Below, one piece after another: positions 1 to 64,000 of a stretch of 64,000 nt of DNA. Source of the DNA: Candidatus Altiarchaeota archaeon (GTDB lineage Archaea > Altiarchaeota > Altiarchaeia > IMC4 > SCGC-AAA252-I15); contig JAZDNF010000006.1 in the NCBI GenBank assembly GCA_043800255.1, forward strand, positions 32,001 through 96,000, given 5' to 3'. Position 1 is the stretch's first letter. Every line of letters starts with the position of its first letter. The position numbers were made by a program, and so were the translations under genes. Under the pieces are notes generated by a model. It saw nothing but the letters and a program-made list of their open reading frames with translations, was not told the DNA's origin and made no database searches.

Positions 1-842
1 TGTTTCTGTCCTCTTTTCCTGACTATTCTTTTCAGTTTTTCTGGAATTTGAAGGTAGTTTTCAGATGTTATTACGCTTCTTCCGCTCTCGTACTCTAGTT
101 TTTTTCTTGCGTCGCCGGCTATGGTGCCCCCTCGTCTGGCCACTGTTTTGTTTTGGATAAATCCTCTTGCATCCCTTTTACGGGCTATCTCCGTCGTTGC
201 CGCCTCTCCGAGCATGGTGAATATCAGCTCCAGGTCGGTCATATGGTCCCGCAGGTTCTCGCGCTTTAGGCCCTTGTATTTCAGGTATTGACTGGGGGTC
301 ATGCCGAAGGTGGCGTCCGATATCTCAGCCGTCAATATGGCGAATTCTGTGTCTTGTTTAACTCCCCTCTTGTTCCATTCTCCGGTAAGTTCGTCTCTTA
401 CGGCGATACCTCTCACTCTTTTCTCAATCCAGTCCTCAGAGTAGCCTTTTGCTTGGTAAATCCCTCGCATCCGTCCCATAGCCAGTTCAGGATTCCCTAT
501 CTCCTGCACTCTCTCGTAGCCGACTTTCGCAAGCCATCTCTTGAAAGGTTCTGCTTTCTTGGAGGGGATAGATTGTATTATCCTGAACATAGACTCTGTG
601 TTGGCGCAGTCTGTTAGGTATTTTTTGCCGTCTGGTGCGGACAGTTTCAGTTGTACCCAAATTGGGGACAACTGAAGTTGTGCGAATTCCCTCTCTTTGA
701 CCTTCCCCCAATACTGGCGGGGTGTCGGGCTGTCAGTCAAAACCTGGACGACGTCCACGACCGAGAAATACCATTCCTTATCATGCCAGACCCTACGAAT
801 CTGTTTGCCCTGAAAAACGACCAACGAATTATCCTCATCCAT
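1..842 (-). CDS. Bro-N domain (phage antirepressor-like) protein, 3' end beyond window
   Basis: Not in ORF track because it runs off the window. My translation from ATG at 842: MDEDNSLVVFQGKQIRRVWHDKEWYFSVVDVVQVLTDS...IIQSIPSKKAEPFKRWLAKVGYER...ENLRDHMTDLELIFTMLGEAATTEI, typical Bro-N family motifs; no stop down to base 1. Confidence 0.85.
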   Translation of the reverse strand, partial: MDEDNSLVVFQGKQIRRVWHDKEWYFSVVDVVQVLTDSPTPRQYWGKVKEREFAQLQLSPIWVQLKLSAPDGKKYLTDCANTESMFRIIQSIPSKKAEPFKRWLAKVGYERVQEIGNPELAMGRMRGIYQAKGYSEDWIEKRVRGIAVRDELTGEWNKRGVKQDTEFAILTAEISDATFGMTPSQYLKYKGLKRENLRDHMTDLELIFTMLGEAATTEIARKRDARGFIQNKTVARRGGTIAGDARKKLEYESGRSVITSENYLQIPEKLKRIVRKRGQK

Positions 843-914
843 ACCAACCACAAACAACAATACATATTAACTCTAGAAAGCCCTTAAAAACACCGCGAGC
901 AACGGAAAAATAGA

Positions 915-1613
915 TCATGCTCCCACCTCTACGATTTTAGCCCCCGTAATCCTCGAAAGTTGGTTCGCAAGAGTTTTATTCTTCACGTAAATCATTGGTG
1001 GGTACAGTTCTTCTGAGGATACTCCATCTATTGAAGATGGCCTACAAACAAATAGTAATGTGTCAATGTCTGAATTTCTGAATAGAGTCTTTGAAACGAT
1101 ATCCTTGTTTGAGATAAAAGAATAAAACCTTTTTAGTGTGGCTATTATGCAATCATAAAAGATGACACCCCATAATTGGTTATCCGAATCTTTTCCCCTC
1201 CGTTTAGAGTTGATATGTTTGATGCACCTATTTATTTTAGAGAGGGCTTCTTTTTCGTTTTTTGGCAGGTTCAATGGTAACGACGAACTATGAACGTTCC
1301 TCTTAAGAGACGTATTGATTGAAGTAATCTCAACATCTACTCCTTTGTCTTTAATTTCATAATCCGGGACTTTATTAGACTTGTTCTCTTGAATCCGAGT
1401 TAAATCTCCTAATGGACTTAGTACCTTCTTAACATAGCGTTCGAGTTGCGGCGTAACCACATTTGTTCTGATAAAATCTTGATACGAGATAATACCATTG
1501 CTCGACACATTCTTACCATCCATACAGGGCCCATAGTATATTTTCATCAGGCCTTCAATATCCTGTGGAGGGTCATAACTCGCCTTATCCATGATTCTCC
1601 TCAACAATCCCAA
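915..1613 (-). CDS. hypothetical protein, possible PD-(D/E)XK restriction-endonuclease fold
   Basis: 232-aa AT-rich ORF co-oriented with the R-M cluster; KVPDYEI...VDVEITS resembles a PD...ExK-type active site. Fold assignment is weak. Confidence 0.45.
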   Translation of the reverse strand: MGLLRRIMDKASYDPPQDIEGLMKIYYGPCMDGKNVSSNGIISYQDFIRTNVVTPQLERYVKKVLSPLGDLTRIQENKSNKVPDYEIKDKGVDVEITSINTSLKRNVHSSSLPLNLPKNEKEALSKINRCIKHINSKRRGKDSDNQLWGVIFYDCIIATLKRFYSFISNKDIVSKTLFRNSDIDTLLFVCRPSSIDGVSSEELYPPMIYVKNKTLANQLSRITGAKIVEVGA

Positions 1614-1671
1614 TCTCTCCGTCTAACTTCTTTTCGTACCAATCAAGAGGAAATATGTGGAACATAATGTT

Positions 1672-2559
1672 TTATGTACTATCTGTTTGTTTTTGAGAAT
1701 TGATTTCATCGATCAACATTTTTTCGAATGAGAGGTGAAACTCTAATGTTCGGGAAAATGTTTTGTCCATCCAATCTAACGTTTTTACAGAAGTATACTC
1801 ATCACCTTTTCTCAGAAAAGGTTTATTCGGAATCCTATGACACCATGTTTTTTCAGCAGGATTGCCAGTAATTGAAAATATCGTTTCTGAATGAGAATGA
1901 AAAGACATTCGTTTTCTTCCATGAGCCACATAACGTCTAAGCTCATTTAGTTTGGGTGTACTGAGTATCTCGATTATGTCACCATACTCTTTTTGCGTCC
2001 GTGAATATTTTTGTAGTTCTTTTTCATAGTCCGTGACTGGCTTCTGAGGCGTAAAAATCCAGTTATAAGATTCTACCAGAAGGTACTCTTCGAAGGAGGG
2101 AGCTATCTGCGTTGTCCCTTTGTTTTTTAGTTGCTTAAATAGATTACCAAAACCAAATTCAGGGTCGTACTTCCTGCGGAGGGTTATCCTAAATAATTTT
2201 GCTAATGAATCTAAACTGCCGCGTAGGGATAAAATAAAAGCATCAAGTTCAAACTCCAGAAGAACGTGGAACTTGGATTTCTCAGTTATTTTTTCATCTG
2301 AAGAATATGCCATGGAGTAAACTGAATGCATCTTCTGAAAAAGAAAATAGTGAAAACATGCACTTTCAAGAGAATGTGAAAGGCCAGATATTAGTTCCTC
2401 GAATAGGTGTTTATCGTCTGCAAGGATGCTCTTCTCAAGTTCTTTATCTAAATGTTTACTTCTTTCGAAAAAATCACCGAATTTTCCATTAAAAAAAGAT
2501 AAAAACTCTTTCTCAGAAAAATCAAGATTCAATCCATTATCCTGTTCCATCTTCGACAA
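1672..2559 (-). CDS. putative HEPN-domain protein (Cthe_2314-like)
   Basis: Helical protein with ELDAFILSLRGSLDSLAK and LNELRRYVAHG (Rx4H HEPN motif); overlaps the R-M stop codon; alternative ATG at 2550. Confidence 0.6.
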   Translation of the reverse strand: MSKMEQDNGLNLDFSEKEFLSFFNGKFGDFFERSKHLDKELEKSILADDKHLFEELISGLSHSLESACFHYFLFQKMHSVYSMAYSSDEKITEKSKFHVLLEFELDAFILSLRGSLDSLAKLFRITLRRKYDPEFGFGNLFKQLKNKGTTQIAPSFEEYLLVESYNWIFTPQKPVTDYEKELQKYSRTQKEYGDIIEILSTPKLNELRRYVAHGRKRMSFHSHSETIFSITGNPAEKTWCHRIPNKPFLRKGDEYTSVKTLDWMDKTFSRTLEFHLSFEKMLIDEINSQKQTDST

Positions 2560-5506
2560 TTTTTATTTCGTCTTCCGTTAGGCCATATAGCTTATACACG
2601 AGCGAGTTTATCTCATTATCTGTGGCCTCAATCTGCCGCTCCAAAACAGACCTCTCCTGAGGAGTTTTAACACCAGCCAAATGATTATGCAAACCCAACA
2701 TACGAGAAACCAAAGAAACAACATCATCATGCTGTTTCTTCTCAAGAGGATTTGAAAAGTCTATTCGTCTTATTGAGATTTTTGATATGCTATTCCAGAA
2801 ATATTCGTATATCCCTCCACTTTTTAATTTTCCTATGCTCTTGAATCTGTATGTTAAAAGTTTTGAATTCAACAAACCTAGTAAGTATAGCAGATCTTCT
2901 GGTTGATTGTTTTCGAATAATACAGTCGTATCTGTTAAGCCTATAAATTCATTAGCATAATCTATTGCAAAACGATTATATTTTGCAAGATATGGGCACA
3001 TTATTTTTTTTCTGTCATAATGTTCTTTATGGAGGGGCCATGTATACTTCCACCATTCACAGTCCCCACGTTTGTATGCTGCTCGTGCTTTTAATTCACT
3101 TGAATTTTCAAGGAGATGTTTTTGAACAGCATTGGGAAGATTATCAAATTTAATAACATCTTCTAAATATAACAAATAGTCTCCTCGATCTTTAATGAAG
3201 AATCGTTGGATATCTGAGTTTGATGCCCGGTTATAATAGTTTCCCTTTTTTACACCCCAACTAATTATCTTATCTGACGTTATTTTTCCAAAAACATTAT
3301 TCCTACCCGTTTGCATACCTTGACCAATAATAAGGATTTGCCCTAATTTCTCTCCCTCGTTATCGATTTTCTCGTTCAATAATGCGTTGTCCTCTGAAAC
3401 GAAAGACCATGGCTCTGAAGTTAAGTTAGATTGTCCTATTCTTATCTTTTGAAAAATAGAAAAATTCTGAATTTGTCTACTTAAATTTGATGTTAGTAGT
3501 TCATCTCCTAACAATTTGTATACATCGATCTTTCCATTTTTCGAGCTTGATTGTAGGTTGATTATACAGGTTGTAATACCTACTCGGGGGAATATAGGGT
3601 AATTCTGAAAATCAATTATCTCAGAAATTCTTGAATTTTCAAGGATATAACCCCTCAATTTATCTGCTTTGTATGCTTCAAGGAATGCTCTTGAAACAAT
3701 AAAGCTGATATAATCTTGAGACAGCTGTAGTGCTTTTCCAATAAAGTAGAAAAGTATATCCGTTTTATCATTGTAGATTTCAGGATAACCCTTTTTTATG
3801 GCTTTCAATCTAGGGTCTTTTTTACCCCACGTATCATCAATGTTCAAATACGGCGGATTCCCTATCACTGCATCAAACTTGAAGGGGAATTCTTTTTTCC
3901 AGTTGAATGTGTTTATCCGGAGCGTTTCTTCTTCGGTGAATATTTTGGTCTGGCCTGTGTAGAAGTCGGGGCCGATGAGGCTGTTCCCGCATTTGATGTT
4001 ATTGTCCAGGTCGGGCAGTACGCGGCCTCCGAGGCGTTTCTGGGGTTCCCTGTGCTCGTCCTCCAAGACTTTCAAAAGTAGATTAAGCTTTGCGACCTCG
4101 ACGGCCTGCTCGTCAATATCAACACCGTATATGTTGTTCAAGAGTATCCGTTTCTTCTCGCCCAATGTCAGATACCATTGTCCGCCTTTGCCCTGATAGA
4201 CGGCATCCTTGTTTTTGCCGGGATCGTGACTTACGTACCAGTCCCTATGATAATCTAAAAGCTTCTGATACGCTCCAATCAAAAACGAACCTGAACCGCA
4301 CGCTGGGTCGAGAACTTTCAGTTTCTCAACCTGCTTGGGAGATTTGCCCTCAATAAGCCTTCCGACAGTATTTTGAACGATATAGTCTACGATGTATTTT
4401 GGCGTGTAATAGACGCCGCCGGCCTTCTTCACCTCTGGCTTTTCCTCGACTTTGGCGCGATGGCCTTCGGTAAGGCGTATTACTTTCCCTAGGAACTGCT
4501 CGTAGACGTTGCCGAGGATGTCAGCCCCGATGACTGAGAACTCATAAGGGCAATTCGGGTAATACAGGTTCTTGATCATGTCCCTGAAGACTTTATCATC
4601 AATCTTCAGGTTCGGGCAGACGTAATCCGGGAAAGACGTCCGTCCCTTTTCCTCTTTGAAATAGAATATCCCAGAATTGTATTTCTCATCAGCTTTTTCG
4701 AAAAGCCTCAGCAAATGGGTGTAAATGTCCTCCTTCTCCGATATCTCCTGAAGCTGTTCGTATGGTTCTATCCCCCGATCCTCGCATATTCTCAAGAATA
4801 TTATCCGGTCTATGGTCTTCTGGACTGCATAATTTATCTCACGAACAGAGTATTTTGGATTCCTCAATGCGATGTTCTTTGCCAGCTCATCCCTCCACCT
4901 CTCAATCTCCTTCAGGAATTCGTCATCCACCTCGGATGTGCCTTTTTTGCCCTTGACAGATTCAGCATACTGGTCGAACAAGCCGTGCTCTATCGAAGTC
5001 TTGGCGAAAATATTTGCTATCTCATCCCAACGGGTCGCATACTCGTCATAGCGTACGTACAATATCCTCCCAACACTGGCAGAGTCGTTTGGCAAGGGTT
5101 TCTTACGGCAATCATATACTGCAAACTCTTCGAAATCGGTTAGAACAGCGAGAGGCAGTTTCGCGCTCCAGGAATATCTCCGAATCTGATATGCCGGGCT
5201 GACATCGCCCTTGATGTTCACAGAAGGCTTTTTAGTCTCGAGGAAAAATTTTCGTGTCCCGCCGATACGGAAAGAATAATCCGGAGCCTTGATGTTCTGA
5301 CCTATTCTAATCGCATCCTCGTGGATCACATCCTTGTAGGCTTCAGCGATTCCCTTAACATTACGAACATCCCAACCCAATTCCTCAAAAAAGGGATTGA
5401 TGAATTCCTCCCTCAATTGAGTTTCATTATAAGCAGCGCTCAAATATGATTTCTTGTTCCACTCAAATCTCTCAACCAACTCAACAATCTTCTCCGGCGC
5501 AGCCAT
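2537..5506 (-). CDS. Type IIG restriction-modification enzyme (fused REase + N6-adenine MTase + TRD, Eco57I/TaqI-like)
   Basis: N-terminal APDYSF...FFLETKKP nuclease motif, GVYYTP, VLDPACGSGSFL (motif I), GNPPY (motif IV), C-terminal TRD and conserved IEATDNEINSLVYKLYGLT tail. Confidence 0.92.
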   Translation of the reverse strand: MAAPEKIVELVERFEWNKKSYLSAAYNETQLREEFINPFFEELGWDVRNVKGIAEAYKDVIHEDAIRIGQNIKAPDYSFRIGGTRKFFLETKKPSVNIKGDVSPAYQIRRYSWSAKLPLAVLTDFEEFAVYDCRKKPLPNDSASVGRILYVRYDEYATRWDEIANIFAKTSIEHGLFDQYAESVKGKKGTSEVDDEFLKEIERWRDELAKNIALRNPKYSVREINYAVQKTIDRIIFLRICEDRGIEPYEQLQEISEKEDIYTHLLRLFEKADEKYNSGIFYFKEEKGRTSFPDYVCPNLKIDDKVFRDMIKNLYYPNCPYEFSVIGADILGNVYEQFLGKVIRLTEGHRAKVEEKPEVKKAGGVYYTPKYIVDYIVQNTVGRLIEGKSPKQVEKLKVLDPACGSGSFLIGAYQKLLDYHRDWYVSHDPGKNKDAVYQGKGGQWYLTLGEKKRILLNNIYGVDIDEQAVEVAKLNLLLKVLEDEHREPQKRLGGRVLPDLDNNIKCGNSLIGPDFYTGQTKIFTEEETLRINTFNWKKEFPFKFDAVIGNPPYLNIDDTWGKKDPRLKAIKKGYPEIYNDKTDILFYFIGKALQLSQDYISFIVSRAFLEAYKADKLRGYILENSRISEIIDFQNYPIFPRVGITTCIINLQSSSKNGKIDVYKLLGDELLTSNLSRQIQNFSIFQKIRIGQSNLTSEPWSFVSEDNALLNEKIDNEGEKLGQILIIGQGMQTGRNNVFGKITSDKIISWGVKKGNYYNRASNSDIQRFFIKDRGDYLLYLEDVIKFDNLPNAVQKHLLENSSELKARAAYKRGDCEWWKYTWPLHKEHYDRKKIMCPYLAKYNRFAIDYANEFIGLTDTTVLFENNQPEDLLYLLGLLNSKLLTYRFKSIGKLKSGGIYEYFWNSISKISIRRIDFSNPLEKKQHDDVVSLVSRMLGLHNHLAGVKTPQERSVLERQIEATDNEINSLVYKLYGLTEDEIKIVEDGTG

Positions 5507-5581
5507 CTCTACAAGTTATTATCGAATAACAAGATTAAATCGTTAATAGTCCTGATTTTCCAATCTACTCCGTTTCCTATT

Positions 5582-6799
5582 TTATTCGTCGTCTTTGATT
5601 TTGCTGAGGGTTAAGCGTGTGGTTTCTTCGGGGGTGGCGTATTTTCTGAGGATTTCCTCCAGTTCCTGGGGGAATTCGTGCTTTTCAAGTTTTCCGGCCA
5701 GTCCCATTATGTTTAGGGTGCTTACGTCATCCCAGAAGCCGTCTTTTTTCAGTATCTCCTCTAGTTTCTGCCTTTCCTTTGTGTTCGCGGCGGGAAATTT
5801 GAGAGCCTCTTTCACTGCAACGCGCACCCGCTTATCGGAGCCGTAGATGTACTCTACCCCCTCCTTTTTAGCGTATGCTACTAAGGCTTCAGCAAGCTGA
5901 GCATACTCCTCCTCAAACCAGGCCTTGAACTCCTGCTCCCTGACCTTCAGTTCGGCGTACTTGTTGGCTAAGACGACCCCCTCCTCAGCCATGTATTTGT
6001 TTAACGGCAGCTGCCGGGTTTTAACTTGATGTTTCTTGATTTTGCAATACTCTTGGAAGGCACACCAGGCACATAGACCGGATTCTATGGCGGGGAAATT
6101 GTCGTCGGTGGTCGCCTGTTCTATGCTTTGTATGATACCTAAAAATTCTGTTTTAAGGTCTTCCAGGTGCTGGCTCGTCCGTTTGGATCTGAGTTCCTTG
6201 TCGAATACTAGGTAATGCCATACTAAGTCAACTTCCTCTACATCGTCCCACATCTGGCGAATGCCTATCTCGTAGAGGGCTAGTTGTTGATCCCTGTTCT
6301 TCTTATCCTGGGTTGGAAGATGTTGGCTTGTCTTGTAATCGTGTATTTCATAAATTCCATCACCGACAGTATCCAGGCGGTCTATGTAGCCGATAAAATT
6401 ATACTGGTTATCGCCTAGCAGGTCTACGGTAACCATCATCTCAGTTTCGAGGGTCTTCCCTTTCTCAAAGGGTTTATAGCGGTTATAGTAGTCCACCAGA
6501 CACTTTTCGCCGACAATCCGGTAATGCTCTTGTGTCAAACCCTCCTTGTTGACGACGACGTCAGGGTTTATGTATCTCACCCAGGAGTCGTTATAACCTC
6601 CTAAAAGTTCGTCAACAGAAGCGATTTTCCCGTGATTGCGATCTATATAGAACTTCTCCAAAGCCTCATGAACCCGCTTGCCCATGAAAGCCTCAATACC
6701 CTCAAAAGCCTCGACGTCCAGCTTATCGATATACTGAAACTTAAATGCCAGAGGACAATTCTCGAAACATTGTAGACGAGAATACGAGTACCTCATCAT
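5582..6799 (-). CDS. RecB/Cas4-like PD-(D/E)XK nuclease with Fe-S cysteines (no adjacent CRISPR)
   Basis: YSYSRLQCFENCP, GYIDRLD, IHDYKT, QLALY and CAWCAFQEYC motifs; extra ~150-aa helical C-terminal region. Confidence 0.85.
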   Translation of the reverse strand: MMRYSYSRLQCFENCPLAFKFQYIDKLDVEAFEGIEAFMGKRVHEALEKFYIDRNHGKIASVDELLGGYNDSWVRYINPDVVVNKEGLTQEHYRIVGEKCLVDYYNRYKPFEKGKTLETEMMVTVDLLGDNQYNFIGYIDRLDTVGDGIYEIHDYKTSQHLPTQDKKNRDQQLALYEIGIRQMWDDVEEVDLVWHYLVFDKELRSKRTSQHLEDLKTEFLGIIQSIEQATTDDNFPAIESGLCAWCAFQEYCKIKKHQVKTRQLPLNKYMAEEGVVLANKYAELKVREQEFKAWFEEEYAQLAEALVAYAKKEGVEYIYGSDKRVRVAVKEALKFPAANTKERQKLEEILKKDGFWDDVSTLNIMGLAGKLEKHEFPQELEEILRKYATPEETTRLTLSKIKDDE

Positions 6800-6853
6800 A
6801 TAGAATAGTGGATTATTTAGTTAAAGGTGGGGGGAGCATTGGAAAAATAGTCT

Positions 6854-6959
6854 AACCAATACAAGCCCCTATGTTTAGATTAGTTGATGCATTGTGAACA
6901 GGTGATGCATAGTGTATCAACTAAGCCCTAGTTAGGATATCAATCAGGTGATATTGGTT
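6854..6959. other. nested inverted repeats (potential structured element)
   Basis: Inner stem 6880-6924 (ttagttgatgcattgtg / catagtgtatcaactaa, 17 bp with three G-U pairs on + strand); outer 8-bp stem aaccaata (6854-6861) / tattggtt (6952-6959). Confidence 0.5.
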
Positions 6960-6971
6960 CCTGTCTTAGGG

Positions 6972-6995
6972 AGTGATAAGAATCAGCTACTTCAC
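6972..6995 (+). repeat. direct repeat, copy 1 (22/24 identical to 9663-9686)
   Basis: agtgataagaatcagctacttcac vs agtgatgagaatcagctactccac; a second shared block ta(a/g)ccaatacaag lies upstream of each copy (6853, 9600). Confidence 0.7.
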
Positions 6996-7069
6996 AGGCG
7001 CTTGGAATGGGAGAAGTGGGCTTGGGAGCGTGATGGTGTGCCTGCTCGCGTACCCGTCCAATGAATCAT

Positions 7070-8176
7070 CTATTTGTTTTCAGCTACTTTTATCCAGCGG
7101 TCCAGGTAGTCAATTTTTATGACTTGTTGAAGTTTTTTGTTTTTGACCAGCACTTGTTTTAAATCTCCGATCAGGTCTGCTTTTTTATTGTATTCCTTAA
7201 CCTCTTTTGAGCGTGCGGCAAGGTAATGGTTTATCTGGGCTTCTCTTTCGTCTTGATTATTGCAGTATCCGCAGTCGCATTTCATAAGCTCTGGTGCATT
7301 CTTTTTTATGTAGTCAAGTTCTGAGCCTGAAAACCTATTCTTCAATCCTGGGACGTAGAAGCGCGAGTATTGTCTCTGGCCGAAGCCGGGAGATGCGCGT
7401 CTTAGTCTGTCTCCTGAGTCTGCACCGTGAACAATGGCGTGTATGTTGACGTTTGGTAATAAGAGGTCGAAGAAACTGCTATATGTTGAGATTATCGGCT
7501 TACCTGTCTGGGATAACCCGTTTAGTATGTCTTTGTATCCGCTTAGGTATTCCGTTGATGCGGAGTAGACATCGAATTCTATTGCGGAAAAGCAGAAGCC
7601 GTCGGCGTCTGATTTGGCGTAGGCATTGCATATTTGGGCTGCTGCTCTTTTATTGATGAGTAAGTCTATGGTCAAAGCCAAGCCAGCATATACTTTTTTC
7701 TTAGGATATAGTTCTTTTGCGTCTTTTATGAAATTGAGGTTATGCTGTTGTGCTGGGCAGTTTTCTTCGTCTATGAATCCATAAGGTGCTATGAGAAATT
7801 CCGGGTCCACTGTTTTAGTTACCTCATCTAGGGGGTCTTCGGATAGTGCCTCGTTAATCCTGTTCTCCTGGAAGGTAAGGAATTTTCTAACAAAATCTTT
7901 TCGTCGTTTCTTATCTGATGGTATCTGCCGTATTTCATCCTCCACATCCAGCTTTGACACGTACCTAGCATGTGACCTCTTGTCCGAAACAAGATCGTAT
8001 AAGTGGGGGTCTACGACGAAAGACTTGCCGGTTTTTAGAAGAATCTGGGAGAAAGCATTGTTGTAATACTCCAGGTTTGGGCTGTCAATTACGTAGCCGT
8101 CAAAGTGATCCTTTACTTTTTCTGTGAACTTTCCTTCTTGAGCATTGTATCTGACGTAAAACTTCATTTTTGCCAC
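7070..8176 (-). CDS. TIM-barrel protein with C-terminal CxCxxC...H Zn site (tRNA-guanine transglycosylase-like / beta-sce7725-like fold)
   Basis: FVVDPHLY, FLTFQ, FLIAPY, DGFCF, FYVPGL, CDCGYC...INHYL; the CxCxxC plus His pattern matches the TGT zinc site. Start GTG 8176 or ATG 8167. Confidence 0.55.
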   Translation of the reverse strand: MAKMKFYVRYNAQEGKFTEKVKDHFDGYVIDSPNLEYYNNAFSQILLKTGKSFVVDPHLYDLVSDKRSHARYVSKLDVEDEIRQIPSDKKRRKDFVRKFLTFQENRINEALSEDPLDEVTKTVDPEFLIAPYGFIDEENCPAQQHNLNFIKDAKELYPKKKVYAGLALTIDLLINKRAAAQICNAYAKSDADGFCFSAIEFDVYSASTEYLSGYKDILNGLSQTGKPIISTYSSFFDLLLPNVNIHAIVHGADSGDRLRRASPGFGQRQYSRFYVPGLKNRFSGSELDYIKKNAPELMKCDCGYCNNQDEREAQINHYLAARSKEVKEYNKKADLIGDLKQVLVKNKKLQQVIKIDYLDRWIKVAENK

Positions 8177-8540
8177 GCTTCAAGGGTGACGATAGCCTTG
8201 ACTTGCTAATTACTTTACATTCGCCTTTTTTTATACTCAATATTCCGACTCCAAGCTCCCTGAAGGTGCCTACGTCGAGTCTGGCAGCCAGATTATGGGG
8301 TATTGCAACGTAATTGTAATGGCAGTATGATGTGTTCAAAGCTGCCTGCCTAAGTGCCCTACGCCAGTCTGAGACCTTAACTTCAACGGAGGTTAAACGC
8401 CCCGTAGACTTCCGTTTGAAGACCAGATCCATGCTTTTCCGGTAGCTTTTCTCCGGATGGGTTCTGACCTCCTCAAATGGCTCAAAACCGTCATCGAATG
8501 TGTCCAGAATAGGACCATAGAGGGAAAGCTCAGAGGCCAT
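8100..8540 (-). CDS. small PD-(D/E)XK nuclease (MmcB/sce7726-like)
   Basis: EEV...MDLVF...SVEVKVSDWRRALRQA...YNYVAIP...GVGIL; 3' end overlaps the start of the TGT-like gene. Confidence 0.65.
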   Translation of the reverse strand: MASELSLYGPILDTFDDGFEPFEEVRTHPEKSYRKSMDLVFKRKSTGRLTSVEVKVSDWRRALRQAALNTSYCHYNYVAIPHNLAARLDVGTFRELGVGILSIKKGECKVISKSRLSSPLKRGKNEVLRQIQCSRRKVHRKSKGSL

Positions 8541-8573
8541 TATCTTTAATTAATTGAGCCCCTAATTATTAAT

Positions 8574-9119
8574 ATGACCGTACAGAAGAATTTGAAGCCA
8601 ATCTTACTATTGTTCCTGCTCTCGAAGCTGAGCGAAAAGGGTGAGCGTAAGGTAGATAATCTGCGTTCCATGAAGCTCCTATTTCTGATACAAAAAGAGG
8701 GTGAAAAGCAGGTAGAAAAAGGATTCAACTTCGTACCATACAAATACGGCCCATATAGTGAAGACTACTTCGATACCTCAATATACCTGTCAGAGAAAGG
8801 TTTAATCGACGTGGAGACCGATGTTTCAGGAGACATCAAAGCAGTTAAAATCAAACCCGAGGGGAGTGAAAAAGTCGCAACCCTTCAAACGGCATATTCA
8901 GACATAGCATCGAGCGTCTCAAAGATAGTATCCGAATACGCAAACCTAAGCACCGACCTTCTGCTATTGTACATCTACTCGAAATATGCGGACTTCACCA
9001 TACGTTCCGAGATAAAGGACAAGATACTATCCATAGCAAAGGCCAACTTTAGCATATTACAGTCTAAGGCAAAACAATTCAACTTTTCCGAAGGAGAACT
9101 CAATTTAGTGGGGATTTAA
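8574..9119 (+). CDS. Panacea/SocA (DUF4065)-like winged-helix putative antitoxin
   Basis: MKLLFLIQKE...FNFVPYKYGPYS (GP motif); stop directly abuts the PIN gene start. Confidence 0.6.
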   Translation: MTVQKNLKPILLLFLLSKLSEKGERKVDNLRSMKLLFLIQKEGEKQVEKGFNFVPYKYGPYSEDYFDTSIYLSEKGLIDVETDVSGDIKAVKIKPEGSEKVATLQTAYSDIASSVSKIVSEYANLSTDLLLLYIYSKYADFTIRSEIKDKILSIAKANFSILQSKAKQFNFSEGELNLVGI

Positions 9120-9554
9120 GTGCTACGCATAATCGCGGATACAAACATCATACTATCAGGGTTATTCTTCGATAAAAACCCCGAGAAACTGTTACTGCTA
9201 GCCATAAACGGCGACCTAAAACTCATAATCCCCGAACTTGTCATAACAGAGGTAAACGAAAAAATAGAGGGAAAATTCTCAAAACAAGAAAACCTGGGGG
9301 CAGCAAGGGACTTTTGGTTCGTACTCCAAAAAGCATTCCGCGAAACAAAAGAGGACATACTCTCCGATAAGACTACTCCCATAGACTGTCCTGACTCCGA
9401 TGACACTAAGATTCTGGAATATGCAACCAAGATTAAGCCAGATTACGTCATATCAGGAAACCAACACGTACTCGACATCAAAGACCCTCCCTGTCAGATA
9501 ACCAAACTAAGAGCCTTTTTAGAAAAAGAATTTCCAGGAATCCTGGAGGATTAA
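9120..9554 (+). CDS. PIN-domain putative toxin (VapC-like)
   Basis: RIIADTNIILSG, ITEV, CPDSDDTKILEYA, YVISGN; GTG start immediately after upstream TAA. Confidence 0.85.
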   Translation: MLRIIADTNIILSGLFFDKNPEKLLLLAINGDLKLIIPELVITEVNEKIEGKFSKQENLGAARDFWFVLQKAFRETKEDILSDKTTPIDCPDSDDTKILEYATKIKPDYVISGNQHVLDIKDPPCQITKLRAFLEKEFPGILED

Positions 9555-9582
9555 TCCTTCCAGAGACCTAAAAAAATGCACG

Positions 9583-9622
9583 TTGATAACATGGTGTGTT
9601 AGCCAATACAAGGGGTTATCAA
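9583..9622. other. hairpin between convergent genes
   Basis: ttgataac (9583-9590) / gttatcaa (9615-9622) with inner tgtgtt/aataca stem. Confidence 0.4.
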
Positions 9623-9662
9623 AATCAGCAGAGACAAAGGGAATTTGGTGTTTGAGTCAAGC

Positions 9663-9686
9663 AGTGATGAGAATCAGCTACTCCAC
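9663..9686 (+). repeat. direct repeat, copy 2
   Basis: 22/24 identity with 6972-6995. Confidence 0.7.
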
Positions 9687-9697
9687 GGCTATGGTCG

Positions 9698-10384
9698 TTA
9701 CTTGAGTCTGTTGGTGAGGGTTTGTCCGGGGCCTGCTTTTCTCTGGTTTTCTCTGAATCTGATGCGGCCCTGAAGTGAGAGGATGTCCTTGTAAGCGTAG
9801 ACTTCATCTGTTGCAGAGACTATGTCGTCTTTGGCGCGGATTCCGCCGCTCTTGGAGATGATAGGCCCTCTGGCCCGCATCACGCCGGATTTGGACTCTA
9901 TGTCCCCGTTGGCTGTGATGCTCCCATCCCAGGCGATGAGACTGTCGCCTGATGTTATGGAACCTCCGGCTGCTATGTCGCCCTTGAATGAGTTTATGGC
10001 CCCGCTGTGAGAGTATATGTCTCCGCCGGCCCGTATCGGGCCATTGTCAGCGTTTATGTCCCTCTCAGCCCGTATGCTGCCGACCGCGTCTATGCCGCCG
10101 TCAGCTTCTATCCTGCTCTTCGCCCTGAAATCAGGATTCGATATTATGAGCCTGCCTCCGGTCTTCAGGCGCTCAATCTGGGAGCAGGACTCGGCCAGGA
10201 TGAAATTCTCATCCCCGCCCCTGACGGCAACCTGATTTCCCACCAGGACTGTGTAATCAATGCCTTCGAGAGTGACCTTCCCATTGGAAACAGGGCATTG
10301 CCTGCCTCCGACCGTTAACTCAGCCAGAGGTTTGATGTCCTCAAGCCCGCCCCTCTCTCCCGCACAGTAGACCTTCTGGACCAT
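9698..10384 (-). CDS. beta-solenoid repeat protein (G-x-I-x-A type repeats)
   Basis: Many tandem 6-7-residue repeats (GGIDAV GSIRAE RDINAD GPIRAG GDIYSH ...), resembling DUF342/FapA-type beta-helices. Confidence 0.6.
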   Translation of the reverse strand: MVQKVYCAGERGGLEDIKPLAELTVGGRQCPVSNGKVTLEGIDYTVLVGNQVAVRGGDENFILAESCSQIERLKTGGRLIISNPDFRAKSRIEADGGIDAVGSIRAERDINADNGPIRAGGDIYSHSGAINSFKGDIAAGGSITSGDSLIAWDGSITANGDIESKSGVMRARGPIISKSGGIRAKDDIVSATDEVYAYKDILSLQGRIRFRENQRKAGPGQTLTNRLK

Positions 10385-10470
10385 AGTCTAAATTAAAGAA
10401 TAATATACGCATCCCCTGAATAAAAGAGGCTTCCGCAAGACTTTTAACGAGGGGCATCTAATAGTATTGA

Positions 10471-11613
10471 ATGCTTTCTAGGGTTTTGGTTGCGGGTTTG
10501 AACTGCCGTCCTGTGGCAGTCTCAGCCAAAAAGTTCATACCAGAAGTTTATGTCGTAGACTACTTCGGCGACGTTGACCTGAAACGGGCTGCCGACGGCG
10601 TCTACTCCATAGGCAAAGAGTACTCGCTGGACAGGCTGCTCAAGCGAACGAAGAAGGTCATAGGGAGGGTGAAACCTGAGGGAGTGCTGCTGACCTCAGA
10701 ATTAGGATGCAACCCAGACACCGTCAGAGAGGTGGGATACTCCTGCAAGATAATTGGGAACGGCTTCGAGCAGGTCAACTCAGTCAGAGAGTGGAAAGGC
10801 TTCTTCCACACGCTTGACAAACTGGGCATAAAACATCCGAAGACGATTCTGGTGGACAAGATAATGAACGTCGAATGGGCGTGCAAGACTATAGGGTTCC
10901 CGCTGGTGACGAAGCCATTGCACGGCTCCTCAGGACAGGGAGTCAGGCTCATCCACTCCCTGAAGGAGGCCCTTACAGAGTTCGACAAATACAAGAGGAT
11001 ACTCATCCAAGAGTACGTCAGAGGCGTGAACGCCAGCGTCTCCGTGATTTCAACAGGAGCTGATGCGACTGCAGTCTCCTTGAACGAGCAGCTCCTAGGC
11101 AAGAATGAATTCGGACAGGAGAACCAGTTCGGATACTGCGGGAACATAGTGCCATTGGAAAGCAGACTCGAGAGGAAGGCCAGAGAAGACGCCGAGACAA
11201 TATGCAGGGAGTTCAAGCTGGTCGGGAGCGTCGGAATCGACATGGTCCTGGCAGACCAGCCGTATGTGATAGAAGTGAACCCCAGATTCCACGACACGCT
11301 CGAATGCATCGAAAGGGCATACGACATTAACCTCGTCAAAGCCCACATTGAAGCAATCGGCGGGATCCTGCCAACGGTAGGGAAATCTGGAAAAACCTAC
11401 GCGAAGAGCATACTTTTTGCGGACGGCAGGCTGAAGATAGCAGGCAACCTGGAGAACGTTGAGGGCGCGGCAGACATAATGAGAGAGGGAGCGATCGTCG
11501 AAAGAGGCAACCCGGTGTGCAGCGCCATAGCAGAGGGGAAGGACAGGGACGCAGCGCTTTCAAGCCTGAACGACAAGATAATCACATTAAAAAAATGCTT
11601 CAGAAGGATTTAA
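10471..11613 (+). CDS. ATP-grasp domain protein (COG2232-like carboligase)
   Basis: VDYFGDVD, VTKPLHGSSGQGV, IQEYVRG, YCGN, GIDMV, VIEVNPRF. Confidence 0.85.
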   Translation: MLSRVLVAGLNCRPVAVSAKKFIPEVYVVDYFGDVDLKRAADGVYSIGKEYSLDRLLKRTKKVIGRVKPEGVLLTSELGCNPDTVREVGYSCKIIGNGFEQVNSVREWKGFFHTLDKLGIKHPKTILVDKIMNVEWACKTIGFPLVTKPLHGSSGQGVRLIHSLKEALTEFDKYKRILIQEYVRGVNASVSVISTGADATAVSLNEQLLGKNEFGQENQFGYCGNIVPLESRLERKAREDAETICREFKLVGSVGIDMVLADQPYVIEVNPRFHDTLECIERAYDINLVKAHIEAIGGILPTVGKSGKTYAKSILFADGRLKIAGNLENVEGAADIMREGAIVERGNPVCSAIAEGKDRDAALSSLNDKIITLKKCFRRI

Positions 11614-11614
11614 C

Positions 11615-12955
11615 ATGCTTCTGCCGATAATAGCGTACCTTATGCTGCTGCTTGGCATAGGCATCTACTACAGCAGGATAAGAAGCCTTGACGAGTTCAT
11701 AATCGCCGGCAAAAACCTGGGCTTCTACGTTCTGGTAACTTCAATAGCTGCCACATTCTACGGCGCTGCGGCAGTGTTGGGCGGGGCGGAGCTGGCATAC
11801 TACTTCGGATTGGGAGCATTGTGGTTCATGGTACCATTCTACATAGGGAACCTGCTGGTCATACCATTCCTGGACAAGATCGAGAAATCCGGGGCTAAGA
11901 CCCTGCCGGATTTCCTGGGAAAATACTATGACAGCAGGATCGTAGTCCTGTCCTCCCTGCTGCTTGTAGTTTTATGCCTGGTGCCTTCCGAGATTCTGGC
12001 CATAGGGAAAATAATGAATGTTCTGATGCCCTACTCCACGGAAGGCTGGATGATAGCAATCACAGCGGTCGTGATACTGTACACCCTGCTCGGCGGGATG
12101 CGGTCGGTAGCGCACTCTGACATGATACAGTTCACTATCATGGCATTGTCTTTCGCGATTCTGCTGCCGTACGCGCTCAAATACAGCCCGGATTTCCTAT
12201 CCAACGTCCCGGGCGAAAACCTCGACCCTCTGGCATATTTCAGGATGCTCCCCCAGGACGCGATAAGATGGACCATACTATTGCTTTTCCTGCCGATAAC
12301 AAGCTCGCCCCTCTACATGAGGTTCTTCGCATCCCTGAAGAAAGTCGACAGGAAGAAGGCGCTGGCCGGCACAGTAATGATATATTTTGCGATTGACATG
12401 ATACTGCTGTCCAGTGGCATGATAGCCTACGCCAACTCAGAAAAGCTGGGAATAACAGAGGAGAACGCCGACATATCGCTGCTGATACTGGGCCTGAATG
12501 CGCTGCCGAAAGGCCTAACGGCGGTGTTCATAGTAGGTCTGCTGGCTGTCATGATGAGCACCGCCGATTCCTGGCTGCACGCTGGCGCCTCAAGCCTCGC
12601 CTATGACATACTGAAGAGAAGACAAGCCAATAGTGAAAGCAGCCTCATAATGGCATCCAGGCTTTTCATAATAGTGCTGGGAGTGGGAAGCCTGCTGATA
12701 GCCCTCTACTTTTTCGACATAATCGAAGCCCTGAGCGCGCTGCTGACAGTATGGATTTCAGGAGTCCTCGTGCCGACGATGGCAGCCCTGCTGTCTGTCA
12801 GAATGTCAAGCAGGGCGGCAGCCCTTTCGATGATATTAGGTACGTCAGCCTCGGTCCTTTGGACGGTAACGCCCATAATGCCGGTGGACCCGCTCTTTGT
12901 CGGCATTTTTTTCTCGCTCGCCGGCGCATTACTTGGAAGAAAACAGCGTATTTAA
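11615..12955 (+). CDS. sodium:solute symporter family protein
   Basis: About 13 hydrophobic segments; FIIAGK, SIAATFYG, YTLLGGMRSVAHSD, AVMMSTADS. Confidence 0.9.
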   Translation: MLLPIIAYLMLLLGIGIYYSRIRSLDEFIIAGKNLGFYVLVTSIAATFYGAAAVLGGAELAYYFGLGALWFMVPFYIGNLLVIPFLDKIEKSGAKTLPDFLGKYYDSRIVVLSSLLLVVLCLVPSEILAIGKIMNVLMPYSTEGWMIAITAVVILYTLLGGMRSVAHSDMIQFTIMALSFAILLPYALKYSPDFLSNVPGENLDPLAYFRMLPQDAIRWTILLLFLPITSSPLYMRFFASLKKVDRKKALAGTVMIYFAIDMILLSSGMIAYANSEKLGITEENADISLLILGLNALPKGLTAVFIVGLLAVMMSTADSWLHAGASSLAYDILKRRQANSESSLIMASRLFIIVLGVGSLLIALYFFDIIEALSALLTVWISGVLVPTMAALLSVRMSSRAAALSMILGTSASVLWTVTPIMPVDPLFVGIFFSLAGALLGRKQRI

Positions 12956-12982
12956 TCTGCAAGGATTAATTGTCTATCTGAC

Positions 12983-13948
12983 ATGAAAGAGCTGATGATA
13001 TCATTAGCGGTTATCCTGCTCGTAACAGGCACCGTAGACGCCCAGATAAGGCAAAAAACGAGCATGGACGTCAACGTCACAGGCACAGAATCGGGGATGC
13101 TCTGCGCCGGCGAGCAGATAAAGGTGAGCGTGACAGACAGGCACAAGGGCACGAAGTTGGATGGAGCTGACATTGACGTGTACTACAGCAGCACCAAGAT
13201 ACTGAACCTGGAGTCAGACGAGAGGGGAGAGGCGCACTTCGTCCCGGAAAAAGCAGGCACATACAGGGTAACAGCCGAGAGAAGCAGATACTATGACAAT
13301 GAGGTGAGCTTCTACGTTGAACAGTGCATTCCAACCACAACTACAAGCATTTTCGCCTGCCCGCTCGTGAGCGTCAACCCCGATCTTGAGACGGATTGCA
13401 TCGAAAGCGGGGGCACCGTTGTCGCGGAAACAACGCCCGACGGCTGCAAGCAGCCGCCGAAATGCCACTGCAATGGAGCTGTCTCAGAGAACTGGACCTG
13501 CCAGACGGAAACTACGACGACAGTTACCACCACCATAAGCCAGAGGCAGGTCGCAAACGACCTCTTCAACAGTTCGATGGGATACTATGATGCAGGAGAC
13601 TACAACAAGACTAGGGAGCAGATCACGCTAGCATGCGACATATACCGGAACATAAGCGACCTCCCCGCGCTTGAAGAGTGCGAGAAAGTGTTGGACAACC
13701 TGCCTATGATGTTCGAGACGCCTGAGAACGACACGCCGAAAACCACGCTCACCACCATAATGAGAGAACCGGAGAAGCGGGAGAAGAAGAATACTATAGG
13801 ATTGGTACTCGCCATCGTACTGTCGCTGTTCATAATCATCATACTCGGCTCGATGATGGCAGGCGGGAAGCCGAAATCCAGCAGCCTCGGCGGGCAGTTC
13901 AGGAACATCATAAGACTCGGCGGGAAGTCAAAGCTTGAGGAAATCTGA
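12983..13948 (+). CDS. secreted, C-terminally membrane-anchored surface protein
   Basis: Signal peptide, Ig/carboxypeptidase-regulatory-like beta domain, Cys-rich module, Thr runs, TPR-like helix pair, C-terminal TM. Confidence 0.7.
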   Translation: MKELMISLAVILLVTGTVDAQIRQKTSMDVNVTGTESGMLCAGEQIKVSVTDRHKGTKLDGADIDVYYSSTKILNLESDERGEAHFVPEKAGTYRVTAERSRYYDNEVSFYVEQCIPTTTTSIFACPLVSVNPDLETDCIESGGTVVAETTPDGCKQPPKCHCNGAVSENWTCQTETTTTVTTTISQRQVANDLFNSSMGYYDAGDYNKTREQITLACDIYRNISDLPALEECEKVLDNLPMMFETPENDTPKTTLTTIMREPEKREKKNTIGLVLAIVLSLFIIIILGSMMAGGKPKSSSLGGQFRNIIRLGGKSKLEEI

Positions 13949-13952
13949 GGAG

Positions 13953-15431
13953 ATGGCACAGACGCCGGAGATAAAACTCCCAGGAGACACGTCAAATGTC
14001 GTGATGCGGTTCGCCCCGAACCCGAACGGCCCTCCGACGATAGGCCACGCGAGGGGGATAACGGTAAACGACCATCTCGTCAGAAAATATGATGGACAAT
14101 TCATTCTCAGGTTCGACGACACAGACCCGAAGCTGAAGAAGCCGCTTCTTGAAGCGTACGACTGGTACGTGGAGGATATTAGATGGCTGGGCGCCGAACC
14201 GGACAGGATTATAATAGCATCCGATAGGATGCCAGAATACTATAAAGCGGCTGAGGAGCTCATCAGGATGGGGAAAGCGTACGCCTGCTCATGCCCGAAG
14301 GAGGATTTCAAAAAGCTCAAGGACGCCGGCAGGGAGTGCCAGTGCAGGCCTAAAAGCGCGGAAGAAAACCTTGAAGCCTGGAAGGGGATGCTCAAAGGCG
14401 ACTACGATGAGGGGGGCATCGTGCTCAGGATAAAAACGGACTTGGAAGGCGACGACCCTGCCATAAGGGACTGGGTGGCGTTCAGGATAGTGAAGGAAAG
14501 GCATCCGAGGGTGGGAGACAAGTACATGGTATGGCCTATGCTCGACTTCGAGTCAGCCATAGAAGACCGCCTGCAGGGCGTGACTCACATCATAAGAGGC
14601 AAAGACCTGATAGACTCTGAGAAGAGGCAGAAGTTCGTATACGATTACATGAACTGGAAGTACCCCATAACCCTCCACTGGGGCAGGATAAGATTGGAGG
14701 ATTTCGGCAAGTTCAGCACCAGCGCAATATCGAAGTCAATCGCGGAGGGCGCGTACTCCGGCTGGGATGACGTCAGGCTCCCGACACTAAGAGCCTTCAG
14801 GAGGAGGGGGATAACGGCTGAAGCCATCATAAGGACGATGCTGGCTTTAGGGCTGTCCGAGAGCGACATCAGCCTCAGCATGGAAAACGTCTACGCAGAG
14901 AACAGGAAGATACTCGACCCCCTGGCAGGCAGATACTTCTTTGTCGAGGATGACGGCTTCACCGTCTCAACCGAGGGCACCCCTGGAAAGACCGTAAGGC
15001 TGCCGCTGAACCCAAACAGGAAGTTCGATGGAACAAGGGACATGGCCTTAGAAGTCAAAGACAACAGGACAGTATGCTGCATACCCAGCCAGGATGCGAT
15101 GTCCCTCAAGGAGGGGGAGGTGATAAAGCTGATAGGCCAGTATGATGTCACTATCATGGAAGTTGACATTGAAGGCAAGCTCATCAGGGCGGAGTACACA
15201 AACAGCAAGGGAGGGAAAAAACTCCATTGGACGTTTCCGCCCGGGCAGAAGGCTGGCGGAGGTAGCGTCCGTGCTGAGATTCTCATGCCGGACGGCACTA
15301 AGAAGGAAGGATACGCCGAGCACTCCTGCGTTCACCTCAACGTTGGCGATATCGTCCAGTTCGAGAGGCTGGGCTTCTGCAGGCTAGACTCAAAAGAGCC
15401 GGCGCTCACATTCTGCTTCGGCCACAGCTGA
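13953..15431 (+). CDS. gltX: glutamate--tRNA ligase (archaeal type)
   Basis: RFAPNPNGPPTIGHAR (HIGH-like), RFDDTDP, THIIRGKD, KFSTS, QFERLGF; ATG 13953 follows GAGGAG. Confidence 0.95.
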   Translation: MAQTPEIKLPGDTSNVVMRFAPNPNGPPTIGHARGITVNDHLVRKYDGQFILRFDDTDPKLKKPLLEAYDWYVEDIRWLGAEPDRIIIASDRMPEYYKAAEELIRMGKAYACSCPKEDFKKLKDAGRECQCRPKSAEENLEAWKGMLKGDYDEGGIVLRIKTDLEGDDPAIRDWVAFRIVKERHPRVGDKYMVWPMLDFESAIEDRLQGVTHIIRGKDLIDSEKRQKFVYDYMNWKYPITLHWGRIRLEDFGKFSTSAISKSIAEGAYSGWDDVRLPTLRAFRRRGITAEAIIRTMLALGLSESDISLSMENVYAENRKILDPLAGRYFFVEDDGFTVSTEGTPGKTVRLPLNPNRKFDGTRDMALEVKDNRTVCCIPSQDAMSLKEGEVIKLIGQYDVTIMEVDIEGKLIRAEYTNSKGGKKLHWTFPPGQKAGGGSVRAEILMPDGTKKEGYAEHSCVHLNVGDIVQFERLGFCRLDSKEPALTFCFGHS

Positions 15432-17846
15432 TCAGAGGTAAATGCCGCGCAGGGTTCCTGAATCATCCTCCTGCGATATCACGTTGCCTGATTTCAGAGT
15501 GTACAGCACCTTGAGTTCGAAAATGTATGGATGATCAATGCCACCCTTCGGGCACGACAACACGACCGGGAACAGGGCTCCAGACATTATCGGGCCCCTC
15601 GCATAGCCCTGACAGTCTCCGGCAAACTGCACTCCAGAAACGTTCCAGTCCTCCCTGCTCGAGAAGCTGAGCTCGAATGTGCCGTTCCCGTAGGGCATCA
15701 TCGTCGCGAGAACCGGGATTATCTTATCAAAGCCTGATGACCTCAGCGAAACGTCAACGCAGTCGAGGCTCTCGTTCCAGTGGTTCCTGACCTTCCTGAC
15801 GCACTTACTCTCAACACACAGGTTATAGTAGTTGGACCTCACCACCATGTCGTTCACGCACAGGTAGGGGCCGTAGTAGTCCCCCGGGCAGTCCGAATGT
15901 TTCACGCACTCGACTATGCGGCCGCCGGAGTCCCTTAAGGTGACATATACCGTGTCTTCCAGGAACGTGGTATTCTCGTCCAATATCCTGACATTGTATG
16001 CCCCGGTTATGAGGCCGCTTATTTCGCCGCTGAACGGAATCTCAGAGGCGCACAGTATGCAGGTCCCATTGGCAGCCTGCGCCGTTATTCTAACAGTGAG
16101 GTTCTCGTTCTCGGCGTATAACATCGAAGTCAGCGTGTAGCAGGGCATCTCAGCCTCCAACGCCCCGTTAAAGATTATTTTACCGTCTGCCGAGCTTATG
16201 TTCCCCGCCTTTTCCCTGTCGCATTTCCCCAACCCCGGCAGAAACCTCAGCACAGGCTCCTCGGTCAGCACGATTATTGATGTCGTAGTGGTCGATGAAG
16301 TCGACGTAACCGTTGACAGAGTCGATGTGACCGAAGTTGACGTTATAGTCGCCGGCGGCTGGACGCCGTACACTCTAAGCCCAAGGTCATATTCGTAACC
16401 CAAACTGCCGAGGGACATCCACTCGCCTCCCAGGTTGATCCAGCCTCTGCCATACACTGGACGGCCATAGTCTGCGCCAATCCAACTGCCATTGACTTCA
16501 GGCCTGAGGACGATGAAAAAGTCGCCTGAGCGCAGCTCATAAGCCAGGTCAACGTTAGCCCATCCCAAACCAGAGGGAGCAGCAATCACAGGCTTCGCAA
16601 GAGGCACTCCAGGTTTGCCGTCTGCTCCCACGCCGTAGAGGATGACCTCAACCTCTGACGGATTTTCCATGACATGGAATCTAACACCCTTTATGGTGAA
16701 CGGATATCTTGCGGGCGTGAACCTGACGCCCAACATGCCAGAGCCGCCTGAGAAGCCAACCTTGCCCTCGAAGCCGGAGTCGTCGTAGGATAGCTCAACA
16801 GCATCATCCTGAAGGCAGCAGCAGTGTTTCCTGTCGGGGTTGGATGTCGTGCAATCCCAATCCCCCCTTGAATCGCGGACCCACACGCCGTCCGCTATCA
16901 CGCACCCTCCATCAGCATAGCATCTAGATTCGGTGGAACCGTATCTGTCCCTGCATAGTTGGTAGCAATTCTGCTCGTAGACCATTAACGAGGTCAGAAG
17001 AACAGTTGAGGTCGACGTGGATGACGTCGTGGTCGATGATGATGTCGTAGAGGATGACGTCGTGGAAGACGTCGAGGACGTTGACGTCGATGATGTAACA
17101 GGCACTGACGAGGTTGATGTCGTCGAGGATACAACCGTGCTCGAAGACGTTGACGTGCTCGTACTTGAGGATGTCGTAGTGCTTATGCTCGAAGAGCTTG
17201 TAGTGCTGGTTGACGAAGTCGTCGACGTGGTAGTCGACACGTGTACGGTGGTTGTTGTCGGCGGCACAGGCTGCATCCCGACAACCTGGATGCCCAGGTC
17301 ATACTGGTAGCCGATGTCCTTGAGCTGCGCCCAGCTGCCGTTCATGTCAACCCACCCTCTGAGCTCATGGGGAGCATCCTGGTCGCTCCCAAGCCAGCTC
17401 TCGTTGGCTCCCAACTGGGTCATGCCCACGTAGAAGCTCCCGGAAGTTATGACATAAACCAATTCTGCAGTATGCCATCCTCTGCCAGCAGGCTCTGCTG
17501 CGAACGGCCGTATCATGTCGGAGCCTGGCGCCTCATAGTAGCCGTCGTCGTCCATCAGGCGGACTATGAACTGCCGGGGATTGTCTGCGATATGATACCT
17601 GACTTCCTCAATCGTGAACGGATACCTCTGGGGCGTGAACTTAACGGCTAAGGTTGCGTTAGCGGCTGTGAACGCCATCTTGCCTTCGAAGGAGCCGTCA
17701 TCATAGTACAGTCCAACGGTTTCGAGCCCAGAGCCGGCGTCCAACGATGTTGAAGTGCCGGCAGGGACGTTCCCATTCTCAACGCAGCCTGCGATGGAAG
17801 CCAGCGTAAAAACCAGTAAAACGGACAGGAGATTAAACCTCTGCAT
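15432..17846 (-). CDS. large secreted lipoprotein/surface glycoprotein with duplicated beta domain and Ser/Thr linkers
   Basis: Lipobox-like IAGC; two ~145-aa homologous domains (YYDDGSFEG...YDLGIQV; SYDDSGFEG...YDLGLRV); long S/T tracts; Cys-rich modules. Confidence 0.75.
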   Translation of the reverse strand: MQRFNLLSVLLVFTLASIAGCVENGNVPAGTSTSLDAGSGLETVGLYYDDGSFEGKMAFTAANATLAVKFTPQRYPFTIEEVRYHIADNPRQFIVRLMDDDGYYEAPGSDMIRPFAAEPAGRGWHTAELVYVITSGSFYVGMTQLGANESWLGSDQDAPHELRGWVDMNGSWAQLKDIGYQYDLGIQVVGMQPVPPTTTTVHVSTTTSTTSSTSTTSSSSISTTTSSSTSTSTSSSTVVSSTTSTSSVPVTSSTSTSSTSSTTSSSTTSSSTTTSSTSTSTVLLTSLMVYEQNCYQLCRDRYGSTESRCYADGGCVIADGVWVRDSRGDWDCTTSNPDRKHCCCLQDDAVELSYDDSGFEGKVGFSGGSGMLGVRFTPARYPFTIKGVRFHVMENPSEVEVILYGVGADGKPGVPLAKPVIAAPSGLGWANVDLAYELRSGDFFIVLRPEVNGSWIGADYGRPVYGRGWINLGGEWMSLGSLGYEYDLGLRVYGVQPPATITSTSVTSTLSTVTSTSSTTTTSIIVLTEEPVLRFLPGLGKCDREKAGNISSADGKIIFNGALEAEMPCYTLTSMLYAENENLTVRITAQAANGTCILCASEIPFSGEISGLITGAYNVRILDENTTFLEDTVYVTLRDSGGRIVECVKHSDCPGDYYGPYLCVNDMVVRSNYYNLCVESKCVRKVRNHWNESLDCVDVSLRSSGFDKIIPVLATMMPYGNGTFELSFSSREDWNVSGVQFAGDCQGYARGPIMSGALFPVVLSCPKGGIDHPYIFELKVLYTLKSGNVISQEDDSGTLRGIYL

Positions 17847-17873
17847 GTTAGATATTCAGTTTAAAAAGAAAAA

Positions 17874-18308
17874 TCACCATATGTTGAAGAGGGTTATGCC
17901 ATCGACTTTAACGCCTCTGCCGGAGGTGTAGGACAGGACTCCCTTGAGCTTCACGTCCTTTCCTAAGTCTTCATTGTGGAGTTCTGCCGTGAGTTCGCCG
18001 CACTCTTCCGTCGGCGGAGACGGCGGGTTGATGACAGATATCTCGTCAAATGCTGTATAATGCCTGTTCAGTTCGTCGAAGACGTGAACCGTCAGCCGCA
18101 CGTCCCTTATGGCGGCAGGGCCGCCATTGCAGACGTCAGCGGAGCAGATGACATCAGGAGGATGCAGGTAACAGTCGAATTTTTTCATATAAGGCTCGGA
18201 GACCGCGGGCATGTTTGCAGAGTAGGTTCCACGAGAAAAAAGCGCCAGTATTAATATGACAAGAGACAATACTACAACCGCGGGCACAACGTATTTCCTT
18301 GAGTCCAT
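17874..18308 (-). CDS. membrane-anchored hypothetical protein
   Basis: N-terminal TM followed by a beta-rich domain with four Cys. Confidence 0.6.
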   Translation of the reverse strand: MDSRKYVVPAVVVLSLVILILALFSRGTYSANMPAVSEPYMKKFDCYLHPPDVICSADVCNGGPAAIRDVRLTVHVFDELNRHYTAFDEISVINPPSPPTEECGELTAELHNEDLGKDVKLKGVLSYTSGRGVKVDGITLFNIW

Positions 18309-18363
18309 GATAGTAAATCGCTATTTTTATTTATTAATGATAATATCAATATCTTATTTCGTT

Positions 18364-18391
18364 TGATGATCCGATGACTTCATGGAGGTGA
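18364..18391 (+). promoter_or_regulatory. candidate K-turn/K-loop in rpl7ae 5' UTR overlapping the SD
   Basis: TGATGA (18364) and GATGA-CTTC-atg-GAGG-TGA (18373-18391), box C/D-like halves that include SD GGAGGTGA 5 nt before ATG 18397. Confidence 0.55.
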
Positions 18392-18396
18392 CGTTT

Positions 18397-18756
18397 ATGG
18401 GTTATGTTAAGTTCGAGGCTCCGGCCGACCTTGTTGAGAAGGCGCTTGACGCGCTCGAGGCAGCCAGAGACGGCGGAAAAGTGAGGAAAGGCACCAACGA
18501 GGTGACCAAGGCAGTAGAACGCGGGAACGCCAAGCTTGTTCTGATAGGCAGCGATGTTGAGCCCCCTGAGATCGTCATGCACCTGCCTATGCTGTGCGAC
18601 GAGAAGGAGATACCCTACATCTACGTCAAGAAGGCCGAGATAGGTGATGCCGTCGGCATACACGTGCCAACCGCTGCCGCAGTAATAGTGGAGGAGAGCA
18701 AGAACAAGGACATGCTCTCGGACATTATTGAAAAGCTTAAGGAGATCAGAAAATAA
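18397..18756 (+). CDS. rpl7ae: 50S ribosomal protein L7Ae
   Basis: [27 protein letters not shown]; start moved to ATG 18397 behind the SD. Confidence 0.97.
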
Positions 18757-18757
18757 C

Positions 18758-18946
18758 ATGGTAGACGCAGAAGTCGTTAAGATAATCGGCAGGACAGGCA
18801 TCTACGGGGAGGTAATCCAGGTGATGTGCAAGGTCCTCGAAGGGGAGAACACTGGCAGAGTAATCAGGAGAAACGTCAGAACCCCCGTCAAGGAGGGCGA
18901 CATACTGGACCTCAGGGAGACTGAGAGGGAGTCCAAACCGCTGTAA
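18758..18946 (+). CDS. rps28e: 30S ribosomal protein S28e
   Basis: AEVVKIIGRTG...RVIRRNV...GDILDLRETERE; ATG 1 nt after the L7Ae stop. Confidence 0.96.
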   Translation: MVDAEVVKIIGRTGIYGEVIQVMCKVLEGENTGRVIRRNVRTPVKEGDILDLRETERESKPL

Positions 18947-18947
18947 G

Positions 18948-19322
18948 ATGGAAAAGTGCGAATTTTGCGGTGGCGGAATCCAGCCTGGAACAGGCAGCAT
19001 TTTCGTGACCGTCAAAGGCAAGGCCTATCATTTCTGCTCCAACAAGTGCGAGAAGAACATGCTCAAGCTCAAGAGGAAGCCTAGGAAGACGAAGTGGACT
19101 GCAGAGTACAGGAAGGAGAAGGCCATACGGGTTAAATCACTGAAGGACGCTGAGAGGCCTGCTGAGAAGGCGGTCAAGGAGGAGAAGGCCGAAGACGTTA
19201 AGAAGGAGGAGAAGCCTGCTGAGAAAGCCCATAAGAAGCCTGAGAAGGAAGAGACTAAGACAGACAAGAAGGTCAAAAAGACCAAAACAAAGAAGGCTAA
19301 AAAGGAAGGCAGTAGAAAATGA
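18948..19322 (+). CDS. rpl24e: 50S ribosomal protein L24e with Lys/Glu-rich C-terminal extension
   Basis: CEFCG..I.PGTG...FCSNKCEK...PRKTKWT followed by a ~65-aa charged tail. Confidence 0.95.
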   Translation: MEKCEFCGGGIQPGTGSIFVTVKGKAYHFCSNKCEKNMLKLKRKPRKTKWTAEYRKEKAIRVKSLKDAERPAEKAVKEEKAEDVKKEEKPAEKAHKKPEKEETKTDKKVKKTKTKKAKKEGSRK

Positions 19323-19765
19323 AGACGCTGTTTATCGTAAAACCGTGGGCAGTGCAGAGAGGCCTCGTCGGTGAGATAGTGGCAAGGTTCGAGAGACACG
19401 GCCTCAGGATTTCCGGGCTGAAGGTCGTGTCCGTCACCAAGAAACAGGCTGAGCGCCTCTATTCTGTTCACAAGGGAAAACCATTCTACAAGTCCCTGAT
19501 AGACCACATAACCTCGTCCCCAGTCGTTGTCGGCGTCTTGGACACGGACGTGCTGGACACGGACGCGGCAATCGCCCTCGTGAGGAAGGTTGTCGGCGCG
19601 ACAGACCCTGCCAAAGCCCAGATGGGCACGATAAGGGGCGACTTCGGGATGAGGATAGACCGGAACGTCATACACGCGTCAGACTCAAAAAAATCGGCAG
19701 AATACGAGCTTCCCATATTCTTCAAAAAAAGCGAGCTCGTAACCTACAAGAAGGTGACCTTATAA
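19319..19765 (+). CDS. ndk: nucleoside diphosphate kinase
   Basis: TLFIVKP, HKGKPFY, GTIRGDFG, RNVIHASDS. Confidence 0.96.
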   Translation: MKTLFIVKPWAVQRGLVGEIVARFERHGLRISGLKVVSVTKKQAERLYSVHKGKPFYKSLIDHITSSPVVVGVLDTDVLDTDAAIALVRKVVGATDPAKAQMGTIRGDFGMRIDRNVIHASDSKKSAEYELPIFFKKSELVTYKKVTL

Positions 19766-19766
19766 G

Positions 19767-20180
19767 ATGACAACAGTCTATGACACACCAGGAGGAAAGC
19801 TGATAAGCAAGGCGGCTGAGGACCTCAAAGGGAAGATAAAAAAGCCGGCTTGGGCTGACTCCGTGAAAACCGGACCGAACAGGATGAGGATGCCTGACAG
19901 CCCCGACTGGTACTACCACAGGACGGCTTCCGTCCTGAGGAAGATATACCTGAAAGGCCCCATCGGCGTCCAGAAGCTCAGGGTCATGTACGGCTCGAAG
20001 AAGAGCAGAGGGCACAAGCCTGAGGAATTCAGGAAATCAGGCGGCAAAGCCATAAGGTCAGTGCTGATAGAATTGGACAAGCTAGGATTCACCGAAAAGT
20101 TCGAGAGAAATGGGAGAAGGATAACGTCCAAGGGCAGGTCGTACCTGGACAAGATGGCATCCAGCCTAAAAAATGGGTGA
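19767..20180 (+). CDS. rps19e: 30S ribosomal protein S19e
   Basis: PAWADSVKTG, DWYYHRTASVLRKIY, GRRITSKGRSYLDK. Confidence 0.96.
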   Translation: MTTVYDTPGGKLISKAAEDLKGKIKKPAWADSVKTGPNRMRMPDSPDWYYHRTASVLRKIYLKGPIGVQKLRVMYGSKKSRGHKPEEFRKSGGKAIRSVLIELDKLGFTEKFERNGRRITSKGRSYLDKMASSLKNG

Positions 20181-20499
20181 TATTGAGGAGCTGAGGAGAC
20201 GGAGGCTGCAGCAGCTCACGCGGCAGCAGTCTCAGGAGCAGCTTCAACAGGATCTCCAGCAGAGGGAGATGGAGCGGCAGATAAAGCTGATTGTTGACAA
20301 GATTCTGACGCCTCAGGCTAAGGAGCGCCTAGGCAACATAAGAGCAGCCCGCCCGGAGTATGCCCGCCAGATTGAGATACTCATGATACAGCTCGCCCAG
20401 AACGGCAGGCTCCCGAAGCAGATTGACGACATTCAGCTGAAGGAGATCCTGAAGCAGATCTCTGAGAAGAAGCGAGACACGAAAATCTCGTTCAGATGA
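20173..20499 (+). CDS. PDCD5/TFAR19-family DNA-binding protein
   Basis: ELRRRRLQQL, ILTPQAKERLGNI, LMIQLAQNG; usual position after S19e. Confidence 0.93.
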   Translation: MGDIEELRRRRLQQLTRQQSQEQLQQDLQQREMERQIKLIVDKILTPQAKERLGNIRAARPEYARQIEILMIQLAQNGRLPKQIDDIQLKEILKQISEKKRDTKISFR

Positions 20500-21098
20500 T
20501 AAAGACCCTCATATTCGACCTGGGAGGTGTCCTCTTTTCCAACGGCACCGGAGCCGCCGTCAAACTGATAAGCGAGGGATACAGTATAGACGAGGATAAG
20601 GTTTCCTCAGTCCTCAGGGGGGAACTTGGCAACAGCTACAGGCGCGGTGAGTTAAACTTCGATGAATTCTGGGAGAAAGCTAAAAGCGCATGGAATTGTG
20701 ACGCCGACCCTGATGAGCTGGCTAGGATATGGGACGGATGCTTCGTAATCAACGACTCTGTTTCTGACATCATAGGCAGATTGAATCGGGAAGGCTATGA
20801 GCTCCTTTACCTGTCCAACAACAGAGTAGGCACCGTCAGCTTCCTGGAAGGCAGGTACGATTTCCTGCGCATGTTCAAAGACGGTGTATTCTCCTTCGAT
20901 GTCGGTTTCATAAAACCTGACCCCCGAATCTACAGGGCGCTGTTGGAGAAGACCTCCAGCAGGCCGGAAGAGTGCGTATTCATAGACGACAAAGCAGAGA
21001 ACCTGAAACCTGCCGAAAAACTGGGGATGAGAACAATACACTTCGGAGAGGATACGGATATCACAGACGAGTTAAACAGACTTGGAGTAGGCCTCTAA
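20496..21098 (+). CDS. HAD-superfamily phosphatase
   Basis: IFDLGGVL, LSN, KPDPRIY, FIDDKAEN. Confidence 0.92.
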   Translation: MIKTLIFDLGGVLFSNGTGAAVKLISEGYSIDEDKVSSVLRGELGNSYRRGELNFDEFWEKAKSAWNCDADPDELARIWDGCFVINDSVSDIIGRLNREGYELLYLSNNRVGTVSFLEGRYDFLRMFKDGVFSFDVGFIKPDPRIYRALLEKTSSRPEECVFIDDKAENLKPAEKLGMRTIHFGEDTDITDELNRLGVGL

Positions 21099-21100
21099 GA

Positions 21101-22267
21101 TCAGAGTTCTCCTAATTCTTTGTCGAGCTCTTCTTCCTCAAGCGCGGGCTCTTCAGCAGCCCCTTCCTTTTTCTCAGGCTCCTCGAACTCATAGCCTAGT
21201 TCGCCTAGGAGCTCCTCGCCTTCATCGCCTTTCTTCTTCCATCTCTTAGAAGCCACTATAGCACCACCAAATATGCAGACGCCGAGGATTATCACAGCCC
21301 AGTTGGACCTCGTGAAGGGCCCGATCTTGCCCTTCTGTATTGTCTCAAGCTCCTCGTTGACTGATGCCACTTCCTGAGTCAAGAGCATGTTCTCGCCCTC
21401 CAGAACCTTTATCTGAGCCTTGAACTGGTCGATCTGCTGCTCAAGCCTCAACTTCTCAAGCTTCAGCTCTCCGATGAGTATTTCAACCTCCGGGTTTGAG
21501 ACGTTCTCTGTGGTAGGGATTACGGTTATGCTCAGCCAGTCGACTATGTTGAGGCCGAACTGCAGATTATCGTATTTGTCGATGTACTTGTCTGTGAGCA
21601 TGTCAATGTCAGACAATGTGAAGACGAGGCCGTTCCCGAAGATGGCGGCTCCTGCTATGGGGGGCATGCTCCCAGACGTGAAAGATAATGTGTCAGAGTA
21701 TGTGTCCTGGTCGCCGGTCGCTATGGCGTAGGAGTTTCCGGAGAGCTTCAGGCCGTGTCCCTTGTAGAAGCCCAGCTGAGACACGCCTTGTATCGTAACC
21801 CTGGACGTCGGCACCAGATTGAACCGGTCAACTATGAAATTCTGTATCTGCTCTTCGGGTATGGTATCTGTTGAATCTATGAGTATGCCGTCGTCCATTA
21901 TCATGCCGAATGGGCTCATAATCTGGTTCGCGTTAGCAGGCTCGCCGCCGAGTATGAAGACGCCGCCCCCTTTTGTGAGCACGAACCATAGGACTGCGGA
22001 AAGTTCCTCGGTTTTCAGGGGCTTCCCAGGGTGGATTATCAGGATGTCATATTCCGCCAGCCGGTCCTCTGATAGCTCACCCCGCGTCATCGACGCCATC
22101 TCATACCCCTTGTCAGAGAGGCGGGCGGCAAACTTTGAAAGTCCGCTGCTTATCTTATAGGTTTCGGGCGTGCTTACCTCGTAGAAGAGTATTCTTGCAG
22201 CTGATGAGGATGATGACAGGATAATCGATACAATGATCGTAAAGTGTAAAATATGCCTTATCTTCAC
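21101..22267 (-). CDS. secreted GIFT/DUF4350-like (GldG/IFT52-type) domain protein with coiled coil and C-terminal TM
   Basis: Signal peptide; SGLSKF...YDILII.P...GGGVFILG...DNLQFGLNIVDWL; heptad region; TM; acidic tail. Confidence 0.65.
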   Translation of the reverse strand: MKIRHILHFTIIVSIILSSSSSAARILFYEVSTPETYKISSGLSKFAARLSDKGYEMASMTRGELSEDRLAEYDILIIHPGKPLKTEELSAVLWFVLTKGGGVFILGGEPANANQIMSPFGMIMDDGILIDSTDTIPEEQIQNFIVDRFNLVPTSRVTIQGVSQLGFYKGHGLKLSGNSYAIATGDQDTYSDTLSFTSGSMPPIAGAAIFGNGLVFTLSDIDMLTDKYIDKYDNLQFGLNIVDWLSITVIPTTENVSNPEVEILIGELKLEKLRLEQQIDQFKAQIKVLEGENMLLTQEVASVNEELETIQKGKIGPFTRSNWAVIILGVCIFGGAIVASKRWKKKGDEGEELLGELGYEFEEPEKKEGAAEEPALEEEELDKELGEL

Positions 22268-22397
22268 TTTTTATCCCTTAAATATTGCGGTTGGACAATA
22301 AAAGTCGTATATGGACGCCCAACCATCCGTTCTCAGCCTGCTGAAATTCACAAGAATACACGCTGTCATGGGCAGAGCAGGCCTAGGTAGGACGTCT

Positions 22398-23075
22398 TCA
22401 CCCCAGTGACAGCTTCACGTGGCTGATGCTGGGGCCAGCAGGATCTATAACTACGGCATTGCCGTGGGAGAGCATCCCGACATTCAACACCCTCGTCTTC
22501 CCTATGAGGTCATCCTTGCCTGCTGACTCGTGTATGTGAGACGAGACATTAGCTATCGGCTGCTTATCCTCCAGGAATTTCCTCAATGCGGAGGACCCGA
22601 CGTGGGCTCCGCCAGGTATCATATCGCATTTAGTGTCTTTCGGCGGGAAATGCGTTAACACTATCGTCTTACCTGCTTTCGACTTATCCCAGACGCTGTC
22701 AAGCTTCTCCCGTATCTCATTCTCAGACAGCTCGAATGGCGTTCCGAAAGGCGTTGAATTGCTGCCGCCGAGCCCTATGAACCTTATTCCGTCAATCGTG
22801 ACCGCCTTCTCGTGGAAGTTCACCCCGTTTTTTTCGAAGATGTCTATCACAAACTTTTGGTCGCAGTTTCCTGGGAGAGCGTAGACTTTCGCATCCTCTT
22901 TCAGCAGGTCGATGGCGTATTCGACGTCTATCTTGTTCTCTTTGGGGTCCTTGAAGCCGACGCTGTAGTCGCCCAGAAGGAAAACACATCCTATGCCGTC
23001 GTCTACGACGTAGTCTCTGACTTTTATGAGAGTCTTCTGGTCACCGTGAATGTCCGACACGCATATGATTTTCAT
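22398..23075 (-). CDS. calcineurin-like metallophosphoesterase
   Basis: SDIHG, GDY, PGNCD, THFPP, SHIHE. Confidence 0.92.
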   Translation of the reverse strand: MKIICVSDIHGDQKTLIKVRDYVVDDGIGCVFLLGDYSVGFKDPKENKIDVEYAIDLLKEDAKVYALPGNCDQKFVIDIFEKNGVNFHEKAVTIDGIRFIGLGGSNSTPFGTPFELSENEIREKLDSVWDKSKAGKTIVLTHFPPKDTKCDMIPGGAHVGSSALRKFLEDKQPIANVSSHIHESAGKDDLIGKTRVLNVGMLSHGNAVVIDPAGPSISHVKLSLG

Positions 23076-23109
23076 CGTATTTTACTATTTGATGGAAAAT
23101 TAATAAACC

Positions 23110-23883
23110 ATGGCATCGCTGACTTTCCTCGGGACCGGCGGCGGAAGGTATGTGATACTCTCCCAAAGGAGGCACTCCGGCGGAATCTGGCTCGACCTTG
23201 GTAAAAGAATCATAGTGGACCCAGGGCCCGGGGCCCTAGTGAGGGCTATAGAGGGGGGGAAGGATCCCATGAAACTGGATGCTGTCCTCGTCTCCCACAA
23301 CCACCTAGACCACTACAATGACGCTGAGGTCATGATAGAGGCGATGACGCACGGCCTCAAGAGGAGGAGAGGCTTCTTCGCAGCCCCTGAGAGCGCGCTA
23401 GCGTATATTTCAGAATATCATAGGGAGTCCGCGGACGTGAGAAGCGTCAGAGCCGGCGATGTTTTCGCAGTTGGCGATATTACAGCCGAGGCTCTGCCGA
23501 CGGCAGGCCACGCCGACGGCATCGGCTTCAGGTTCAAGACAGGAGACGTCGACATCGTCTACTCCTCAGACACCGGATTCTCGCAGGAGCTTGCCAGCTC
23601 TTACAGAGGAGCGAAGACCCTGATACTGAACGTCATCTTCCCCTCGGGGAAGCCGATAAAATCCCACCTCAACACCGACTCAGCCATAGAGGTTGTGAAG
23701 ACAGCAAAACCAGAACTGTGCGTCATCACCCACTTCGGCATCACCATGCTCAACGCAGACCCGGAAAAACAGGCAGCCAGGATACAGGCTGAAACAGGCA
23801 TAAAGACCATAGCAGCAACAGACGGGATGACAATAGACTTAGAACACCCCACAGAGGAACAGCACAAACTGGAAGGCTTTTAG
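23110..23883 (+). CDS. metallo-beta-lactamase-fold hydrolase
   Basis: FLGTGGG, VDPGPG, SHNHLDH, YSSDT, THFG. Confidence 0.92.
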   Translation: MASLTFLGTGGGRYVILSQRRHSGGIWLDLGKRIIVDPGPGALVRAIEGGKDPMKLDAVLVSHNHLDHYNDAEVMIEAMTHGLKRRRGFFAAPESALAYISEYHRESADVRSVRAGDVFAVGDITAEALPTAGHADGIGFRFKTGDVDIVYSSDTGFSQELASSYRGAKTLILNVIFPSGKPIKSHLNTDSAIEVVKTAKPELCVITHFGITMLNADPEKQAARIQAETGIKTIAATDGMTIDLEHPTEEQHKLEGF

Positions 23884-23908
23884 ACTTCCTCCTTCCTAAT
23901 AGTAACTG

Positions 23909-24925
23909 ATGGTTGAGACCAAGACTTCTGGAAAGTATGAAAGCCTTCGAGATATAAGAGATAGGTTCAGGAATCTGCCAGAACCTAAGACTACCGATCA
24001 GAGGATAAGCAAAGTAGCAGCTGATATCTCTGAGACGTTAGTAAGGGGCCTGGAGGGGAAATCCGGTGAGGAAATCGCCAGAATCCTGAAAGTCTGGGAG
24101 CAGCCGGGGTTCAAGAACTGGATTGGAACCAACCCTGAACTTCTCTTAACCCGTTACCTGGTCGGGGAAAACTGGGAGAAATACTCGCATAATCTGAAGA
24201 ATATTATGACAGGAGTCCAAGGCGGCGTATGGATGATACAAGAGCTTTCAAGTCCGGGCTCAAAGTATGCGGAAAAACAGACTCCAGAGGAGAGGCTGAG
24301 GAGGGTGAACGATACTGCAAACGATGTGATGCAGTTTGTCGGCGATGTTTGGACCGTAGTCCAGTCGATGAACATTGCGATGGCCGCGGGAAAGACAACG
24401 CGCAAAGAGGACGTCAACGTCAATGAGCTCCTGAAGAGGCCTTACAAAGCGTCCATACACTCTGCCCTCATACAGGAGGACCGGCTGGAACCTAGATGGA
24501 AGCTGGATAAGGAACTGCCAAAAATCAGAACAGACCCGACACTCTTAGAGGCTGTGCTGATTAACGTCTTCATGAACTCAGCGCATGCTATGGAGAACAC
24601 GAAAGAGAAGAAGCTTCATATGAAAACCTCCAGGGAGGGAAATTTCGCGAAGATTGAGATCAAAGACTCAGGGTACGGGTTCAACCCTGAAGAGAAGGTC
24701 AACCAAGAGGGCGAACCAGACCCCAGAGGCAAACAGACGAAAAAAGAGTGGATTATGGGACTCTTTAACACCACCAAAGGGCCCAGAGGCACCGGCATGG
24801 GACTGTTTATTTCCAACAGCGTGATAACAACCCTCGGCGGCACATTCGACATAAACAGCGAAGGCAAAGGAAAAGGCGCGACAGTAACGATAAAACTGCC
24901 AGTAACACAGACTACTCGACAGTAA
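23909..24925 (+). CDS. soluble histidine kinase without recognisable sensor domain
   Basis: H-box-like SHNLKNIM, N-box INVFMNSAHA, IKDSGYG, FNTTK..GTGMGL, GKGAT. Confidence 0.85.
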   Translation: MVETKTSGKYESLRDIRDRFRNLPEPKTTDQRISKVAADISETLVRGLEGKSGEEIARILKVWEQPGFKNWIGTNPELLLTRYLVGENWEKYSHNLKNIMTGVQGGVWMIQELSSPGSKYAEKQTPEERLRRVNDTANDVMQFVGDVWTVVQSMNIAMAAGKTTRKEDVNVNELLKRPYKASIHSALIQEDRLEPRWKLDKELPKIRTDPTLLEAVLINVFMNSAHAMENTKEKKLHMKTSREGNFAKIEIKDSGYGFNPEEKVNQEGEPDPRGKQTKKEWIMGLFNTTKGPRGTGMGLFISNSVITTLGGTFDINSEGKGKGATVTIKLPVTQTTRQ

Positions 24926-24934
24926 CGCTCTTCG

Positions 24935-26200
24935 CTAGGTTCTTTTCTCGAACTCTTTGTTTACTAGGTCAACCATCTTGTCTGGATTGAAATCTCCTTT
25001 GTACCAGGAGCCTGATATGAGGCCTGCGTTTTCCAGTTCTTTTATCTGATTTTTGTATCTATTGTAGTCGCTTGAGTATATCATACATATTACCGTGTTT
25101 GGCCAGCGTTTGTGTATCTCCCTTATCAAGTCAATTCCCGTCTTCTTTCCTGCGAGCTCCACATCCGCAAGCAGTAAGTCCGGGGCTTTTCCACTTTGTT
25201 CTATAAGATCTAGCGCACGCTCCGCGCTCCGATAGCAACCTATATCCTCCTGTTCCCTCTGGCTCTTGTCTTGTGCTTCATTCCCCTTCTGAGGCCGATA
25301 CATCGTTAGATTTTTGATTTTTTCTTCAGCATTGAAAAAGAATAGCTGATGCAAAGGATTGTCTTCTACCACCATCAGAGTCGCAGATTTTATGAGAGGT
25401 TTGGTTGGCTTTAGACTGTCCTTGATGCTGGATGTTGCGTGATATTTGATTACGTTTATGTCTCCTGGCTGACCGAATGCATGCTCGATGTCACATGGCA
25501 CTGGCTCCCCCATCTTTCTCGAGTATTCATCCTCATCTGATATGCTCATCAGCGGAGTATGTTTTTTACGGAATCTCCAAGCTATCTCATCCATTCCCCA
25601 AATTATGTCCGCAAAGTCGACTCTTGACTTACTTAATGCATCCTGCGATACTTTCTTTATGTTCTTCCAGAAGTCAACGTATATCTCCTCGTTTGGGTAT
25701 TTTGTCTTTATCTCTTCAAGAACGTCTGGTTTCTCTATGAATCGCGACCACGCTTGCCCCCGGATAAGCGGCATTACAGTGTGCATTATCTCTTTGGCAT
25801 CCCCAGTTTTGGGCTTGACTTCGTCCTCTATCTGCTGTGCGAAGCATGTGTGCAGTATCGGTCTCCTGATGAGGTTGCCCAAATCGGTTGTTAGAAGAAA
25901 CAAGACATCGTCGCGGGTGAATTCCATGTCAGGGAATCTCTTGTCTCTGAGGAAATCGTATATCATCTCGAATGTTTTGAAACTCTCGGTCTGCTCTTCC
26001 TTCGGGAGGGCGTTCAACTTCTTAAAAAGCGGCTGAAAGAACGCGCCGAACTTCGTACCTCCATGGAAGACCTTTCTAGCCTCAGAAGCGAAAGGATGAC
26101 TGCCGGGCACAATATCATGCGGGAAATCGTGAATTGGGACCTTCTCGTGAATGCTGGGAGTCTCAGGAGCACGAGACTTTTTCTGCTTCTCCTCGACCAT
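24935..26200 (-). CDS. protein with C-terminal response-regulator receiver domain and unknown N-terminal region
   Basis: LMVVEDN, PDLLLADVEL, GIDLI, YSS, WYKG in the last ~150 aa. Confidence 0.75.
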   Translation of the reverse strand: MVEEKQKKSRAPETPSIHEKVPIHDFPHDIVPGSHPFASEARKVFHGGTKFGAFFQPLFKKLNALPKEEQTESFKTFEMIYDFLRDKRFPDMEFTRDDVLFLLTTDLGNLIRRPILHTCFAQQIEDEVKPKTGDAKEIMHTVMPLIRGQAWSRFIEKPDVLEEIKTKYPNEEIYVDFWKNIKKVSQDALSKSRVDFADIIWGMDEIAWRFRKKHTPLMSISDEDEYSRKMGEPVPCDIEHAFGQPGDINVIKYHATSSIKDSLKPTKPLIKSATLMVVEDNPLHQLFFFNAEEKIKNLTMYRPQKGNEAQDKSQREQEDIGCYRSAERALDLIEQSGKAPDLLLADVELAGKKTGIDLIREIHKRWPNTVICMIYSSDYNRYKNQIKELENAGLISGSWYKGDFNPDKMVDLVNKEFEKRT

Positions 26201-26239
26201 AGATTATAATAGACTACAGAAGATTAAGTATTGTTCAAC

Positions 26240-28009
26240 CTATTCTACTGTAACGCTCTTCGCCAGGTTGCGTGGTTTGTCCGGGTCTATTCCTTTCAGG
26301 ACTGAGATGTAGTATGCGAACAGGTGCAGGGGGACGATGTTGAGTATTGGCGTGAGGAGGGGATCTGTTTTTGGTATTTTGAAGTCGCCGTTCTCGCCGA
26401 CTGTTATGACAGACGCGCCCCGCGCTTTAACCTCCTGGATGTTGGAAGCCATCTTGTCCTTCAGGTCATCTGAGGAGAGGATGGAAACGACGACAACACC
26501 CTCCTCCAAAAGTGCTAGTGGGCCGTGCTTGAGCTCGCCTGCAGGATAGCCTTCAGCATGAACGTAGGATATCTCCTTCAGCTTCAGAGCACCCTCCAAC
26601 GCGGTCGGAAAGTTCTGCCTTCTGCCGATGAAAAAGAAGGTGTTGGTGTTAGCGTACTTCTCAGCCAGCCTGCGGATGCTGTTCTCGTCAAGAATCCTCT
26701 GAATCTTGTCAGGCAGAGACTTAAGCTCCTCGAAAGGAAGATCAAAACCCTCCCTGTCGATTCTGCCACTCTGGACCGCCAACAGGAAGCCCAACAGGGT
26801 TGCAGCGATCGCCTGCCCGACATAAGCCTTGGTGGATGCGACAGCAATCTCCGGGCCGGAGTAAATGTATGCGACATCGTCAGAAACTCTCGCTATCGTG
26901 GAGCCGACCACGTTCACTATGGATGCGACATAAGCGCCCCTCTTTTTAGACTCCTTGAGAGCTGCGAGTGTGTCAGCCGTCTCCCCCGACTGGGAGATGC
27001 CGACAACCGCGGTCCTTTTGTCGACGGTCTTGATAGTGGAATACCTGAACTCCGAAGCCACCACAGCCTCAGCCCTGATGCCAAGATTCTCGAGGACGTA
27101 TTTTCCAACAAGGCCAGCATGATATGCCGTGCCGCACGCTATCAAATATATCCGATCATAATCCTTAAGCCGCATGGCAATCGCCATAAGCTCCTTCTCG
27201 CCCTTGAGGGCGTTTCTCGCAGCCTGCGGCTCCTCGAAGATCTCCTTGAGCATGAAATGATGGTAGCCTGCCTTCTCGGCTTCAGAGACGTCCCAGCTGA
27301 TTTTCTCAACCTTCTTCTTAATCCTTTTGCCGGACTCCAGAGAATAGAACTCAGCCTTGTCCCTAGTCACGACACCATACTCGAAATCGTCCAAGATTAT
27401 GGACTTCTTGGTCTCGGACATGAACGCTGGAGCGTCCGAGGCGATGAAATTCTCCTTCTGGCCGAGGCCTATCAGGAGAGGAGAATCCTTCCTGGCAACA
27501 AGAATCCTGTCAGGCTCCTCGCTCGAAATCGCCGTGATGGCATAGCTCCCGTTGAGGCGCCTTACTGCACTGGCAAACGCCGTCAGGAAGTCGCCCTCAT
27601 AGTATTCCTCAATCAGGTGGGCTATCACCTCAGTATCGGTCTCGGACTTCAGCTTATGCCCCCGCTCGCTGAGCTCCCGGGTCAGCTCCTGATAGTTTTC
27701 GATGATGCCGTTGTGGGCGACGGCGAATTTCCCGGAACAGTCAGAGTGCGGGTGAGCGTTCACCTGCGACGGAATGCCATGCGTGGCCCAACGGGTGTGA
27801 GCGACGCCGATGTTAGACTTAAGCTGCTCAGGCTTCAGCTTCCTCCTGACGTCATCGACCTTACCCTTGTCCTTCGGGATTTCAATCTTCCCACCAGAGA
27901 CATAGGCAAGGCCTGCACTGTCATAACCGCGATACTCCAGCCTCTTCAGCATGTCAAACAACAGCTCAGGCGCGTTCCGCCCCCCGATATAACCCGCAAT
28001 ACCGCACAT
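26240..28009 (-). CDS. glmS: glutamine--fructose-6-phosphate aminotransferase
   Basis: MCGIAG, RGYDSAG, HTRWATHG, SQSGETADT, ALKLKEISY, PRNLAKSVTVE. Confidence 0.98.
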   Translation of the reverse strand: MCGIAGYIGGRNAPELLFDMLKRLEYRGYDSAGLAYVSGGKIEIPKDKGKVDDVRRKLKPEQLKSNIGVAHTRWATHGIPSQVNAHPHSDCSGKFAVAHNGIIENYQELTRELSERGHKLKSETDTEVIAHLIEEYYEGDFLTAFASAVRRLNGSYAITAISSEEPDRILVARKDSPLLIGLGQKENFIASDAPAFMSETKKSIILDDFEYGVVTRDKAEFYSLESGKRIKKKVEKISWDVSEAEKAGYHHFMLKEIFEEPQAARNALKGEKELMAIAMRLKDYDRIYLIACGTAYHAGLVGKYVLENLGIRAEAVVASEFRYSTIKTVDKRTAVVGISQSGETADTLAALKESKKRGAYVASIVNVVGSTIARVSDDVAYIYSGPEIAVASTKAYVGQAIAATLLGFLLAVQSGRIDREGFDLPFEELKSLPDKIQRILDENSIRRLAEKYANTNTFFFIGRRQNFPTALEGALKLKEISYVHAEGYPAGELKHGPLALLEEGVVVVSILSSDDLKDKMASNIQEVKARGASVITVGENGDFKIPKTDPLLTPILNIVPLHLFAYYISVLKGIDPDKPRNLAKSVTVE

Positions 28010-28046
28010 TCTGGATATAACTAATAATGGAGTATATTAATATACT

Positions 28047-29765
28047 ATGACCATCAAGAGGAGGGGCAGAGGAGTTGACGACCCCGACCAGATGCAGATG
28101 TTCAAGAAGGATGAACTGTTGCCGCCGCCGTTCGACAAAAGCCATGTGGACAGCGCCAGCCTCGCCAAGCTGGGGCTGACTGCGAAGGACGCTGGAGACA
28201 GCAAGCTCATAACGCATCCTCTCTTCTCCAAGAACATGGAGCACTGGCATTTTCAGGTTGACATGGCAGCCAAAGCCGTTGACGAGAATTCTCTGATAAT
28301 ACTGCCGACAGGCCTCGGAAAGACCAACATCGCCGCCTTGGTAGCTGCAAAGAGAATGCAGGAAAAGCCTCACAAGAAGGTCCTGATGCTCGCCCCAACC
28401 ACTGCACTGGTAAACCAGCATGCAGAAACGTTCGGACAGCTCTTCAGCGGCAAAAAGGTTGCGAAAATCATGGGCGGCGTGGAAAACAGGGAAAAAATAT
28501 GGGAGAACAGTGACATCGTCATTGCCACACCCCAGACGATAGAGAACGACCTCGCGGGAGGCAGAATCAAGCTGGATGATGTTTCACTTCTGATCGTGGA
28601 CGAGGCGCATAAGACGAGAGGAGATTACTCATATGTGAACGTCGGAAGACAATACCAGAAAGTCGAAGGCAGCAGGGTGCTGGGCCTGACAGCCTCTCCC
28701 GGAAGCAGCGCCCAGAAGATAAAGGAGATATGCTCCGACCTGGGAATACCGCCAGGCAGCATACAAATCCGCACGGACGAGGACAGGGACGTGAAACCCT
28801 ACATCCAGTTCGTGAACAGACGGGAGATTAAGGTGCCTCTGCCAGACGTCAAAGACATCAGGGAACAGCTGGGCAGCCTCTACGAGGACAGCCTCGACGC
28901 CCTGCAGAAGCAGGTCAAAAAGAGAGGGTACTTGAGCGAATACCTGAAGGGCACGAGGTTCACCGAGAAGGCCGTTGACGAGATTCGGACTGAGGAGATA
29001 ACAAAACTGTTCGAGCAGATTAGCGATAGAAAGGACCGCCTGAAGAGCAGGGGGCTGGACTACACGACCGATGCGAAACAGTCCAACGCAGACCTGACAG
29101 CATGCGCCAAAGTGCTGAAGCTGTCACACGCTCTCAGGACATTGGACACTCACACGCTTTACACAACATACGAGTACCTGAAGCGGATGAAAGGGGATGG
29201 CACGAAAGCCTCGGAGGAGCTGTTCGAAGACAACAGGATGGATGAATCATATACGGCCATCGGCAGCATGGACGCCACCCATCCAAAAGTTCTAGCACTG
29301 CAGGACATTGTCCTGAAGAACAAAGGCAAGAACATACTCGTCTTCACAGAGTACACTGACACCGCGGAGGACATCACAAGAGAGCTGAACGAGTGGAACA
29401 AGGACGTCAAAGCCAGAAAGTTCATAGGACAGCGGGGGATGACGAAAAAAGAGCAGAGGGAAACGCTCGAAGCGTTCAAGAACCGCGAGTTTAATGTCAT
29501 GGTCGCAACCTCTGTCGCGGAGGAAGGCCTCGACATAAGCGCGGTAGACGCTGTCGTGTTCTTCGAGCCTGTCCCTGACGAGAAGAGGACGGTCCAGCGG
29601 GCGGGCAGGACAGGGAGGAGAGCGCCTGGCGAAGTCTACGTCCTCATCACCGAAGGCAGCAGGGACGAGCTCAACTACTGGGACTCGCAGAGGAAGTGGG
29701 ATCGTATGAGGAAGAACGTCGAAATGCTGCAGAAGAAGAGACAGTGGGAGAGCGGCGGACAGTAA
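28047..29765 (+). CDS. Hef/FANCM-like DEAH helicase lacking the C-terminal ERCC4 nuclease
   Basis: LPTGLGKT, VDEAH, TASPG, TSVAEEGLDI, QRAGRTGR; ends shortly after HelicaseC; ~55-aa N-terminal extension. Confidence 0.88.
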   Translation: MTIKRRGRGVDDPDQMQMFKKDELLPPPFDKSHVDSASLAKLGLTAKDAGDSKLITHPLFSKNMEHWHFQVDMAAKAVDENSLIILPTGLGKTNIAALVAAKRMQEKPHKKVLMLAPTTALVNQHAETFGQLFSGKKVAKIMGGVENREKIWENSDIVIATPQTIENDLAGGRIKLDDVSLLIVDEAHKTRGDYSYVNVGRQYQKVEGSRVLGLTASPGSSAQKIKEICSDLGIPPGSIQIRTDEDRDVKPYIQFVNRREIKVPLPDVKDIREQLGSLYEDSLDALQKQVKKRGYLSEYLKGTRFTEKAVDEIRTEEITKLFEQISDRKDRLKSRGLDYTTDAKQSNADLTACAKVLKLSHALRTLDTHTLYTTYEYLKRMKGDGTKASEELFEDNRMDESYTAIGSMDATHPKVLALQDIVLKNKGKNILVFTEYTDTAEDITRELNEWNKDVKARKFIGQRGMTKKEQRETLEAFKNREFNVMVATSVAEEGLDISAVDAVVFFEPVPDEKRTVQRAGRTGRRAPGEVYVLITEGSRDELNYWDSQRKWDRMRKNVEMLQKKRQWESGGQ

Positions 29766-29814
29766 ATCTGTCCCTGCTGCTTTTATAAGAAAATTCGAAT
29801 AGTATTAGCACACA

Positions 29815-30867
29815 ATGAATGACAAGTTCACGGGGTGTTGGACTGCGCTGGTCACTCCTTTTAAGGACGACATCGGGGTTGACTGGGAGCAACTTGAAAA
29901 GAACGTTGAATTCCAGGTAGAGCAGGGCCTGACCGGGCTGCTGCCGATGGGCACCACAGGAGAGTCTGCCACCATAACCCACGAGGAGCATGCGAAGGTA
30001 ATCGGGAAGGTCACCGACTGGGCCCATGGAAGGGCCAAGGTTCTGGCAGGCACAGGCTCAAACAGCACGGAGGAGGCAGTCCATGAGACGCGCCTCGCCC
30101 ATGAGATTGGAGTTGACGGAGTTCTCCTGGTAGACTGCTACTATAATAAGCCCTCCTCGATAGAGCTGAGAAAAGAGTACTACAGCATAATAGCCGAAAA
30201 GTTCCCTGAGCTTGACATCGTGCCCTATGTGATACCGGGGAGGAGCGTCACGGCGCTGCTGCCGGAGGACCTTGCGATACTGAGGAGCGAATACAACAAT
30301 ATCGTCGCCGTAAAGGAGGCTACAGGCGACTTCCAAAGGATGCAAAGGACAAGGGAACTGTTGGACGACGACTTCAACATACTGTCAGGAGACGACCCGA
30401 ACACGTACAAGATGATGACAGACCCGAAGATACGGGCTGCGGGAGTGGTATCTGTGATATCCAACATAACGCCAGGCCCGATAGAAAAGTACACCAGACT
30501 CATACTGGACGGGAAAACGGAGGATGCGAAGGCCATAGACGACGCCTTAACGCCATTATTCAACGTCGTGGGCGTCAAGACCGAGGAGGAGATAAAACTC
30601 CCGAACGGCAGGAAGGCGAAAGTGGTTTACAAGTTCCCAAACCCTGTCCCAGTGAAGACGATGATGAACGGCCTGGGCATGCAGGACAGCCCCTGCAAGA
30701 GGCCGATGGGCAGGCTCACGAAGGCAGGCGTCAATATCGTGAGAAACGCGCTGAAGACCGTGTGGGCCAACAACCCGGAGATGCTTGAACCCATAGAGGA
30801 GTTCTACCATGCGAACATCTCCAGGAGACTGGATGATGACGGCGTCTGGAACTCGCTCAGCTACTAG
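29815..30867 (+). CDS. dapA: 4-hydroxy-tetrahydrodipicolinate synthase
   Basis: TALVTPF, GTTGES, GTGSNST, YYNKP, AVKEATGD, LSGDD, PNPVPVK. Confidence 0.92.
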   Translation: MNDKFTGCWTALVTPFKDDIGVDWEQLEKNVEFQVEQGLTGLLPMGTTGESATITHEEHAKVIGKVTDWAHGRAKVLAGTGSNSTEEAVHETRLAHEIGVDGVLLVDCYYNKPSSIELRKEYYSIIAEKFPELDIVPYVIPGRSVTALLPEDLAILRSEYNNIVAVKEATGDFQRMQRTRELLDDDFNILSGDDPNTYKMMTDPKIRAAGVVSVISNITPGPIEKYTRLILDGKTEDAKAIDDALTPLFNVVGVKTEEEIKLPNGRKAKVVYKFPNPVPVKTMMNGLGMQDSPCKRPMGRLTKAGVNIVRNALKTVWANNPEMLEPIEEFYHANISRRLDDDGVWNSLSY

Positions 30868-31232
30868 TCCTTCGAGATTATGACCTCAAGCAGGACTTCA
30901 TAGTTCTTAGGCTTCAGATTCGGATTGGCTGCCACATGCCAGTCGAAGGGATGGTGATGCTTCTTGAAGAGCACTTTCAGCTCCTCGCCGATTTCGTCGG
31001 CATCCAACAGCTCGCCCGGACAGTAGAATATGACAGAATGCCCTTCGAGGATCGGATGGGAGCCGGCCTCCTTGAGTATGTCATCCCTGACCTCGGAGAA
31101 ATGACTGTGGTGGACTGCAACGTTCCCAACCTTCGAGAACCATCTCCGTACTTCCTCAACGTCCTTGTGAGACTTCAGGTCAGGCATGCCGTCCTTTCTC
31201 GTGGTCAGATACAAGTGAATGTCCATCGCCAT
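30864..31232 (-). CDS. hypothetical protein (His-rich)
   Basis: 122-aa ORF, last of three closely spaced co-oriented ORFs. Confidence 0.6.
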   Translation of the reverse strand: MAMDIHLYLTTRKDGMPDLKSHKDVEEVRRWFSKVGNVAVHHSHFSEVRDDILKEAGSHPILEGHSVIFYCPGELLDADEIGEELKVLFKKHHHPFDWHVAANPNLKPKNYEVLLEVIISKD

Positions 31233-31236
31233 ATTA

Positions 31237-31503
31237 TCACCTTACGAATTTTATGAGGTATTCCTCGTGAGAGAGGGGCACTATGTCCATGACGTCAACG
31301 CCGTAGTATTCTTTCAACACTTTCCCGAGATCCTGCGTGTCCAGTATCACGGCATTTATGTCCTCCGACTGGTCGAAGCACGCCTTGAACTCGTCATGGT
31401 ACGTCTCAATCCTGAGAACCTTCTTCCTGTACTTCCGGGTCAGGATGTCAGTGAGCTCATCCTCTCCCAGCAGGATGCCCCGGATTTTTCCCTCGATGTT
31501 CAT
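31237..31503 (-). CDS. hypothetical protein
   Basis: 88-aa ORF, 1-nt and 4-nt spacing to its neighbours. Confidence 0.6.
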   Translation of the reverse strand: MNIEGKIRGILLGEDELTDILTRKYRKKVLRIETYHDEFKACFDQSEDINAVILDTQDLGKVLKEYYGVDVMDIVPLSHEEYLIKFVR

Positions 31504-31504
31504 C

Positions 31505-31645
31505 CTACTTTATAACCTTGTGCTCGATCTTCTTAACGCGGTCATCGAGCTTTTTCATATGCAACATGAACCTCTTCTCCATCTTCTCGATGTGAAGATG
31601 GAGGCGGTCGACTTCTTCCTTGAACTTTTCAGCATTGACGGTCAA
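31505..31645 (-). CDS. small coiled-coil hypothetical protein
   Basis: TTG start at 31645 behind GAGGTGA: MTVNAEKFKEEVDRLHLHIEKMEKRFMLHMKKLDDRVKKIEHKVIK. Confidence 0.55.
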   Translation of the reverse strand: MTVNAEKFKEEVDRLHLHIEKMEKRFMLHMKKLDDRVKKIEHKVIK

Positions 31646-31696
31646 CTTTATCACCTCATGGTTATTGATAAGTATTAGATTAAAAGAATAATTACT

Positions 31697-32551
31697 ATGG
31701 CAGAGGATATTAACCCGAATTTGATTGTCCAGCTGATACGGAGGGCTGAGACCAGGCTCCCGGAGGACGTCACAGGAGCCCTTAAAGCGGCCTTTAGGCG
31801 CGAGAGAGGCGTCGCGAGGCTGCAAATCAGGAACATCCTGGAGAACGTCAAAGTCGCGGAATCTGAGGGCATACCCATGTGCCAGGACACGGGGGCGCCG
31901 GTGTTCTACGTCAGGATAGGCAGAGGCTCCGACTATAGAAAAATCAGGGAGGCCATAGCTGAGGGCACCAGAAAGGCTACCAGGGTCATACCATTGCGGC
32001 AGAACATCGTAGACCCTCTAACAAGGAGGAACACAGGCGACAACACCGGAGAGGGGATGCCTGCAGTGCATGCTGAATTCCACGATGGAGATTACACTGA
32101 AATCGCCGTCCTGATGAAGGGCGCAGGCTCTGAGAACATGAGCAGGCTGGGAATGCTGAACCCCGCGGACGGCATTACGGGGATTGTAGAGTTTGTCGTC
32201 AAAGCTGTTTATGAGGCTGGAGCCAGACCGTGCCCGCCCACCATACTCGGGATTGGGCTGGGCGGGACAGCGGACGATGCCATGCAACTCGCCAAGAAGG
32301 CGCTGCTCGGCAGGATAGACATCAGGAATGAAGACCCTGGGCTTGCGAAGCTTGAGCAGGACATACTGAAGAGGGTGAACAGGCTCGGCATCGGGCCGAT
32401 GGGTCTGGGGGGGAAGACAACAGCATTGGGAGTGAACATTCTGAAGGCAGGCTGCCATACGGCAAGCCTCCCCGTTGGAGTGAACATACAATGCTGGGCC
32501 AACAGGAGGGCTGCTGTGAGAATCCGAAGAGGGAAGGTCAGATGGCTATAG
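31697..32551 (+). CDS. Fe-S fumarate hydratase/tartrate dehydratase alpha subunit
   Basis: PMCQDTG, KGAGSEN, PCPP, GIGPMGLGG, CHTASLP, CWANRR. Confidence 0.93.
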   Translation: MAEDINPNLIVQLIRRAETRLPEDVTGALKAAFRRERGVARLQIRNILENVKVAESEGIPMCQDTGAPVFYVRIGRGSDYRKIREAIAEGTRKATRVIPLRQNIVDPLTRRNTGDNTGEGMPAVHAEFHDGDYTEIAVLMKGAGSENMSRLGMLNPADGITGIVEFVVKAVYEAGARPCPPTILGIGLGGTADDAMQLAKKALLGRIDIRNEDPGLAKLEQDILKRVNRLGIGPMGLGGKTTALGVNILKAGCHTASLPVGVNIQCWANRRAAVRIRRGKVRWL

Positions 32552-33093
32552 TAAGGTTGAAGACGCCAATCAGCGAGAAGGAGGTCCGAATGCTGAGAGC
32601 AGGCGACACAGTTTACCTGAGCGGCATCGTCCATACTGCAAGGGACAAAGCCAATAAGAGGATGCTCGAAGAGGGGAAAACGCCAGTCCATCTTGGAGAT
32701 GGCGTGCTCTTCCACTGCGGTCCCCTCGTCAGGAGAAACGGCAGGAGATGGGAGGTTGTAGGTTTAGGCCCGACCACAAGCTCGAGGATGGACAAGTACA
32801 CGCCGCAGCTGATCGTTAGATTCAAGCCCAGGATTATAATAGGGAAGGGAGGCGTGGACGAGAAGTCAGCCTCGGCCTTTAGAAAACACGGCATCGCATA
32901 CCTTTCGATGACAGGCGGCTGCGCAGCCTCGTCGGCGAAGTCGGTAAGGAAGGTGCTGGATGTTAGATGGAAGGAGTTGGGCCTTGCTGAGGCTATGTGG
33001 ACGCTGGAAGTCGAAGAGCTGGGACCTCTGACGGTTGCCATAGACACCAGCGGAGGGAACTTCTACAGGAGACTCAGTAGGCGGCGAGCATAG
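32542..33093 (+). CDS. Fe-S fumarate hydratase/tartrate dehydratase beta subunit
   Basis: GDTVYLSG..TARDKA, HCGP, GPTTSSRM, IGKGG, GLAEAMW; start set to ATG 32542. Confidence 0.93.
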   Translation: MAIVRLKTPISEKEVRMLRAGDTVYLSGIVHTARDKANKRMLEEGKTPVHLGDGVLFHCGPLVRRNGRRWEVVGLGPTTSSRMDKYTPQLIVRFKPRIIIGKGGVDEKSASAFRKHGIAYLSMTGGCAASSAKSVRKVLDVRWKELGLAEAMWTLEVEELGPLTVAIDTSGGNFYRRLSRRRA

Positions 33094-33304
33094 GATTCAG
33101 GAAGTGCTTCCAGAGAGTGTAGAGTGAGAGCATCACAATAAAAGCTGCCATCCAGTGGCTTCTGATGCTGTCAGGCAGTATGCCGATATACGTCAAGACT
33201 ATCATCAGGAGAAATACTTTTATGACAGGCCACACCACCTCGAAGAAATAACGCTCAGCCTTAGTCTCATCTGCATCCTGCATTGGCTTGACAATGTCAA
33301 CCAT
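33074..33304 (-). CDS. small membrane protein (2 TM)
   Basis: 76 aa with two hydrophobic helices. Confidence 0.55.
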   Translation of the reverse strand: MVDIVKPMQDADETKAERYFFEVVWPVIKVFLLMIVLTYIGILPDSIRSHWMAAFIVMLSLYTLWKHFLNPMLAAY

Positions 33305-33371
33305 ACTGTTGACTTATGGAATTCTGAAAGTATAAAAACGAGCATTTATTGCAGAAAGCCCCTAATGATAA

Positions 33372-34598
33372 ATGATGGCTGGAGGAGACCAGACTAGGCA
33401 GAAAACACCAGGGAAGGGTGAAATCCCAAAAGATAAAGTGCCTCACATAAAGGAGGACGCTCCGAAAGTAGACCTAAAGGTCGTGCTGGAGACGATAGAC
33501 AGGGTAATGGGAGGGGTGAGCGGCGGCCTCAGCATGGACGAGACTCTTAAGGACATCACAAGCGGGATAAGAAAGGCCACAGGCTCGGAGAGGGCTCAGG
33601 TCAGGTTCATAGACCCTGAATCCGGGAAGGTAACTGAGACGTATTTTGAGGGCATGACGCCGGAACAACAGGCCATATACCGGGAGAGGCACGGCGTAAA
33701 ATCAGAGCTCATGAAAATCCTCGAAAAGGACGGCACAGTCAGCATCAACAACATAGATGAGGCTGTAGAGAGGGGATGGATTGACGGCGAGAGGGAGACG
33801 AGACTTGGAGTGTTCAACGTCGTGAAAGCGAGGGTGGACTACGAGCGGGACGGCAGGAAGATGATAATCGAACTTTCAGGATACAACGCCCCGGGAGGCT
33901 ATCTCCCGGAGCATGAGGCTATCATGAAGGCGCTTGGGAAAGTCGCCGCGATGTCCATAGACAAGGCTGAGACTATTGAGAAGACAATACAGGCCTTGGC
34001 ACGCGCTGTCGACGCAAAAGACAAGTACACCATAGGACACTCGTCAAGGGTCGCGGACTACGCTCTCGCGCTTGGCCAGAGGCTCGGTTGGGATAACGAT
34101 AAACTATCGCTCCTGAAAAAGTCAGCGCTCCTCCACGACATAGGGAAGATTTCAGTCCCGGAAGCCATACTGCACAAGAAAGGCCAGCTTGACGAGAAAG
34201 AGCGGAAGCTGATAACAAGCCACTCCACGGAAGGGGCTAACATACTTAGGGACTTGTACCCTGAGATAGCTGAGGATATAGAACACCACCATGAGTGGTA
34301 CAATGGCGGAGGGTATCCCGGGGGGCTTAAGGGCGGGAGGATCCCGCTCATGTCCAGGATCATATCGGTCGCGGACGCATTCGACGCCCTCGTCTCAGGC
34401 AGACCTTACAGGAATAAAGTGGACCACGAGGAGGCTATGAGCATAATATGGAAAAACGCTGGCACACAATTCGACCCCGGACTCGTTGAGAAGTTCGAGG
34501 ATGCTCTGAAGGACGGGATCAATCTCACAGGATGGAAAGAGTACAGTTACCCTGGCACTGTCAGGATTGACAGAAACTACGTCCGCCCGAAAATTTAA
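33372..34598 (+). CDS. HD-GYP domain protein with GAF-like N-terminal region
   Basis: YTIGHSSRVA, LLHDIGK, HHHEWYNGGGYPGGL, VADAFDAL, RPYR, GTQFDP. Confidence 0.9.
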   Translation: MMAGGDQTRQKTPGKGEIPKDKVPHIKEDAPKVDLKVVLETIDRVMGGVSGGLSMDETLKDITSGIRKATGSERAQVRFIDPESGKVTETYFEGMTPEQQAIYRERHGVKSELMKILEKDGTVSINNIDEAVERGWIDGERETRLGVFNVVKARVDYERDGRKMIIELSGYNAPGGYLPEHEAIMKALGKVAAMSIDKAETIEKTIQALARAVDAKDKYTIGHSSRVADYALALGQRLGWDNDKLSLLKKSALLHDIGKISVPEAILHKKGQLDEKERKLITSHSTEGANILRDLYPEIAEDIEHHHEWYNGGGYPGGLKGGRIPLMSRIISVADAFDALVSGRPYRNKVDHEEAMSIIWKNAGTQFDPGLVEKFEDALKDGINLTGWKEYSYPGTVRIDRNYVRPKI

Positions 34599-34636
34599 GC
34601 CCTGCGCATCGGGTTTAGTTTATCTAATACAATAGT

Positions 34637-35203
34637 ATGTTTATGTCAGGCTCATTTAACAGGGAGTTCCTCAGTCCAGGCTTCCTGTTGGAGAACACAA
34701 GGCGGAAGTGGCTGATTCCGAGATTGGATGTTGATGATATCACGAAAATTGACATCGACGCCCTGAAGTCCAATGGGATTAAGGCGATAATATTCGATGT
34801 TGACAACACCCTGTGCCCTCATATGGGAGCAGCTGTTGACCTGAAGCTGAAGGCTTCGTTCGACAGGATTGCTGGGAATTTCAGGTGCTGCCTTCTGACG
34901 AACGCGATGAGGCAGGACAGGAGAGACCAGCTTGAGAGCCTCTTCGGCCTGCCGTCGGCCAACAACAGCAGGAAGAAGCCGCACGTTGAGGCTGTTGAGG
35001 AAGCACTCCGCCTTCTGGGGACGAAACCTGAGGAGACTGCCTTGGTGGGTGACAGACTCATCACAGACATCGTTGGAGCCAACAAGGCCGGGGTCTATTC
35101 TATAAAGGTCAGGCCTGTCAGCTTCTTGAGCGAGCCGCTGCTTCTGAAGCTGGCAAGAGTGTTCGAGGAGATGCTGCTGATAGCATACAAGGCAGCCGGC
35201 TAG
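34637..35203 (+). CDS. YqeG-like HAD IIIA phosphatase
   Basis: IFDVDNTL, LTN, KKP, VGDRLITDIVGA. Confidence 0.9.
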   Translation: MFMSGSFNREFLSPGFLLENTRRKWLIPRLDVDDITKIDIDALKSNGIKAIIFDVDNTLCPHMGAAVDLKLKASFDRIAGNFRCCLLTNAMRQDRRDQLESLFGLPSANNSRKKPHVEAVEEALRLLGTKPEETALVGDRLITDIVGANKAGVYSIKVRPVSFLSEPLLLKLARVFEEMLLIAYKAAG

Positions 35204-35204
35204 G

Positions 35205-35966
35205 ATGGGATTCTACGACATGGGCAGAAGGGAACGGGCGGATTACGTTCACAATATGAGGGAGGCCCTTCTCGATGACTTCAGGAGGGGGGATGAGTCT
35301 AACATAAGAAGGTATTTCTCAGACGATGACGGCCATGTCAGGCAGAAGGCGTATCTGGCTGCCGGCAGGCTTTATAAGGAGAAGAGGGAACTCAGGGAGA
35401 ACATCCTGAAGACCCTGCATGAGCTTTCCAGCTCGAAAGACGAGAAGGTCAGGCAGACTGTAGTCCACTGTTACAGTGAGATAGGCATGATAACCCCCGA
35501 TGAGGCTGTCAAAGTCTTTGAGACGGCCCTGGCAGACGGAAGCTGGAAGGTCAGGAACTCTGTAGTTGGAAGCCTGAAGGTGATAGGCGAGAAGAACCCT
35601 GATGCTGCCATAGGGTTCGCGAACAGTTTTCTCAGGAACCCTGACCCTAGGATCAGGAAGGCTGTCCTGCACGGCCTCGAGCTTAGGGGGAGAACCCACC
35701 CGCAGGACATCCTGCCAGTGCTTGAGAAGGCGCAGTTCGACAGTGACAGGGAAGTCAGGGAGACTCTGGTTCATGTCCTCTCGCAGATAAGCTACAAGAA
35801 GGGATGCCTTGAGAAGGTTGTCAATGCTTTGAACGGCTGGGAGAACAAGGACATGGTCAAGAAGGCTGTGAAAGAGATTTTAGAAGTCCATAGGAGGTAT
35901 GCTAGATTCTCTCACATGACTGCTGATAAGGCTGAAGAGTACATGAGGGAGAACCTTGACGTCTAG
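35205..35966 (+). CDS. HEAT-repeat protein (DNA alkylation repair-like)
   Basis: Repeated DxxVRxx helical units; HGLELRGRTHP, SQISYKKGC. Confidence 0.75.
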   Translation: MGFYDMGRRERADYVHNMREALLDDFRRGDESNIRRYFSDDDGHVRQKAYLAAGRLYKEKRELRENILKTLHELSSSKDEKVRQTVVHCYSEIGMITPDEAVKVFETALADGSWKVRNSVVGSLKVIGEKNPDAAIGFANSFLRNPDPRIRKAVLHGLELRGRTHPQDILPVLEKAQFDSDREVRETLVHVLSQISYKKGCLEKVVNALNGWENKDMVKKAVKEILEVHRRYARFSHMTADKAEEYMRENLDV

Positions 35967-36370
35967 GCTCTCCTCTTGAACCCGAGCTGCTCGTCTATCT
36001 CCAATGCTATCGCTCCAAGGTCTTCGAACACGCGCATGATGTCGCGTTCGACCTCCTTTATAGTCCGATAGACGCTGCCTCCTCTGAGGACGTAGGTTCT
36101 GCCCTCCTTCCTGATGAGGCCTGCCTGGGCGAGCCTGTTCAGCTGGTGTATTACAGCGCCCCTGGACATGCCAACCTCGGAGGACAGTTCCGTGCTGCTC
36201 GGCTTCCTGCCGTTGGATATCTCCCCTATCAGCTCTTTGAAGACCTGGGAGGCGGTCTTCTGCTGGGTTTCGCTGCAGAATCCTAGGCACGAGCACAGCC
36301 AGTCTAGGTCATTTTGTATGTCCTTTTCGAATGGTTTTTCTACGCCTCTTATAGTAACCCTGATCGTCAT
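35963..36370 (-). CDS. winged helix-turn-helix transcriptional regulator
   Basis: SSTELSSEVGMSRGAVIHQLNRLAQAGLI; WLCSCLG motif; divergent from hsp20. Confidence 0.85.
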   Translation of the reverse strand: MTIRVTIRGVEKPFEKDIQNDLDWLCSCLGFCSETQQKTASQVFKELIGEISNGRKPSSTELSSEVGMSRGAVIHQLNRLAQAGLIRKEGRTYVLRGGSVYRTIKEVERDIMRVFEDLGAIALEIDEQLGFKRRA

Positions 36371-36420
36371 ATTGTTTAATATATGTTAGTCTAGTATATA
36401 AAAATATGAACCGATAAGTA

Positions 36421-36452
36421 TTTATATAACTTTGTCTAAAATATTTAGACAA
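36421..36452 (+). promoter_or_regulatory. TATA box plus palindromic operator upstream of hsp20
   Basis: TTTATATA (36421-36428) followed by TTGTCTAAA-ata-TTTAGACAA (36432-36452), a perfect 9-bp inverted repeat. Confidence 0.65.
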
Positions 36453-36488
36453 TAATAAAGAAATTTTGACAAAAAGAGGTGGCAACAA

Positions 36489-36947
36489 ATGGAACCATGG
36501 GAAAAAGGAAGGGAAAGATTCCCCCCAAAGCCGACAAGGCTTGAAGAGGAAATCAGAAAACTTGAGGAGGAATTCAGCAGAGCGCTGACCGAAGGCGGAA
36601 GCTTCGGATACGGGTTCACGATAGTCTCGGTGAACGGAACGCCTATAGAGCAGAAAGTGTTCAGAAGCCAGCAGCCGCAGATAGAGGAGAGAGAGCCCCT
36701 CGTGGACATCATAGACGAAAAAGAGACGACCAAAATCCTCGTGGACCTGCCAGGGATTGAGAAGAAGGACATACTGCTGACATCAGACGATAACACGCTC
36801 GAAATCTCAGTAGACACCGAACAGAGAAAATACCACAAGAGACTGGAACTGCCGCACACAGTCAAAAACCCGAAAGCAGAGTACAGGAACGGCGTGCTCG
36901 AAGTCAGCATCAGAAAGGAAAAGGCAAAAGACGTAAAAATAGGATGA
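36489..36947 (+). CDS. hsp20: small heat shock protein (Hsp20/alpha-crystallin)
   Basis: REPLVDII, VDLPGIEK, AEYRNGVLEV; SD GAGGTG. Confidence 0.93.
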   Translation: MEPWEKGRERFPPKPTRLEEEIRKLEEEFSRALTEGGSFGYGFTIVSVNGTPIEQKVFRSQQPQIEEREPLVDIIDEKETTKILVDLPGIEKKDILLTSDDNTLEISVDTEQRKYHKRLELPHTVKNPKAEYRNGVLEVSIRKEKAKDVKIG

Positions 36948-36956
36948 GGTGATACG

Positions 36957-36977
36957 ATGGGCCCAGGATGCTGTTAG
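36957..36977 (+). CDS. candidate hexapeptide micro-ORF MGPGCC
   Basis: ATG GGC CCA GGA TGC TGT TAG preceded by GAGGTGA overlapping the hsp20 stop. Confidence 0.3.
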   Translation: MGPGCC

Positions 36978-36990
36978 ACCAGGACAACCG

Positions 36991-37027
36991 GGGGATGTGT
37001 TGTTAAAACCTCCGCAACACAATCCCC
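36991..37027. terminator. GC-clamped hairpin downstream of hsp20 and the micro-ORF
   Basis: ggggat-gtgttgt...gcaacac-a-atcccc followed by atatttt; lies between convergent genes. Confidence 0.45.
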
Positions 37028-37095
37028 ATATTTTAATCCAAGAATTTTAGAGGGTACAACCTAGAAAAACTGCACGAACCAGCGCCGAATTCTCA

Positions 37096-37242
37096 CTACA
37101 TGAGGAAATTCAGGACAGCCCACAACCCCACTATGACGATGAGGGTGCAGATAATGCAATACTTCTTCTTTCCCATCGAGGAGCCGCATGTCTTGCAGAC
37201 GTTCTCCGACGATGATGCCTTAGGCTTCGCAGCTAATGCCAT
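37096..37242 (-). CDS. small CxxC-CxxC membrane protein (48 aa)
   Basis: Below ORF-track cutoff: MALAAKPKASSSENVCKTCGSSMGKKKYCIICTLIVIVGLWAVLNFLM. Confidence 0.6.
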   Translation of the reverse strand: MALAAKPKASSSENVCKTCGSSMGKKKYCIICTLIVIVGLWAVLNFLM

Positions 37243-37271
37243 ATATAGGTATGCTACGGGATTATTAAAAT

Positions 37272-37517
37272 ATGCTAGTGAGAGCCGCCATCATAGTCCT
37301 GGTGCTGTTAACGGCAGGATGCGTCAGAGAATGCCCACCATCATGCTTTGACGACAACCCCTGCACGGCAGAATACTGCTCGAAGGACACAGGCTACAAG
37401 TGCGCTTACAACAACCTGAGCGGACCCCAATACGGATGCAACACAACAGTCGACAATCTCAGATACCTGTGCGAAACAGGTAAGTGCGTTGTCAGTCAAC
37501 CTGAAGAGAGAACCTAA
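37272..37517 (+). CDS. small Cys-rich lipoprotein
   Basis: Lipobox LTAGC; CFDDNPCTAEYC resembles CDDxNPCT-type disulfide repeats. Confidence 0.65.
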   Translation: MLVRAAIIVLVLLTAGCVRECPPSCFDDNPCTAEYCSKDTGYKCAYNNLSGPQYGCNTTVDNLRYLCETGKCVVSQPEERT

Positions 37518-39313
37518 CCGCAGCCGCCTGTAACAGGCGCGGCCGGAACGCTGGATTCGACAACCGAATCGCACTCGGACGGCTTCTCATCGAACTCCTG
37601 GCACAATGCTGCCTGGTAGCCTGCAGAGGTCCTGGGCCCGTTATATGATTCGCCCTCGATGAAAACCGTCGGAGAACCTCTGACACCGAGAAGCTTGTTC
37701 AACTCCAACTCCGCCTTCAACAAGTCAAGAGCCTCATTCTTCTCGCAATCTTTTATGACATTGCTGTCAAAGCCCAGCGATTTTGCGACAGGCTCCCAGC
37801 ACGTGTCAGCGTTGGCTGAAGTGCACTCCTCGTTCATTCTCAACACGAACTTGAAGAACGAGTCAGTGCCCAGGTGCTTGTTAACGCACAATTCCCTCAC
37901 ATCCTGGTTCAGCTCCTGTATGCCGTGCATCGAACAGTACAGTGACTCATTGTCAAGGCAGTACTGCGGCCCCCCTCCGCCGTAGTTGCTGTATATGACA
38001 TAACGGGGGTTGAATATCGCCTTGTCCTTGATGATCTGATAGACCGGTTCGACAGCCTCCTCGCACTGGTTGCCGTAGGGGCAGTAGCTCATCACGAAAA
38101 AGTCTATCTGAGGCTTGTTGTCGCCTTCAACTATCTTCAAAGCGTCAAGCAGTCCCTTCTTAGCCTCCTTGTCGACATAGTATGAGGCGCCGGACGCGGA
38201 GTCCGACAGCTTATAGTAAGAACCGACCTTCTCGAATGCCGGCGGAATCCGTGAGTTGGTCTTCCAAGTGTTAGTCTCAACAATGTTCTCCTCGAATATG
38301 AACGCCGGGGCGAACACTATGCCAAGCTCCTTTATCAGCTTCTGGCCCTCCTCAGTCGAAGCATCAACCTGCCTCGTCTGAAGGCCGGGGAACAGCCCCA
38401 TGAGAGTGCTCATCAGCTGCTGGGGATTGCATGTCGAGCACTCCTTGTCATTCAATAGTATCATGTTCACCTTCACAGGCTCCAAGTAGACGCATTTAGC
38501 GTTACTCTGGCCCGGGTTCTCGCACTTCCCGATCTTGTTAGGCTGGGCTGTGCAGTCCGCATCAGACCCGCATGCTGGCATGTTCTGGCACTCAGGATGG
38601 TTGCTGAGCTTCTGGCAGACGGCTCTCATAAAGGAGAGCGTGTCCCTGCCACCGTTGTACTGTTGACCGTTCAAGTAAATTGTCGGACTTCCGCTTGCCC
38701 CCACCTTAGACGTCTCTTTGATTGACTGGGAAAGCAGGCTCTTGCCCTCGCTGCCCGTATAGCAGACTCTGATCTTTTCGACATCAAGGCTGAACTTTAT
38801 CGCGCACGCCTCCCAGTTGTCAGGTATCGCGCGGGCGTTCTCGTTCTGGCAGACTACCATGTCCATGTACTTGTCAGGGTTGTATTTTGCGGCGCAGAGC
38901 TGGACTATGTCGCCTTCGACCTCAGGCTGCCCGTGAAGCGATGCGAAGGCACCGCCAGCTCCCTCGTTGGCAATGAAATTCAATGAGAAGTCGACGCTTG
39001 CGCCGAGTTTCTTCAGAACGGGGAGGATGGCATCCTCAACCTGCGTGCCGTAGGGGCACTGGCTCATGACATAGAAGTCAAGCTTAGCGACGCCGTAGTC
39101 GGTTGCTGGAAGGGTTGATGTGGTCGTGGGCTGGTCGCTCCCAGACGGGTAAAAGTTCCTGAAAAGGACGAAGATTATGACAACTCCAAGCGCCAGCGAG
39201 AGGAGCTTCCATATTGCGTCCTTATTCACAGTAATCGTGAGATCCTTCTTGGCCTTTTTCGAACTGCTAGCTGGCTTCCGACCGGTTCGCTTGGTTTTCT
39301 TCTCCTCAACCAT
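37514..39313 (-). CDS. membrane-anchored multi-thioredoxin-fold protein with two GILT-like domains
   Basis: N-terminal TM; FYVMSQCPYG...SLHGQPE and FFVMSYCPYG...CSMHGIQE, each ending GSPT; central CSTC domain; C-terminal GGCG. Confidence 0.75.
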   Translation of the reverse strand: MVEEKKTKRTGRKPASSSKKAKKDLTITVNKDAIWKLLSLALGVVIIFVLFRNFYPSGSDQPTTTSTLPATDYGVAKLDFYVMSQCPYGTQVEDAILPVLKKLGASVDFSLNFIANEGAGGAFASLHGQPEVEGDIVQLCAAKYNPDKYMDMVVCQNENARAIPDNWEACAIKFSLDVEKIRVCYTGSEGKSLLSQSIKETSKVGASGSPTIYLNGQQYNGGRDTLSFMRAVCQKLSNHPECQNMPACGSDADCTAQPNKIGKCENPGQSNAKCVYLEPVKVNMILLNDKECSTCNPQQLMSTLMGLFPGLQTRQVDASTEEGQKLIKELGIVFAPAFIFEENIVETNTWKTNSRIPPAFEKVGSYYKLSDSASGASYYVDKEAKKGLLDALKIVEGDNKPQIDFFVMSYCPYGNQCEEAVEPVYQIIKDKAIFNPRYVIYSNYGGGGPQYCLDNESLYCSMHGIQELNQDVRELCVNKHLGTDSFFKFVLRMNEECTSANADTCWEPVAKSLGFDSNVIKDCEKNEALDLLKAELELNKLLGVRGSPTVFIEGESYNGPRTSAGYQAALCQEFDEKPSECDSVVESSVPAAPVTGGCG

Positions 39314-39362
39314 CTCAAAAAAAAGTATTGAAGATATACATTGGTAATCAGAGTATAAAAAA

Positions 39363-39596
39363 TCAACGTCTTATCAGGAGGTAGTAGAGTATCATCAGAA
39401 GCAATGTCAGGATTGCGACAGCATACGCCGACTGCCTGTCAGTCCCAAACACTAAGGGAACCGGCCCCAAAAAGATCACGCCCCCGCCCCTGACGTTAGA
39501 AGCTCCCTTGGAGGCGAATAGTATGCCGCCAACCAAGGCTAAAACGCCTAACAGGATGAGTATGATGCCCACAGGGATGAGAATGCCTGCATCCAT
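39363..39596 (-). CDS. DUF131/TIGR00304-like membrane protein
   Basis: VRGGGVIFLGPVPLVFGTD between two TMs. Confidence 0.85.
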   Translation of the reverse strand: MDAGILIPVGIILILLGVLALVGGILFASKGASNVRGGGVIFLGPVPLVFGTDRQSAYAVAILTLLLMILYYLLIRR

Positions 39597-39650
39597 AGGT
39601 TATAATGTTGCTAAACGACAATATTATAGATTCAACCGTATAAGATAAAG

Positions 39651-41747
39651 ATGAAACGCGCTCTCGCGACGCTTTTGATAGTATGCGCAATAGCGAACGC
39701 CTCAGCCACAGACTATCTGACGCAACTGTGGCAGTTCGACACCAGAGCCCCAAGCGAGAAAGTCTACCTGCTGAACTCGGACTCAGGCCCCGAGAAGGAG
39801 ATACTGGTAGGGTCCTATGAGAGCGGCGTAGTGTTCGCCCTCGCGGCCAACGGCAGCAAGCTCTGGGAGTTCCACATCAAGGGCAGGATGTTCGGATTCC
39901 ACGCGGCCGAGGTTCCGCTGAACACAGGAGAGGTTGCGATGGGCACTTGGAGCAGGGCAGTCTCCCTCAACGCTGACGGCAACAAAAGCTGGCAGTACTT
40001 CATCTCAAGGTATGAGATAAGGTCAGTCTACGTCGACGACCTGAACAACGACGGCAGGGCAGAGACGGCGCTAGGCATTCTCGGAGGATGGAGAGGCAAC
40101 ACCGTCACGCTTGCAGACAGCATCGGCGAAGTAATCTGCAAGGCAACCATCCCAAAGACAGGATACCCCTACAGCATAACCTCGCTCGACATCAACTCTG
40201 ACGGCAAGAAGGAGATGATAGTCGGGCTGGCAGCCTACACCGTCAACACCGTGGCAGAAAGCTACTCTCTGGGATTCACCAGACCGTCAACGCTTACAGC
40301 ATACAACATCAACTGCGAGCAGCTGTGGGAGGCTCCAACGCCAGGCGGTGTCAAGTCGCTGGCGGTGGGGGACATCAACAACGACGGAGCCAGCGAACTC
40401 CTTGCAGGGGCTAACAGCTACCTGATAGCCTACCTCGGCAATGGGAAGCAGCTTTGGGATTACTCAGCAGACGGCGAAATCAATGACATCGCAGTAGGCG
40501 ACCTCAACGGGGACGGCCTCAACGACATTGTGGTTGGGGCAGGAAGCCTGCACGTGCTGAACAGCTCCGGCAGCCTCCTCTGGAGGTCAGGCAAGCTCAG
40601 CTCGGCGAACTCCATAGTCATAAGGGACCTGGACTTCGACGACAAGCCGGAGATAATAGTCGGGGCCTCCAAACTGTACATCTTCGACTGGATGGGGAAC
40701 ATAATCTACACTTCGACGGTGCCGAGCGAAGTCTACTCCGTGAAGGCTGAGGACGTGACAGGAGACGATTACGTCGAGATTGCGGCAAGCTCAAAAGACG
40801 ACCAGCTCAGGCTCTACGCCACAAAACCTTACGTGGAAGAACACAGGGCCGAAACCCTCTACAAGAAGGCTGAGAGCGTATACGAAAACAGGAACTACTC
40901 CCAGGTTGGGGAATACGCCGAACAGGCCAGGAAAGTCTATGACGAACTGGGAGACGCGGACGGCTCCACCAAGGCCAAACTGCTGGCTGAGAAGGCATTA
41001 GACCACATGGACGCCGACAATTACACAATGATTGCAAGAGGATACTATGATATGGGAGACTACGAGAACGCATCAGGATACTCCCAGAAGGCTCTTGAGA
41101 TATACAAGCAGCTCGACGACATAAGGGCGATAAACGAGATGACCAGGCTGTCGAAGGCGTCTGACGTTACACCAGACGCGGAAGGAAACCTCAGCATGGC
41201 GCGCCAGTACTATGACAGCAGAGACTTCGAGAACGCGAAAACATACGCTAGGACGGCATTCTCGCTCTACACCATGATAAACGACGCCAACATGTCAAAC
41301 ACGTCCAAGAAACTGATAGACGACATCGAACTCCAAAGCGAGGCCAAGAAGAACTACGATGAGGCCATGTTCTACTACGACGAGAAAGCCTACGACACCA
41401 CGAGAGAATACCTGAACACGGCTGGCGAAATCTACGAGAGCCTTGGAGACGCCTACGGTATGAAGCTTGTCGAAGACGCCAGCAAGAAGTTGAGCAGGAC
41501 AAAAACGCTGGGAGCGGTGATGTTCTACGGCAGCATAATCGCTGGACTTGTCATAATCCTTCTGCTGATAGCGGCAGTCTTCCTCGTCGGGATGATGCTC
41601 GGCGGAGGAAGCAAGCGCCCAGAATTGAAGAAGATAGAGGCCTACGCAACCAAACTGAACCTCATGGGGAGGTTGGACAATATTAGAGGCAGGAAGGAAG
41701 TCAGAAAGAGGGAGAAAGGGCGGAAAAAGAATCTGAGCGGAATTTAA
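39651..41747 (+). CDS. secreted FG-GAP/beta-propeller protein with TPR-like stalk and C-terminal TM
   Basis: Repeated DLNNDG..E, GDINNDG, GDLNGDG motifs; four Y..G.Y..A...A..IY helical repeats; TM near the C-terminus. Confidence 0.8.
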   Translation: MKRALATLLIVCAIANASATDYLTQLWQFDTRAPSEKVYLLNSDSGPEKEILVGSYESGVVFALAANGSKLWEFHIKGRMFGFHAAEVPLNTGEVAMGTWSRAVSLNADGNKSWQYFISRYEIRSVYVDDLNNDGRAETALGILGGWRGNTVTLADSIGEVICKATIPKTGYPYSITSLDINSDGKKEMIVGLAAYTVNTVAESYSLGFTRPSTLTAYNINCEQLWEAPTPGGVKSLAVGDINNDGASELLAGANSYLIAYLGNGKQLWDYSADGEINDIAVGDLNGDGLNDIVVGAGSLHVLNSSGSLLWRSGKLSSANSIVIRDLDFDDKPEIIVGASKLYIFDWMGNIIYTSTVPSEVYSVKAEDVTGDDYVEIAASSKDDQLRLYATKPYVEEHRAETLYKKAESVYENRNYSQVGEYAEQARKVYDELGDADGSTKAKLLAEKALDHMDADNYTMIARGYYDMGDYENASGYSQKALEIYKQLDDIRAINEMTRLSKASDVTPDAEGNLSMARQYYDSRDFENAKTYARTAFSLYTMINDANMSNTSKKLIDDIELQSEAKKNYDEAMFYYDEKAYDTTREYLNTAGEIYESLGDAYGMKLVEDASKKLSRTKTLGAVMFYGSIIAGLVIILLLIAAVFLVGMMLGGGSKRPELKKIEAYATKLNLMGRLDNIRGRKEVRKREKGRKKNLSGI

Positions 41748-41773
41748 TAAACGACCAATACCATAGTAATCTC

Positions 41774-42193
41774 ATGGCAGGCAAGAAGAAATCGTCATCG
41801 GCTGAGGCCGGCTCCAGGAGGAAGAGGCTGAAGGATCTGGAGCAGAGGCTGAAGAAGCTGGACATGGAGCTGTCAAGCATAGAGGAGGACCTGAGCAAGC
41901 CGCTGCATTCTGAAGTCCTGGGAGAGGAATTGCACAGGAGAGAGCTCATCAGCATGAACGTGAAAGAGGATGAGCTGAAGAGAAAACAGATGTTAAAAGG
42001 CTTCTACAAGAAGTTCGTCTTCAGGTGCCTCAAGTGCAGGGAGGACTTCAAGGGAGAAATAACCGTCGAGCCTGTCATAAAGAGCCTCAGGTGCCCATCA
42101 TGCGGAAAAGTCCACGGCATAGGCCTGACACCAAGCTCAAGATACCACAACCTCAGCATCCCCAAGTCGCTTGAACTGGTAAAGCATGAGTGA
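41774..42193 (+). CDS. hypothetical coiled-coil + zinc-ribbon protein
   Basis: CLKC...CPSCG. Confidence 0.65.
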   Translation: MAGKKKSSSAEAGSRRKRLKDLEQRLKKLDMELSSIEEDLSKPLHSEVLGEELHRRELISMNVKEDELKRKQMLKGFYKKFVFRCLKCREDFKGEITVEPVIKSLRCPSCGKVHGIGLTPSSRYHNLSIPKSLELVKHE

Positions 42194-42467
42194 TTTGACA
42201 TCAGACGATGTTAAGCTGCTTCTTATGAGGGATGCCCTTGAGAGGGACGCCCTGAACAGGATACGATGGGACAGCAGACTGAGGACTGACAGTTTTGATA
42301 TAGCCTATTATGACAGGATAACCGGGAGACTCACGGCCATACCCTACACTGAAATCGAAGTCGAGGGAGACTTCCTCAGGCACGGAGACAGCATGATACC
42401 GTTGCACAGGATAAGGGAGATAAGATACTGTGGAGAGATAGTCTGGGCTAAACGCAGGAGCCCATGA
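42186..42467 (+). CDS. DUF504/MJ1316-like putative RNA-binding protein
   Basis: LNRIRWD, IAYYDR, IPLHRI...VWAKR. Confidence 0.85.
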   Translation: MSDLTSDDVKLLLMRDALERDALNRIRWDSRLRTDSFDIAYYDRITGRLTAIPYTEIEVEGDFLRHGDSMIPLHRIREIRYCGEIVWAKRRSP

Positions 42468-43116
42468 AAGCGCACATGCTCCCGATGGGGCATCCTCCGC
42501 ATATTGGCCTCTTCCTGCAGCATTCCTTCGCAAGCCTGACTATGAGCGCATGATATTCGTCATACAGTCTCACACTCCTCGCCAGATTGTCCTCGAAGAA
42601 TGATTTCACGGCATCATAGCTTTCCCCTCCCCCCAGGAACCCAACCCTCTCGAAGACTCTTCTCGTGTAGGCGTCGACGACAAATGACGGCTTACGGGCG
42701 GCATACAATATTATGCTGTCCGCGGTCTCAGGGCCGATGCCCCATATGCCAAGCAGCTCAGCTCTCAGCTTCCCGGCAGGCTGGGCTAGCATCGAACTGA
42801 GGCTCCCACCGTGCTCTTCTAGGATGTGGCCTGCGAAACTTTTCAGCTTCCCGGCCTTTACATTGTGGTAGAGTGTGGGCCGTATCAGCCTCGAGAGCCT
42901 CCTGCCATCGCAACCGCCCATAGCTTTCACTGACAGCAGCCCCTCCTCCTTGAGTCTTGCAACCGCTTTCTCGACGTTCGCCCACGAGGTGGACTGCGTG
43001 AGTATGGCTCCAACGCACATCTCAAACTCTGATTCCGCAGGCCACCAGCCCTGCGGGCCGAAACGGTCGAACAGCCTCCCGTATATCAGAACAAGCCTAC
43101 TTCCTGCGCCTTCCAT
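42448..43116 (-). CDS. endonuclease III-related HhH-GPD DNA glycosylase
   Basis: GPQGWWP, GAILTQ, GIGPETADSI, FVVDAYT, C-terminal Fe-S cysteines. Confidence 0.9.
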   Translation of the reverse strand: MEGAGSRLVLIYGRLFDRFGPQGWWPAESEFEMCVGAILTQSTSWANVEKAVARLKEEGLLSVKAMGGCDGRRLSRLIRPTLYHNVKAGKLKSFAGHILEEHGGSLSSMLAQPAGKLRAELLGIWGIGPETADSIILYAARKPSFVVDAYTRRVFERVGFLGGGESYDAVKSFFEDNLARSVRLYDEYHALIVRLAKECCRKRPICGGCPIGSMCAFMGSCV

Positions 43117-44857
43117 CGAATTTCTTCTCTATTGACTTCAAAAATGACGGGCTGTATTTTTCCAGAAGCTCCTCCTCGAACAGGGACTCAAGGTTCTTTA
43201 TGTGCTCCAGTTTCGTCTTGCTGAGATGCTCAGGACTCCGGGCAACATCGTCTATTATGTCAGACACCTTCTCGCCAGCTACCATCCTCGGGAATATCAC
43301 ATAGTCTGCTCCGATGTTGTACAACTCCAGAGCGTGGTTCAATGTTTCTGCGTTGACGAAGACGAGCGCGTCGGGGTTCCTGCTCTTAGCCTCCTTCACC
43401 AGCAGTAGGTTATCCTCCTGGTCGGGTATGGTGGAGATTATCATCTCAGCATCTGGCAGCCCCATCCTATTGATTATCTCCATGTCCCCGATGTCCCCGT
43501 ATATCGTATGATAGCCCTCGTCTATCAGCTTCCTGACGATGTCAGGGTTGAAGTCTATCACAAGAGTGGGCTTCTTCTCTTTCCTCAGCATCTTCACTAT
43601 GGAGTAGCCCATGCGATGGCAGCCGCACACGACAGCATGCTTTGTATGCTTTATGGGAACATCCTCAAGCACCAGTTCCCTCATGGAAAGCCTCTCAAAC
43701 GGCACCAGAGCCTTCGAGACCAGTTTATAGATGCTATTGTCGAACTCTATCATGTATGATGTGAGCGTGAAGGTGATGACAGCCATCAACGCTATCAGGG
43801 AGAATATCTCAGGGCTGATGTGGCCCAACGCCACGCCCTGGATGGCGATTATGAGGGAGAACTCGCTGATCTGCGTCAGCGATATGGAAGTGAGGAAAGA
43901 CGTCCTCCTCCCGTAGCCGTACAGCGAGGTTATGGCCATTATTATGATAGGCTTCAGAGCGATTATTATGGCAACGAAGACCACCAGCGGCAGGATAATT
44001 CTCGAAATATCGGAGACCCATATTTCCATGCCAAGGGAGACGAAGAATATTGTCACGAAGAAGTCCCTGAGAGAGCGCAGCCTGCTGACGATTTCAATGT
44101 TATAGGGGAAGGTGGCCACGCTTATGCCAGCTATGAAGGAGCCTATCGCTATGGAGAACCCGCTCATGTCAGCGAGGAATGAGAATAGGAAACACAGTGA
44201 CAGCGCCGTGAGGAACAGCATCTCAGTCGACTTGGCGACGAACCGCAGTATTGACGGGAGCACGAACCTGCTGAGGAAGAAGGCTATGAAGAACAAACCC
44301 AGCCCCTTCAGTATCGAGGCAGCTATCATCGAGCCTGTGAAACCGTCCTGCCCCGACAGGATGGACAATGCCATTATAGCTATCACGTCCTCAGTCAGCA
44401 GGATTCCCAGAACAACCCTGCCATGGAGGGTGTCCAGTTCGCCCTTGTCCGAGAGGAGCTTGATGACTATCATGGTGCTGCTGAGCGCCAGCGTCAGTCC
44501 GATGTATATGGCCTCCATGTTAGAGTAGCCGATGTTCTGGGCCACGAGGAAGCCGACAGCGAACAACAGTATGCTTTTCGCGAAGGCTGTCGAGGTCGCA
44601 GCCAGCCCCAAATCCTTAAGCCTTCTCAGGTCCAATTCCAAGCCGACTATGAAGAGCAGAAACGCTATCCCGAACTCTGACAGTATCTTGATGGTCTCAG
44701 GTTCGGATATCAGGCCGTAACCCATTGGGCCGATCAGGATGCCAGCTATCATATAGGCCATCAGGATAGGCTGCCTCAGAAGCCGGGCGACGTAGGCCAG
44801 CACAGTCGCAGTCACTATGACCAATCCCACATCCCAGAACAACGAGATATCGGCCAT
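43097..44857 (-). CDS. CPA2 cation:proton antiporter with TrkA-N domain (Kef-like)
   Basis: LLFIVGLE, SSTMIVIK, FFVSLG, QISEFS, VCGCHRMG, YGD. Confidence 0.92.
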   Translation of the reverse strand: MADISLFWDVGLVIVTATVLAYVARLLRQPILMAYMIAGILIGPMGYGLISEPETIKILSEFGIAFLLFIVGLELDLRRLKDLGLAATSTAFAKSILLFAVGFLVAQNIGYSNMEAIYIGLTLALSSTMIVIKLLSDKGELDTLHGRVVLGILLTEDVIAIMALSILSGQDGFTGSMIAASILKGLGLFFIAFFLSRFVLPSILRFVAKSTEMLFLTALSLCFLFSFLADMSGFSIAIGSFIAGISVATFPYNIEIVSRLRSLRDFFVTIFFVSLGMEIWVSDISRIILPLVVFVAIIIALKPIIIMAITSLYGYGRRTSFLTSISLTQISEFSLIIAIQGVALGHISPEIFSLIALMAVITFTLTSYMIEFDNSIYKLVSKALVPFERLSMRELVLEDVPIKHTKHAVVCGCHRMGYSIVKMLRKEKKPTLVIDFNPDIVRKLIDEGYHTIYGDIGDMEIINRMGLPDAEMIISTIPDQEDNLLLVKEAKSRNPDALVFVNAETLNHALELYNIGADYVIFPRMVAGEKVSDIIDDVARSPEHLSKTKLEHIKNLESLFEEELLEKYSPSFLKSIEKKFDGRRRK

Positions 44858-44934
44858 GTTAAATTATCTCTGCGACTTAAAATAAGAGGATATGCCGGAG
44901 GTTTTTATAGCTCATGCACGAATAATCTACTCTC

Positions 44935-45399
44935 ATGAACGACTGGGCTTACATTTTTTTGATAAGCATGCTGCCTTGGATAGAGCTGAGGGGCGGCATA
45001 CCCTACGGCATACTCAAGGCAGGCTTCGACCCTCTGTTAGTTGCGGTCATCGCAATTTTAGCAAACGCTGCCATAATATATCCTGCGTTCGTCTTCCTCG
45101 ACTGGTTCTTTGACATGATGAAAACCATACCCCTCATGTCCAACATGATCAGGAAGACGCAGGACAAAGCCAAACCCTACGTGGACAGGTACGGCCTGGT
45201 CGGCCTCGGCGCTTTCGTTGCCGTGCCCCTGCCAGGAACCGGCGCATACGCTGGAGCCCTGGCAGCACACATTCTTGGGATGAAAAACAAAAAAGCGCTT
45301 GTCTCGATAGCGGCAGGAGTTGCCACCGCCGGCGTGGTGGTTACGGTAATAACCGTCTTCTTCAGGGAAAGCCTTGATTTCTTCATAAAGATAATATGA
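44935..45399 (+). CDS. COG2426-like small membrane (multidrug export-type) protein
   Basis: PWIELRGGIP, FVAVPLPGTGAYAG. Confidence 0.88.
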   Translation: MNDWAYIFLISMLPWIELRGGIPYGILKAGFDPLLVAVIAILANAAIIYPAFVFLDWFFDMMKTIPLMSNMIRKTQDKAKPYVDRYGLVGLGAFVAVPLPGTGAYAGALAAHILGMKNKKALVSIAAGVATAGVVVTVITVFFRESLDFFIKII

Positions 45400-45412
45400 C
45401 AAGATTCAAATT

Positions 45413-46162
45413 TCAGCTCTGGGCGTGTTCTCTGAAGTAGCTCCCCGTTTTCAGCGTTATCTGGTCGTATCTTATGTCATCTAGGAGCTCGTACCAGTAT
45501 ACGGCGCAGCCTGGGCCGAACATCTCCACATAGTATTTCAGCTGCTTCCCATAGTCTCTTTTCACTTCGAAGTCGTCTCCGAATGTGGCTTTGCATTCCA
45601 CCCAGTTCGCAATCGCGCCATCAACCGTTATCGGGCTCTTCAGCAGGAAATCGGGAGTCTTCTTGTGCAGTCTCCTCGCCTCCTCCTCGGTGATGTACTG
45701 GACTCCTCTGGCGTCAAGCCAGCGGCCTACCTTCGACTCCACGTTCCTGCCGCGCTCGACCTGCACTTGGGTGTTCTTCGGGCTGTACACGTACTCCTTG
45801 GCCAGCACATCCCTCAGCTCCTCCCGCAGCCTGGGTGGTGCCGAATCAGGGTTCCTGAACAGTGAGAGCACTCCCTTCCTGCCCGCCCCATTATCCTGCA
45901 GTATCAATGACGCGGTCATGTACGGCGAATACTCTATCTCCTGCGCCAGCTTCAGCAGGGTCTCGCCCCTGCTCCACCTTCTCAGGAACTGCGGCGCCAT
46001 CTTCTTGACCTTATAGTACCTTCGGGTGGTGTCCCTGACAATCTTCTGCCCCAACAAGATGGAAAGGACCTCGCTTGGCACGGAGAACTGCTCAGAAAGG
46101 TTTTTGAAATCTGAGGGCGACTTCAGCAGAGAATAAATTTGATCATAAGTCTGTCTGTCCAT
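45413..46162 (-). CDS. CDIN1/C15orf41-like nuclease-fold protein
   Basis: KTPDFLL, NWVECKATFG, QLKYY..FGPG..YW. Confidence 0.8.
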   Translation of the reverse strand: MDRQTYDQIYSLLKSPSDFKNLSEQFSVPSEVLSILLGQKIVRDTTRRYYKVKKMAPQFLRRWSRGETLLKLAQEIEYSPYMTASLILQDNGAGRKGVLSLFRNPDSAPPRLREELRDVLAKEYVYSPKNTQVQVERGRNVESKVGRWLDARGVQYITEEEARRLHKKTPDFLLKSPITVDGAIANWVECKATFGDDFEVKRDYGKQLKYYVEMFGPGCAVYWYELLDDIRYDQITLKTGSYFREHAQS

Positions 46163-46270
46163 AAAGTTAAGTATATAAGCTTTGGGGCTTATATTTTAGA
46201 AGTCCGGCGGCTGGAAACCGGCCCAGATGATATTTAAACTAGCATGCCAGTATGATATGGAGGTTTTAAG

Positions 46271-46816
46271 ATGAAAATCAAGGCAAAGGTTGAGAACATA
46301 GTATCTTCCATTACGATTGACAGGCACATTGACCTGCCCAAATTCGCCAGAACCGTTAAGGGAATCGAGAACCCCAGCAGGTTCCCGGGGGTCATCTACA
46401 GGGTTAAGGAGCCTAAGCTGGCGATGCTCATATTCAGGACTGGAAAAGTAATATGCTCCGGCGCGCGCTCGAAGAAGGAGATAGACCAGGCTGTCGAAAA
46501 GCTTATCAAAAAGCTGAGGGAGGGCAGCATCAGACTGAAATCGAAGCCGATTGTGGAGATACAGAACATCGTAGCCTCCGCGTCGCTGGGATTCCAGGTG
46601 AACCTTGACACGCTGGCTATAGAGTGCATGAACACGGAATACGAGCCTGAGCAGTTCCCAGGCCTCGTCTTCAGGCTTGACAAGCCTAAAACTGTTATGC
46701 TCATCTTCAGGAGCGGGAAGATAATAATAACAGGCGCCAAAACTCCAGGCGATGCTAACAAGGCAGCTGAGAGAACGAGGGAAATGGTCAAAAGCTACAA
46801 CGCAATCATAGGATAG
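46271..46816 (+). CDS. tbp: TATA-box binding protein
   Basis: Two repeats: ENIVSS...FPGVIYR...IFRTGK and QNIVAS...YEPEQFPGLVFR...IFRSGK. Confidence 0.97.
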   Translation: MKIKAKVENIVSSITIDRHIDLPKFARTVKGIENPSRFPGVIYRVKEPKLAMLIFRTGKVICSGARSKKEIDQAVEKLIKKLREGSIRLKSKPIVEIQNIVASASLGFQVNLDTLAIECMNTEYEPEQFPGLVFRLDKPKTVMLIFRSGKIIITGAKTPGDANKAAERTREMVKSYNAIIG

Positions 46817-46830
46817 ACTGGAAGTCCAGC

Positions 46831-47082
46831 CTATTTCTCCTTTTCTTCTTTCCTCTCAAGTGATTTTTCAAATTCTTCTGAGAAGGTTTCAGGGTCCTTG
46901 GCTCTTAGACGTCCAATAATCTCCTTGAATCTCTCAGGATCTTTTTCCCTTAATTCTCGGAGACTTTTCACCCCCTCAGGATTCATCAGGTCTATGGTCT
47001 CGATTTCACGCTTACCGATGATTTTAAAGCGGTCGAGACTTTGAGCGTGCTGATTTAATTTCTTCTCCCTTGTCTGTTCCAT
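46831..47082 (-). CDS. small charged hypothetical protein
   Basis: 83 aa with internal repeat LREKDPERF / LRAKDPETF. Confidence 0.55.
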   Translation of the reverse strand: MEQTREKKLNQHAQSLDRFKIIGKREIETIDLMNPEGVKSLRELREKDPERFKEIIGRLRAKDPETFSEEFEKSLERKEEKEK

Positions 47083-47130
47083 ATTTAGTATAACACACTC
47101 GGGATATAAAAATGTCTTTCAGAGGAGAAC

Positions 47131-47280
47131 CTACTTCTCCTTTGTCTCCTTTTTCTCAGGCTTCTTAGTCTGATCAAGCTTCATCCACAGTTCAGCCTCC
47201 GCTTCGGTGAAGTCAGGCATCGGCTGGCCAGGCTTCAACGTAGGCAGCTGCTTGACAGGGGGCTTCTCCTTCTGCACCAT
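47131..47280 (-). CDS. small charged hypothetical protein (49 aa)
   Basis: Below ORF-track cutoff: MVQKEKPPVKQLPTLKPGQPMPDFTEAEAELWMKLDQTKKPEKKETKEK; AT-rich upstream region. Confidence 0.5.
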   Translation of the reverse strand: MVQKEKPPVKQLPTLKPGQPMPDFTEAEAELWMKLDQTKKPEKKETKEK

Positions 47281-47347
47281 ATAAATTAGTGCTGCATCTC
47301 GGCTTTTATATCCTCATTCTTAATGTTCTTTTGGGTGATAGGGGGCG

Positions 47348-47758
47348 GTGGCTACTATTCTGATTGTTGAAGACCATCCTGAGATGCAGAAACTCTATTA
47401 TAACATGCTCAGCTACGACTACAGCATACTCCAGGCTTACAATGTGAGAGAAGCTGAGGAGGCTCTCGAGAAGCATGATGTTGACCTGATAATATTGGAC
47501 ATGGTGCTGCCCGAGCAGGACGGGCACACGTTCCTCCTGGACATCAGGAAGAACGAAAAATACAGGAGAACGCCTGTGATAGTCTCAACCGTGCTGTCGA
47601 GGAAGAACCAGAGCGTCAGGATGTCCGAAAAAATCGGGAGAGCCATCTACTTCAAGAAGCCGTTCCACCCGTTCGAGTTCAAAACAGCAGTGGACTCTCA
47701 TCTTCAGCAGTCCACTAACAAGAAAGAGAACTTACTGAAGTACATCAACTCAGACTAG
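47348..47758 (+). CDS. stand-alone response regulator receiver
   Basis: ILIVEDH, DLIILDMVLP..DG, PVIVST, KKPF. Confidence 0.9.
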   Translation: MATILIVEDHPEMQKLYYNMLSYDYSILQAYNVREAEEALEKHDVDLIILDMVLPEQDGHTFLLDIRKNEKYRRTPVIVSTVLSRKNQSVRMSEKIGRAIYFKKPFHPFEFKTAVDSHLQQSTNKKENLLKYINSD

Positions 47759-49011
47759 GTTTTACGTTCCAGTGGTCTAAGGGCTTCCAATTCTTTTCTC
47801 AGGAAGAGCTGATAGGATTGAGCGCCACCTGTGGAAATCCACAGTCGGGACGTGTCCGGCGGAGTTTCACCTGTCATTTCAGTCTCAAGGAACTCTTTGA
47901 ATTTTTTTGTGGCCGTCGCCCCCAGTATAATCTTTTCTGCGTCAGTGTTTTCCGCTATCGCCTGCATTATGTGACGTGAACCGTGGCCGTATTCCTCATT
48001 CTCGATTATGCCTGGAATCCCGTACATGACAACCGTGCCGCTTTCTGCCAGAACCTTTGAGAACTCGGCCCTAGTCTTGTGGCCTATGTCCATTATTGCG
48101 CCGCCTTCCTCTATGGCGTCTGTCATAGTTACGAGCATGTTCTGTTTCTCCAGCTCGCTGAAAAATTTTTTCAGCTTTTGACTGCATTCTATCGGATATT
48201 CTATGCCATGGTGTTCGTTCAGATATTTTTGGCCGCCTAGCGTTCCCGCCACCAGTATTTTGTCCCCTCGTTCGGGTTTAAGCAACCCTCGGCCGAGGAG
48301 CAGGTTCACCATATTGATTTTTGAGTCGAACTCGTCACCGCCTAACAGTAAAGTCGCTGGTTTTTTTGCATCCTTTAGTTTTTCCATCTTACCCACCAGA
48401 TGGTCTATCTCACTTCTCAATAGAGTGCCAGCGACTGCTTTTTTTCCGGCCGCTTTCATAGTCTCTGCCAGCCCCTTCGTCAGGCCGTCGTCTCGGTTAG
48501 CCAAAAGCAGCGAATCCATGACGTAGACGTCTCCTATTTCCGGTAGAGTTGAAACTCCAAGTTCTACCTCCTGCCCTTTGCCTATTAGATTCAACATCAG
48601 AATCCCCTCACCCCCATCCATTAGCTCGCGTCTGACATTCGCCAGGGTTGTTTCATGGACTTTCACTCCAACAGCGTTTTCTAAACCAACTATAGCCTTC
48701 TCATGGTCTTCGCTGAGGATCGATTCCATATCACCTGTTCTCCTGTAGACTGACGTCAATGCTATGGCTTTCCCTCCGTTTTTGAGTATATGCTTGAAGG
48801 TCTCCGCAGTCCGCGGAAGCTTGTCTGATTGATGGTCAACTCTGACAATGACGATCCTTCCATCTAGCTCGTCTCTGCTCACATCCATTATGCTCTTCAG
48901 ACCCGAGTAATCGTGTTCCTCTCTCGCACGCCCCCCGCTACCCTTGATGTCAGGGAAAGGCCCGGAAAGCTTTGGATGAGGGCTGACCCGCCTCGTGAAC
49001 GGTTCCACCAA
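47755..49011 (-). CDS. divergent phosphoglycerate kinase-like protein (many catalytic residues lost)
   Basis: PGK motif order retained (VIVRVD, DVYVMD, DIGHKT, G.PG..E, ISTGG) but key motifs are degenerate; TTG start. Confidence 0.75.
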   Translation of the reverse strand: MVEPFTRRVSPHPKLSGPFPDIKGSGGRAREEHDYSGLKSIMDVSRDELDGRIVIVRVDHQSDKLPRTAETFKHILKNGGKAIALTSVYRRTGDMESILSEDHEKAIVGLENAVGVKVHETTLANVRRELMDGGEGILMLNLIGKGQEVELGVSTLPEIGDVYVMDSLLLANRDDGLTKGLAETMKAAGKKAVAGTLLRSEIDHLVGKMEKLKDAKKPATLLLGGDEFDSKINMVNLLLGRGLLKPERGDKILVAGTLGGQKYLNEHHGIEYPIECSQKLKKFFSELEKQNMLVTMTDAIEEGGAIMDIGHKTRAEFSKVLAESGTVVMYGIPGIIENEEYGHGSRHIMQAIAENTDAEKIILGATATKKFKEFLETEMTGETPPDTSRLWISTGGAQSYQLFLRKELEALRPLERKT

Positions 49012-49040
49012 TTATCATTAGGAGATTCAGCGGAGAAAAA

Positions 49041-49676
49041 TCAGAGAATAGCCTGTTTTTTCTTCTTTTTGACAGTCTTCAGCCTGAAGAAGTTCTCCCG
49101 TTCCATCTCCTGCAGGCGCATTTCGATGTACTTTTTGGTGTTCCCCAGGCGGGGGAGCAGGATATACTCCAATGCGTTTACCCTCCGCTTGGTCTTCCTT
49201 ATCTCGCTGGACAACCGTCTCACGGTCTCCTCCTTCTCAACGAGGGATGTTATCTGCCTCAGGGACTGGTTGAAGTCATCATATGCTTCATCAAGTTTTG
49301 GGGATGTCATGACTTGGTCGTAAGATCTGAGCCGCTCCCTCTCCTCAAAATTAACCTTAGGAATCTGGACTCCCATGATGTTCTCCATGGTGATCCTGAT
49401 GGGTGGCATCTCGGGAGAGGCTGCCGCAGCCTCCCCGACGTTGGACAGGCCTGAGAGCGCCTCAGCCCTGACAAGGTTGGGGTAGGCGTCTCCCATCGTC
49501 TTCACCAGGCCGCTTCTGGCATCTCTGGCGCTGGAGACTATCTCAAAGAACCTGAGGATGATGGCGTCCCGCTTTTCCTTCAGGAGCCGGTGGCCCTTCT
49601 CAGCCAGCTTTATCCTCTTCTTTATCCCCAACAGCTCCATCCGCGTCGGATGCACGCCCTCGATAATCTGCGACAT
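49041..49676 (-). CDS. atpD: A/V-type ATP synthase subunit D
   Basis: PTRMEL...GHRLLKEKRD, NIMGV, KTKRRVNALE, ERENFFRLK. Confidence 0.96.
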   Translation of the reverse strand: MSQIIEGVHPTRMELLGIKKRIKLAEKGHRLLKEKRDAIILRFFEIVSSARDARSGLVKTMGDAYPNLVRAEALSGLSNVGEAAAASPEMPPIRITMENIMGVQIPKVNFEERERLRSYDQVMTSPKLDEAYDDFNQSLRQITSLVEKEETVRRLSSEIRKTKRRVNALEYILLPRLGNTKKYIEMRLQEMERENFFRLKTVKKKKKQAIL

Positions 49677-49725
49677 CTTGGATGTTATTTAATTTGCCGG
49701 GATATTATTAATATCCGGTCTGAAA

Positions 49726-50817
49726 ATGTTTTCACGGTTGGGAGGATTCTCACAAATCAGGAGAAATCTAAGGCCCTCAAAACACCTGCAGAACAGCGTC
49801 CTAGAGTACGCCTACGTTAACGCGAGGGTTGGTGCGTTGAGAGGCTACCTCCTGAAGGCTGACGAACTATCGGCCCTGGAGGGCAGCAAGAGTCTAAGGG
49901 ACTATATAGCGCTGCTGGAGCACACCAGTTATAGGAGCGTCTTCAGCGAGCTGGCGTATGCAGACGTCAGGAGCGTTGACAACGCGCTTGTCAGGCATTT
50001 CCTGGAATTCACAGAACACCTTACCATGCTGTCGCCTGATCGTGTCAGACCCATCATAGCCTCGGCCTCGAAGAAGTATGAGATGGGCAACATCAAGGCT
50101 GTCTTGGCTTCGAAGGCCGCCGGTGAAATGCCGGAATCTGTGAGAGAGAGGCTCTATCCTGCCAATGAGAAGCTGACTATACGGCTTTTGGGGGCGAAAG
50201 ACGTTGACGAGGCTGCAATGCTCCTGGCATCGGAAGGTTTCTTCCTGGTTAGGGACAGGTTAGAGGCTTATAGGGATGATGGGAACATCCAGCCGCTGCT
50301 GGCTGCAGTGGACATCCACCACTTTATCAGACTATGGTCTGAAACTGAGAGACTCTCAGGGAAGGATGAGAGGATTGCGAAGGATATTATTGGAACCGAC
50401 ATTGACACCCTCAACCTGCTGAGCATCCTGAGGGCGAAACGCGGAGGATACGACGCCAAAGACTACATCATCCCGGTCGCGCACAGGATAAATCCGGTGC
50501 TCGCCCTGAAGATGACGGCAGAGTGTAAAACAGTGGGGGAAACCATCCAGGCTCTCGAGAAGAGCAGCTACCATAAGGTGCTGGAGAAGGGCCTCAGATA
50601 CTTTGAGGACAAGGATTCGCTGCAGCAGTTTGAAGTAGAGCTGAGAAGGCATTTGCTCAGACGATGCAGGGATGCTATGAGAGGCAGCCCCTCCAACATA
50701 GGCACGGTTTTAGGGTTCCACCGGGTCAAGGAGGCTGAGGTCGAGAACCTCCGGAGGATTGCCGTATGCGTTAGCGAGGAGCTTCCGAGGCACGAGCTGG
50801 CGCAGCTTCTCACCTGA
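49726..50817 (+). CDS. atpC: A/V-type ATP synthase subunit C
   Basis: YAYVNARV, YEMGNIKAVL, IDTLNL..ILR, EAEVENLRRI. Confidence 0.9.
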   Translation: MFSRLGGFSQIRRNLRPSKHLQNSVLEYAYVNARVGALRGYLLKADELSALEGSKSLRDYIALLEHTSYRSVFSELAYADVRSVDNALVRHFLEFTEHLTMLSPDRVRPIIASASKKYEMGNIKAVLASKAAGEMPESVRERLYPANEKLTIRLLGAKDVDEAAMLLASEGFFLVRDRLEAYRDDGNIQPLLAAVDIHHFIRLWSETERLSGKDERIAKDIIGTDIDTLNLLSILRAKRGGYDAKDYIIPVAHRINPVLALKMTAECKTVGETIQALEKSSYHKVLEKGLRYFEDKDSLQQFEVELRRHLLRRCRDAMRGSPSNIGTVLGFHRVKEAEVENLRRIAVCVSEELPRHELAQLLT

Positions 50818-50847
50818 CTTTTTATAATAGAAGATTAATTCCTTAAG

Positions 50848-51306
50848 ATGACAACCGCAAAGGACATAATGCACCATCCTGTAGTGTTCATAGAAGGCAA
50901 CAAGAGCGTGAGCGAGGCTGCGAAGCTGATGGCGGAGAAGGCCATAGGCTGCCTCATCGTGACAGGGGAGAGGGGCGTCTTTTTGCCTGTGAAGGAGCTG
51001 GGCATGGTAACCGAGAGGGACGTGCTGAAGAGGGTCGTCGCAAAGTCCATCCCCCCAGACAAGACGACTGTCAGCCAGATAACGTCGAAGCCGCTCATAG
51101 CGGTCGAGGCGGAGACCAACGTCGAGGACGTGTCAGAAATATTCGAGAAGAGGGATATCAGGCGGATTGCCGTGACCGAGGGTGAGATGGTGGTCGGCAT
51201 AGTGACGGTGAGGGACGTGGCGAACTCGCTGCGCTACTCGTTCATAAAAAGCCGCAAAGAGAAGGAGTACATCAGGCCTGGCTACGGAAGGCCGCCGATA
51301 AAGTAG
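50848..51306 (+). CDS. CBS-domain pair protein
   Basis: AKDIM...GMVTERD...VGIVTVRD. Confidence 0.9.
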   Translation: MTTAKDIMHHPVVFIEGNKSVSEAAKLMAEKAIGCLIVTGERGVFLPVKELGMVTERDVLKRVVAKSIPPDKTTVSQITSKPLIAVEAETNVEDVSEIFEKRDIRRIAVTEGEMVVGIVTVRDVANSLRYSFIKSRKEKEYIRPGYGRPPIK

Positions 51307-51308
51307 GA

Positions 51309-52304
51309 TCAGACAACCTCCCTTCTCCTGAAATTGCCAGACAACATCGCTCTCCTACTAAGTCTAAAATCCTCTCTTATGCTGTCCTCTGAGAGGCGCT
51401 CAGGCTTCACGAGCTCTGGGACCCTGACGCGGAAGACTTCAGGCTGCCAGCCTTCTCCAGTATTATGCCATCGTGTGACCAGGTCAAACCAGTCGCGCTG
51501 CAGATACTTGCCTATCCTGCCACTCCAGCCTTCCGCTGCGTTAACAAGTCTTTTCTCATCAGCCAGATAGTCCAATATGCCGGTATGGGTTGCGCCGTAT
51601 GCTATGTAGAGGGTCGGCTTCCGGCCCAATTCCGCGGCCAGCGGACCGACCAGCCGCCGTATTTTGAGTGCGTCGACAGCGTCCCTGCCGTCGCAGAATG
51701 GGCTGTTGCGGAGTATCCTGTCCTCCGCGACAGAGATACGGTTGGCGTCGTCGAAAGGAATCTCATGAGGGTCCACAAGCTTGGCTGTCTTTTCCTTCAG
51801 CTCCGACCTTGACATCACAGTGACTGCCGGAGCAGACGCCATATATGTGCCGTAGCCCAGGAGGCTTACTCCGGCGGCGAGGCCTGCAGACGATAATAGG
51901 AAGATTCTCCGGCTGTGCCTTCTCCTGCTTGCCTCCAACCCGGCCGCACCCAGGAGCGACACGCCTATCCCGCCGAGGATGTGCGAGCTTCCCTCCTCCC
52001 CGAACAGCGGGACGTTGCCCTCGAACTCGTCCCACATGCGCTGGTCATCGTAATCTCGAGTGGAAGGCGCGCCCACGAGCCAGACGTCCTTGCCATGCTT
52101 CTCAGCCACTTTAAAGAGCTGGTGGATTGTCCTGTTCTCAGGGTCTGAAGTCTGGCGGACATCATTCTGCTTCAGGTTGAGATAAGGCTCTGCGACAAAG
52201 ACGTCGAATCTCTCAGGGCCAGCCTCCAACGTGAAGTCACTGTCATGCTTCTCATGGTCGAGCAGGTAGACCGCCCTATCAGTCTCCAGCCGGGTGACTC
52301 CCAT
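51309..52304 (-). CDS. hypothetical membrane protein, possible TraB/ChaN-like fold with internal SRRxFL motif
   Basis: Hydrophobic hairpin around HSRRIFLL; DGRDAVDALKI...YIAYGATH resembles the R..A..I...G..H TraB/Tiki motif. Confidence 0.5.
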   Translation of the reverse strand: MGVTRLETDRAVYLLDHEKHDSDFTLEAGPERFDVFVAEPYLNLKQNDVRQTSDPENRTIHQLFKVAEKHGKDVWLVGAPSTRDYDDQRMWDEFEGNVPLFGEEGSSHILGGIGVSLLGAAGLEASRRRHSRRIFLLSSAGLAAGVSLLGYGTYMASAPAVTVMSRSELKEKTAKLVDPHEIPFDDANRISVAEDRILRNSPFCDGRDAVDALKIRRLVGPLAAELGRKPTLYIAYGATHTGILDYLADEKRLVNAAEGWSGRIGKYLQRDWFDLVTRWHNTGEGWQPEVFRVRVPELVKPERLSEDSIREDFRLSRRAMLSGNFRRREVV

Positions 52305-52334
52305 GATACTATTAGGGAAGTCCTAGGTGAAAAA

Positions 52335-52541
52335 TCAGGTTTCCGCGATTTTTTTAATCCTGAAAACGACCAGAAGAAACCCGACGGTCGCGCCAGCCAC
52401 CATGCCGATTGCGCCCCACATGCGGCCCACAAGGCTGCCAACAGCATACCCGAGAAAGAGGAAGAAGAGGACATAGAAGGAGAACTCCAGCCCCGACCCC
52501 AGTGTGCTGGTTAGCTGCCTCCTCACATCCTTCCTGGCCAT
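52335..52541 (-). CDS. AtpZ/AtpI (ATPase gene 1)-like small membrane protein
   Basis: 68 aa, two TMs, GLEF...LGY..G...W...G...G...GF pattern; directly after subunit K. Confidence 0.6.
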   Translation of the reverse strand: MARKDVRRQLTSTLGSGLEFSFYVLFFLFLGYAVGSLVGRMWGAIGMVAGATVGFLLVVFRIKKIAET

Positions 52542-52548
52542 GTCAGAA

Positions 52549-52767
52549 TCACTGGAACAGTATCAGCAATGCGACCACAAGCCCGTAGATTGCGATAGCC
52601 TCTGCCAAAGCTACGAACAACAGGACTTTGCCGCTTACTTCAGGCTTCTCGGCCACTGCTGCTGCGGCTGCAGAGCCTGTCGTCGCGATAGCGTGCGCAG
52701 CGGCGAGTGCTGGTATGCTAATCGCTATTGCCGCCGAGATTTCCTTTCCAATAATCCACTCCACCAT
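52549..52767 (-). CDS. atpK: A/V-type ATP synthase proteolipid subunit K (c), single hairpin
   Basis: AEKPE loop; FVALAEAIAIYGL with ion-binding Glu. Confidence 0.93.
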   Translation of the reverse strand: MVEWIIGKEISAAIAISIPALAAAHAIATTGSAAAAAVAEKPEVSGKVLLFVALAEAIAIYGLVVALLILFQ

Positions 52768-52779
52768 GCTATTATCACC

Positions 52780-54762
52780 TCAATCTTTGACAAAAGTGTA
52801 CTCCCGATTTATTCTAAATGGGTTGTACTCAAGCCCGCCGGCTTTATAGAACTTGGTAAACCACTCATAAAAATGCAACCTGAGGGTGTGGATGTAGACG
52901 ACAAGCCCCTCAAGCGCCAGTATGAGTAAGACTGTGCCTCCGATTAGGACAAGATAATACAATAGGAAGCCGACGTAGGCTATCTCATGCACCAAGTTTG
53001 ATATGACGAAAATTACTTCAGAGACCATCGCATGGATCAGCGCAAGGATGAGAATCCTGCTGTAGGATATCGTATTGGAGAGGAACATTATGATGGAATC
53101 CAGCGCCTCGAACATGCCGTTGCCTACCGCCCCAAGGGAGCTCCGGAAGGATGAGGTGTGCCTGAACTCGTGCAAGACCTCCTCAAAGACTATGAGGCCC
53201 ATTGGCAGGAGTATGCCGAACAAGCCTATGAGCGATGGTGACGTCCCGGCAGCCTTTTCGAAAACGGGTATCGGAAACCCGAAGAATTTCGTTATGAGAA
53301 GGCCTACCGTAAGGAACAGCATGAGCCGCCCTATTGAACCAAGAAGCGTGTTGCCCAATCCCCCAGCCCTCGCCCTGTTGGCTGCGTTAATCAGTAGGCC
53401 GAGTCCCATGTGGAGCACGCCTATGAAGAGCGCGAACCCGAAGAGTTCTAGGGTATGCCCCTCCTTCACATCATGGAAGGGGCTGAGCCAGTAGGCGTGC
53501 AGTATGTCCTCCCTTCCGAAGAGGCTGCCGTACATGAAGCCGAACAGTATGCTCGTCATCCCGCACGCCATCAGTATACGCCCGAAAGCCGGGTCGTCCT
53601 TTTTCTTCTTCAACAGGAAGAAACCTGCAAGCGCAATAATCGCGCCGTGGCCGATGTCGCCGAACATCATGCCAAAAATCAGAGGGAACGAGAATGCCAT
53701 GAACAGTGTCGGGTCTATCTCATTGTACATGGGCAGCCCGTAGGATTTGGTTATCGACTCGAAACTTTTAACAAGGGAGGGGTTGTCGAGCAGGACAGGG
53801 ACGTTCTCGTCCTTCTCAGGGTCGAACACTCTGACGCAGACGCTGCCTTTAGCAGCCCCCTCGATTGCTCCAAGGGTCGCCTTGAGCTTCTTCTCAGGCA
53901 CCCAGCCTTCGAAGGCGTGCACTCTCCCGCTTCCAGCCAACTTTGAGAAGCCGCGCGCCATCTCGCCCTCGACTTCTGCGATTTCCCTGTAGGCCAGCAA
54001 TCTTTTGCCGTGCCTCGCCCTGATTCCCGCAAGTTTTTTCTCACTCTCCTCCAGACTGCCTTCGACCTCCTCCAGCCGCTCTCTGACTTCGGCTGCTGAG
54101 GCACCTTCTGCTTGAAAGGCCTCGAAGCGCATGCTGCCCAGCAGGGCTTCGAGATCCTCTCCCCGTTCAGGCAGGACTGCAACAGCCATCGGTTTCCTCT
54201 TGCCAGCCTCTGATGAAAGTTCAAGAACATGCTCCGCGCCTAACCTTATACTCAGCTGGCGCTCCAGCTCAGGCACGTCTTCGGAGTCTATGAAACCTGA
54301 GACTGTATGCAGGAAATCCGACCTGCCGAGCCACGACTGCTGAATGCCAAGCGACTGAAGAGCCTCCAACCCTGCCTCCCTCCGCCTCAGGCTGACCCTC
54401 TCCTCCTGCAGGAGCTCTGTCTGCTCAGAGGCTGCGGAGACTTCAGACTCTATGCCCCCCAAGTTAGACTCTATGTCGTCTAAGTACTGTCTGGACTGTT
54501 TCCTCACGAGGCTTAGCTTCTCCGCCGATTCTGTTCCAGCAAGCTCGAGAACGTCCACAAGGTAGGTTATCCTCCTGAGAAGCTCACTGCATTTCTCCTG
54601 AAGACGCTCACCCCGGCCGTCGGAAAGCCCCAGCTCCTGAAGCAGTTCCCTGGCATTTACCAGATGAACTGTGCCGTAGGCGCTGAGTTCTCTGAGCACG
54701 TCCTCCGCGCAGTCGCTTAAAACGACACCCCTGATCTTTTTCATCCTGGCTGGAAGGAACAT
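52780..54762 (-). CDS. atpI: A/V-type ATP synthase subunit I (a)
   Basis: PARMKK, EGWVP, YNEIDPT, FGMMFGDIGHG, SNTISYSRI, HTLRLHFYEWF. Confidence 0.96.
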   Translation of the reverse strand: MFLPARMKKIRGVVLSDCAEDVLRELSAYGTVHLVNARELLQELGLSDGRGERLQEKCSELLRRITYLVDVLELAGTESAEKLSLVRKQSRQYLDDIESNLGGIESEVSAASEQTELLQEERVSLRRREAGLEALQSLGIQQSWLGRSDFLHTVSGFIDSEDVPELERQLSIRLGAEHVLELSSEAGKRKPMAVAVLPERGEDLEALLGSMRFEAFQAEGASAAEVRERLEEVEGSLEESEKKLAGIRARHGKRLLAYREIAEVEGEMARGFSKLAGSGRVHAFEGWVPEKKLKATLGAIEGAAKGSVCVRVFDPEKDENVPVLLDNPSLVKSFESITKSYGLPMYNEIDPTLFMAFSFPLIFGMMFGDIGHGAIIALAGFFLLKKKKDDPAFGRILMACGMTSILFGFMYGSLFGREDILHAYWLSPFHDVKEGHTLELFGFALFIGVLHMGLGLLINAANRARAGGLGNTLLGSIGRLMLFLTVGLLITKFFGFPIPVFEKAAGTSPSLIGLFGILLPMGLIVFEEVLHEFRHTSSFRSSLGAVGNGMFEALDSIIMFLSNTISYSRILILALIHAMVSEVIFVISNLVHEIAYVGFLLYYLVLIGGTVLLILALEGLVVYIHTLRLHFYEWFTKFYKAGGLEYNPFRINREYTFVKD

Positions 54763-54763
54763 C

Positions 54764-55051
54764 TTACTTCTTAAGGTCGAAACCTATCGCCTCCTTTATC
54801 ATCCTGTCCATGACAGCCTCGCCTCCCCCAAACCTGTCGGGAATCTCTATCACGATTCCGCCATCGGCCCTGATCTTGTCAACCTCCTTCTGCACGTGCC
54901 TAGCGAGGTTCTGCGTCAGCAGTATAACCCTGGCCTTGTCCTTAACGTCATTCAGTATTCTGGCGACGCTCTCCCCGTCAGCCTCGTACGCCTTCTTGAG
55001 GCCTGCCAGCCTCAGACCGGTTACCGTCAGCCGGTCGCCGATGAGGTGCAT
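54764..55051 (-). CDS. atpF: A/V-type ATP synthase subunit F
   Basis: MHLIGDRLTVTGLRLAG...IEIPD...IKEAIG; start moved to ATG 55051. Confidence 0.92.
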   Translation of the reverse strand: MHLIGDRLTVTGLRLAGLKKAYEADGESVARILNDVKDKARVILLTQNLARHVQKEVDKIRADGGIVIEIPDRFGGGEAVMDRMIKEAIGFDLKK

Positions 55052-55052
55052 G

Positions 55053-55343
55053 TTATCTCCCCCGTTGGGAGTCCCCCAGATGCCTTCTGTCTTTGAACGG
55101 CAGCTGTGTGCCGCCTGAGCCTTCAAGCTGCCTTGAGTTTCTCAGCTCCTTCAGCCTCTCTTTAACGGCTTCAGTCTTATTAGAGTCCTTCTCTTTCAAA
55201 GCCTCGTTGAACTTCTCGCAGGCTGAGAGGAACTCAGTGTCTTTTCCATATCTCTCCGAGAACTTCTTCATCTGCTTCCTGACCCTGTCAGGGTCATCCC
55301 ACTCCTCAAGTATGGAGTCTATTATGTAATGGCTTACCAGCAT
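55053..55343 (-). CDS. uncharacterised protein embedded in ATP synthase operon
   Basis: 96-aa helical, charged ORF with 1-nt spacers to atpB and atpF. Confidence 0.75.
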   Translation of the reverse strand: MLVSHYIIDSILEEWDDPDRVRKQMKKFSERYGKDTEFLSACEKFNEALKEKDSNKTEAVKERLKELRNSRQLEGSGGTQLPFKDRRHLGDSQRGR

Positions 55344-55344
55344 G

Positions 55345-56727
55345 CTAACCTCCTCTCTTCGGACGATACTTTTCTATCCACTTCGGGTTTATCCTCTTAA
55401 GCTCCCTCTCGGGGAGTATTGACAGCAGGTCCCAGCTTATATCAAGCGTCTCCTCTATCGTCCTGTTCTGCTCCCTCCCCTGGGCTATGAACTCCGCCTC
55501 ATACCTGTCAGAGAACTGCAGGTACTTTTTGTCCTTCTCTGTGAGCGCCTCCTCGCCGACGACGGCGACCAGGTCTCTGAGGTCGCGGCCTTCGGCGTAT
55601 GCCGCGTACAGCTGGTTGGAGACGTCCCGATGGTCTTCTCTCGTCCTGTCCTTCCCTATGCCCTGGTTCATCAGCCTTGAGAGCGACGGCAGGACGTCCA
55701 CTGGAGGATAGATTCCCTTCCTGTGCAATGCCCTGGAGAGCACGAACTGCCCCTCCGTGATGTAACCTGTGAGGTCTGGGATGGGATGCGTGATGTCGTC
55801 GTCAGGCATGGTGAGTATGGGAATCTGGGTGACGGTCCCCTTTCTGCCGCGGATTCTACCAGCCCTCTCGTAGCTCATCGCAAGGTCGGTGTACATGTAA
55901 CCTGGGTATCCTCTCCTCCCGGGAACCTCCTCCCTTGCTGCTGACATCTGCCTCAGCGCCTCACAGTAGTTTGTCATGTCGGTCAGTATCACCAGGACGT
56001 GCATGTTCTGCTCGTATGCCAGATATTCTGCTGTTGTCAGCGCCATCCTCGGCGTGATGATCCTCTCTATGGCAGGGTCGTCAGCGAGGTTCAAAAAGGA
56101 GACTATCCTCTCCAGCGCCCCCGTCCTCTCGAAGTCCCGCCTGAAGAACATGGCCTCGTTCTGAGTGATGCCCATGGCGGCGAAAACAACGGCGAACTCC
56201 TCCTCCTTGCCCAAAACCCTTGCCTGCCTTGCTATCTGGGCTGCGAGCTCGTTGTGCGGCAGACCTGCTCCGGAGAAGATGGGGAGCTTCTGCCCTCTTA
56301 CGAGAGTGTTCATGCAGTCTATCGACGATATGCCGGTCTGTATGAAATCCCTGGGGAACTCCCTGGCTGAGGGATTTATAGGGTACCCGTTGACGTCAAG
56401 CCTGTCCTCGGCCAACACCTCTCCAGCATGGTCTATGGGGCGGCCCGCCCCGTCGAAGACCCTGCCAAGAACCTCAGATGATACGGGAATTTTGAGTGTC
56501 TCGCCGAGGAACCTTACCTTGGTGTTCTTGGTGTCCAACCCTGACGTGCCCTCGAACACCTGGACTACGACAGCGTCTTCCATGGCGTCAAGCACCTGCC
56601 CCGTCTTCCTGTTGCCGAGGCTGTCCTCTATTTCAACCACTTCGCCGTATCTGATGCTCCTCGTCTTCTCGACGACGAGAAGAGGCCCTGATATTCCGGA
56701 TATCGTGCTGTATTCTATCCTGCTCAT
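55345..56727 (-). CDS. atpB: A/V-type ATP synthase subunit B
   Basis: [35 protein letters not shown]. Confidence 0.98.
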
Positions 56728-58460
56728 CCCAGCTTCCCCTCTATCGTCTTGTCCATCCTTTCGAGCGACTTCCTGAACTCCTCCTCGGGGAGGGTCTTCA
56801 TCCTCGCGATGTCGTCCAACACTTCCATCTCCCTTATGGCTGAAAGCTCGACGCCGCGCTCCAGCGCGCCCATCGACTTCTTGTAGAACTTGAGTATGAT
56901 GTCCAGCATCCTGTACTGCTTGTCCAGGCTGCAGTAGGTGTCAACCTCGTGGTAGGCGTTCTGCTGCAGGAAGTCCTCCCTCAGCATCTTGGCAGCCTCA
57001 AGTATCAGCCTGTCCTTGTCCGGCAGCGCGTCAGGCCCGACCAGCTGGACTATCTCCATCAGCTCCGACTCCTTCTGGAGTATGGCCATCGCCTCACTCC
57101 TCAGCAGAGAATATTCCTCGTAGACGTTCTTCCTGTACCACTGACTGAGGTTGTCATGGTACAGCGAGTAGGATGTCAGCCAGTTAATGGCTGGGAAGTG
57201 CCGCCTGTCAGCCAGTGAGGCGTCCAACGCCCAGAAGACTCTCGCAATCCTCAATGTGTTCTGAGTCACGGGCTCGGAGAAGTCCCCCCCGGGAGGCGAG
57301 ACCGCGCCTATCACAGAGGCTGAGCCTATCTTCTCCTTGCTGCCTAATGTGATGACCCTGCCGGCGCGCTCGTAGAATTCGGCCAGCCGCGCCGCAAGGT
57401 ATGCTGGATACCCTTCCTCGCCAGGCATCTCCTCCAGCCTCCCTGAGATTTCCCTCATAGCCTCAGCCCACCTTGAGGTTGAATCAGCCATCAAAGCTGC
57501 GTCATAGCCCATGTCCCGGTAGTATTCTGCCAACGTTATTCCAGTGTAGACTGAGGCGTCCCTTGCAGCCACAGGCATGTTGGATGTGTTAGCTATCAGG
57601 ACTGTGCGCTCCATCAGCGGTCTGCCGGACTTAGGGTCCTCGAGCACTGGGAACTCCTTCAGCACTTCAGCCATCTCGTTGCCTCTTTCGCCGCAGCCCA
57701 CGTATACTATCACGTTGGCGTCGCACCATTTGGCAAGCGACTGCTGGGTCACGGTCTTCCCGGCGCCGAACGGCCCGGGTATTGCCGCGGTGCCGCCCTT
57801 CGCCATCGGGAAGAACGTGTCTATTATCCTCATCCCGGTTATAAGCGGAGTGTTTGACTCTATCTTGCTCTTGCAGGGTCTGGCCTTCTTCACAGGCCAC
57901 CGTTGCATCATGGTGAGGTCAACGCTTTTCCTGTCCTTGAGGGTGCAGATAGTATCCAGCACGGTGTGCTTGCCCTCCGAGATGCTGTCAACGACGCCCG
58001 AAACCCCGACGGGCACAAGAATCCTGTGCTCTATGACGTTTGTCTCCTGCACTGTCCCGATTATGTCGCCTGACTCTACCCGGTCTCCTTTCTTCACGAC
58101 AGGCTTGAAGTCCCACTTCCTCTTCCGGTCTATGGCAGGCGCGGTCGTGCCTCTCACGATGAAGTCCCCAGTAGCCTCCCGTATAACCTCAAGAGGCCTC
58201 TGTATTCCGTCGTAGATTGATCTGAGTATGCCAGGGCCGAGCTCGACCGAGAGGGGCTGGCCGGTTCCCTTGACAGGTTCGCCCGGAATCAGGCCGGTAG
58301 TCTCCTCGTAAACTTGTATGGATGCGACGTCAGCGTCCAGTTTTATGATCTCCCCTATGAGGTTCTCCTCGCCCACGTGCACGAGCTCGTACATGGAGCT
58401 GCCGCGCATTCCGGAGGCTTCAATCAGCGGCCCCACAATCCTCCTGATTTTTCCGCTCAT
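56724..58460 (-). CDS. atpA: A/V-type ATP synthase subunit A
   Basis: GPFGAGKT (P-loop), [27 protein letters not shown]; no intein. Confidence 0.98.
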
Positions 58461-58463
58461 CTG

Positions 58464-59045
58464 TCACATCACCTTATCGAACAGTATCTTATTGACCTGA
58501 GGTCTTAAATCTTTTTTAAGCGACTCGAAGACCGGCTCCAGCGTGTTGTCGACTCTCACAGTCTTGTCGCTGTTTTCAACTATCACTCCGAAGCCTATCT
58601 GCCGTTCAACAATCTTCGCATTCTTGAACCAGGCTTCCAGCTTCTTCCTGTCAATGAGCTTTGAGTATTTTTTGTCAACGTAGACTGTAACGTCATCGCC
58701 GACTTTGCGGCCGCCCTCCGCCAGCCGGTTCAACACCTTAGACTGGGTCTGCCTGTCAGAGGCCAGTATCCTCTTCCCAGCCTCCTCGAAGACCGATTCC
58801 ATTATCTCAGCCTTCCTGTTGGCTTCGACGCCCTTCGCATCGACCTTTGCCTTGCTGACGGTCTGCTTGAGTATAATGTCAGACTCCTGCCCAGCCTTCT
58901 CCAGAATCCTATCGTATGTCGCATCAGCAGCCTCCTCCCAGTTTCTGAGGATTCCGGCAGCCTCCAGCCGGGCTTTCTCCCTGATATCAGCCGCCTCCCT
59001 CTCACCCTGCCGTCTGATGCTCTCAGAAAGCTCCTCGTAGCCCAT
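58464..59045 (-). CDS. atpE: A/V-type ATP synthase subunit E
   Basis: N-terminal coiled coil, GVIVE...RVDNTLE, KILF. Confidence 0.88.
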   Translation of the reverse strand: MGYEELSESIRRQGEREAADIREKARLEAAGILRNWEEAADATYDRILEKAGQESDIILKQTVSKAKVDAKGVEANRKAEIMESVFEEAGKRILASDRQTQSKVLNRLAEGGRKVGDDVTVYVDKKYSKLIDRKKLEAWFKNAKIVERQIGFGVIVENSDKTVRVDNTLEPVFESLKKDLRPQVNKILFDKVM

Positions 59046-59047
59046 AA

Positions 59048-59353
59048 TTATCCTATAAGCTCGTCCAAAACCAGTCTGACCGCCTTGTCGAAGTTCTTCT
59101 TTGACATCAGCTCCAGCTCTTTCGCCCTTATACCGGCTTGGGAGATTATCCGCTCAGACTCGGCCTGTGCCTTTTTACTGGCAGCCTCAATCTGAGAGCT
59201 GGCCTTAGCCTCTGCGTCAGCCTTCTTCCTGCCGACTATTTCATCCCTGGAGGCTCTGGCCTTTTTCACGTCTTTTCCGCCATCTGCCTTAGCTGTCTCC
59301 ACATCCCTGGCAATCCCAGCCTCAATCCCCTTCAGCCGTTTAAGCTCTTCCAT
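59048..59353 (-). CDS. atpH: A/V-type ATP synthase subunit H (G)
   Basis: 101-aa Ala/Lys/Glu coiled coil ending NFDKAVRLV; first gene of the operon. Confidence 0.8.
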   Translation of the reverse strand: MEELKRLKGIEAGIARDVETAKADGGKDVKKARASRDEIVGRKKADAEAKASSQIEAASKKAQAESERIISQAGIRAKELELMSKKNFDKAVRLVLDELIG

Positions 59354-59455
59354 GTCAGAACAGGCTATGAAGTTGATTATGTGATTTGAAAGTAAAAAAA
59401 TACGGTGGAATGCTATTTTAGTGTTTCAGACAATAGTTAAACTTCATAGGACAGA

Positions 59456-61915
59456 ATGACGTCAGCTCATAAACGCGAATATGCGGGCCTTTTTGTGGTA
59501 TCGCTCGCCACTCTCATGTACGAGATACTCCTCACGAGGATTTTCAGCGTCGTAACCTGGTATCATTTCGCGTTCATGGCCGTGTCGATCGCATTGTTTG
59601 GACTTACTGTCGGGGCGATAATAGTCTACCTGTTCCGGAAGAAGTTCACAGAAAAGCTGGCAGTGCAGCGCATGACGCAGGCTTCGCTCCTCTTTTCCAT
59701 AACAGTTGCGGGAACGTTCATAGTATACCTGCTGATGCCGTCCATCTTCCACGAGGCTGACAGGCTATTATACACTCCAACCCTCTTGTGGGCAGGCCAG
59801 CGCCTGCCGGCAGACGTCCTCGAGTTGGCTTACGGCTTCCTGACGGGAGTGCTCCCCAGGATTGTAGAGTACTCCATAATATCAGTGCCGTTCATATTCA
59901 GCGGCATATGCATAACAGTCGCGCTGACAAAGTTCCCGAGGGATATCAGCAGGATGTACGCTTTCAACCTAACTGGGTCAGCTCTGGGATGCATTCTCGT
60001 GATACAGGCTCTCGACCTTTTCGGCGGCCCGACTGCTGTGATAGTGGTCGCAGGGGTTGCTGCAATCGGTTCCGCCTTGTTCTCACCTGAACGCAGAACA
60101 CAGGGAATCCGCCAGACTGCAGTCATCATCGGCATAAGCTTTCTAGCGGTTGCAGGCATGAACGCCCTCTTCATGGAGAGCGGCAAAACTCTTTTCCCGA
60201 TAGTATACGCTAAGGGAGCATACCAGGCTACGCCGTTGTACGAGAAGTGGAACTCGTATTCGAGGATTGCAGTCTACGGAGACCCTGAGAAGCTGACCGT
60301 GCCTTCAGGGTGGGGGCTATCGAGTACTTACAGCCTGAAGGGAAATATAAGACAGCTCGCCCTCAACATTGACGCCTCAGCTCTCACGCCTCTGACAGAG
60401 TTCAACGGCAGCTTTGATAGGCTGGATTATCTGGCCTATGATGTGACTAACATAGCTCACCATATAAGGCGGGACTCTGACGTGCTGGTCATCGGCTCGG
60501 GAGGGGGCCGCGATATTCTCTCGGCGCTCTACTTCAACCAGACGTCTGTGGTGGGCGTGGAAGTCAACGGGGACATAAACGACGTCGTCAACAAAGTCTT
60601 CGGAGACTTCACCGGGCATCTTGACAGGAACCCGAAAGTCTCGTTTGTCGCTGACGAGGCGAGAAGTTACATCACAAGGCAGGACAGCAGGTTCGACATG
60701 ATACAGATATCGTTGATTGATACATGGGCTGCGACCGCTGCCGGAGCCTACGTCCTCGCCGAGAACTCGCTCTACACTGTCGAGGCCTGGACCGTGTTCT
60801 TAGATCATCTCACGGACGGGGGCGTCCTCAGCGTCTCAAGATGGCATATGACAGGCTCTCCGGGCGAGATTTACAGGCTGACGTCGCTTGCGACTAAAAC
60901 GCTGCTGGAGGCTGGCGTCGACAATCCTAGAGCCCACATATTCATCGTTAGGGGAGGCTCTGTCGGCACGATGCTTATGAGCAGGGAGCCGTTCACCCAG
61001 CAGGATATCAATACGTTGGAGGAGACTGCAAAGCGCATGAACTTCGAGGTGCTGTTAAGCCCGAGGCACAGTTCTGACGGCAACTATGCTGCCATCTCAT
61101 CAGGCCGGAATTTCGAACAGTTCGTATCAGACTTTCCCCTGAGGATAGAGGCGCCCACAGACGACAGCCCGTTCTTCTTCAACATGCTCAGGCTGAAGGA
61201 CATCTTCAACAAGCGCCTGCAGGATGAGCAGGGCATCGTCAGCTTCAATATGAAGGCTATATCGATGCTCGGGGCGCTCCTTTTCACAGTGGTCTTCCTG
61301 ACGCTGCTCTGCGTTGTCGTTCCATTATTTGTTTCGAAAGGCAGGAAGCCGGAACGTAATTCTCTGCCATTCTTCATGTTCTTCGCCTTCATAGGTTTGG
61401 GCTACATGCTGGTCGAGATCTCGCAGATGCACAGGCTCATCGTATTCCTCGGGCATCCCACGTACAGCCTCTCGGTGGTGTTGTTCTCTCTTCTTCTTTC
61501 GAGCGGCGCAGGCAGCTACTCGACTGAATGGATTGCAACCAAGAATCGGCGCTCAGCCCTGATGAGGCTGTCTCTGCTGATGTCAGCTCTCATCCTGTTC
61601 GGCCTCCTGACACCGTATGCGATAGGCAGCTTCAGAGCCTCAACCAATCTGGTCAGAATCTCTGTCGCATTGTTGATACTTCTCCCGTTGGGCTTCTTCA
61701 TGGGCATGGCTTTTCCCCTCGGGATGAAGGCAGCATCCTCCAAAGCAGCTCATCTAACCCCCTGGCTGTGGGGCATCAACGGCGCAACCTCAGTCTGCGC
61801 TTCAGTCATCGCCTTCGTCATAGCCTTCGCCTACGGCATATCAACCGCATTCTGGACCGGCCTAGGATGCTACCTCATAGCATTCGCCTCCTATGTTTGG
61901 TTAAACAGGGATTGA
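59456..61915 (+). CDS. membrane-bound spermidine-synthase-like SAM-dependent methyltransferase fusion
   Basis: N- and C-terminal TM blocks; WNSYSRI, VLVIGSGGGRD, VEVN, DEARS, ENSLYTVEA, TDDSPFF, WGINGATSV. Confidence 0.85.
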   Translation: MTSAHKREYAGLFVVSLATLMYEILLTRIFSVVTWYHFAFMAVSIALFGLTVGAIIVYLFRKKFTEKLAVQRMTQASLLFSITVAGTFIVYLLMPSIFHEADRLLYTPTLLWAGQRLPADVLELAYGFLTGVLPRIVEYSIISVPFIFSGICITVALTKFPRDISRMYAFNLTGSALGCILVIQALDLFGGPTAVIVVAGVAAIGSALFSPERRTQGIRQTAVIIGISFLAVAGMNALFMESGKTLFPIVYAKGAYQATPLYEKWNSYSRIAVYGDPEKLTVPSGWGLSSTYSLKGNIRQLALNIDASALTPLTEFNGSFDRLDYLAYDVTNIAHHIRRDSDVLVIGSGGGRDILSALYFNQTSVVGVEVNGDINDVVNKVFGDFTGHLDRNPKVSFVADEARSYITRQDSRFDMIQISLIDTWAATAAGAYVLAENSLYTVEAWTVFLDHLTDGGVLSVSRWHMTGSPGEIYRLTSLATKTLLEAGVDNPRAHIFIVRGGSVGTMLMSREPFTQQDINTLEETAKRMNFEVLLSPRHSSDGNYAAISSGRNFEQFVSDFPLRIEAPTDDSPFFFNMLRLKDIFNKRLQDEQGIVSFNMKAISMLGALLFTVVFLTLLCVVVPLFVSKGRKPERNSLPFFMFFAFIGLGYMLVEISQMHRLIVFLGHPTYSLSVVLFSLLLSSGAGSYSTEWIATKNRRSALMRLSLLMSALILFGLLTPYAIGSFRASTNLVRISVALLILLPLGFFMGMAFPLGMKAASSKAAHLTPWLWGINGATSVCASVIAFVIAFAYGISTAFWTGLGCYLIAFASYVWLNRD

Positions 61916-61918
61916 GAG

Positions 61919-62036
61919 ATGGAAGTTCATGTCGACATTAGCGGACAGATTGAACAGATGAGTAAAGACTCTTGTGTTGGTTTCAGACGCAGTGACGGTA
62001 AAACTCATAGAGAAGAAGATGTTAGAGTTTAAGTAG
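61919..62036 (+). pseudogene. probable internally deleted gene remnant
   Basis: MEVHVDISGQIEQMSKDSCVGFRRSDG... (hhhDxSG start as in DUF3800/RNase H-like proteins) stops after 37 codons; another frame gives a C-terminus-like VKLIEKKMLEFK* ending at 62036. Confidence 0.4.
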
Positions 62037-62116
62037 GGATAGTCCTCATATGAGGCAGACCCGATTACGCTCTGGGGGTAAAAACCTTGTCCACAGCTCC
62101 TCCAGGCTACCCCTAC
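62033..62116 (+). ncRNA. candidate structured RNA
   Basis: Closing stem gtagggatagtc / ggctacccctac (one G-U, one mismatch) enclosing cctc-atat-gagg and a ctgggg/ctccag pairing. Confidence 0.35.
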
Positions 62117-62311
62117 ATAATACTAAGGGGGAGTAGATTATTTAATAATTTCGCTAGTATAGTATAAGACTTCGTTGTAATACTTCTGCCCCCCGCACCG
62201 CCGATTCCTCAATCCCTTACATAGCCCAATCCCGCAAAATATATTTTTTGCGGACAGATGCCGGAGGCGTTAAATAATATTTGATTAGTGAAGAAAGACC
62301 TCTGACGTCAA

Positions 62312-64000
62312 TTATTTAGCTGTTATCCTTCCCCCTTCAATCTCTGTCTTTGTTTCGGGTCTGTAGTAGGAGTATGCCTTACTTGCGGGGATTATCGCTT
62401 TAACAGGGAATCTCGCTTTGACCTGTAAATCAAATTCCAGTTCTTGATCTCGGACTAAGTCATCTACGTAGACTATGATTTTCCGCCCACCGACCTCAAT
62501 TTTTGGTATCAAATCTTCTTCCTCTATGAGTTTGTCTAAACTATCTTGAACGTGGACGAATCCAGTAGGTACTGCAACGTCAACTATCATCATTCCTGAG
62601 GAATTACCTCTTCCAACATATTTCACTTTCACATGGACATTGACTATATCATTAACAATGACATTTTTAGAGTCGTAGTCTACTTCTAGTTCAATCTCTT
62701 TCCTCTCTGTTATGTTAGGCGGAGCTATGTTAAATTTCGTAACCAATTGGTAATTCACATCTCCCTTCCCCTTAAGATATACTCTGATATTTTCTGTAGT
62801 ACTAGGCAGTTCCTGTATCTGGAGGACGTCAAAGTTCTCAGGATTGAGTTCGAAATCGTTAACCTTTTTGCCGTCAGCTGTTAGGGTGACGGTAGCGTCA
62901 ATATTTTTTCTTTGGCCTGACGCTGCTGCCACAAGAGCCTTGAATGCGATGACCGTGTCCTGGGTTGACCTGAATCCGCCCTTCGAATTTCTCTGCGAAA
63001 CAATCCATTTCATGACTTTGTTGGCTTCGGCCCTGTTAGCTTCTATAAGTGATAATGCCGCGTATGCTGTTGTCTCAACACTCTTCCCCGGCGGCGTTGG
63101 AGGTGGGAGCATTATACGTCCATATTGTTGTCTTAGGATTATAGGATCCTCACCCCAGTACATTCCATTGTCGTCTTCTTTGGCCAAATCGAGAAGGGCT
63201 ACTATCGCCTCATCTGCCTTATCACTTTCAAGCTTCTGAAGTGTTAGAGAACCTATAGCCAGCGAGTAGGCGTCATCTTCCACTGAATCGAGATTGTCTT
63301 CGAGATATTTTTTGGCTTTATTCATCACATCAGCATTAGCGTTTCCATACTCGTCCAAACCCAATACGATGTAAGCTGTGAGCGAGTAGGTTCCACTTAA
63401 ACTGCCTGACATCTCCTTGTGGACGAGGAAACCAACATGATCCCATGAACCATCCTTCTTTTGGTGACCCTGTATCCAAGCTGCGGCAGTGGACAAAATG
63501 TTATCGTCGATTTCTATCAGGTCTCTCGCGCTTGCAAACTCCCATAAAACAAAGTTCGTAAGCCACAGACTTCCTGATTCGTCTCTCTCTCCGAACGCAG
63601 AGTATGAGCCATCACCATGCCTATAAGTTAATTCTCTCTGATAACCCGTCTGCATGAACACTTCTACCTTAGCCTGCACTTCAGGATTAACCTGTTTTGT
63701 TGCCTCAAGGTATCTCATAACCTCAACATCAGGGGCGAACAACATCATATTCTGCTCTCCACATCCCATAGGCATCGCAAGTAAATCATCAACACCATTG
63801 ATTGACTGAGCGACGATACTCGGCGTGAGACTGAAAAGTAATTTACCAGAGTCTTGGATAATAGCATCCGGTAGCTGAGCGTCAATAGTGACATCTTTAT
63901 CTGCCTTGAGTATGCCGTTCTCAACAAATTCCCTCTGAACCCCCTCAGGCTCTACAATAATCTCTCTCTTTACTGCGTCAGCACGTTTGGTAGTCCTCGC
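62312..64000 (-). CDS. alpha-2-macroglobulin/thioester-containing protein, C-terminal half (5' end beyond window)
   Basis: Frame stays open to base 64000 (…IIVEPEGVQRE…); MPMGCGEQNM thioester, GYQRELTYRH.DGSYSAFG, VETTAYA, GGFRSTQDT, SGMMIVDVAVPTGF. Confidence 0.93.
   Translation of the reverse strand, partial: ARTTKRADAVKREIIVEPEGVQREFVENGILKADKDVTIDAQLPDAIIQDSGKLLFSLTPSIVAQSINGVDDLLAMPMGCGEQNMMLFAPDVEVMRYLEATKQVNPEVQAKVEVFMQTGYQRELTYRHGDGSYSAFGERDESGSLWLTNFVLWEFASARDLIEIDDNILSTAAAWIQGHQKKDGSWDHVGFLVHKEMSGSLSGTYSLTAYIVLGLDEYGNANADVMNKAKKYLEDNLDSVEDDAYSLAIGSLTLQKLESDKADEAIVALLDLAKEDDNGMYWGEDPIILRQQYGRIMLPPPTPPGKSVETTAYAALSLIEANRAEANKVMKWIVSQRNSKGGFRSTQDTVIAFKALVAAASGQRKNIDATVTLTADGKKVNDFELNPENFDVLQIQELPSTTENIRVYLKGKGDVNYQLVTKFNIAPPNITERKEIELEVDYDSKNVIVNDIVNVHVKVKYVGRGNSSGMMIVDVAVPTGFVHVQDSLDKLIEEEDLIPKIEVGGRKIIVYVDDLVRDQELEFDLQVKARFPVKAIIPASKAYSYYRPETKTEIEGGRITAK

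Follow-up and report, generated by a model that had tools for sequence, protein, structure and literature searches.

The 64,000-nucleotide stretch of Candidatus Altiarchaeota DNA analysed here, referred to as the window, carries two overlapping genes on the minus strand, and the question they raise is what they do and with which other genes they do it. The first (8100..8540, minus strand) encodes a small protein of 146 amino acids with a predicted PD-(D/E)XK nuclease fold. The second (7070..8167, minus strand) encodes a putative zinc-binding (beta/alpha)8 barrel of 365 amino acids that resembles tRNA-guanine transglycosylases (TGTs). The first-pass annotation had proposed a two-gene unit in which a base-exchanging or nucleotide-sensing barrel protects against, or triggers, the nuclease. 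The pair itself, the likeness of the barrel, its novelty, and the defence-type setting are retained here; the two-gene unit and the nuclease as the likely killer are not, and base exchange is treated as a guess. Gene content and context suggest that the window carries a mobile four-gene cassette that acts as a unit and, on balance, probably provides abortive-infection-type defence.

Both reading frames were found where they had been placed, and the start of the larger one was refined. Its frame extends upstream as far as a GTG at 8176 (368 amino acids; 7070-8176, minus strand); the N-termini of its relatives (MKFYVRYNAQ...) and the database copy P0001 (365 amino acids) indicate that the ATG at 8167 is the real start. 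With the start placed there, the last ~22 codons of the nuclease gene overlap the first ~23 codons of the barrel gene by 68 nt, compared with 77 nt from the GTG. The motifs quoted earlier (EVK.DW..AL.QA and CDCGYC...HYL) are all present. D53-P-H-L-Y, C297-D-C299-G-Y-C302, and H314-Y-L are in place in the barrel, as are D38...E53-V-K55, D58-W59, A62-L63, and Q65-A66 in the small protein. These are not chance strings, because they are conserved across 71 aligned small and 146 aligned large relatives. D38, E53, K55, Q65, and G99 are invariant in the former set. In the latter, C297, C299, C302, and H314 reach a conservation of 90% or more, with a shorter Cys-to-His spacing in the window clade; D53, P54, Q100, P122, P128, Y129, G263, Y271, C297, C299, C302, H314, and E322 are near-invariant, and W358 is invariant. 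The alternating beta/alpha pattern first noticed in the barrel is borne out by its AF2 model (pLDDT 74.9, pTM 0.78), in which strands and helices alternate.

At 50% identity, the barrel family divides into at least 637 clusters, drawn from bacteria and archaea. An exhaustive profile search was needed to recover it, since a word-indexed homologue search returned just four barrel relatives and one nuclease relative. The window barrel has no usable match in Pfam, NCBIfam, PHROGs, or PADLOC. At E<=1, neither PF01702 nor any other Pfam family matches it, and its sole PADLOC trace is Cas11 (E 0.0041, 57 residues). Three wider family members have no PADLOC match at E<=0.1, and ten have no TGT match at the same threshold. 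PADLOC-DB v2 presumably includes models of the TGT-family protein DpdA, and no such model matched the window barrel (E<=1) or the three wider members (E<=0.1). The only NCBIfam trace in the family is TIGR00432 on P0011, at E 0.0034 for a model with a cut-off of 350 bits. An Atlas search by named features gave nothing usable. The failure of the search to find fused forms of 981-2800 amino acids is weak evidence; putative kinase-fused forms of 665-683 amino acids appear in Atlas structure rows. The small protein of the window has no usable match in Pfam, NCBIfam, or PADLOC either, and its best PHROGs match, phrog_2776 (E 9e-5), has no assigned function. The novelty check therefore came out in favour of the earlier proposal, with no PADLOC, Pfam, or NCBIfam model for either protein.

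TGT is the sole detectable known relative of the barrel, and the sequence likeness lies at the zinc site. Profile-profile alignment (hhalign) gave an E-value of 4.3e-5, with the presumed zinc ligands in register with CsCpvC...H of ArcTGT. The only PDB sequence match of the barrel profile is P. horikoshii ArcTGT (1iq8, hmmsearch E 0.0054, residues 276-325); a profile of five barrel sequences gave zero matches in the PDB. In each of two genomes, the barrel profile also detects an ArcTGT gene through its zinc region (E 5e-6 and 9e-6). The order of parts is shared by the two families: the (beta/alpha)8 barrel comes first, and the CxCxxC...H subdomain, a zinc site in TGTs and a putative one here, lies C-terminal to it. 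The TIM-barrel model agrees with the TGT-like barrel expected from the first reading. The differences are also clear. The barrel family lacks PUA and other C-terminal RNA-binding domains, is always paired with a PD-(D/E)XK protein, and has a conserved set of its own (D53-P, Q100, P128-Y129, H-G-x-x-Y/S-G-E/D, and G-G-G-x-P-x-x-R-Y-Y).

Structural comparison bears on whether the gene is simply a housekeeping ArcTGT paralogue, or whether its product is a barrel of the glycoside-hydrolase kind that has nothing to do with nucleic acids. The best Foldseek E-values of the barrel model are to GH10 xylanases (2e-4), and TGTs are tRNA enzymes. However, the (beta/alpha)8 fold is generic and GH10 barrels match it too, while the TM-scores are higher to TGTs (0.43-0.46 by query, for 4dy1, 7a4x, and 1iq8) than to GH10 (0.33-0.42). 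The Atlas model of the family likewise reaches a TM-score of 0.63 to a PF01702 cluster, its best named structural neighbour, compared with 0.53 to GH10. To our knowledge, GH10 enzymes have no CxCxxC...H subdomain. The host genome encodes a separate full-length ArcTGT, as expected from the earlier opinion that the barrel is unlikely to be the housekeeping enzyme. The barrel is also absent from all but 2 of the 61 genomes of the phylum, is not matched by PF01702, and lacks the C-terminal domains of ArcTGT (365 versus 501-588 amino acids). Both forms of this explanation are hardly credible, and they were rejected.

The catalytic aspartates of TGTs lie in a DSGG-type motif and, as the nucleophile, in G-x-D-x-F-D. 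Neither motif was recovered in the barrel by hhalign, in which the N-terminal half aligned to TGT without confidence (mact 0.01). In this alignment, 'GGxPxxRYY' of the barrel faces 'GcDlFDsaaY' of ArcTGT, the nucleophile region, and contains no Asp. The canonical DSGG is absent, as had been noted; a DSGD at 250-253 aligns with the 'VHAFGLGHP' strand of ArcTGT, that is, away from DSGG. The D53-P of DPHLY, put forward earlier as a guess for the corresponding position, is conserved in the family, but its correspondence to DSGG is conjectural. Because the catalytic residues of TGT could not be aligned, the base exchange formerly ascribed to the barrel stays a guess. Base binding is also a conjecture, since these aspartates were not recovered and the N-terminal half is not reliably aligned.

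The small protein belongs to the PD-(D/E)XK superfamily on the basis of its modelled fold and its D...(D/E)xK triad, and nuclease activity is predicted. Its AF2 model (pLDDT 89.5) has its best Foldseek match in 3dnx (E 4e-6, TM 0.69), followed by XisH, NucS, SfsA, Card1/Can2, and the nuclease domains of PaqCI. REase_MTES_1575 is matched by 4 and Hjc by 3 of 71 members. The small nuclease and the barrel are usually translationally coupled and sometimes fused. Same-strand junctions overlap in 63 of 75 cases, with a mode of 4 nt, and the other 12 are gaps of at most 15 nt. Natural fusions were found in two archaeal proteins, P0018 (557 amino acids) and P0021 (560 amino acids), in which the nuclease HMM matches at E 3e-23 and 1.4e-27, respectively. 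Complex prediction scored the pair at 0.60, compared with 0.00 for the best control, with at least 91% of contacts in agreement between runs and a partner pLDDT of at least 81. Of 80 solved complexes, 58 reached the mark applied, as did 2 of 110 pairs that were mismatched; passing scores of 0.60 or lower came from just 7 of the 80 solved complexes, yet from both of the passing mismatches. The prediction is thus weakly suggestive of a physical pairing.

The pair is not found alone. A spacer of 33 AT-rich nucleotides (8541..8573) separates the start of the nuclease gene from the divergent start of a plus-strand gene (8574..9119) and is presumably shared promoter space. This gene encodes a Panacea (DUF4065)-like protein of 181 amino acids. 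The window copy matches PDC-M19A of PADLOC at E 1.6e-17, with further matches to a type I S-subunit C-terminal extension, LmuC, and the C-terminal part of DarG (2.8e-7); NCBIfam DarG matches at E 2e-5. Pfam SocA_Panacea (PF13274) stays below its cut-off of 25.7 in the window copy (E 0.16, 13.3 bits) and is matched at E<=0.01 by 17 of 61 relatives, the best at 2.1e-7. Directly after its stop lies the gene for a PIN_3 domain protein of 144 amino acids (9120..9554, plus strand), which matches PF13470 at E 1.3e-12 (48.9 bits, above the cut-off of 27) and occupies the effector slot of the window clade. The pairing of PIN and Panacea-like genes recurs in L001, L028, and L002.

The composition of the cassette was determined in 82 loci, of which the 80 from metagenomes are the best 80 of 238 and represent one motif-defined subgroup (16-sequence query), not all 637 clusters. 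The small nuclease lies beside the barrel in 78 of the 82 loci, and the other four contigs end within 138 nt upstream. The recurrence of the pair, a check suggested with the first reading, was thus found in these loci and in the two archaeal fusions. The Panacea-like gene was present in 63 loci, and all 19 others have less than 1000 nt of contig upstream. The nuclease-barrel pair is therefore always co-encoded, with the Panacea-like protein always alongside apart from contig-end losses, and a two-gene unit is too small a description: the cassette has four genes, and the toxin-antitoxin-like pair formerly regarded as a mere neighbour belongs to it. Across the loci, the operon consists of the Panacea-like gene, an optional transmembrane (TM) gene, the small nuclease, the barrel, and an optional SIR2 gene. 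No recurrent fifth operon gene was found among the 25 most frequent of 105 neighbour families. The fixed core is the small nuclease with the barrel, to which the cassette adds the Panacea-like protein and one interchangeable effector.

An effector is encoded in all 50 complete loci: SIR2 in 30, a three-TM protein in 18, both in one, and PIN in one. The SIR2 effectors retain GAGxS, NWD, and HGS; SIR2_2 is matched by 20 of 29, and PADLOC SIR2 models match as well. Effector type tracks the barrel tree: 4 changes are counted over its 63 tips, where at least 2 would be needed, and the well-supported branches require no more than one origin per type, which indicates that effector exchange is rare. 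Since the slot of PIN is taken elsewhere by SIR2 or the three-TM protein, the likely killer is the PIN, SIR2, or TM protein and not the small nuclease, contrary to the first proposal. Three of the four cassette families have no curated name, and the cassette itself is unnamed. In PADLOC-DB v2.0.0, the core models of no system match the nuclease or the barrel meaningfully; just the Panacea-like protein (PDC-M19A) and the SIR2 partner are matched. No paper on this gene set was found in the openly accessible articles searched.

Gene order allows another explanation, in which two independent modules travel together: a pair of Panacea antitoxin and toxin, and a separate nuclease-barrel pair that serves, for example, in nucleic-acid repair or modification. 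The window clade does carry the two pairs as divergent operons. TM (~170 amino acids) or PIN (144 amino acids) genes, where present, lie directly after the Panacea-like gene, as a toxin follows its antitoxin, and Panacea antitoxins pair with many unrelated toxins. This explanation is nevertheless unlikely. The 30 complete loci of the SIR2 type have the order Panacea-like gene, nuclease, barrel, SIR2, with no toxin adjoining the Panacea-like gene. No locus with 1 kb or more of upstream sequence lacks that gene, and all four genes stay together in five loci with rearranged order (L047, L069, L097, L111, and L112). In the window, moreover, a flanking 24-nt repeat encloses all four.

The window copy is located in an 11.5-kb low-GC island. 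As had been stated, this DNA is AT-richer, with a GC content of 0.42-0.45 compared with 0.51-0.56 from ~10000 onward. The neighbours are also as described: a Type IIG R-M enzyme (2537-5506), a PDDEXK_1/Cas4-like gene (5582-6799), and, now within the cassette, the pair of Panacea-like and PIN_3 genes (8574-9554). A Bro-N/PDC-S13 protein and toxin-antitoxin-like genes are also encoded in the island, and no tRNA genes were found at its borders. The 24-nt direct repeats (plus strand, 6972..6995 and 9663..9686) are the cores of a 42-nt pair, D1 (6954-6995 and 9645-9686), with 76% identity and a spacing of 2691. The 24-mer has exactly two matches in the 1.75-Mb genome, both bracketing the four genes, and its reversed control has none. 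It was not found in L001 or L002; L002 has no convincing flanking direct repeats, and in L001 the cassette has other flanks than in the window. Three sediment-metagenome DNA runs contain part of the stretch, with shares of 0.35, 0.30, and 0.05, and no RNA run was listed.

The distribution of the cassette is patchy: it occurs in 2 of 61 species genomes of the host phylum (scored by the barrel) and in 2 of 215 of a second archaeal phylum. One copy lies on the mobilizable Arthrobacter plasmid pSI-1 (NC_010494.1, about 61.8-64.7 kb), adjoining a relaxase gene, and others on three viral contigs, with a resolvase-like gene in L112 and an integrase-like gene in L111, both assigned by eye from N-termini. 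No match was obtained for the window barrel in a plasmid collection (tblastn), for P0017 in phage records, or for the window-clade alignment in viral contigs. The neighbours in 47 other loci are mixed: many of the 148 ORFs are housekeeping, and among them are N6_N4_Mtase (3), Eco57I (2), integrase (3), resolvase (2), and KAP NTPase (2).

These carriers, the bracketing repeats, and the toxin/antitoxin-like pair inside the cassette would also suit a selfish addiction (stabilisation) or anti-defence module of mobile elements that brings the host no benefit against viruses. However, addiction needs less than four conserved genes including two enzymes, and the SIR2 and TM effectors fit defence, with a PADLOC match for SIR2. 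The mobile context itself does not discriminate, because many defence systems ride such elements. A purely selfish role is accordingly considered very unlikely. With its fixed core and interchangeable toxic effector, the widespread four-gene cassette is a strong candidate immune system, one so far undescribed.

In such a system, contact with nucleic acid would fall to the nuclease-barrel complex: the barrel may bind a base, or flip it, in a pocket like that of TGT, with the nuclease contributing cleavage or a hold on DNA. The Panacea-like protein would restrain the toxic effector in the manner of Panacea antitoxins. Upon infection, the core complex would be attacked or engaged and the effector freed, after which the PIN RNase (in the window), NAD+ depletion, or membrane damage would halt the cell before the virus matures. 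A bolder version, which is speculative and rather improbable, holds that the nuclease-barrel pair is the sensor of an unrecognised immune system common to bacteria and archaea. Its TGT-derived pocket would have been turned from base exchange to detecting or editing foreign bases, for example 7-deazaguanine or another of the hypermodified bases with which phages evade restriction, and engagement would release the Panacea-held effector.

The same resemblance to TGT could point to Dpd-like restriction-modification, in which the barrel swaps a base of host DNA for a modified one and DNA without the modification is cut by the small nuclease; this corresponds to the first-pass idea of a barrel that protects against the nuclease. 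In its favour, the barrel and its Zn site are similar to those of TGT, the small nuclease retains its D-E-K triad, and the TGT substrate pathway is plausible in the host, since it has its own ArcTGT. However, the barrel is matched by no PADLOC model, genes resembling QueC or DpdB do not recur in the operon (25 most frequent of 105 neighbour families), and the 'GGxPxxRYY' opposite the TGT nucleophile region is without aspartate. The 146-amino-acid nuclease has no recognition domain, and partners of the SIR2, TM, and PIN kinds typically belong to abortive infection and not to restriction-modification. Such a role is quite unlikely. A TGT-family precedent nevertheless exists, as DpdA inserts 7-deazaguanines into DNA (PMC10164549).

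The abortive-infection reading matters because the cassette operon is among the most tightly conserved in this analysis and carries effector types (SIR2, transmembrane, and PIN) that are hallmarks of immune systems. Should the cassette prove to act in defence, prokaryotic immunity would gain a new core chemistry in which a minimal nuclease is joined to a zinc barrel derived from TGT. DpdA and Cap10 would then be followed by a third case in which enzymes of tRNA modification have been put to use in conflict, and Panacea antitoxins would be connected with the control of effectors in a system of several genes. If the sensor version is true, it would represent a new mode of infection recognition built from tRNA-modification machinery. 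The hypothesis is directly testable, as one copy lies on a plasmid of a cultured Arthrobacter.

Several known systems share parts of this design. DpdA and the barrel are both TGT-family proteins that act, in the latter case putatively, outside tRNA metabolism in a conflict system with nucleases (PMC10164549). In contrast, the cassette operon has no DpdB/DpdC-like partners and instead has Panacea-like and SIR2, TM, or PIN partners. Cap10 of type IV CBASS is a TGT-family enzyme that acts on a protein N-terminus; it has no Zn site, whereas its catalytic residues (D248/H226) and those that read the base (D73, S74, D122, and K154) are retained (bioRxiv 10.1101/2025.04.06.647259). Cap10 is a TGT-family barrel in an anti-phage operon remodelled away from tRNA, a course the present barrel may share. 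It does so in reverse, however, with the Zn site kept and the catalytic motifs not found. The cassette operon also differs from type IV CBASS in having no CD-NTase or QueC-like Cap9 among the 25 most frequent of 105 families.

In PanA-PanT systems, the PanA antitoxin reportedly neutralises unrelated toxins. The Panacea-like protein resembles it, and the next gene downstream is a small one of toxic type (PIN or three-TM). Unlike PanA-PanT, this pair is never alone but always with the nuclease-barrel pair, and the SIR2 subtype has no toxin adjoining the Panacea-like gene. Multi-gene defence systems such as CBASS, Thoeris, and Lamassu differ in that the cassette contains none of their core families. 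The PIN (144 amino acids) and TM (~170 amino acids) proteins appear too small to include a domain for sensing a ligand, and signalling by a second messenger is accordingly less likely. With such systems, the cassette nevertheless shares a constant core with alternative SIR2, transmembrane, or nuclease effectors, a patchy distribution, and carriage on plasmids and viral (possibly prophage) contigs.

A small PD-(D/E)XK nuclease and a TGT-like zinc barrel form the coupled or fused core of a conserved, mobile four-gene set, every complete locus of which carries an effector-type gene. Scanning metagenomes with an alignment of a 16-sequence subgroup yielded 238 confirmed relatives, of which the best 80 were retained and analysed through in-house ORF calling, clustering by BLAST, and HMMs. 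The locus counts refer to 82 loci, with the window and a duplicate of locus L001 left out, and describe one motif-defined subgroup of the barrel family. The nuclease gene lies beside the barrel gene in 78 of the 82 loci, and the other 4 have no more than 138 nt of upstream sequence, which bears out the expected recurrence of the pair. The two-gene module proposed in the first-pass annotation gives way to a unit of four genes, because a Panacea-like gene is found in 63/82 loci (all 19 others have less than 1 kb upstream) and an effector in all 50 complete loci (SIR2 in 30, a 3-TM protein in 18, both in 1, PIN in 1, none in 0). The SIR2 gene encodes approximately 400 aa and directly follows the barrel gene. 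GAGxS, NWD and HGS are retained in these partner proteins, which match SIR2_2 (20/29), SIR2 (14/29) and also the PADLOC SIR2 models. The alternative partner, a protein of approximately 170 aa with about three hydrophobic segments predicted by a simple hydropathy window, has its gene between those for the Panacea-like protein and the nuclease. Rearranged gene orders occur (L047, L069, L097, L111 and L112), and the same four genes still stay together in them.

In the window, the effector is a PIN_3 protein (9120-9554, plus strand; E 1.3e-12) that follows the Panacea-like gene (8574-9119, plus strand). A 25-nt imperfect palindrome at 9531-9574 spans the PIN stop codon and might act as a terminator or belong to the cassette end. 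The nearest genome loci, L001 (82% identity) and L002 (45% identity), share the window layout, PIN <- Panacea-like | nuclease -> barrel, and L002 is the one complete locus with PIN as its effector. The genome carrying L002 is placed in a different phylum because a search of the host phylum did not recover it. In a FastTree phylogeny of 63 barrels, effector type can be explained by only 4 changes against a minimum of 2, and well-supported branches force no more than one origin per type. The effector types are stable subtypes and not freely shuffled modules. A Pfam scan of 148 flanking ORFs from 47 loci found R-M methylases (3 + 2), integrases or resolvases (3 + 2), KAP NTPases (2) and an IS21 helper, along with many housekeeping genes. 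No recurrent fifth gene beside the cassette was found among the 25 most frequent of the 105 families into which these ORFs fall.

Both overlapping ORFs at 7070-8540 are real, and every motif quoted for the two proteins was recovered from their translations. The nuclease (8100-8540, minus strand) has 146 aa, and the barrel ORF (7070-8176, minus strand) has 368 aa when a GTG is taken as its start. The equivalent of ATG 8167 is the start in the database copy and in four relatives (MKFYVRYNAQ...), so the barrel is most likely 365 aa long and the overlap 68 nt. With start codons estimated from the HMM register, the two genes overlap at 63 of 75 same-strand junctions, with overlaps of 4 nt (18 loci) and 11 nt (12 loci) the commonest, and the remaining 12 have a gap of at most 15 nt. 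The long overlap (55-77 nt) is confined to the window clade.

The first-pass assignment of the small protein to the PD-(D/E)XK nucleases agrees with its predicted fold and its residues. A model built from a 71-sequence alignment gave a confident PD-(D/E)XK domain (pLDDT 89.5), and D38, E53, K55 and Q65 are invariant in that alignment. Foldseek placed 3dnx at the top (E 4e-6, TM 0.69), followed by XisH, NucS/EndoMS, SfsA, the Card1/Can2 nuclease domains, PaqCI and AF1548. Among the 71 relatives, 4 match REase_MTES_1575 and 3 match Hjc. Two archaeal proteins, P0018 (557 aa; a named Bathyarchaeia MAG hypothetical protein present on 50 contigs) and P0021 (560 aa), are natural nuclease-barrel fusions, in which residues 2-136 form the nuclease domain and the barrel starts near residue 256. 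Complex prediction for the window pair scored 0.60 against 0.00 for the best control, a score that by the tool's calibration is wrong more often than right unless the guess is already likely. Contacts agreed by at least 91% between runs and partner pLDDT was at least 81, and these predictions weakly support a complex of the two proteins. Atlas proteins of 665-683 aa in Bacillota join a Ser/Thr protein kinase domain to a region matching the whole barrel model (TM 0.85). These models suggest kinase-fused barrel forms, which may represent a further effector or regulator configuration.

An exhaustive profile search put 637 cluster representatives in the barrel family at E<=1e-3, 395 of them also at E<=1e-10. 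Ten members were looked up; few have a source name, all being hypothetical proteins, and a Pfam scan of the ten gave no family above threshold. W358 never varies among the 146 aligned members, and D53, P54, Q100, P122, P128, Y129, G263, Y271, C297, C299, C302, H314 and E322 are at least 90% conserved. The TGT-like barrel proposed earlier stood in its fold and zinc site. The predicted structure is an alternating beta/alpha barrel (pLDDT 74.9, pTM 0.78), and local hhalign against 21 ArcTGTs (probability 69.5%, E 4.3e-5) set CxCxxC...H of the C-terminal half in register with the zinc ligands of ArcTGT. Among all PDB sequences, only P. horikoshii ArcTGT 1iq8 fell below E 0.01 (E 0.0054, at CxCxxC...H), and in 61 host-phylum genomes the only extra matches lay inside the ArcTGT genes of two genomes (E 5e-6 and 9e-6). 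One family member has a trace match to TIGR00432 at the zinc region. GH10 barrels come ahead of TGT by E-value and behind it by TM-score (0.33-0.42 against 0.43-0.46 for the model; 0.53 against 0.63 in the Atlas). Other results speak against TGT membership: PF01702 gave no match to the window barrel, and GGxPxxRYY lies opposite the TGT nucleophile motif with no aspartate there. The alignment to ArcTGT is unreliable in the N-terminal half, where DSGG would fall. The host genome encodes a separate full-length ArcTGT. The C-terminal agreement, together with the PF01702 miss, the lack of an aligned nucleophile aspartate and the separate ArcTGT, leads to the conclusion that the protein is probably a very divergent TGT-superfamily-like zinc barrel and, functionally speaking, not a TGT.

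Just two matches to the 24-mer AGTGATRAGAATCAGCTACTYCAC exist in the 1.75-Mb genome (window 6972-6995 and 9663-9686), and the reversed control gave none. The two copies enclose the four cassette genes and nothing else. They are the core of a 42-nt direct repeat with 76% identity (6954-6995 and 9645-9686), which looks like an insertion scar or an att-like site. Close by, on the outer side of the left copy, is an imperfect inverted repeat (6880-6896 / 6908-6924). The flanking genes of L001 differ from those of the window, and the barrel occurs in 2/61 species genomes from the host phylum and in 2/215 from that of L002. A cultured carrier is Arthrobacter sp. AK-1, whose mobilizable plasmid pSI-1 (NC_010494.1, 61825-64653) holds a TM-type cassette near a relaxase gene (Panacea-like 184 aa, 3-TM 200 aa, nuclease 148 aa, barrel 409 aa), with all four genes annotated as hypothetical proteins. 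The cassette is also on 3 IMG/VR contigs; by eye, from N-termini, one of these (L112) has a putative serine-recombinase-like gene and another (L111) putative integrase-like and ParA/ParB-like genes.

The cassette lies in AT-richer DNA, as first described (GC 0.42-0.45, against 0.51-0.56 to the right), within a low-GC island of approximately 11.5 kb. The island runs from about 30200 of host contig C10 to window 9690 (L116 12200-14000 plus window 1-9690), has a GC of 0.34-0.47 against 0.50-0.56 around it, and has no tRNA at its borders. It also carries a 164-aa PIN-like ORF, a putative RelE-like (82 aa) and AbrB-like (89 aa) pair seen by eye, a Bro-N protein (PADLOC PDC-S13, E 3e-119) and two ORFs without a family (915-1613 and 1672-2559). 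All described neighbours were found, including the Type IIG R-M enzyme (PADLOC E 6e-211) and the PDDEXK_1/Cas4-like gene, both of which also lie in the island. The latter (5582-6799, minus strand; 405 aa) is found immediately downstream of the Type IIG enzyme and has a C-terminal extension of about 150 aa without an assigned family. It matches PDDEXK_1 at E 4e-29 and Cas4 models at E 1e-9 or weaker, and it may belong with the R-M enzyme as a partner instead of being a CRISPR Cas4. Right of the island, 15432-17846 (minus strand) and 12983-13948 (plus strand) encode large predicted surface proteins, unrelated to the cassette, in which Cys-containing domains are repeated and the long linkers are rich in Ser and Thr.

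We infer that the cassette serves as an abortive-infection-type defence system, in which the nuclease-barrel complex would handle nucleic acid and the Panacea-like protein would restrain the effector until infection perturbs the core. The PIN (144 aa) and TM proteins are too small for a ligand sensor, which makes protein contact a likelier way of controlling the effector than a diffusible signal. Because all family-conserved residues of nuclease and barrel are retained in the window copy, it looks functional. The sequencing runs listed for the window gave no expression data.

Neither core protein matches any Pfam, NCBIfam or PADLOC model, in keeping with the suspected novelty of the pair. No description of the four-gene set was found in the freely accessible articles searched or in PADLOC-DB v2, and the cassette is rated as a multi-gene defence-type set with uncharacterised core families. 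Its nearest known counterparts are the TGT superfamily, Cap10, DpdA, PanA-PanT pairs and effector-modular systems (CBASS, Thoeris), and none of their defining partner genes is in the cassette. Cap10 of type IV CBASS lacks the zinc site and keeps the catalytic residues (bioRxiv 10.1101/2025.04.06.647259), whereas the window barrel is the opposite.
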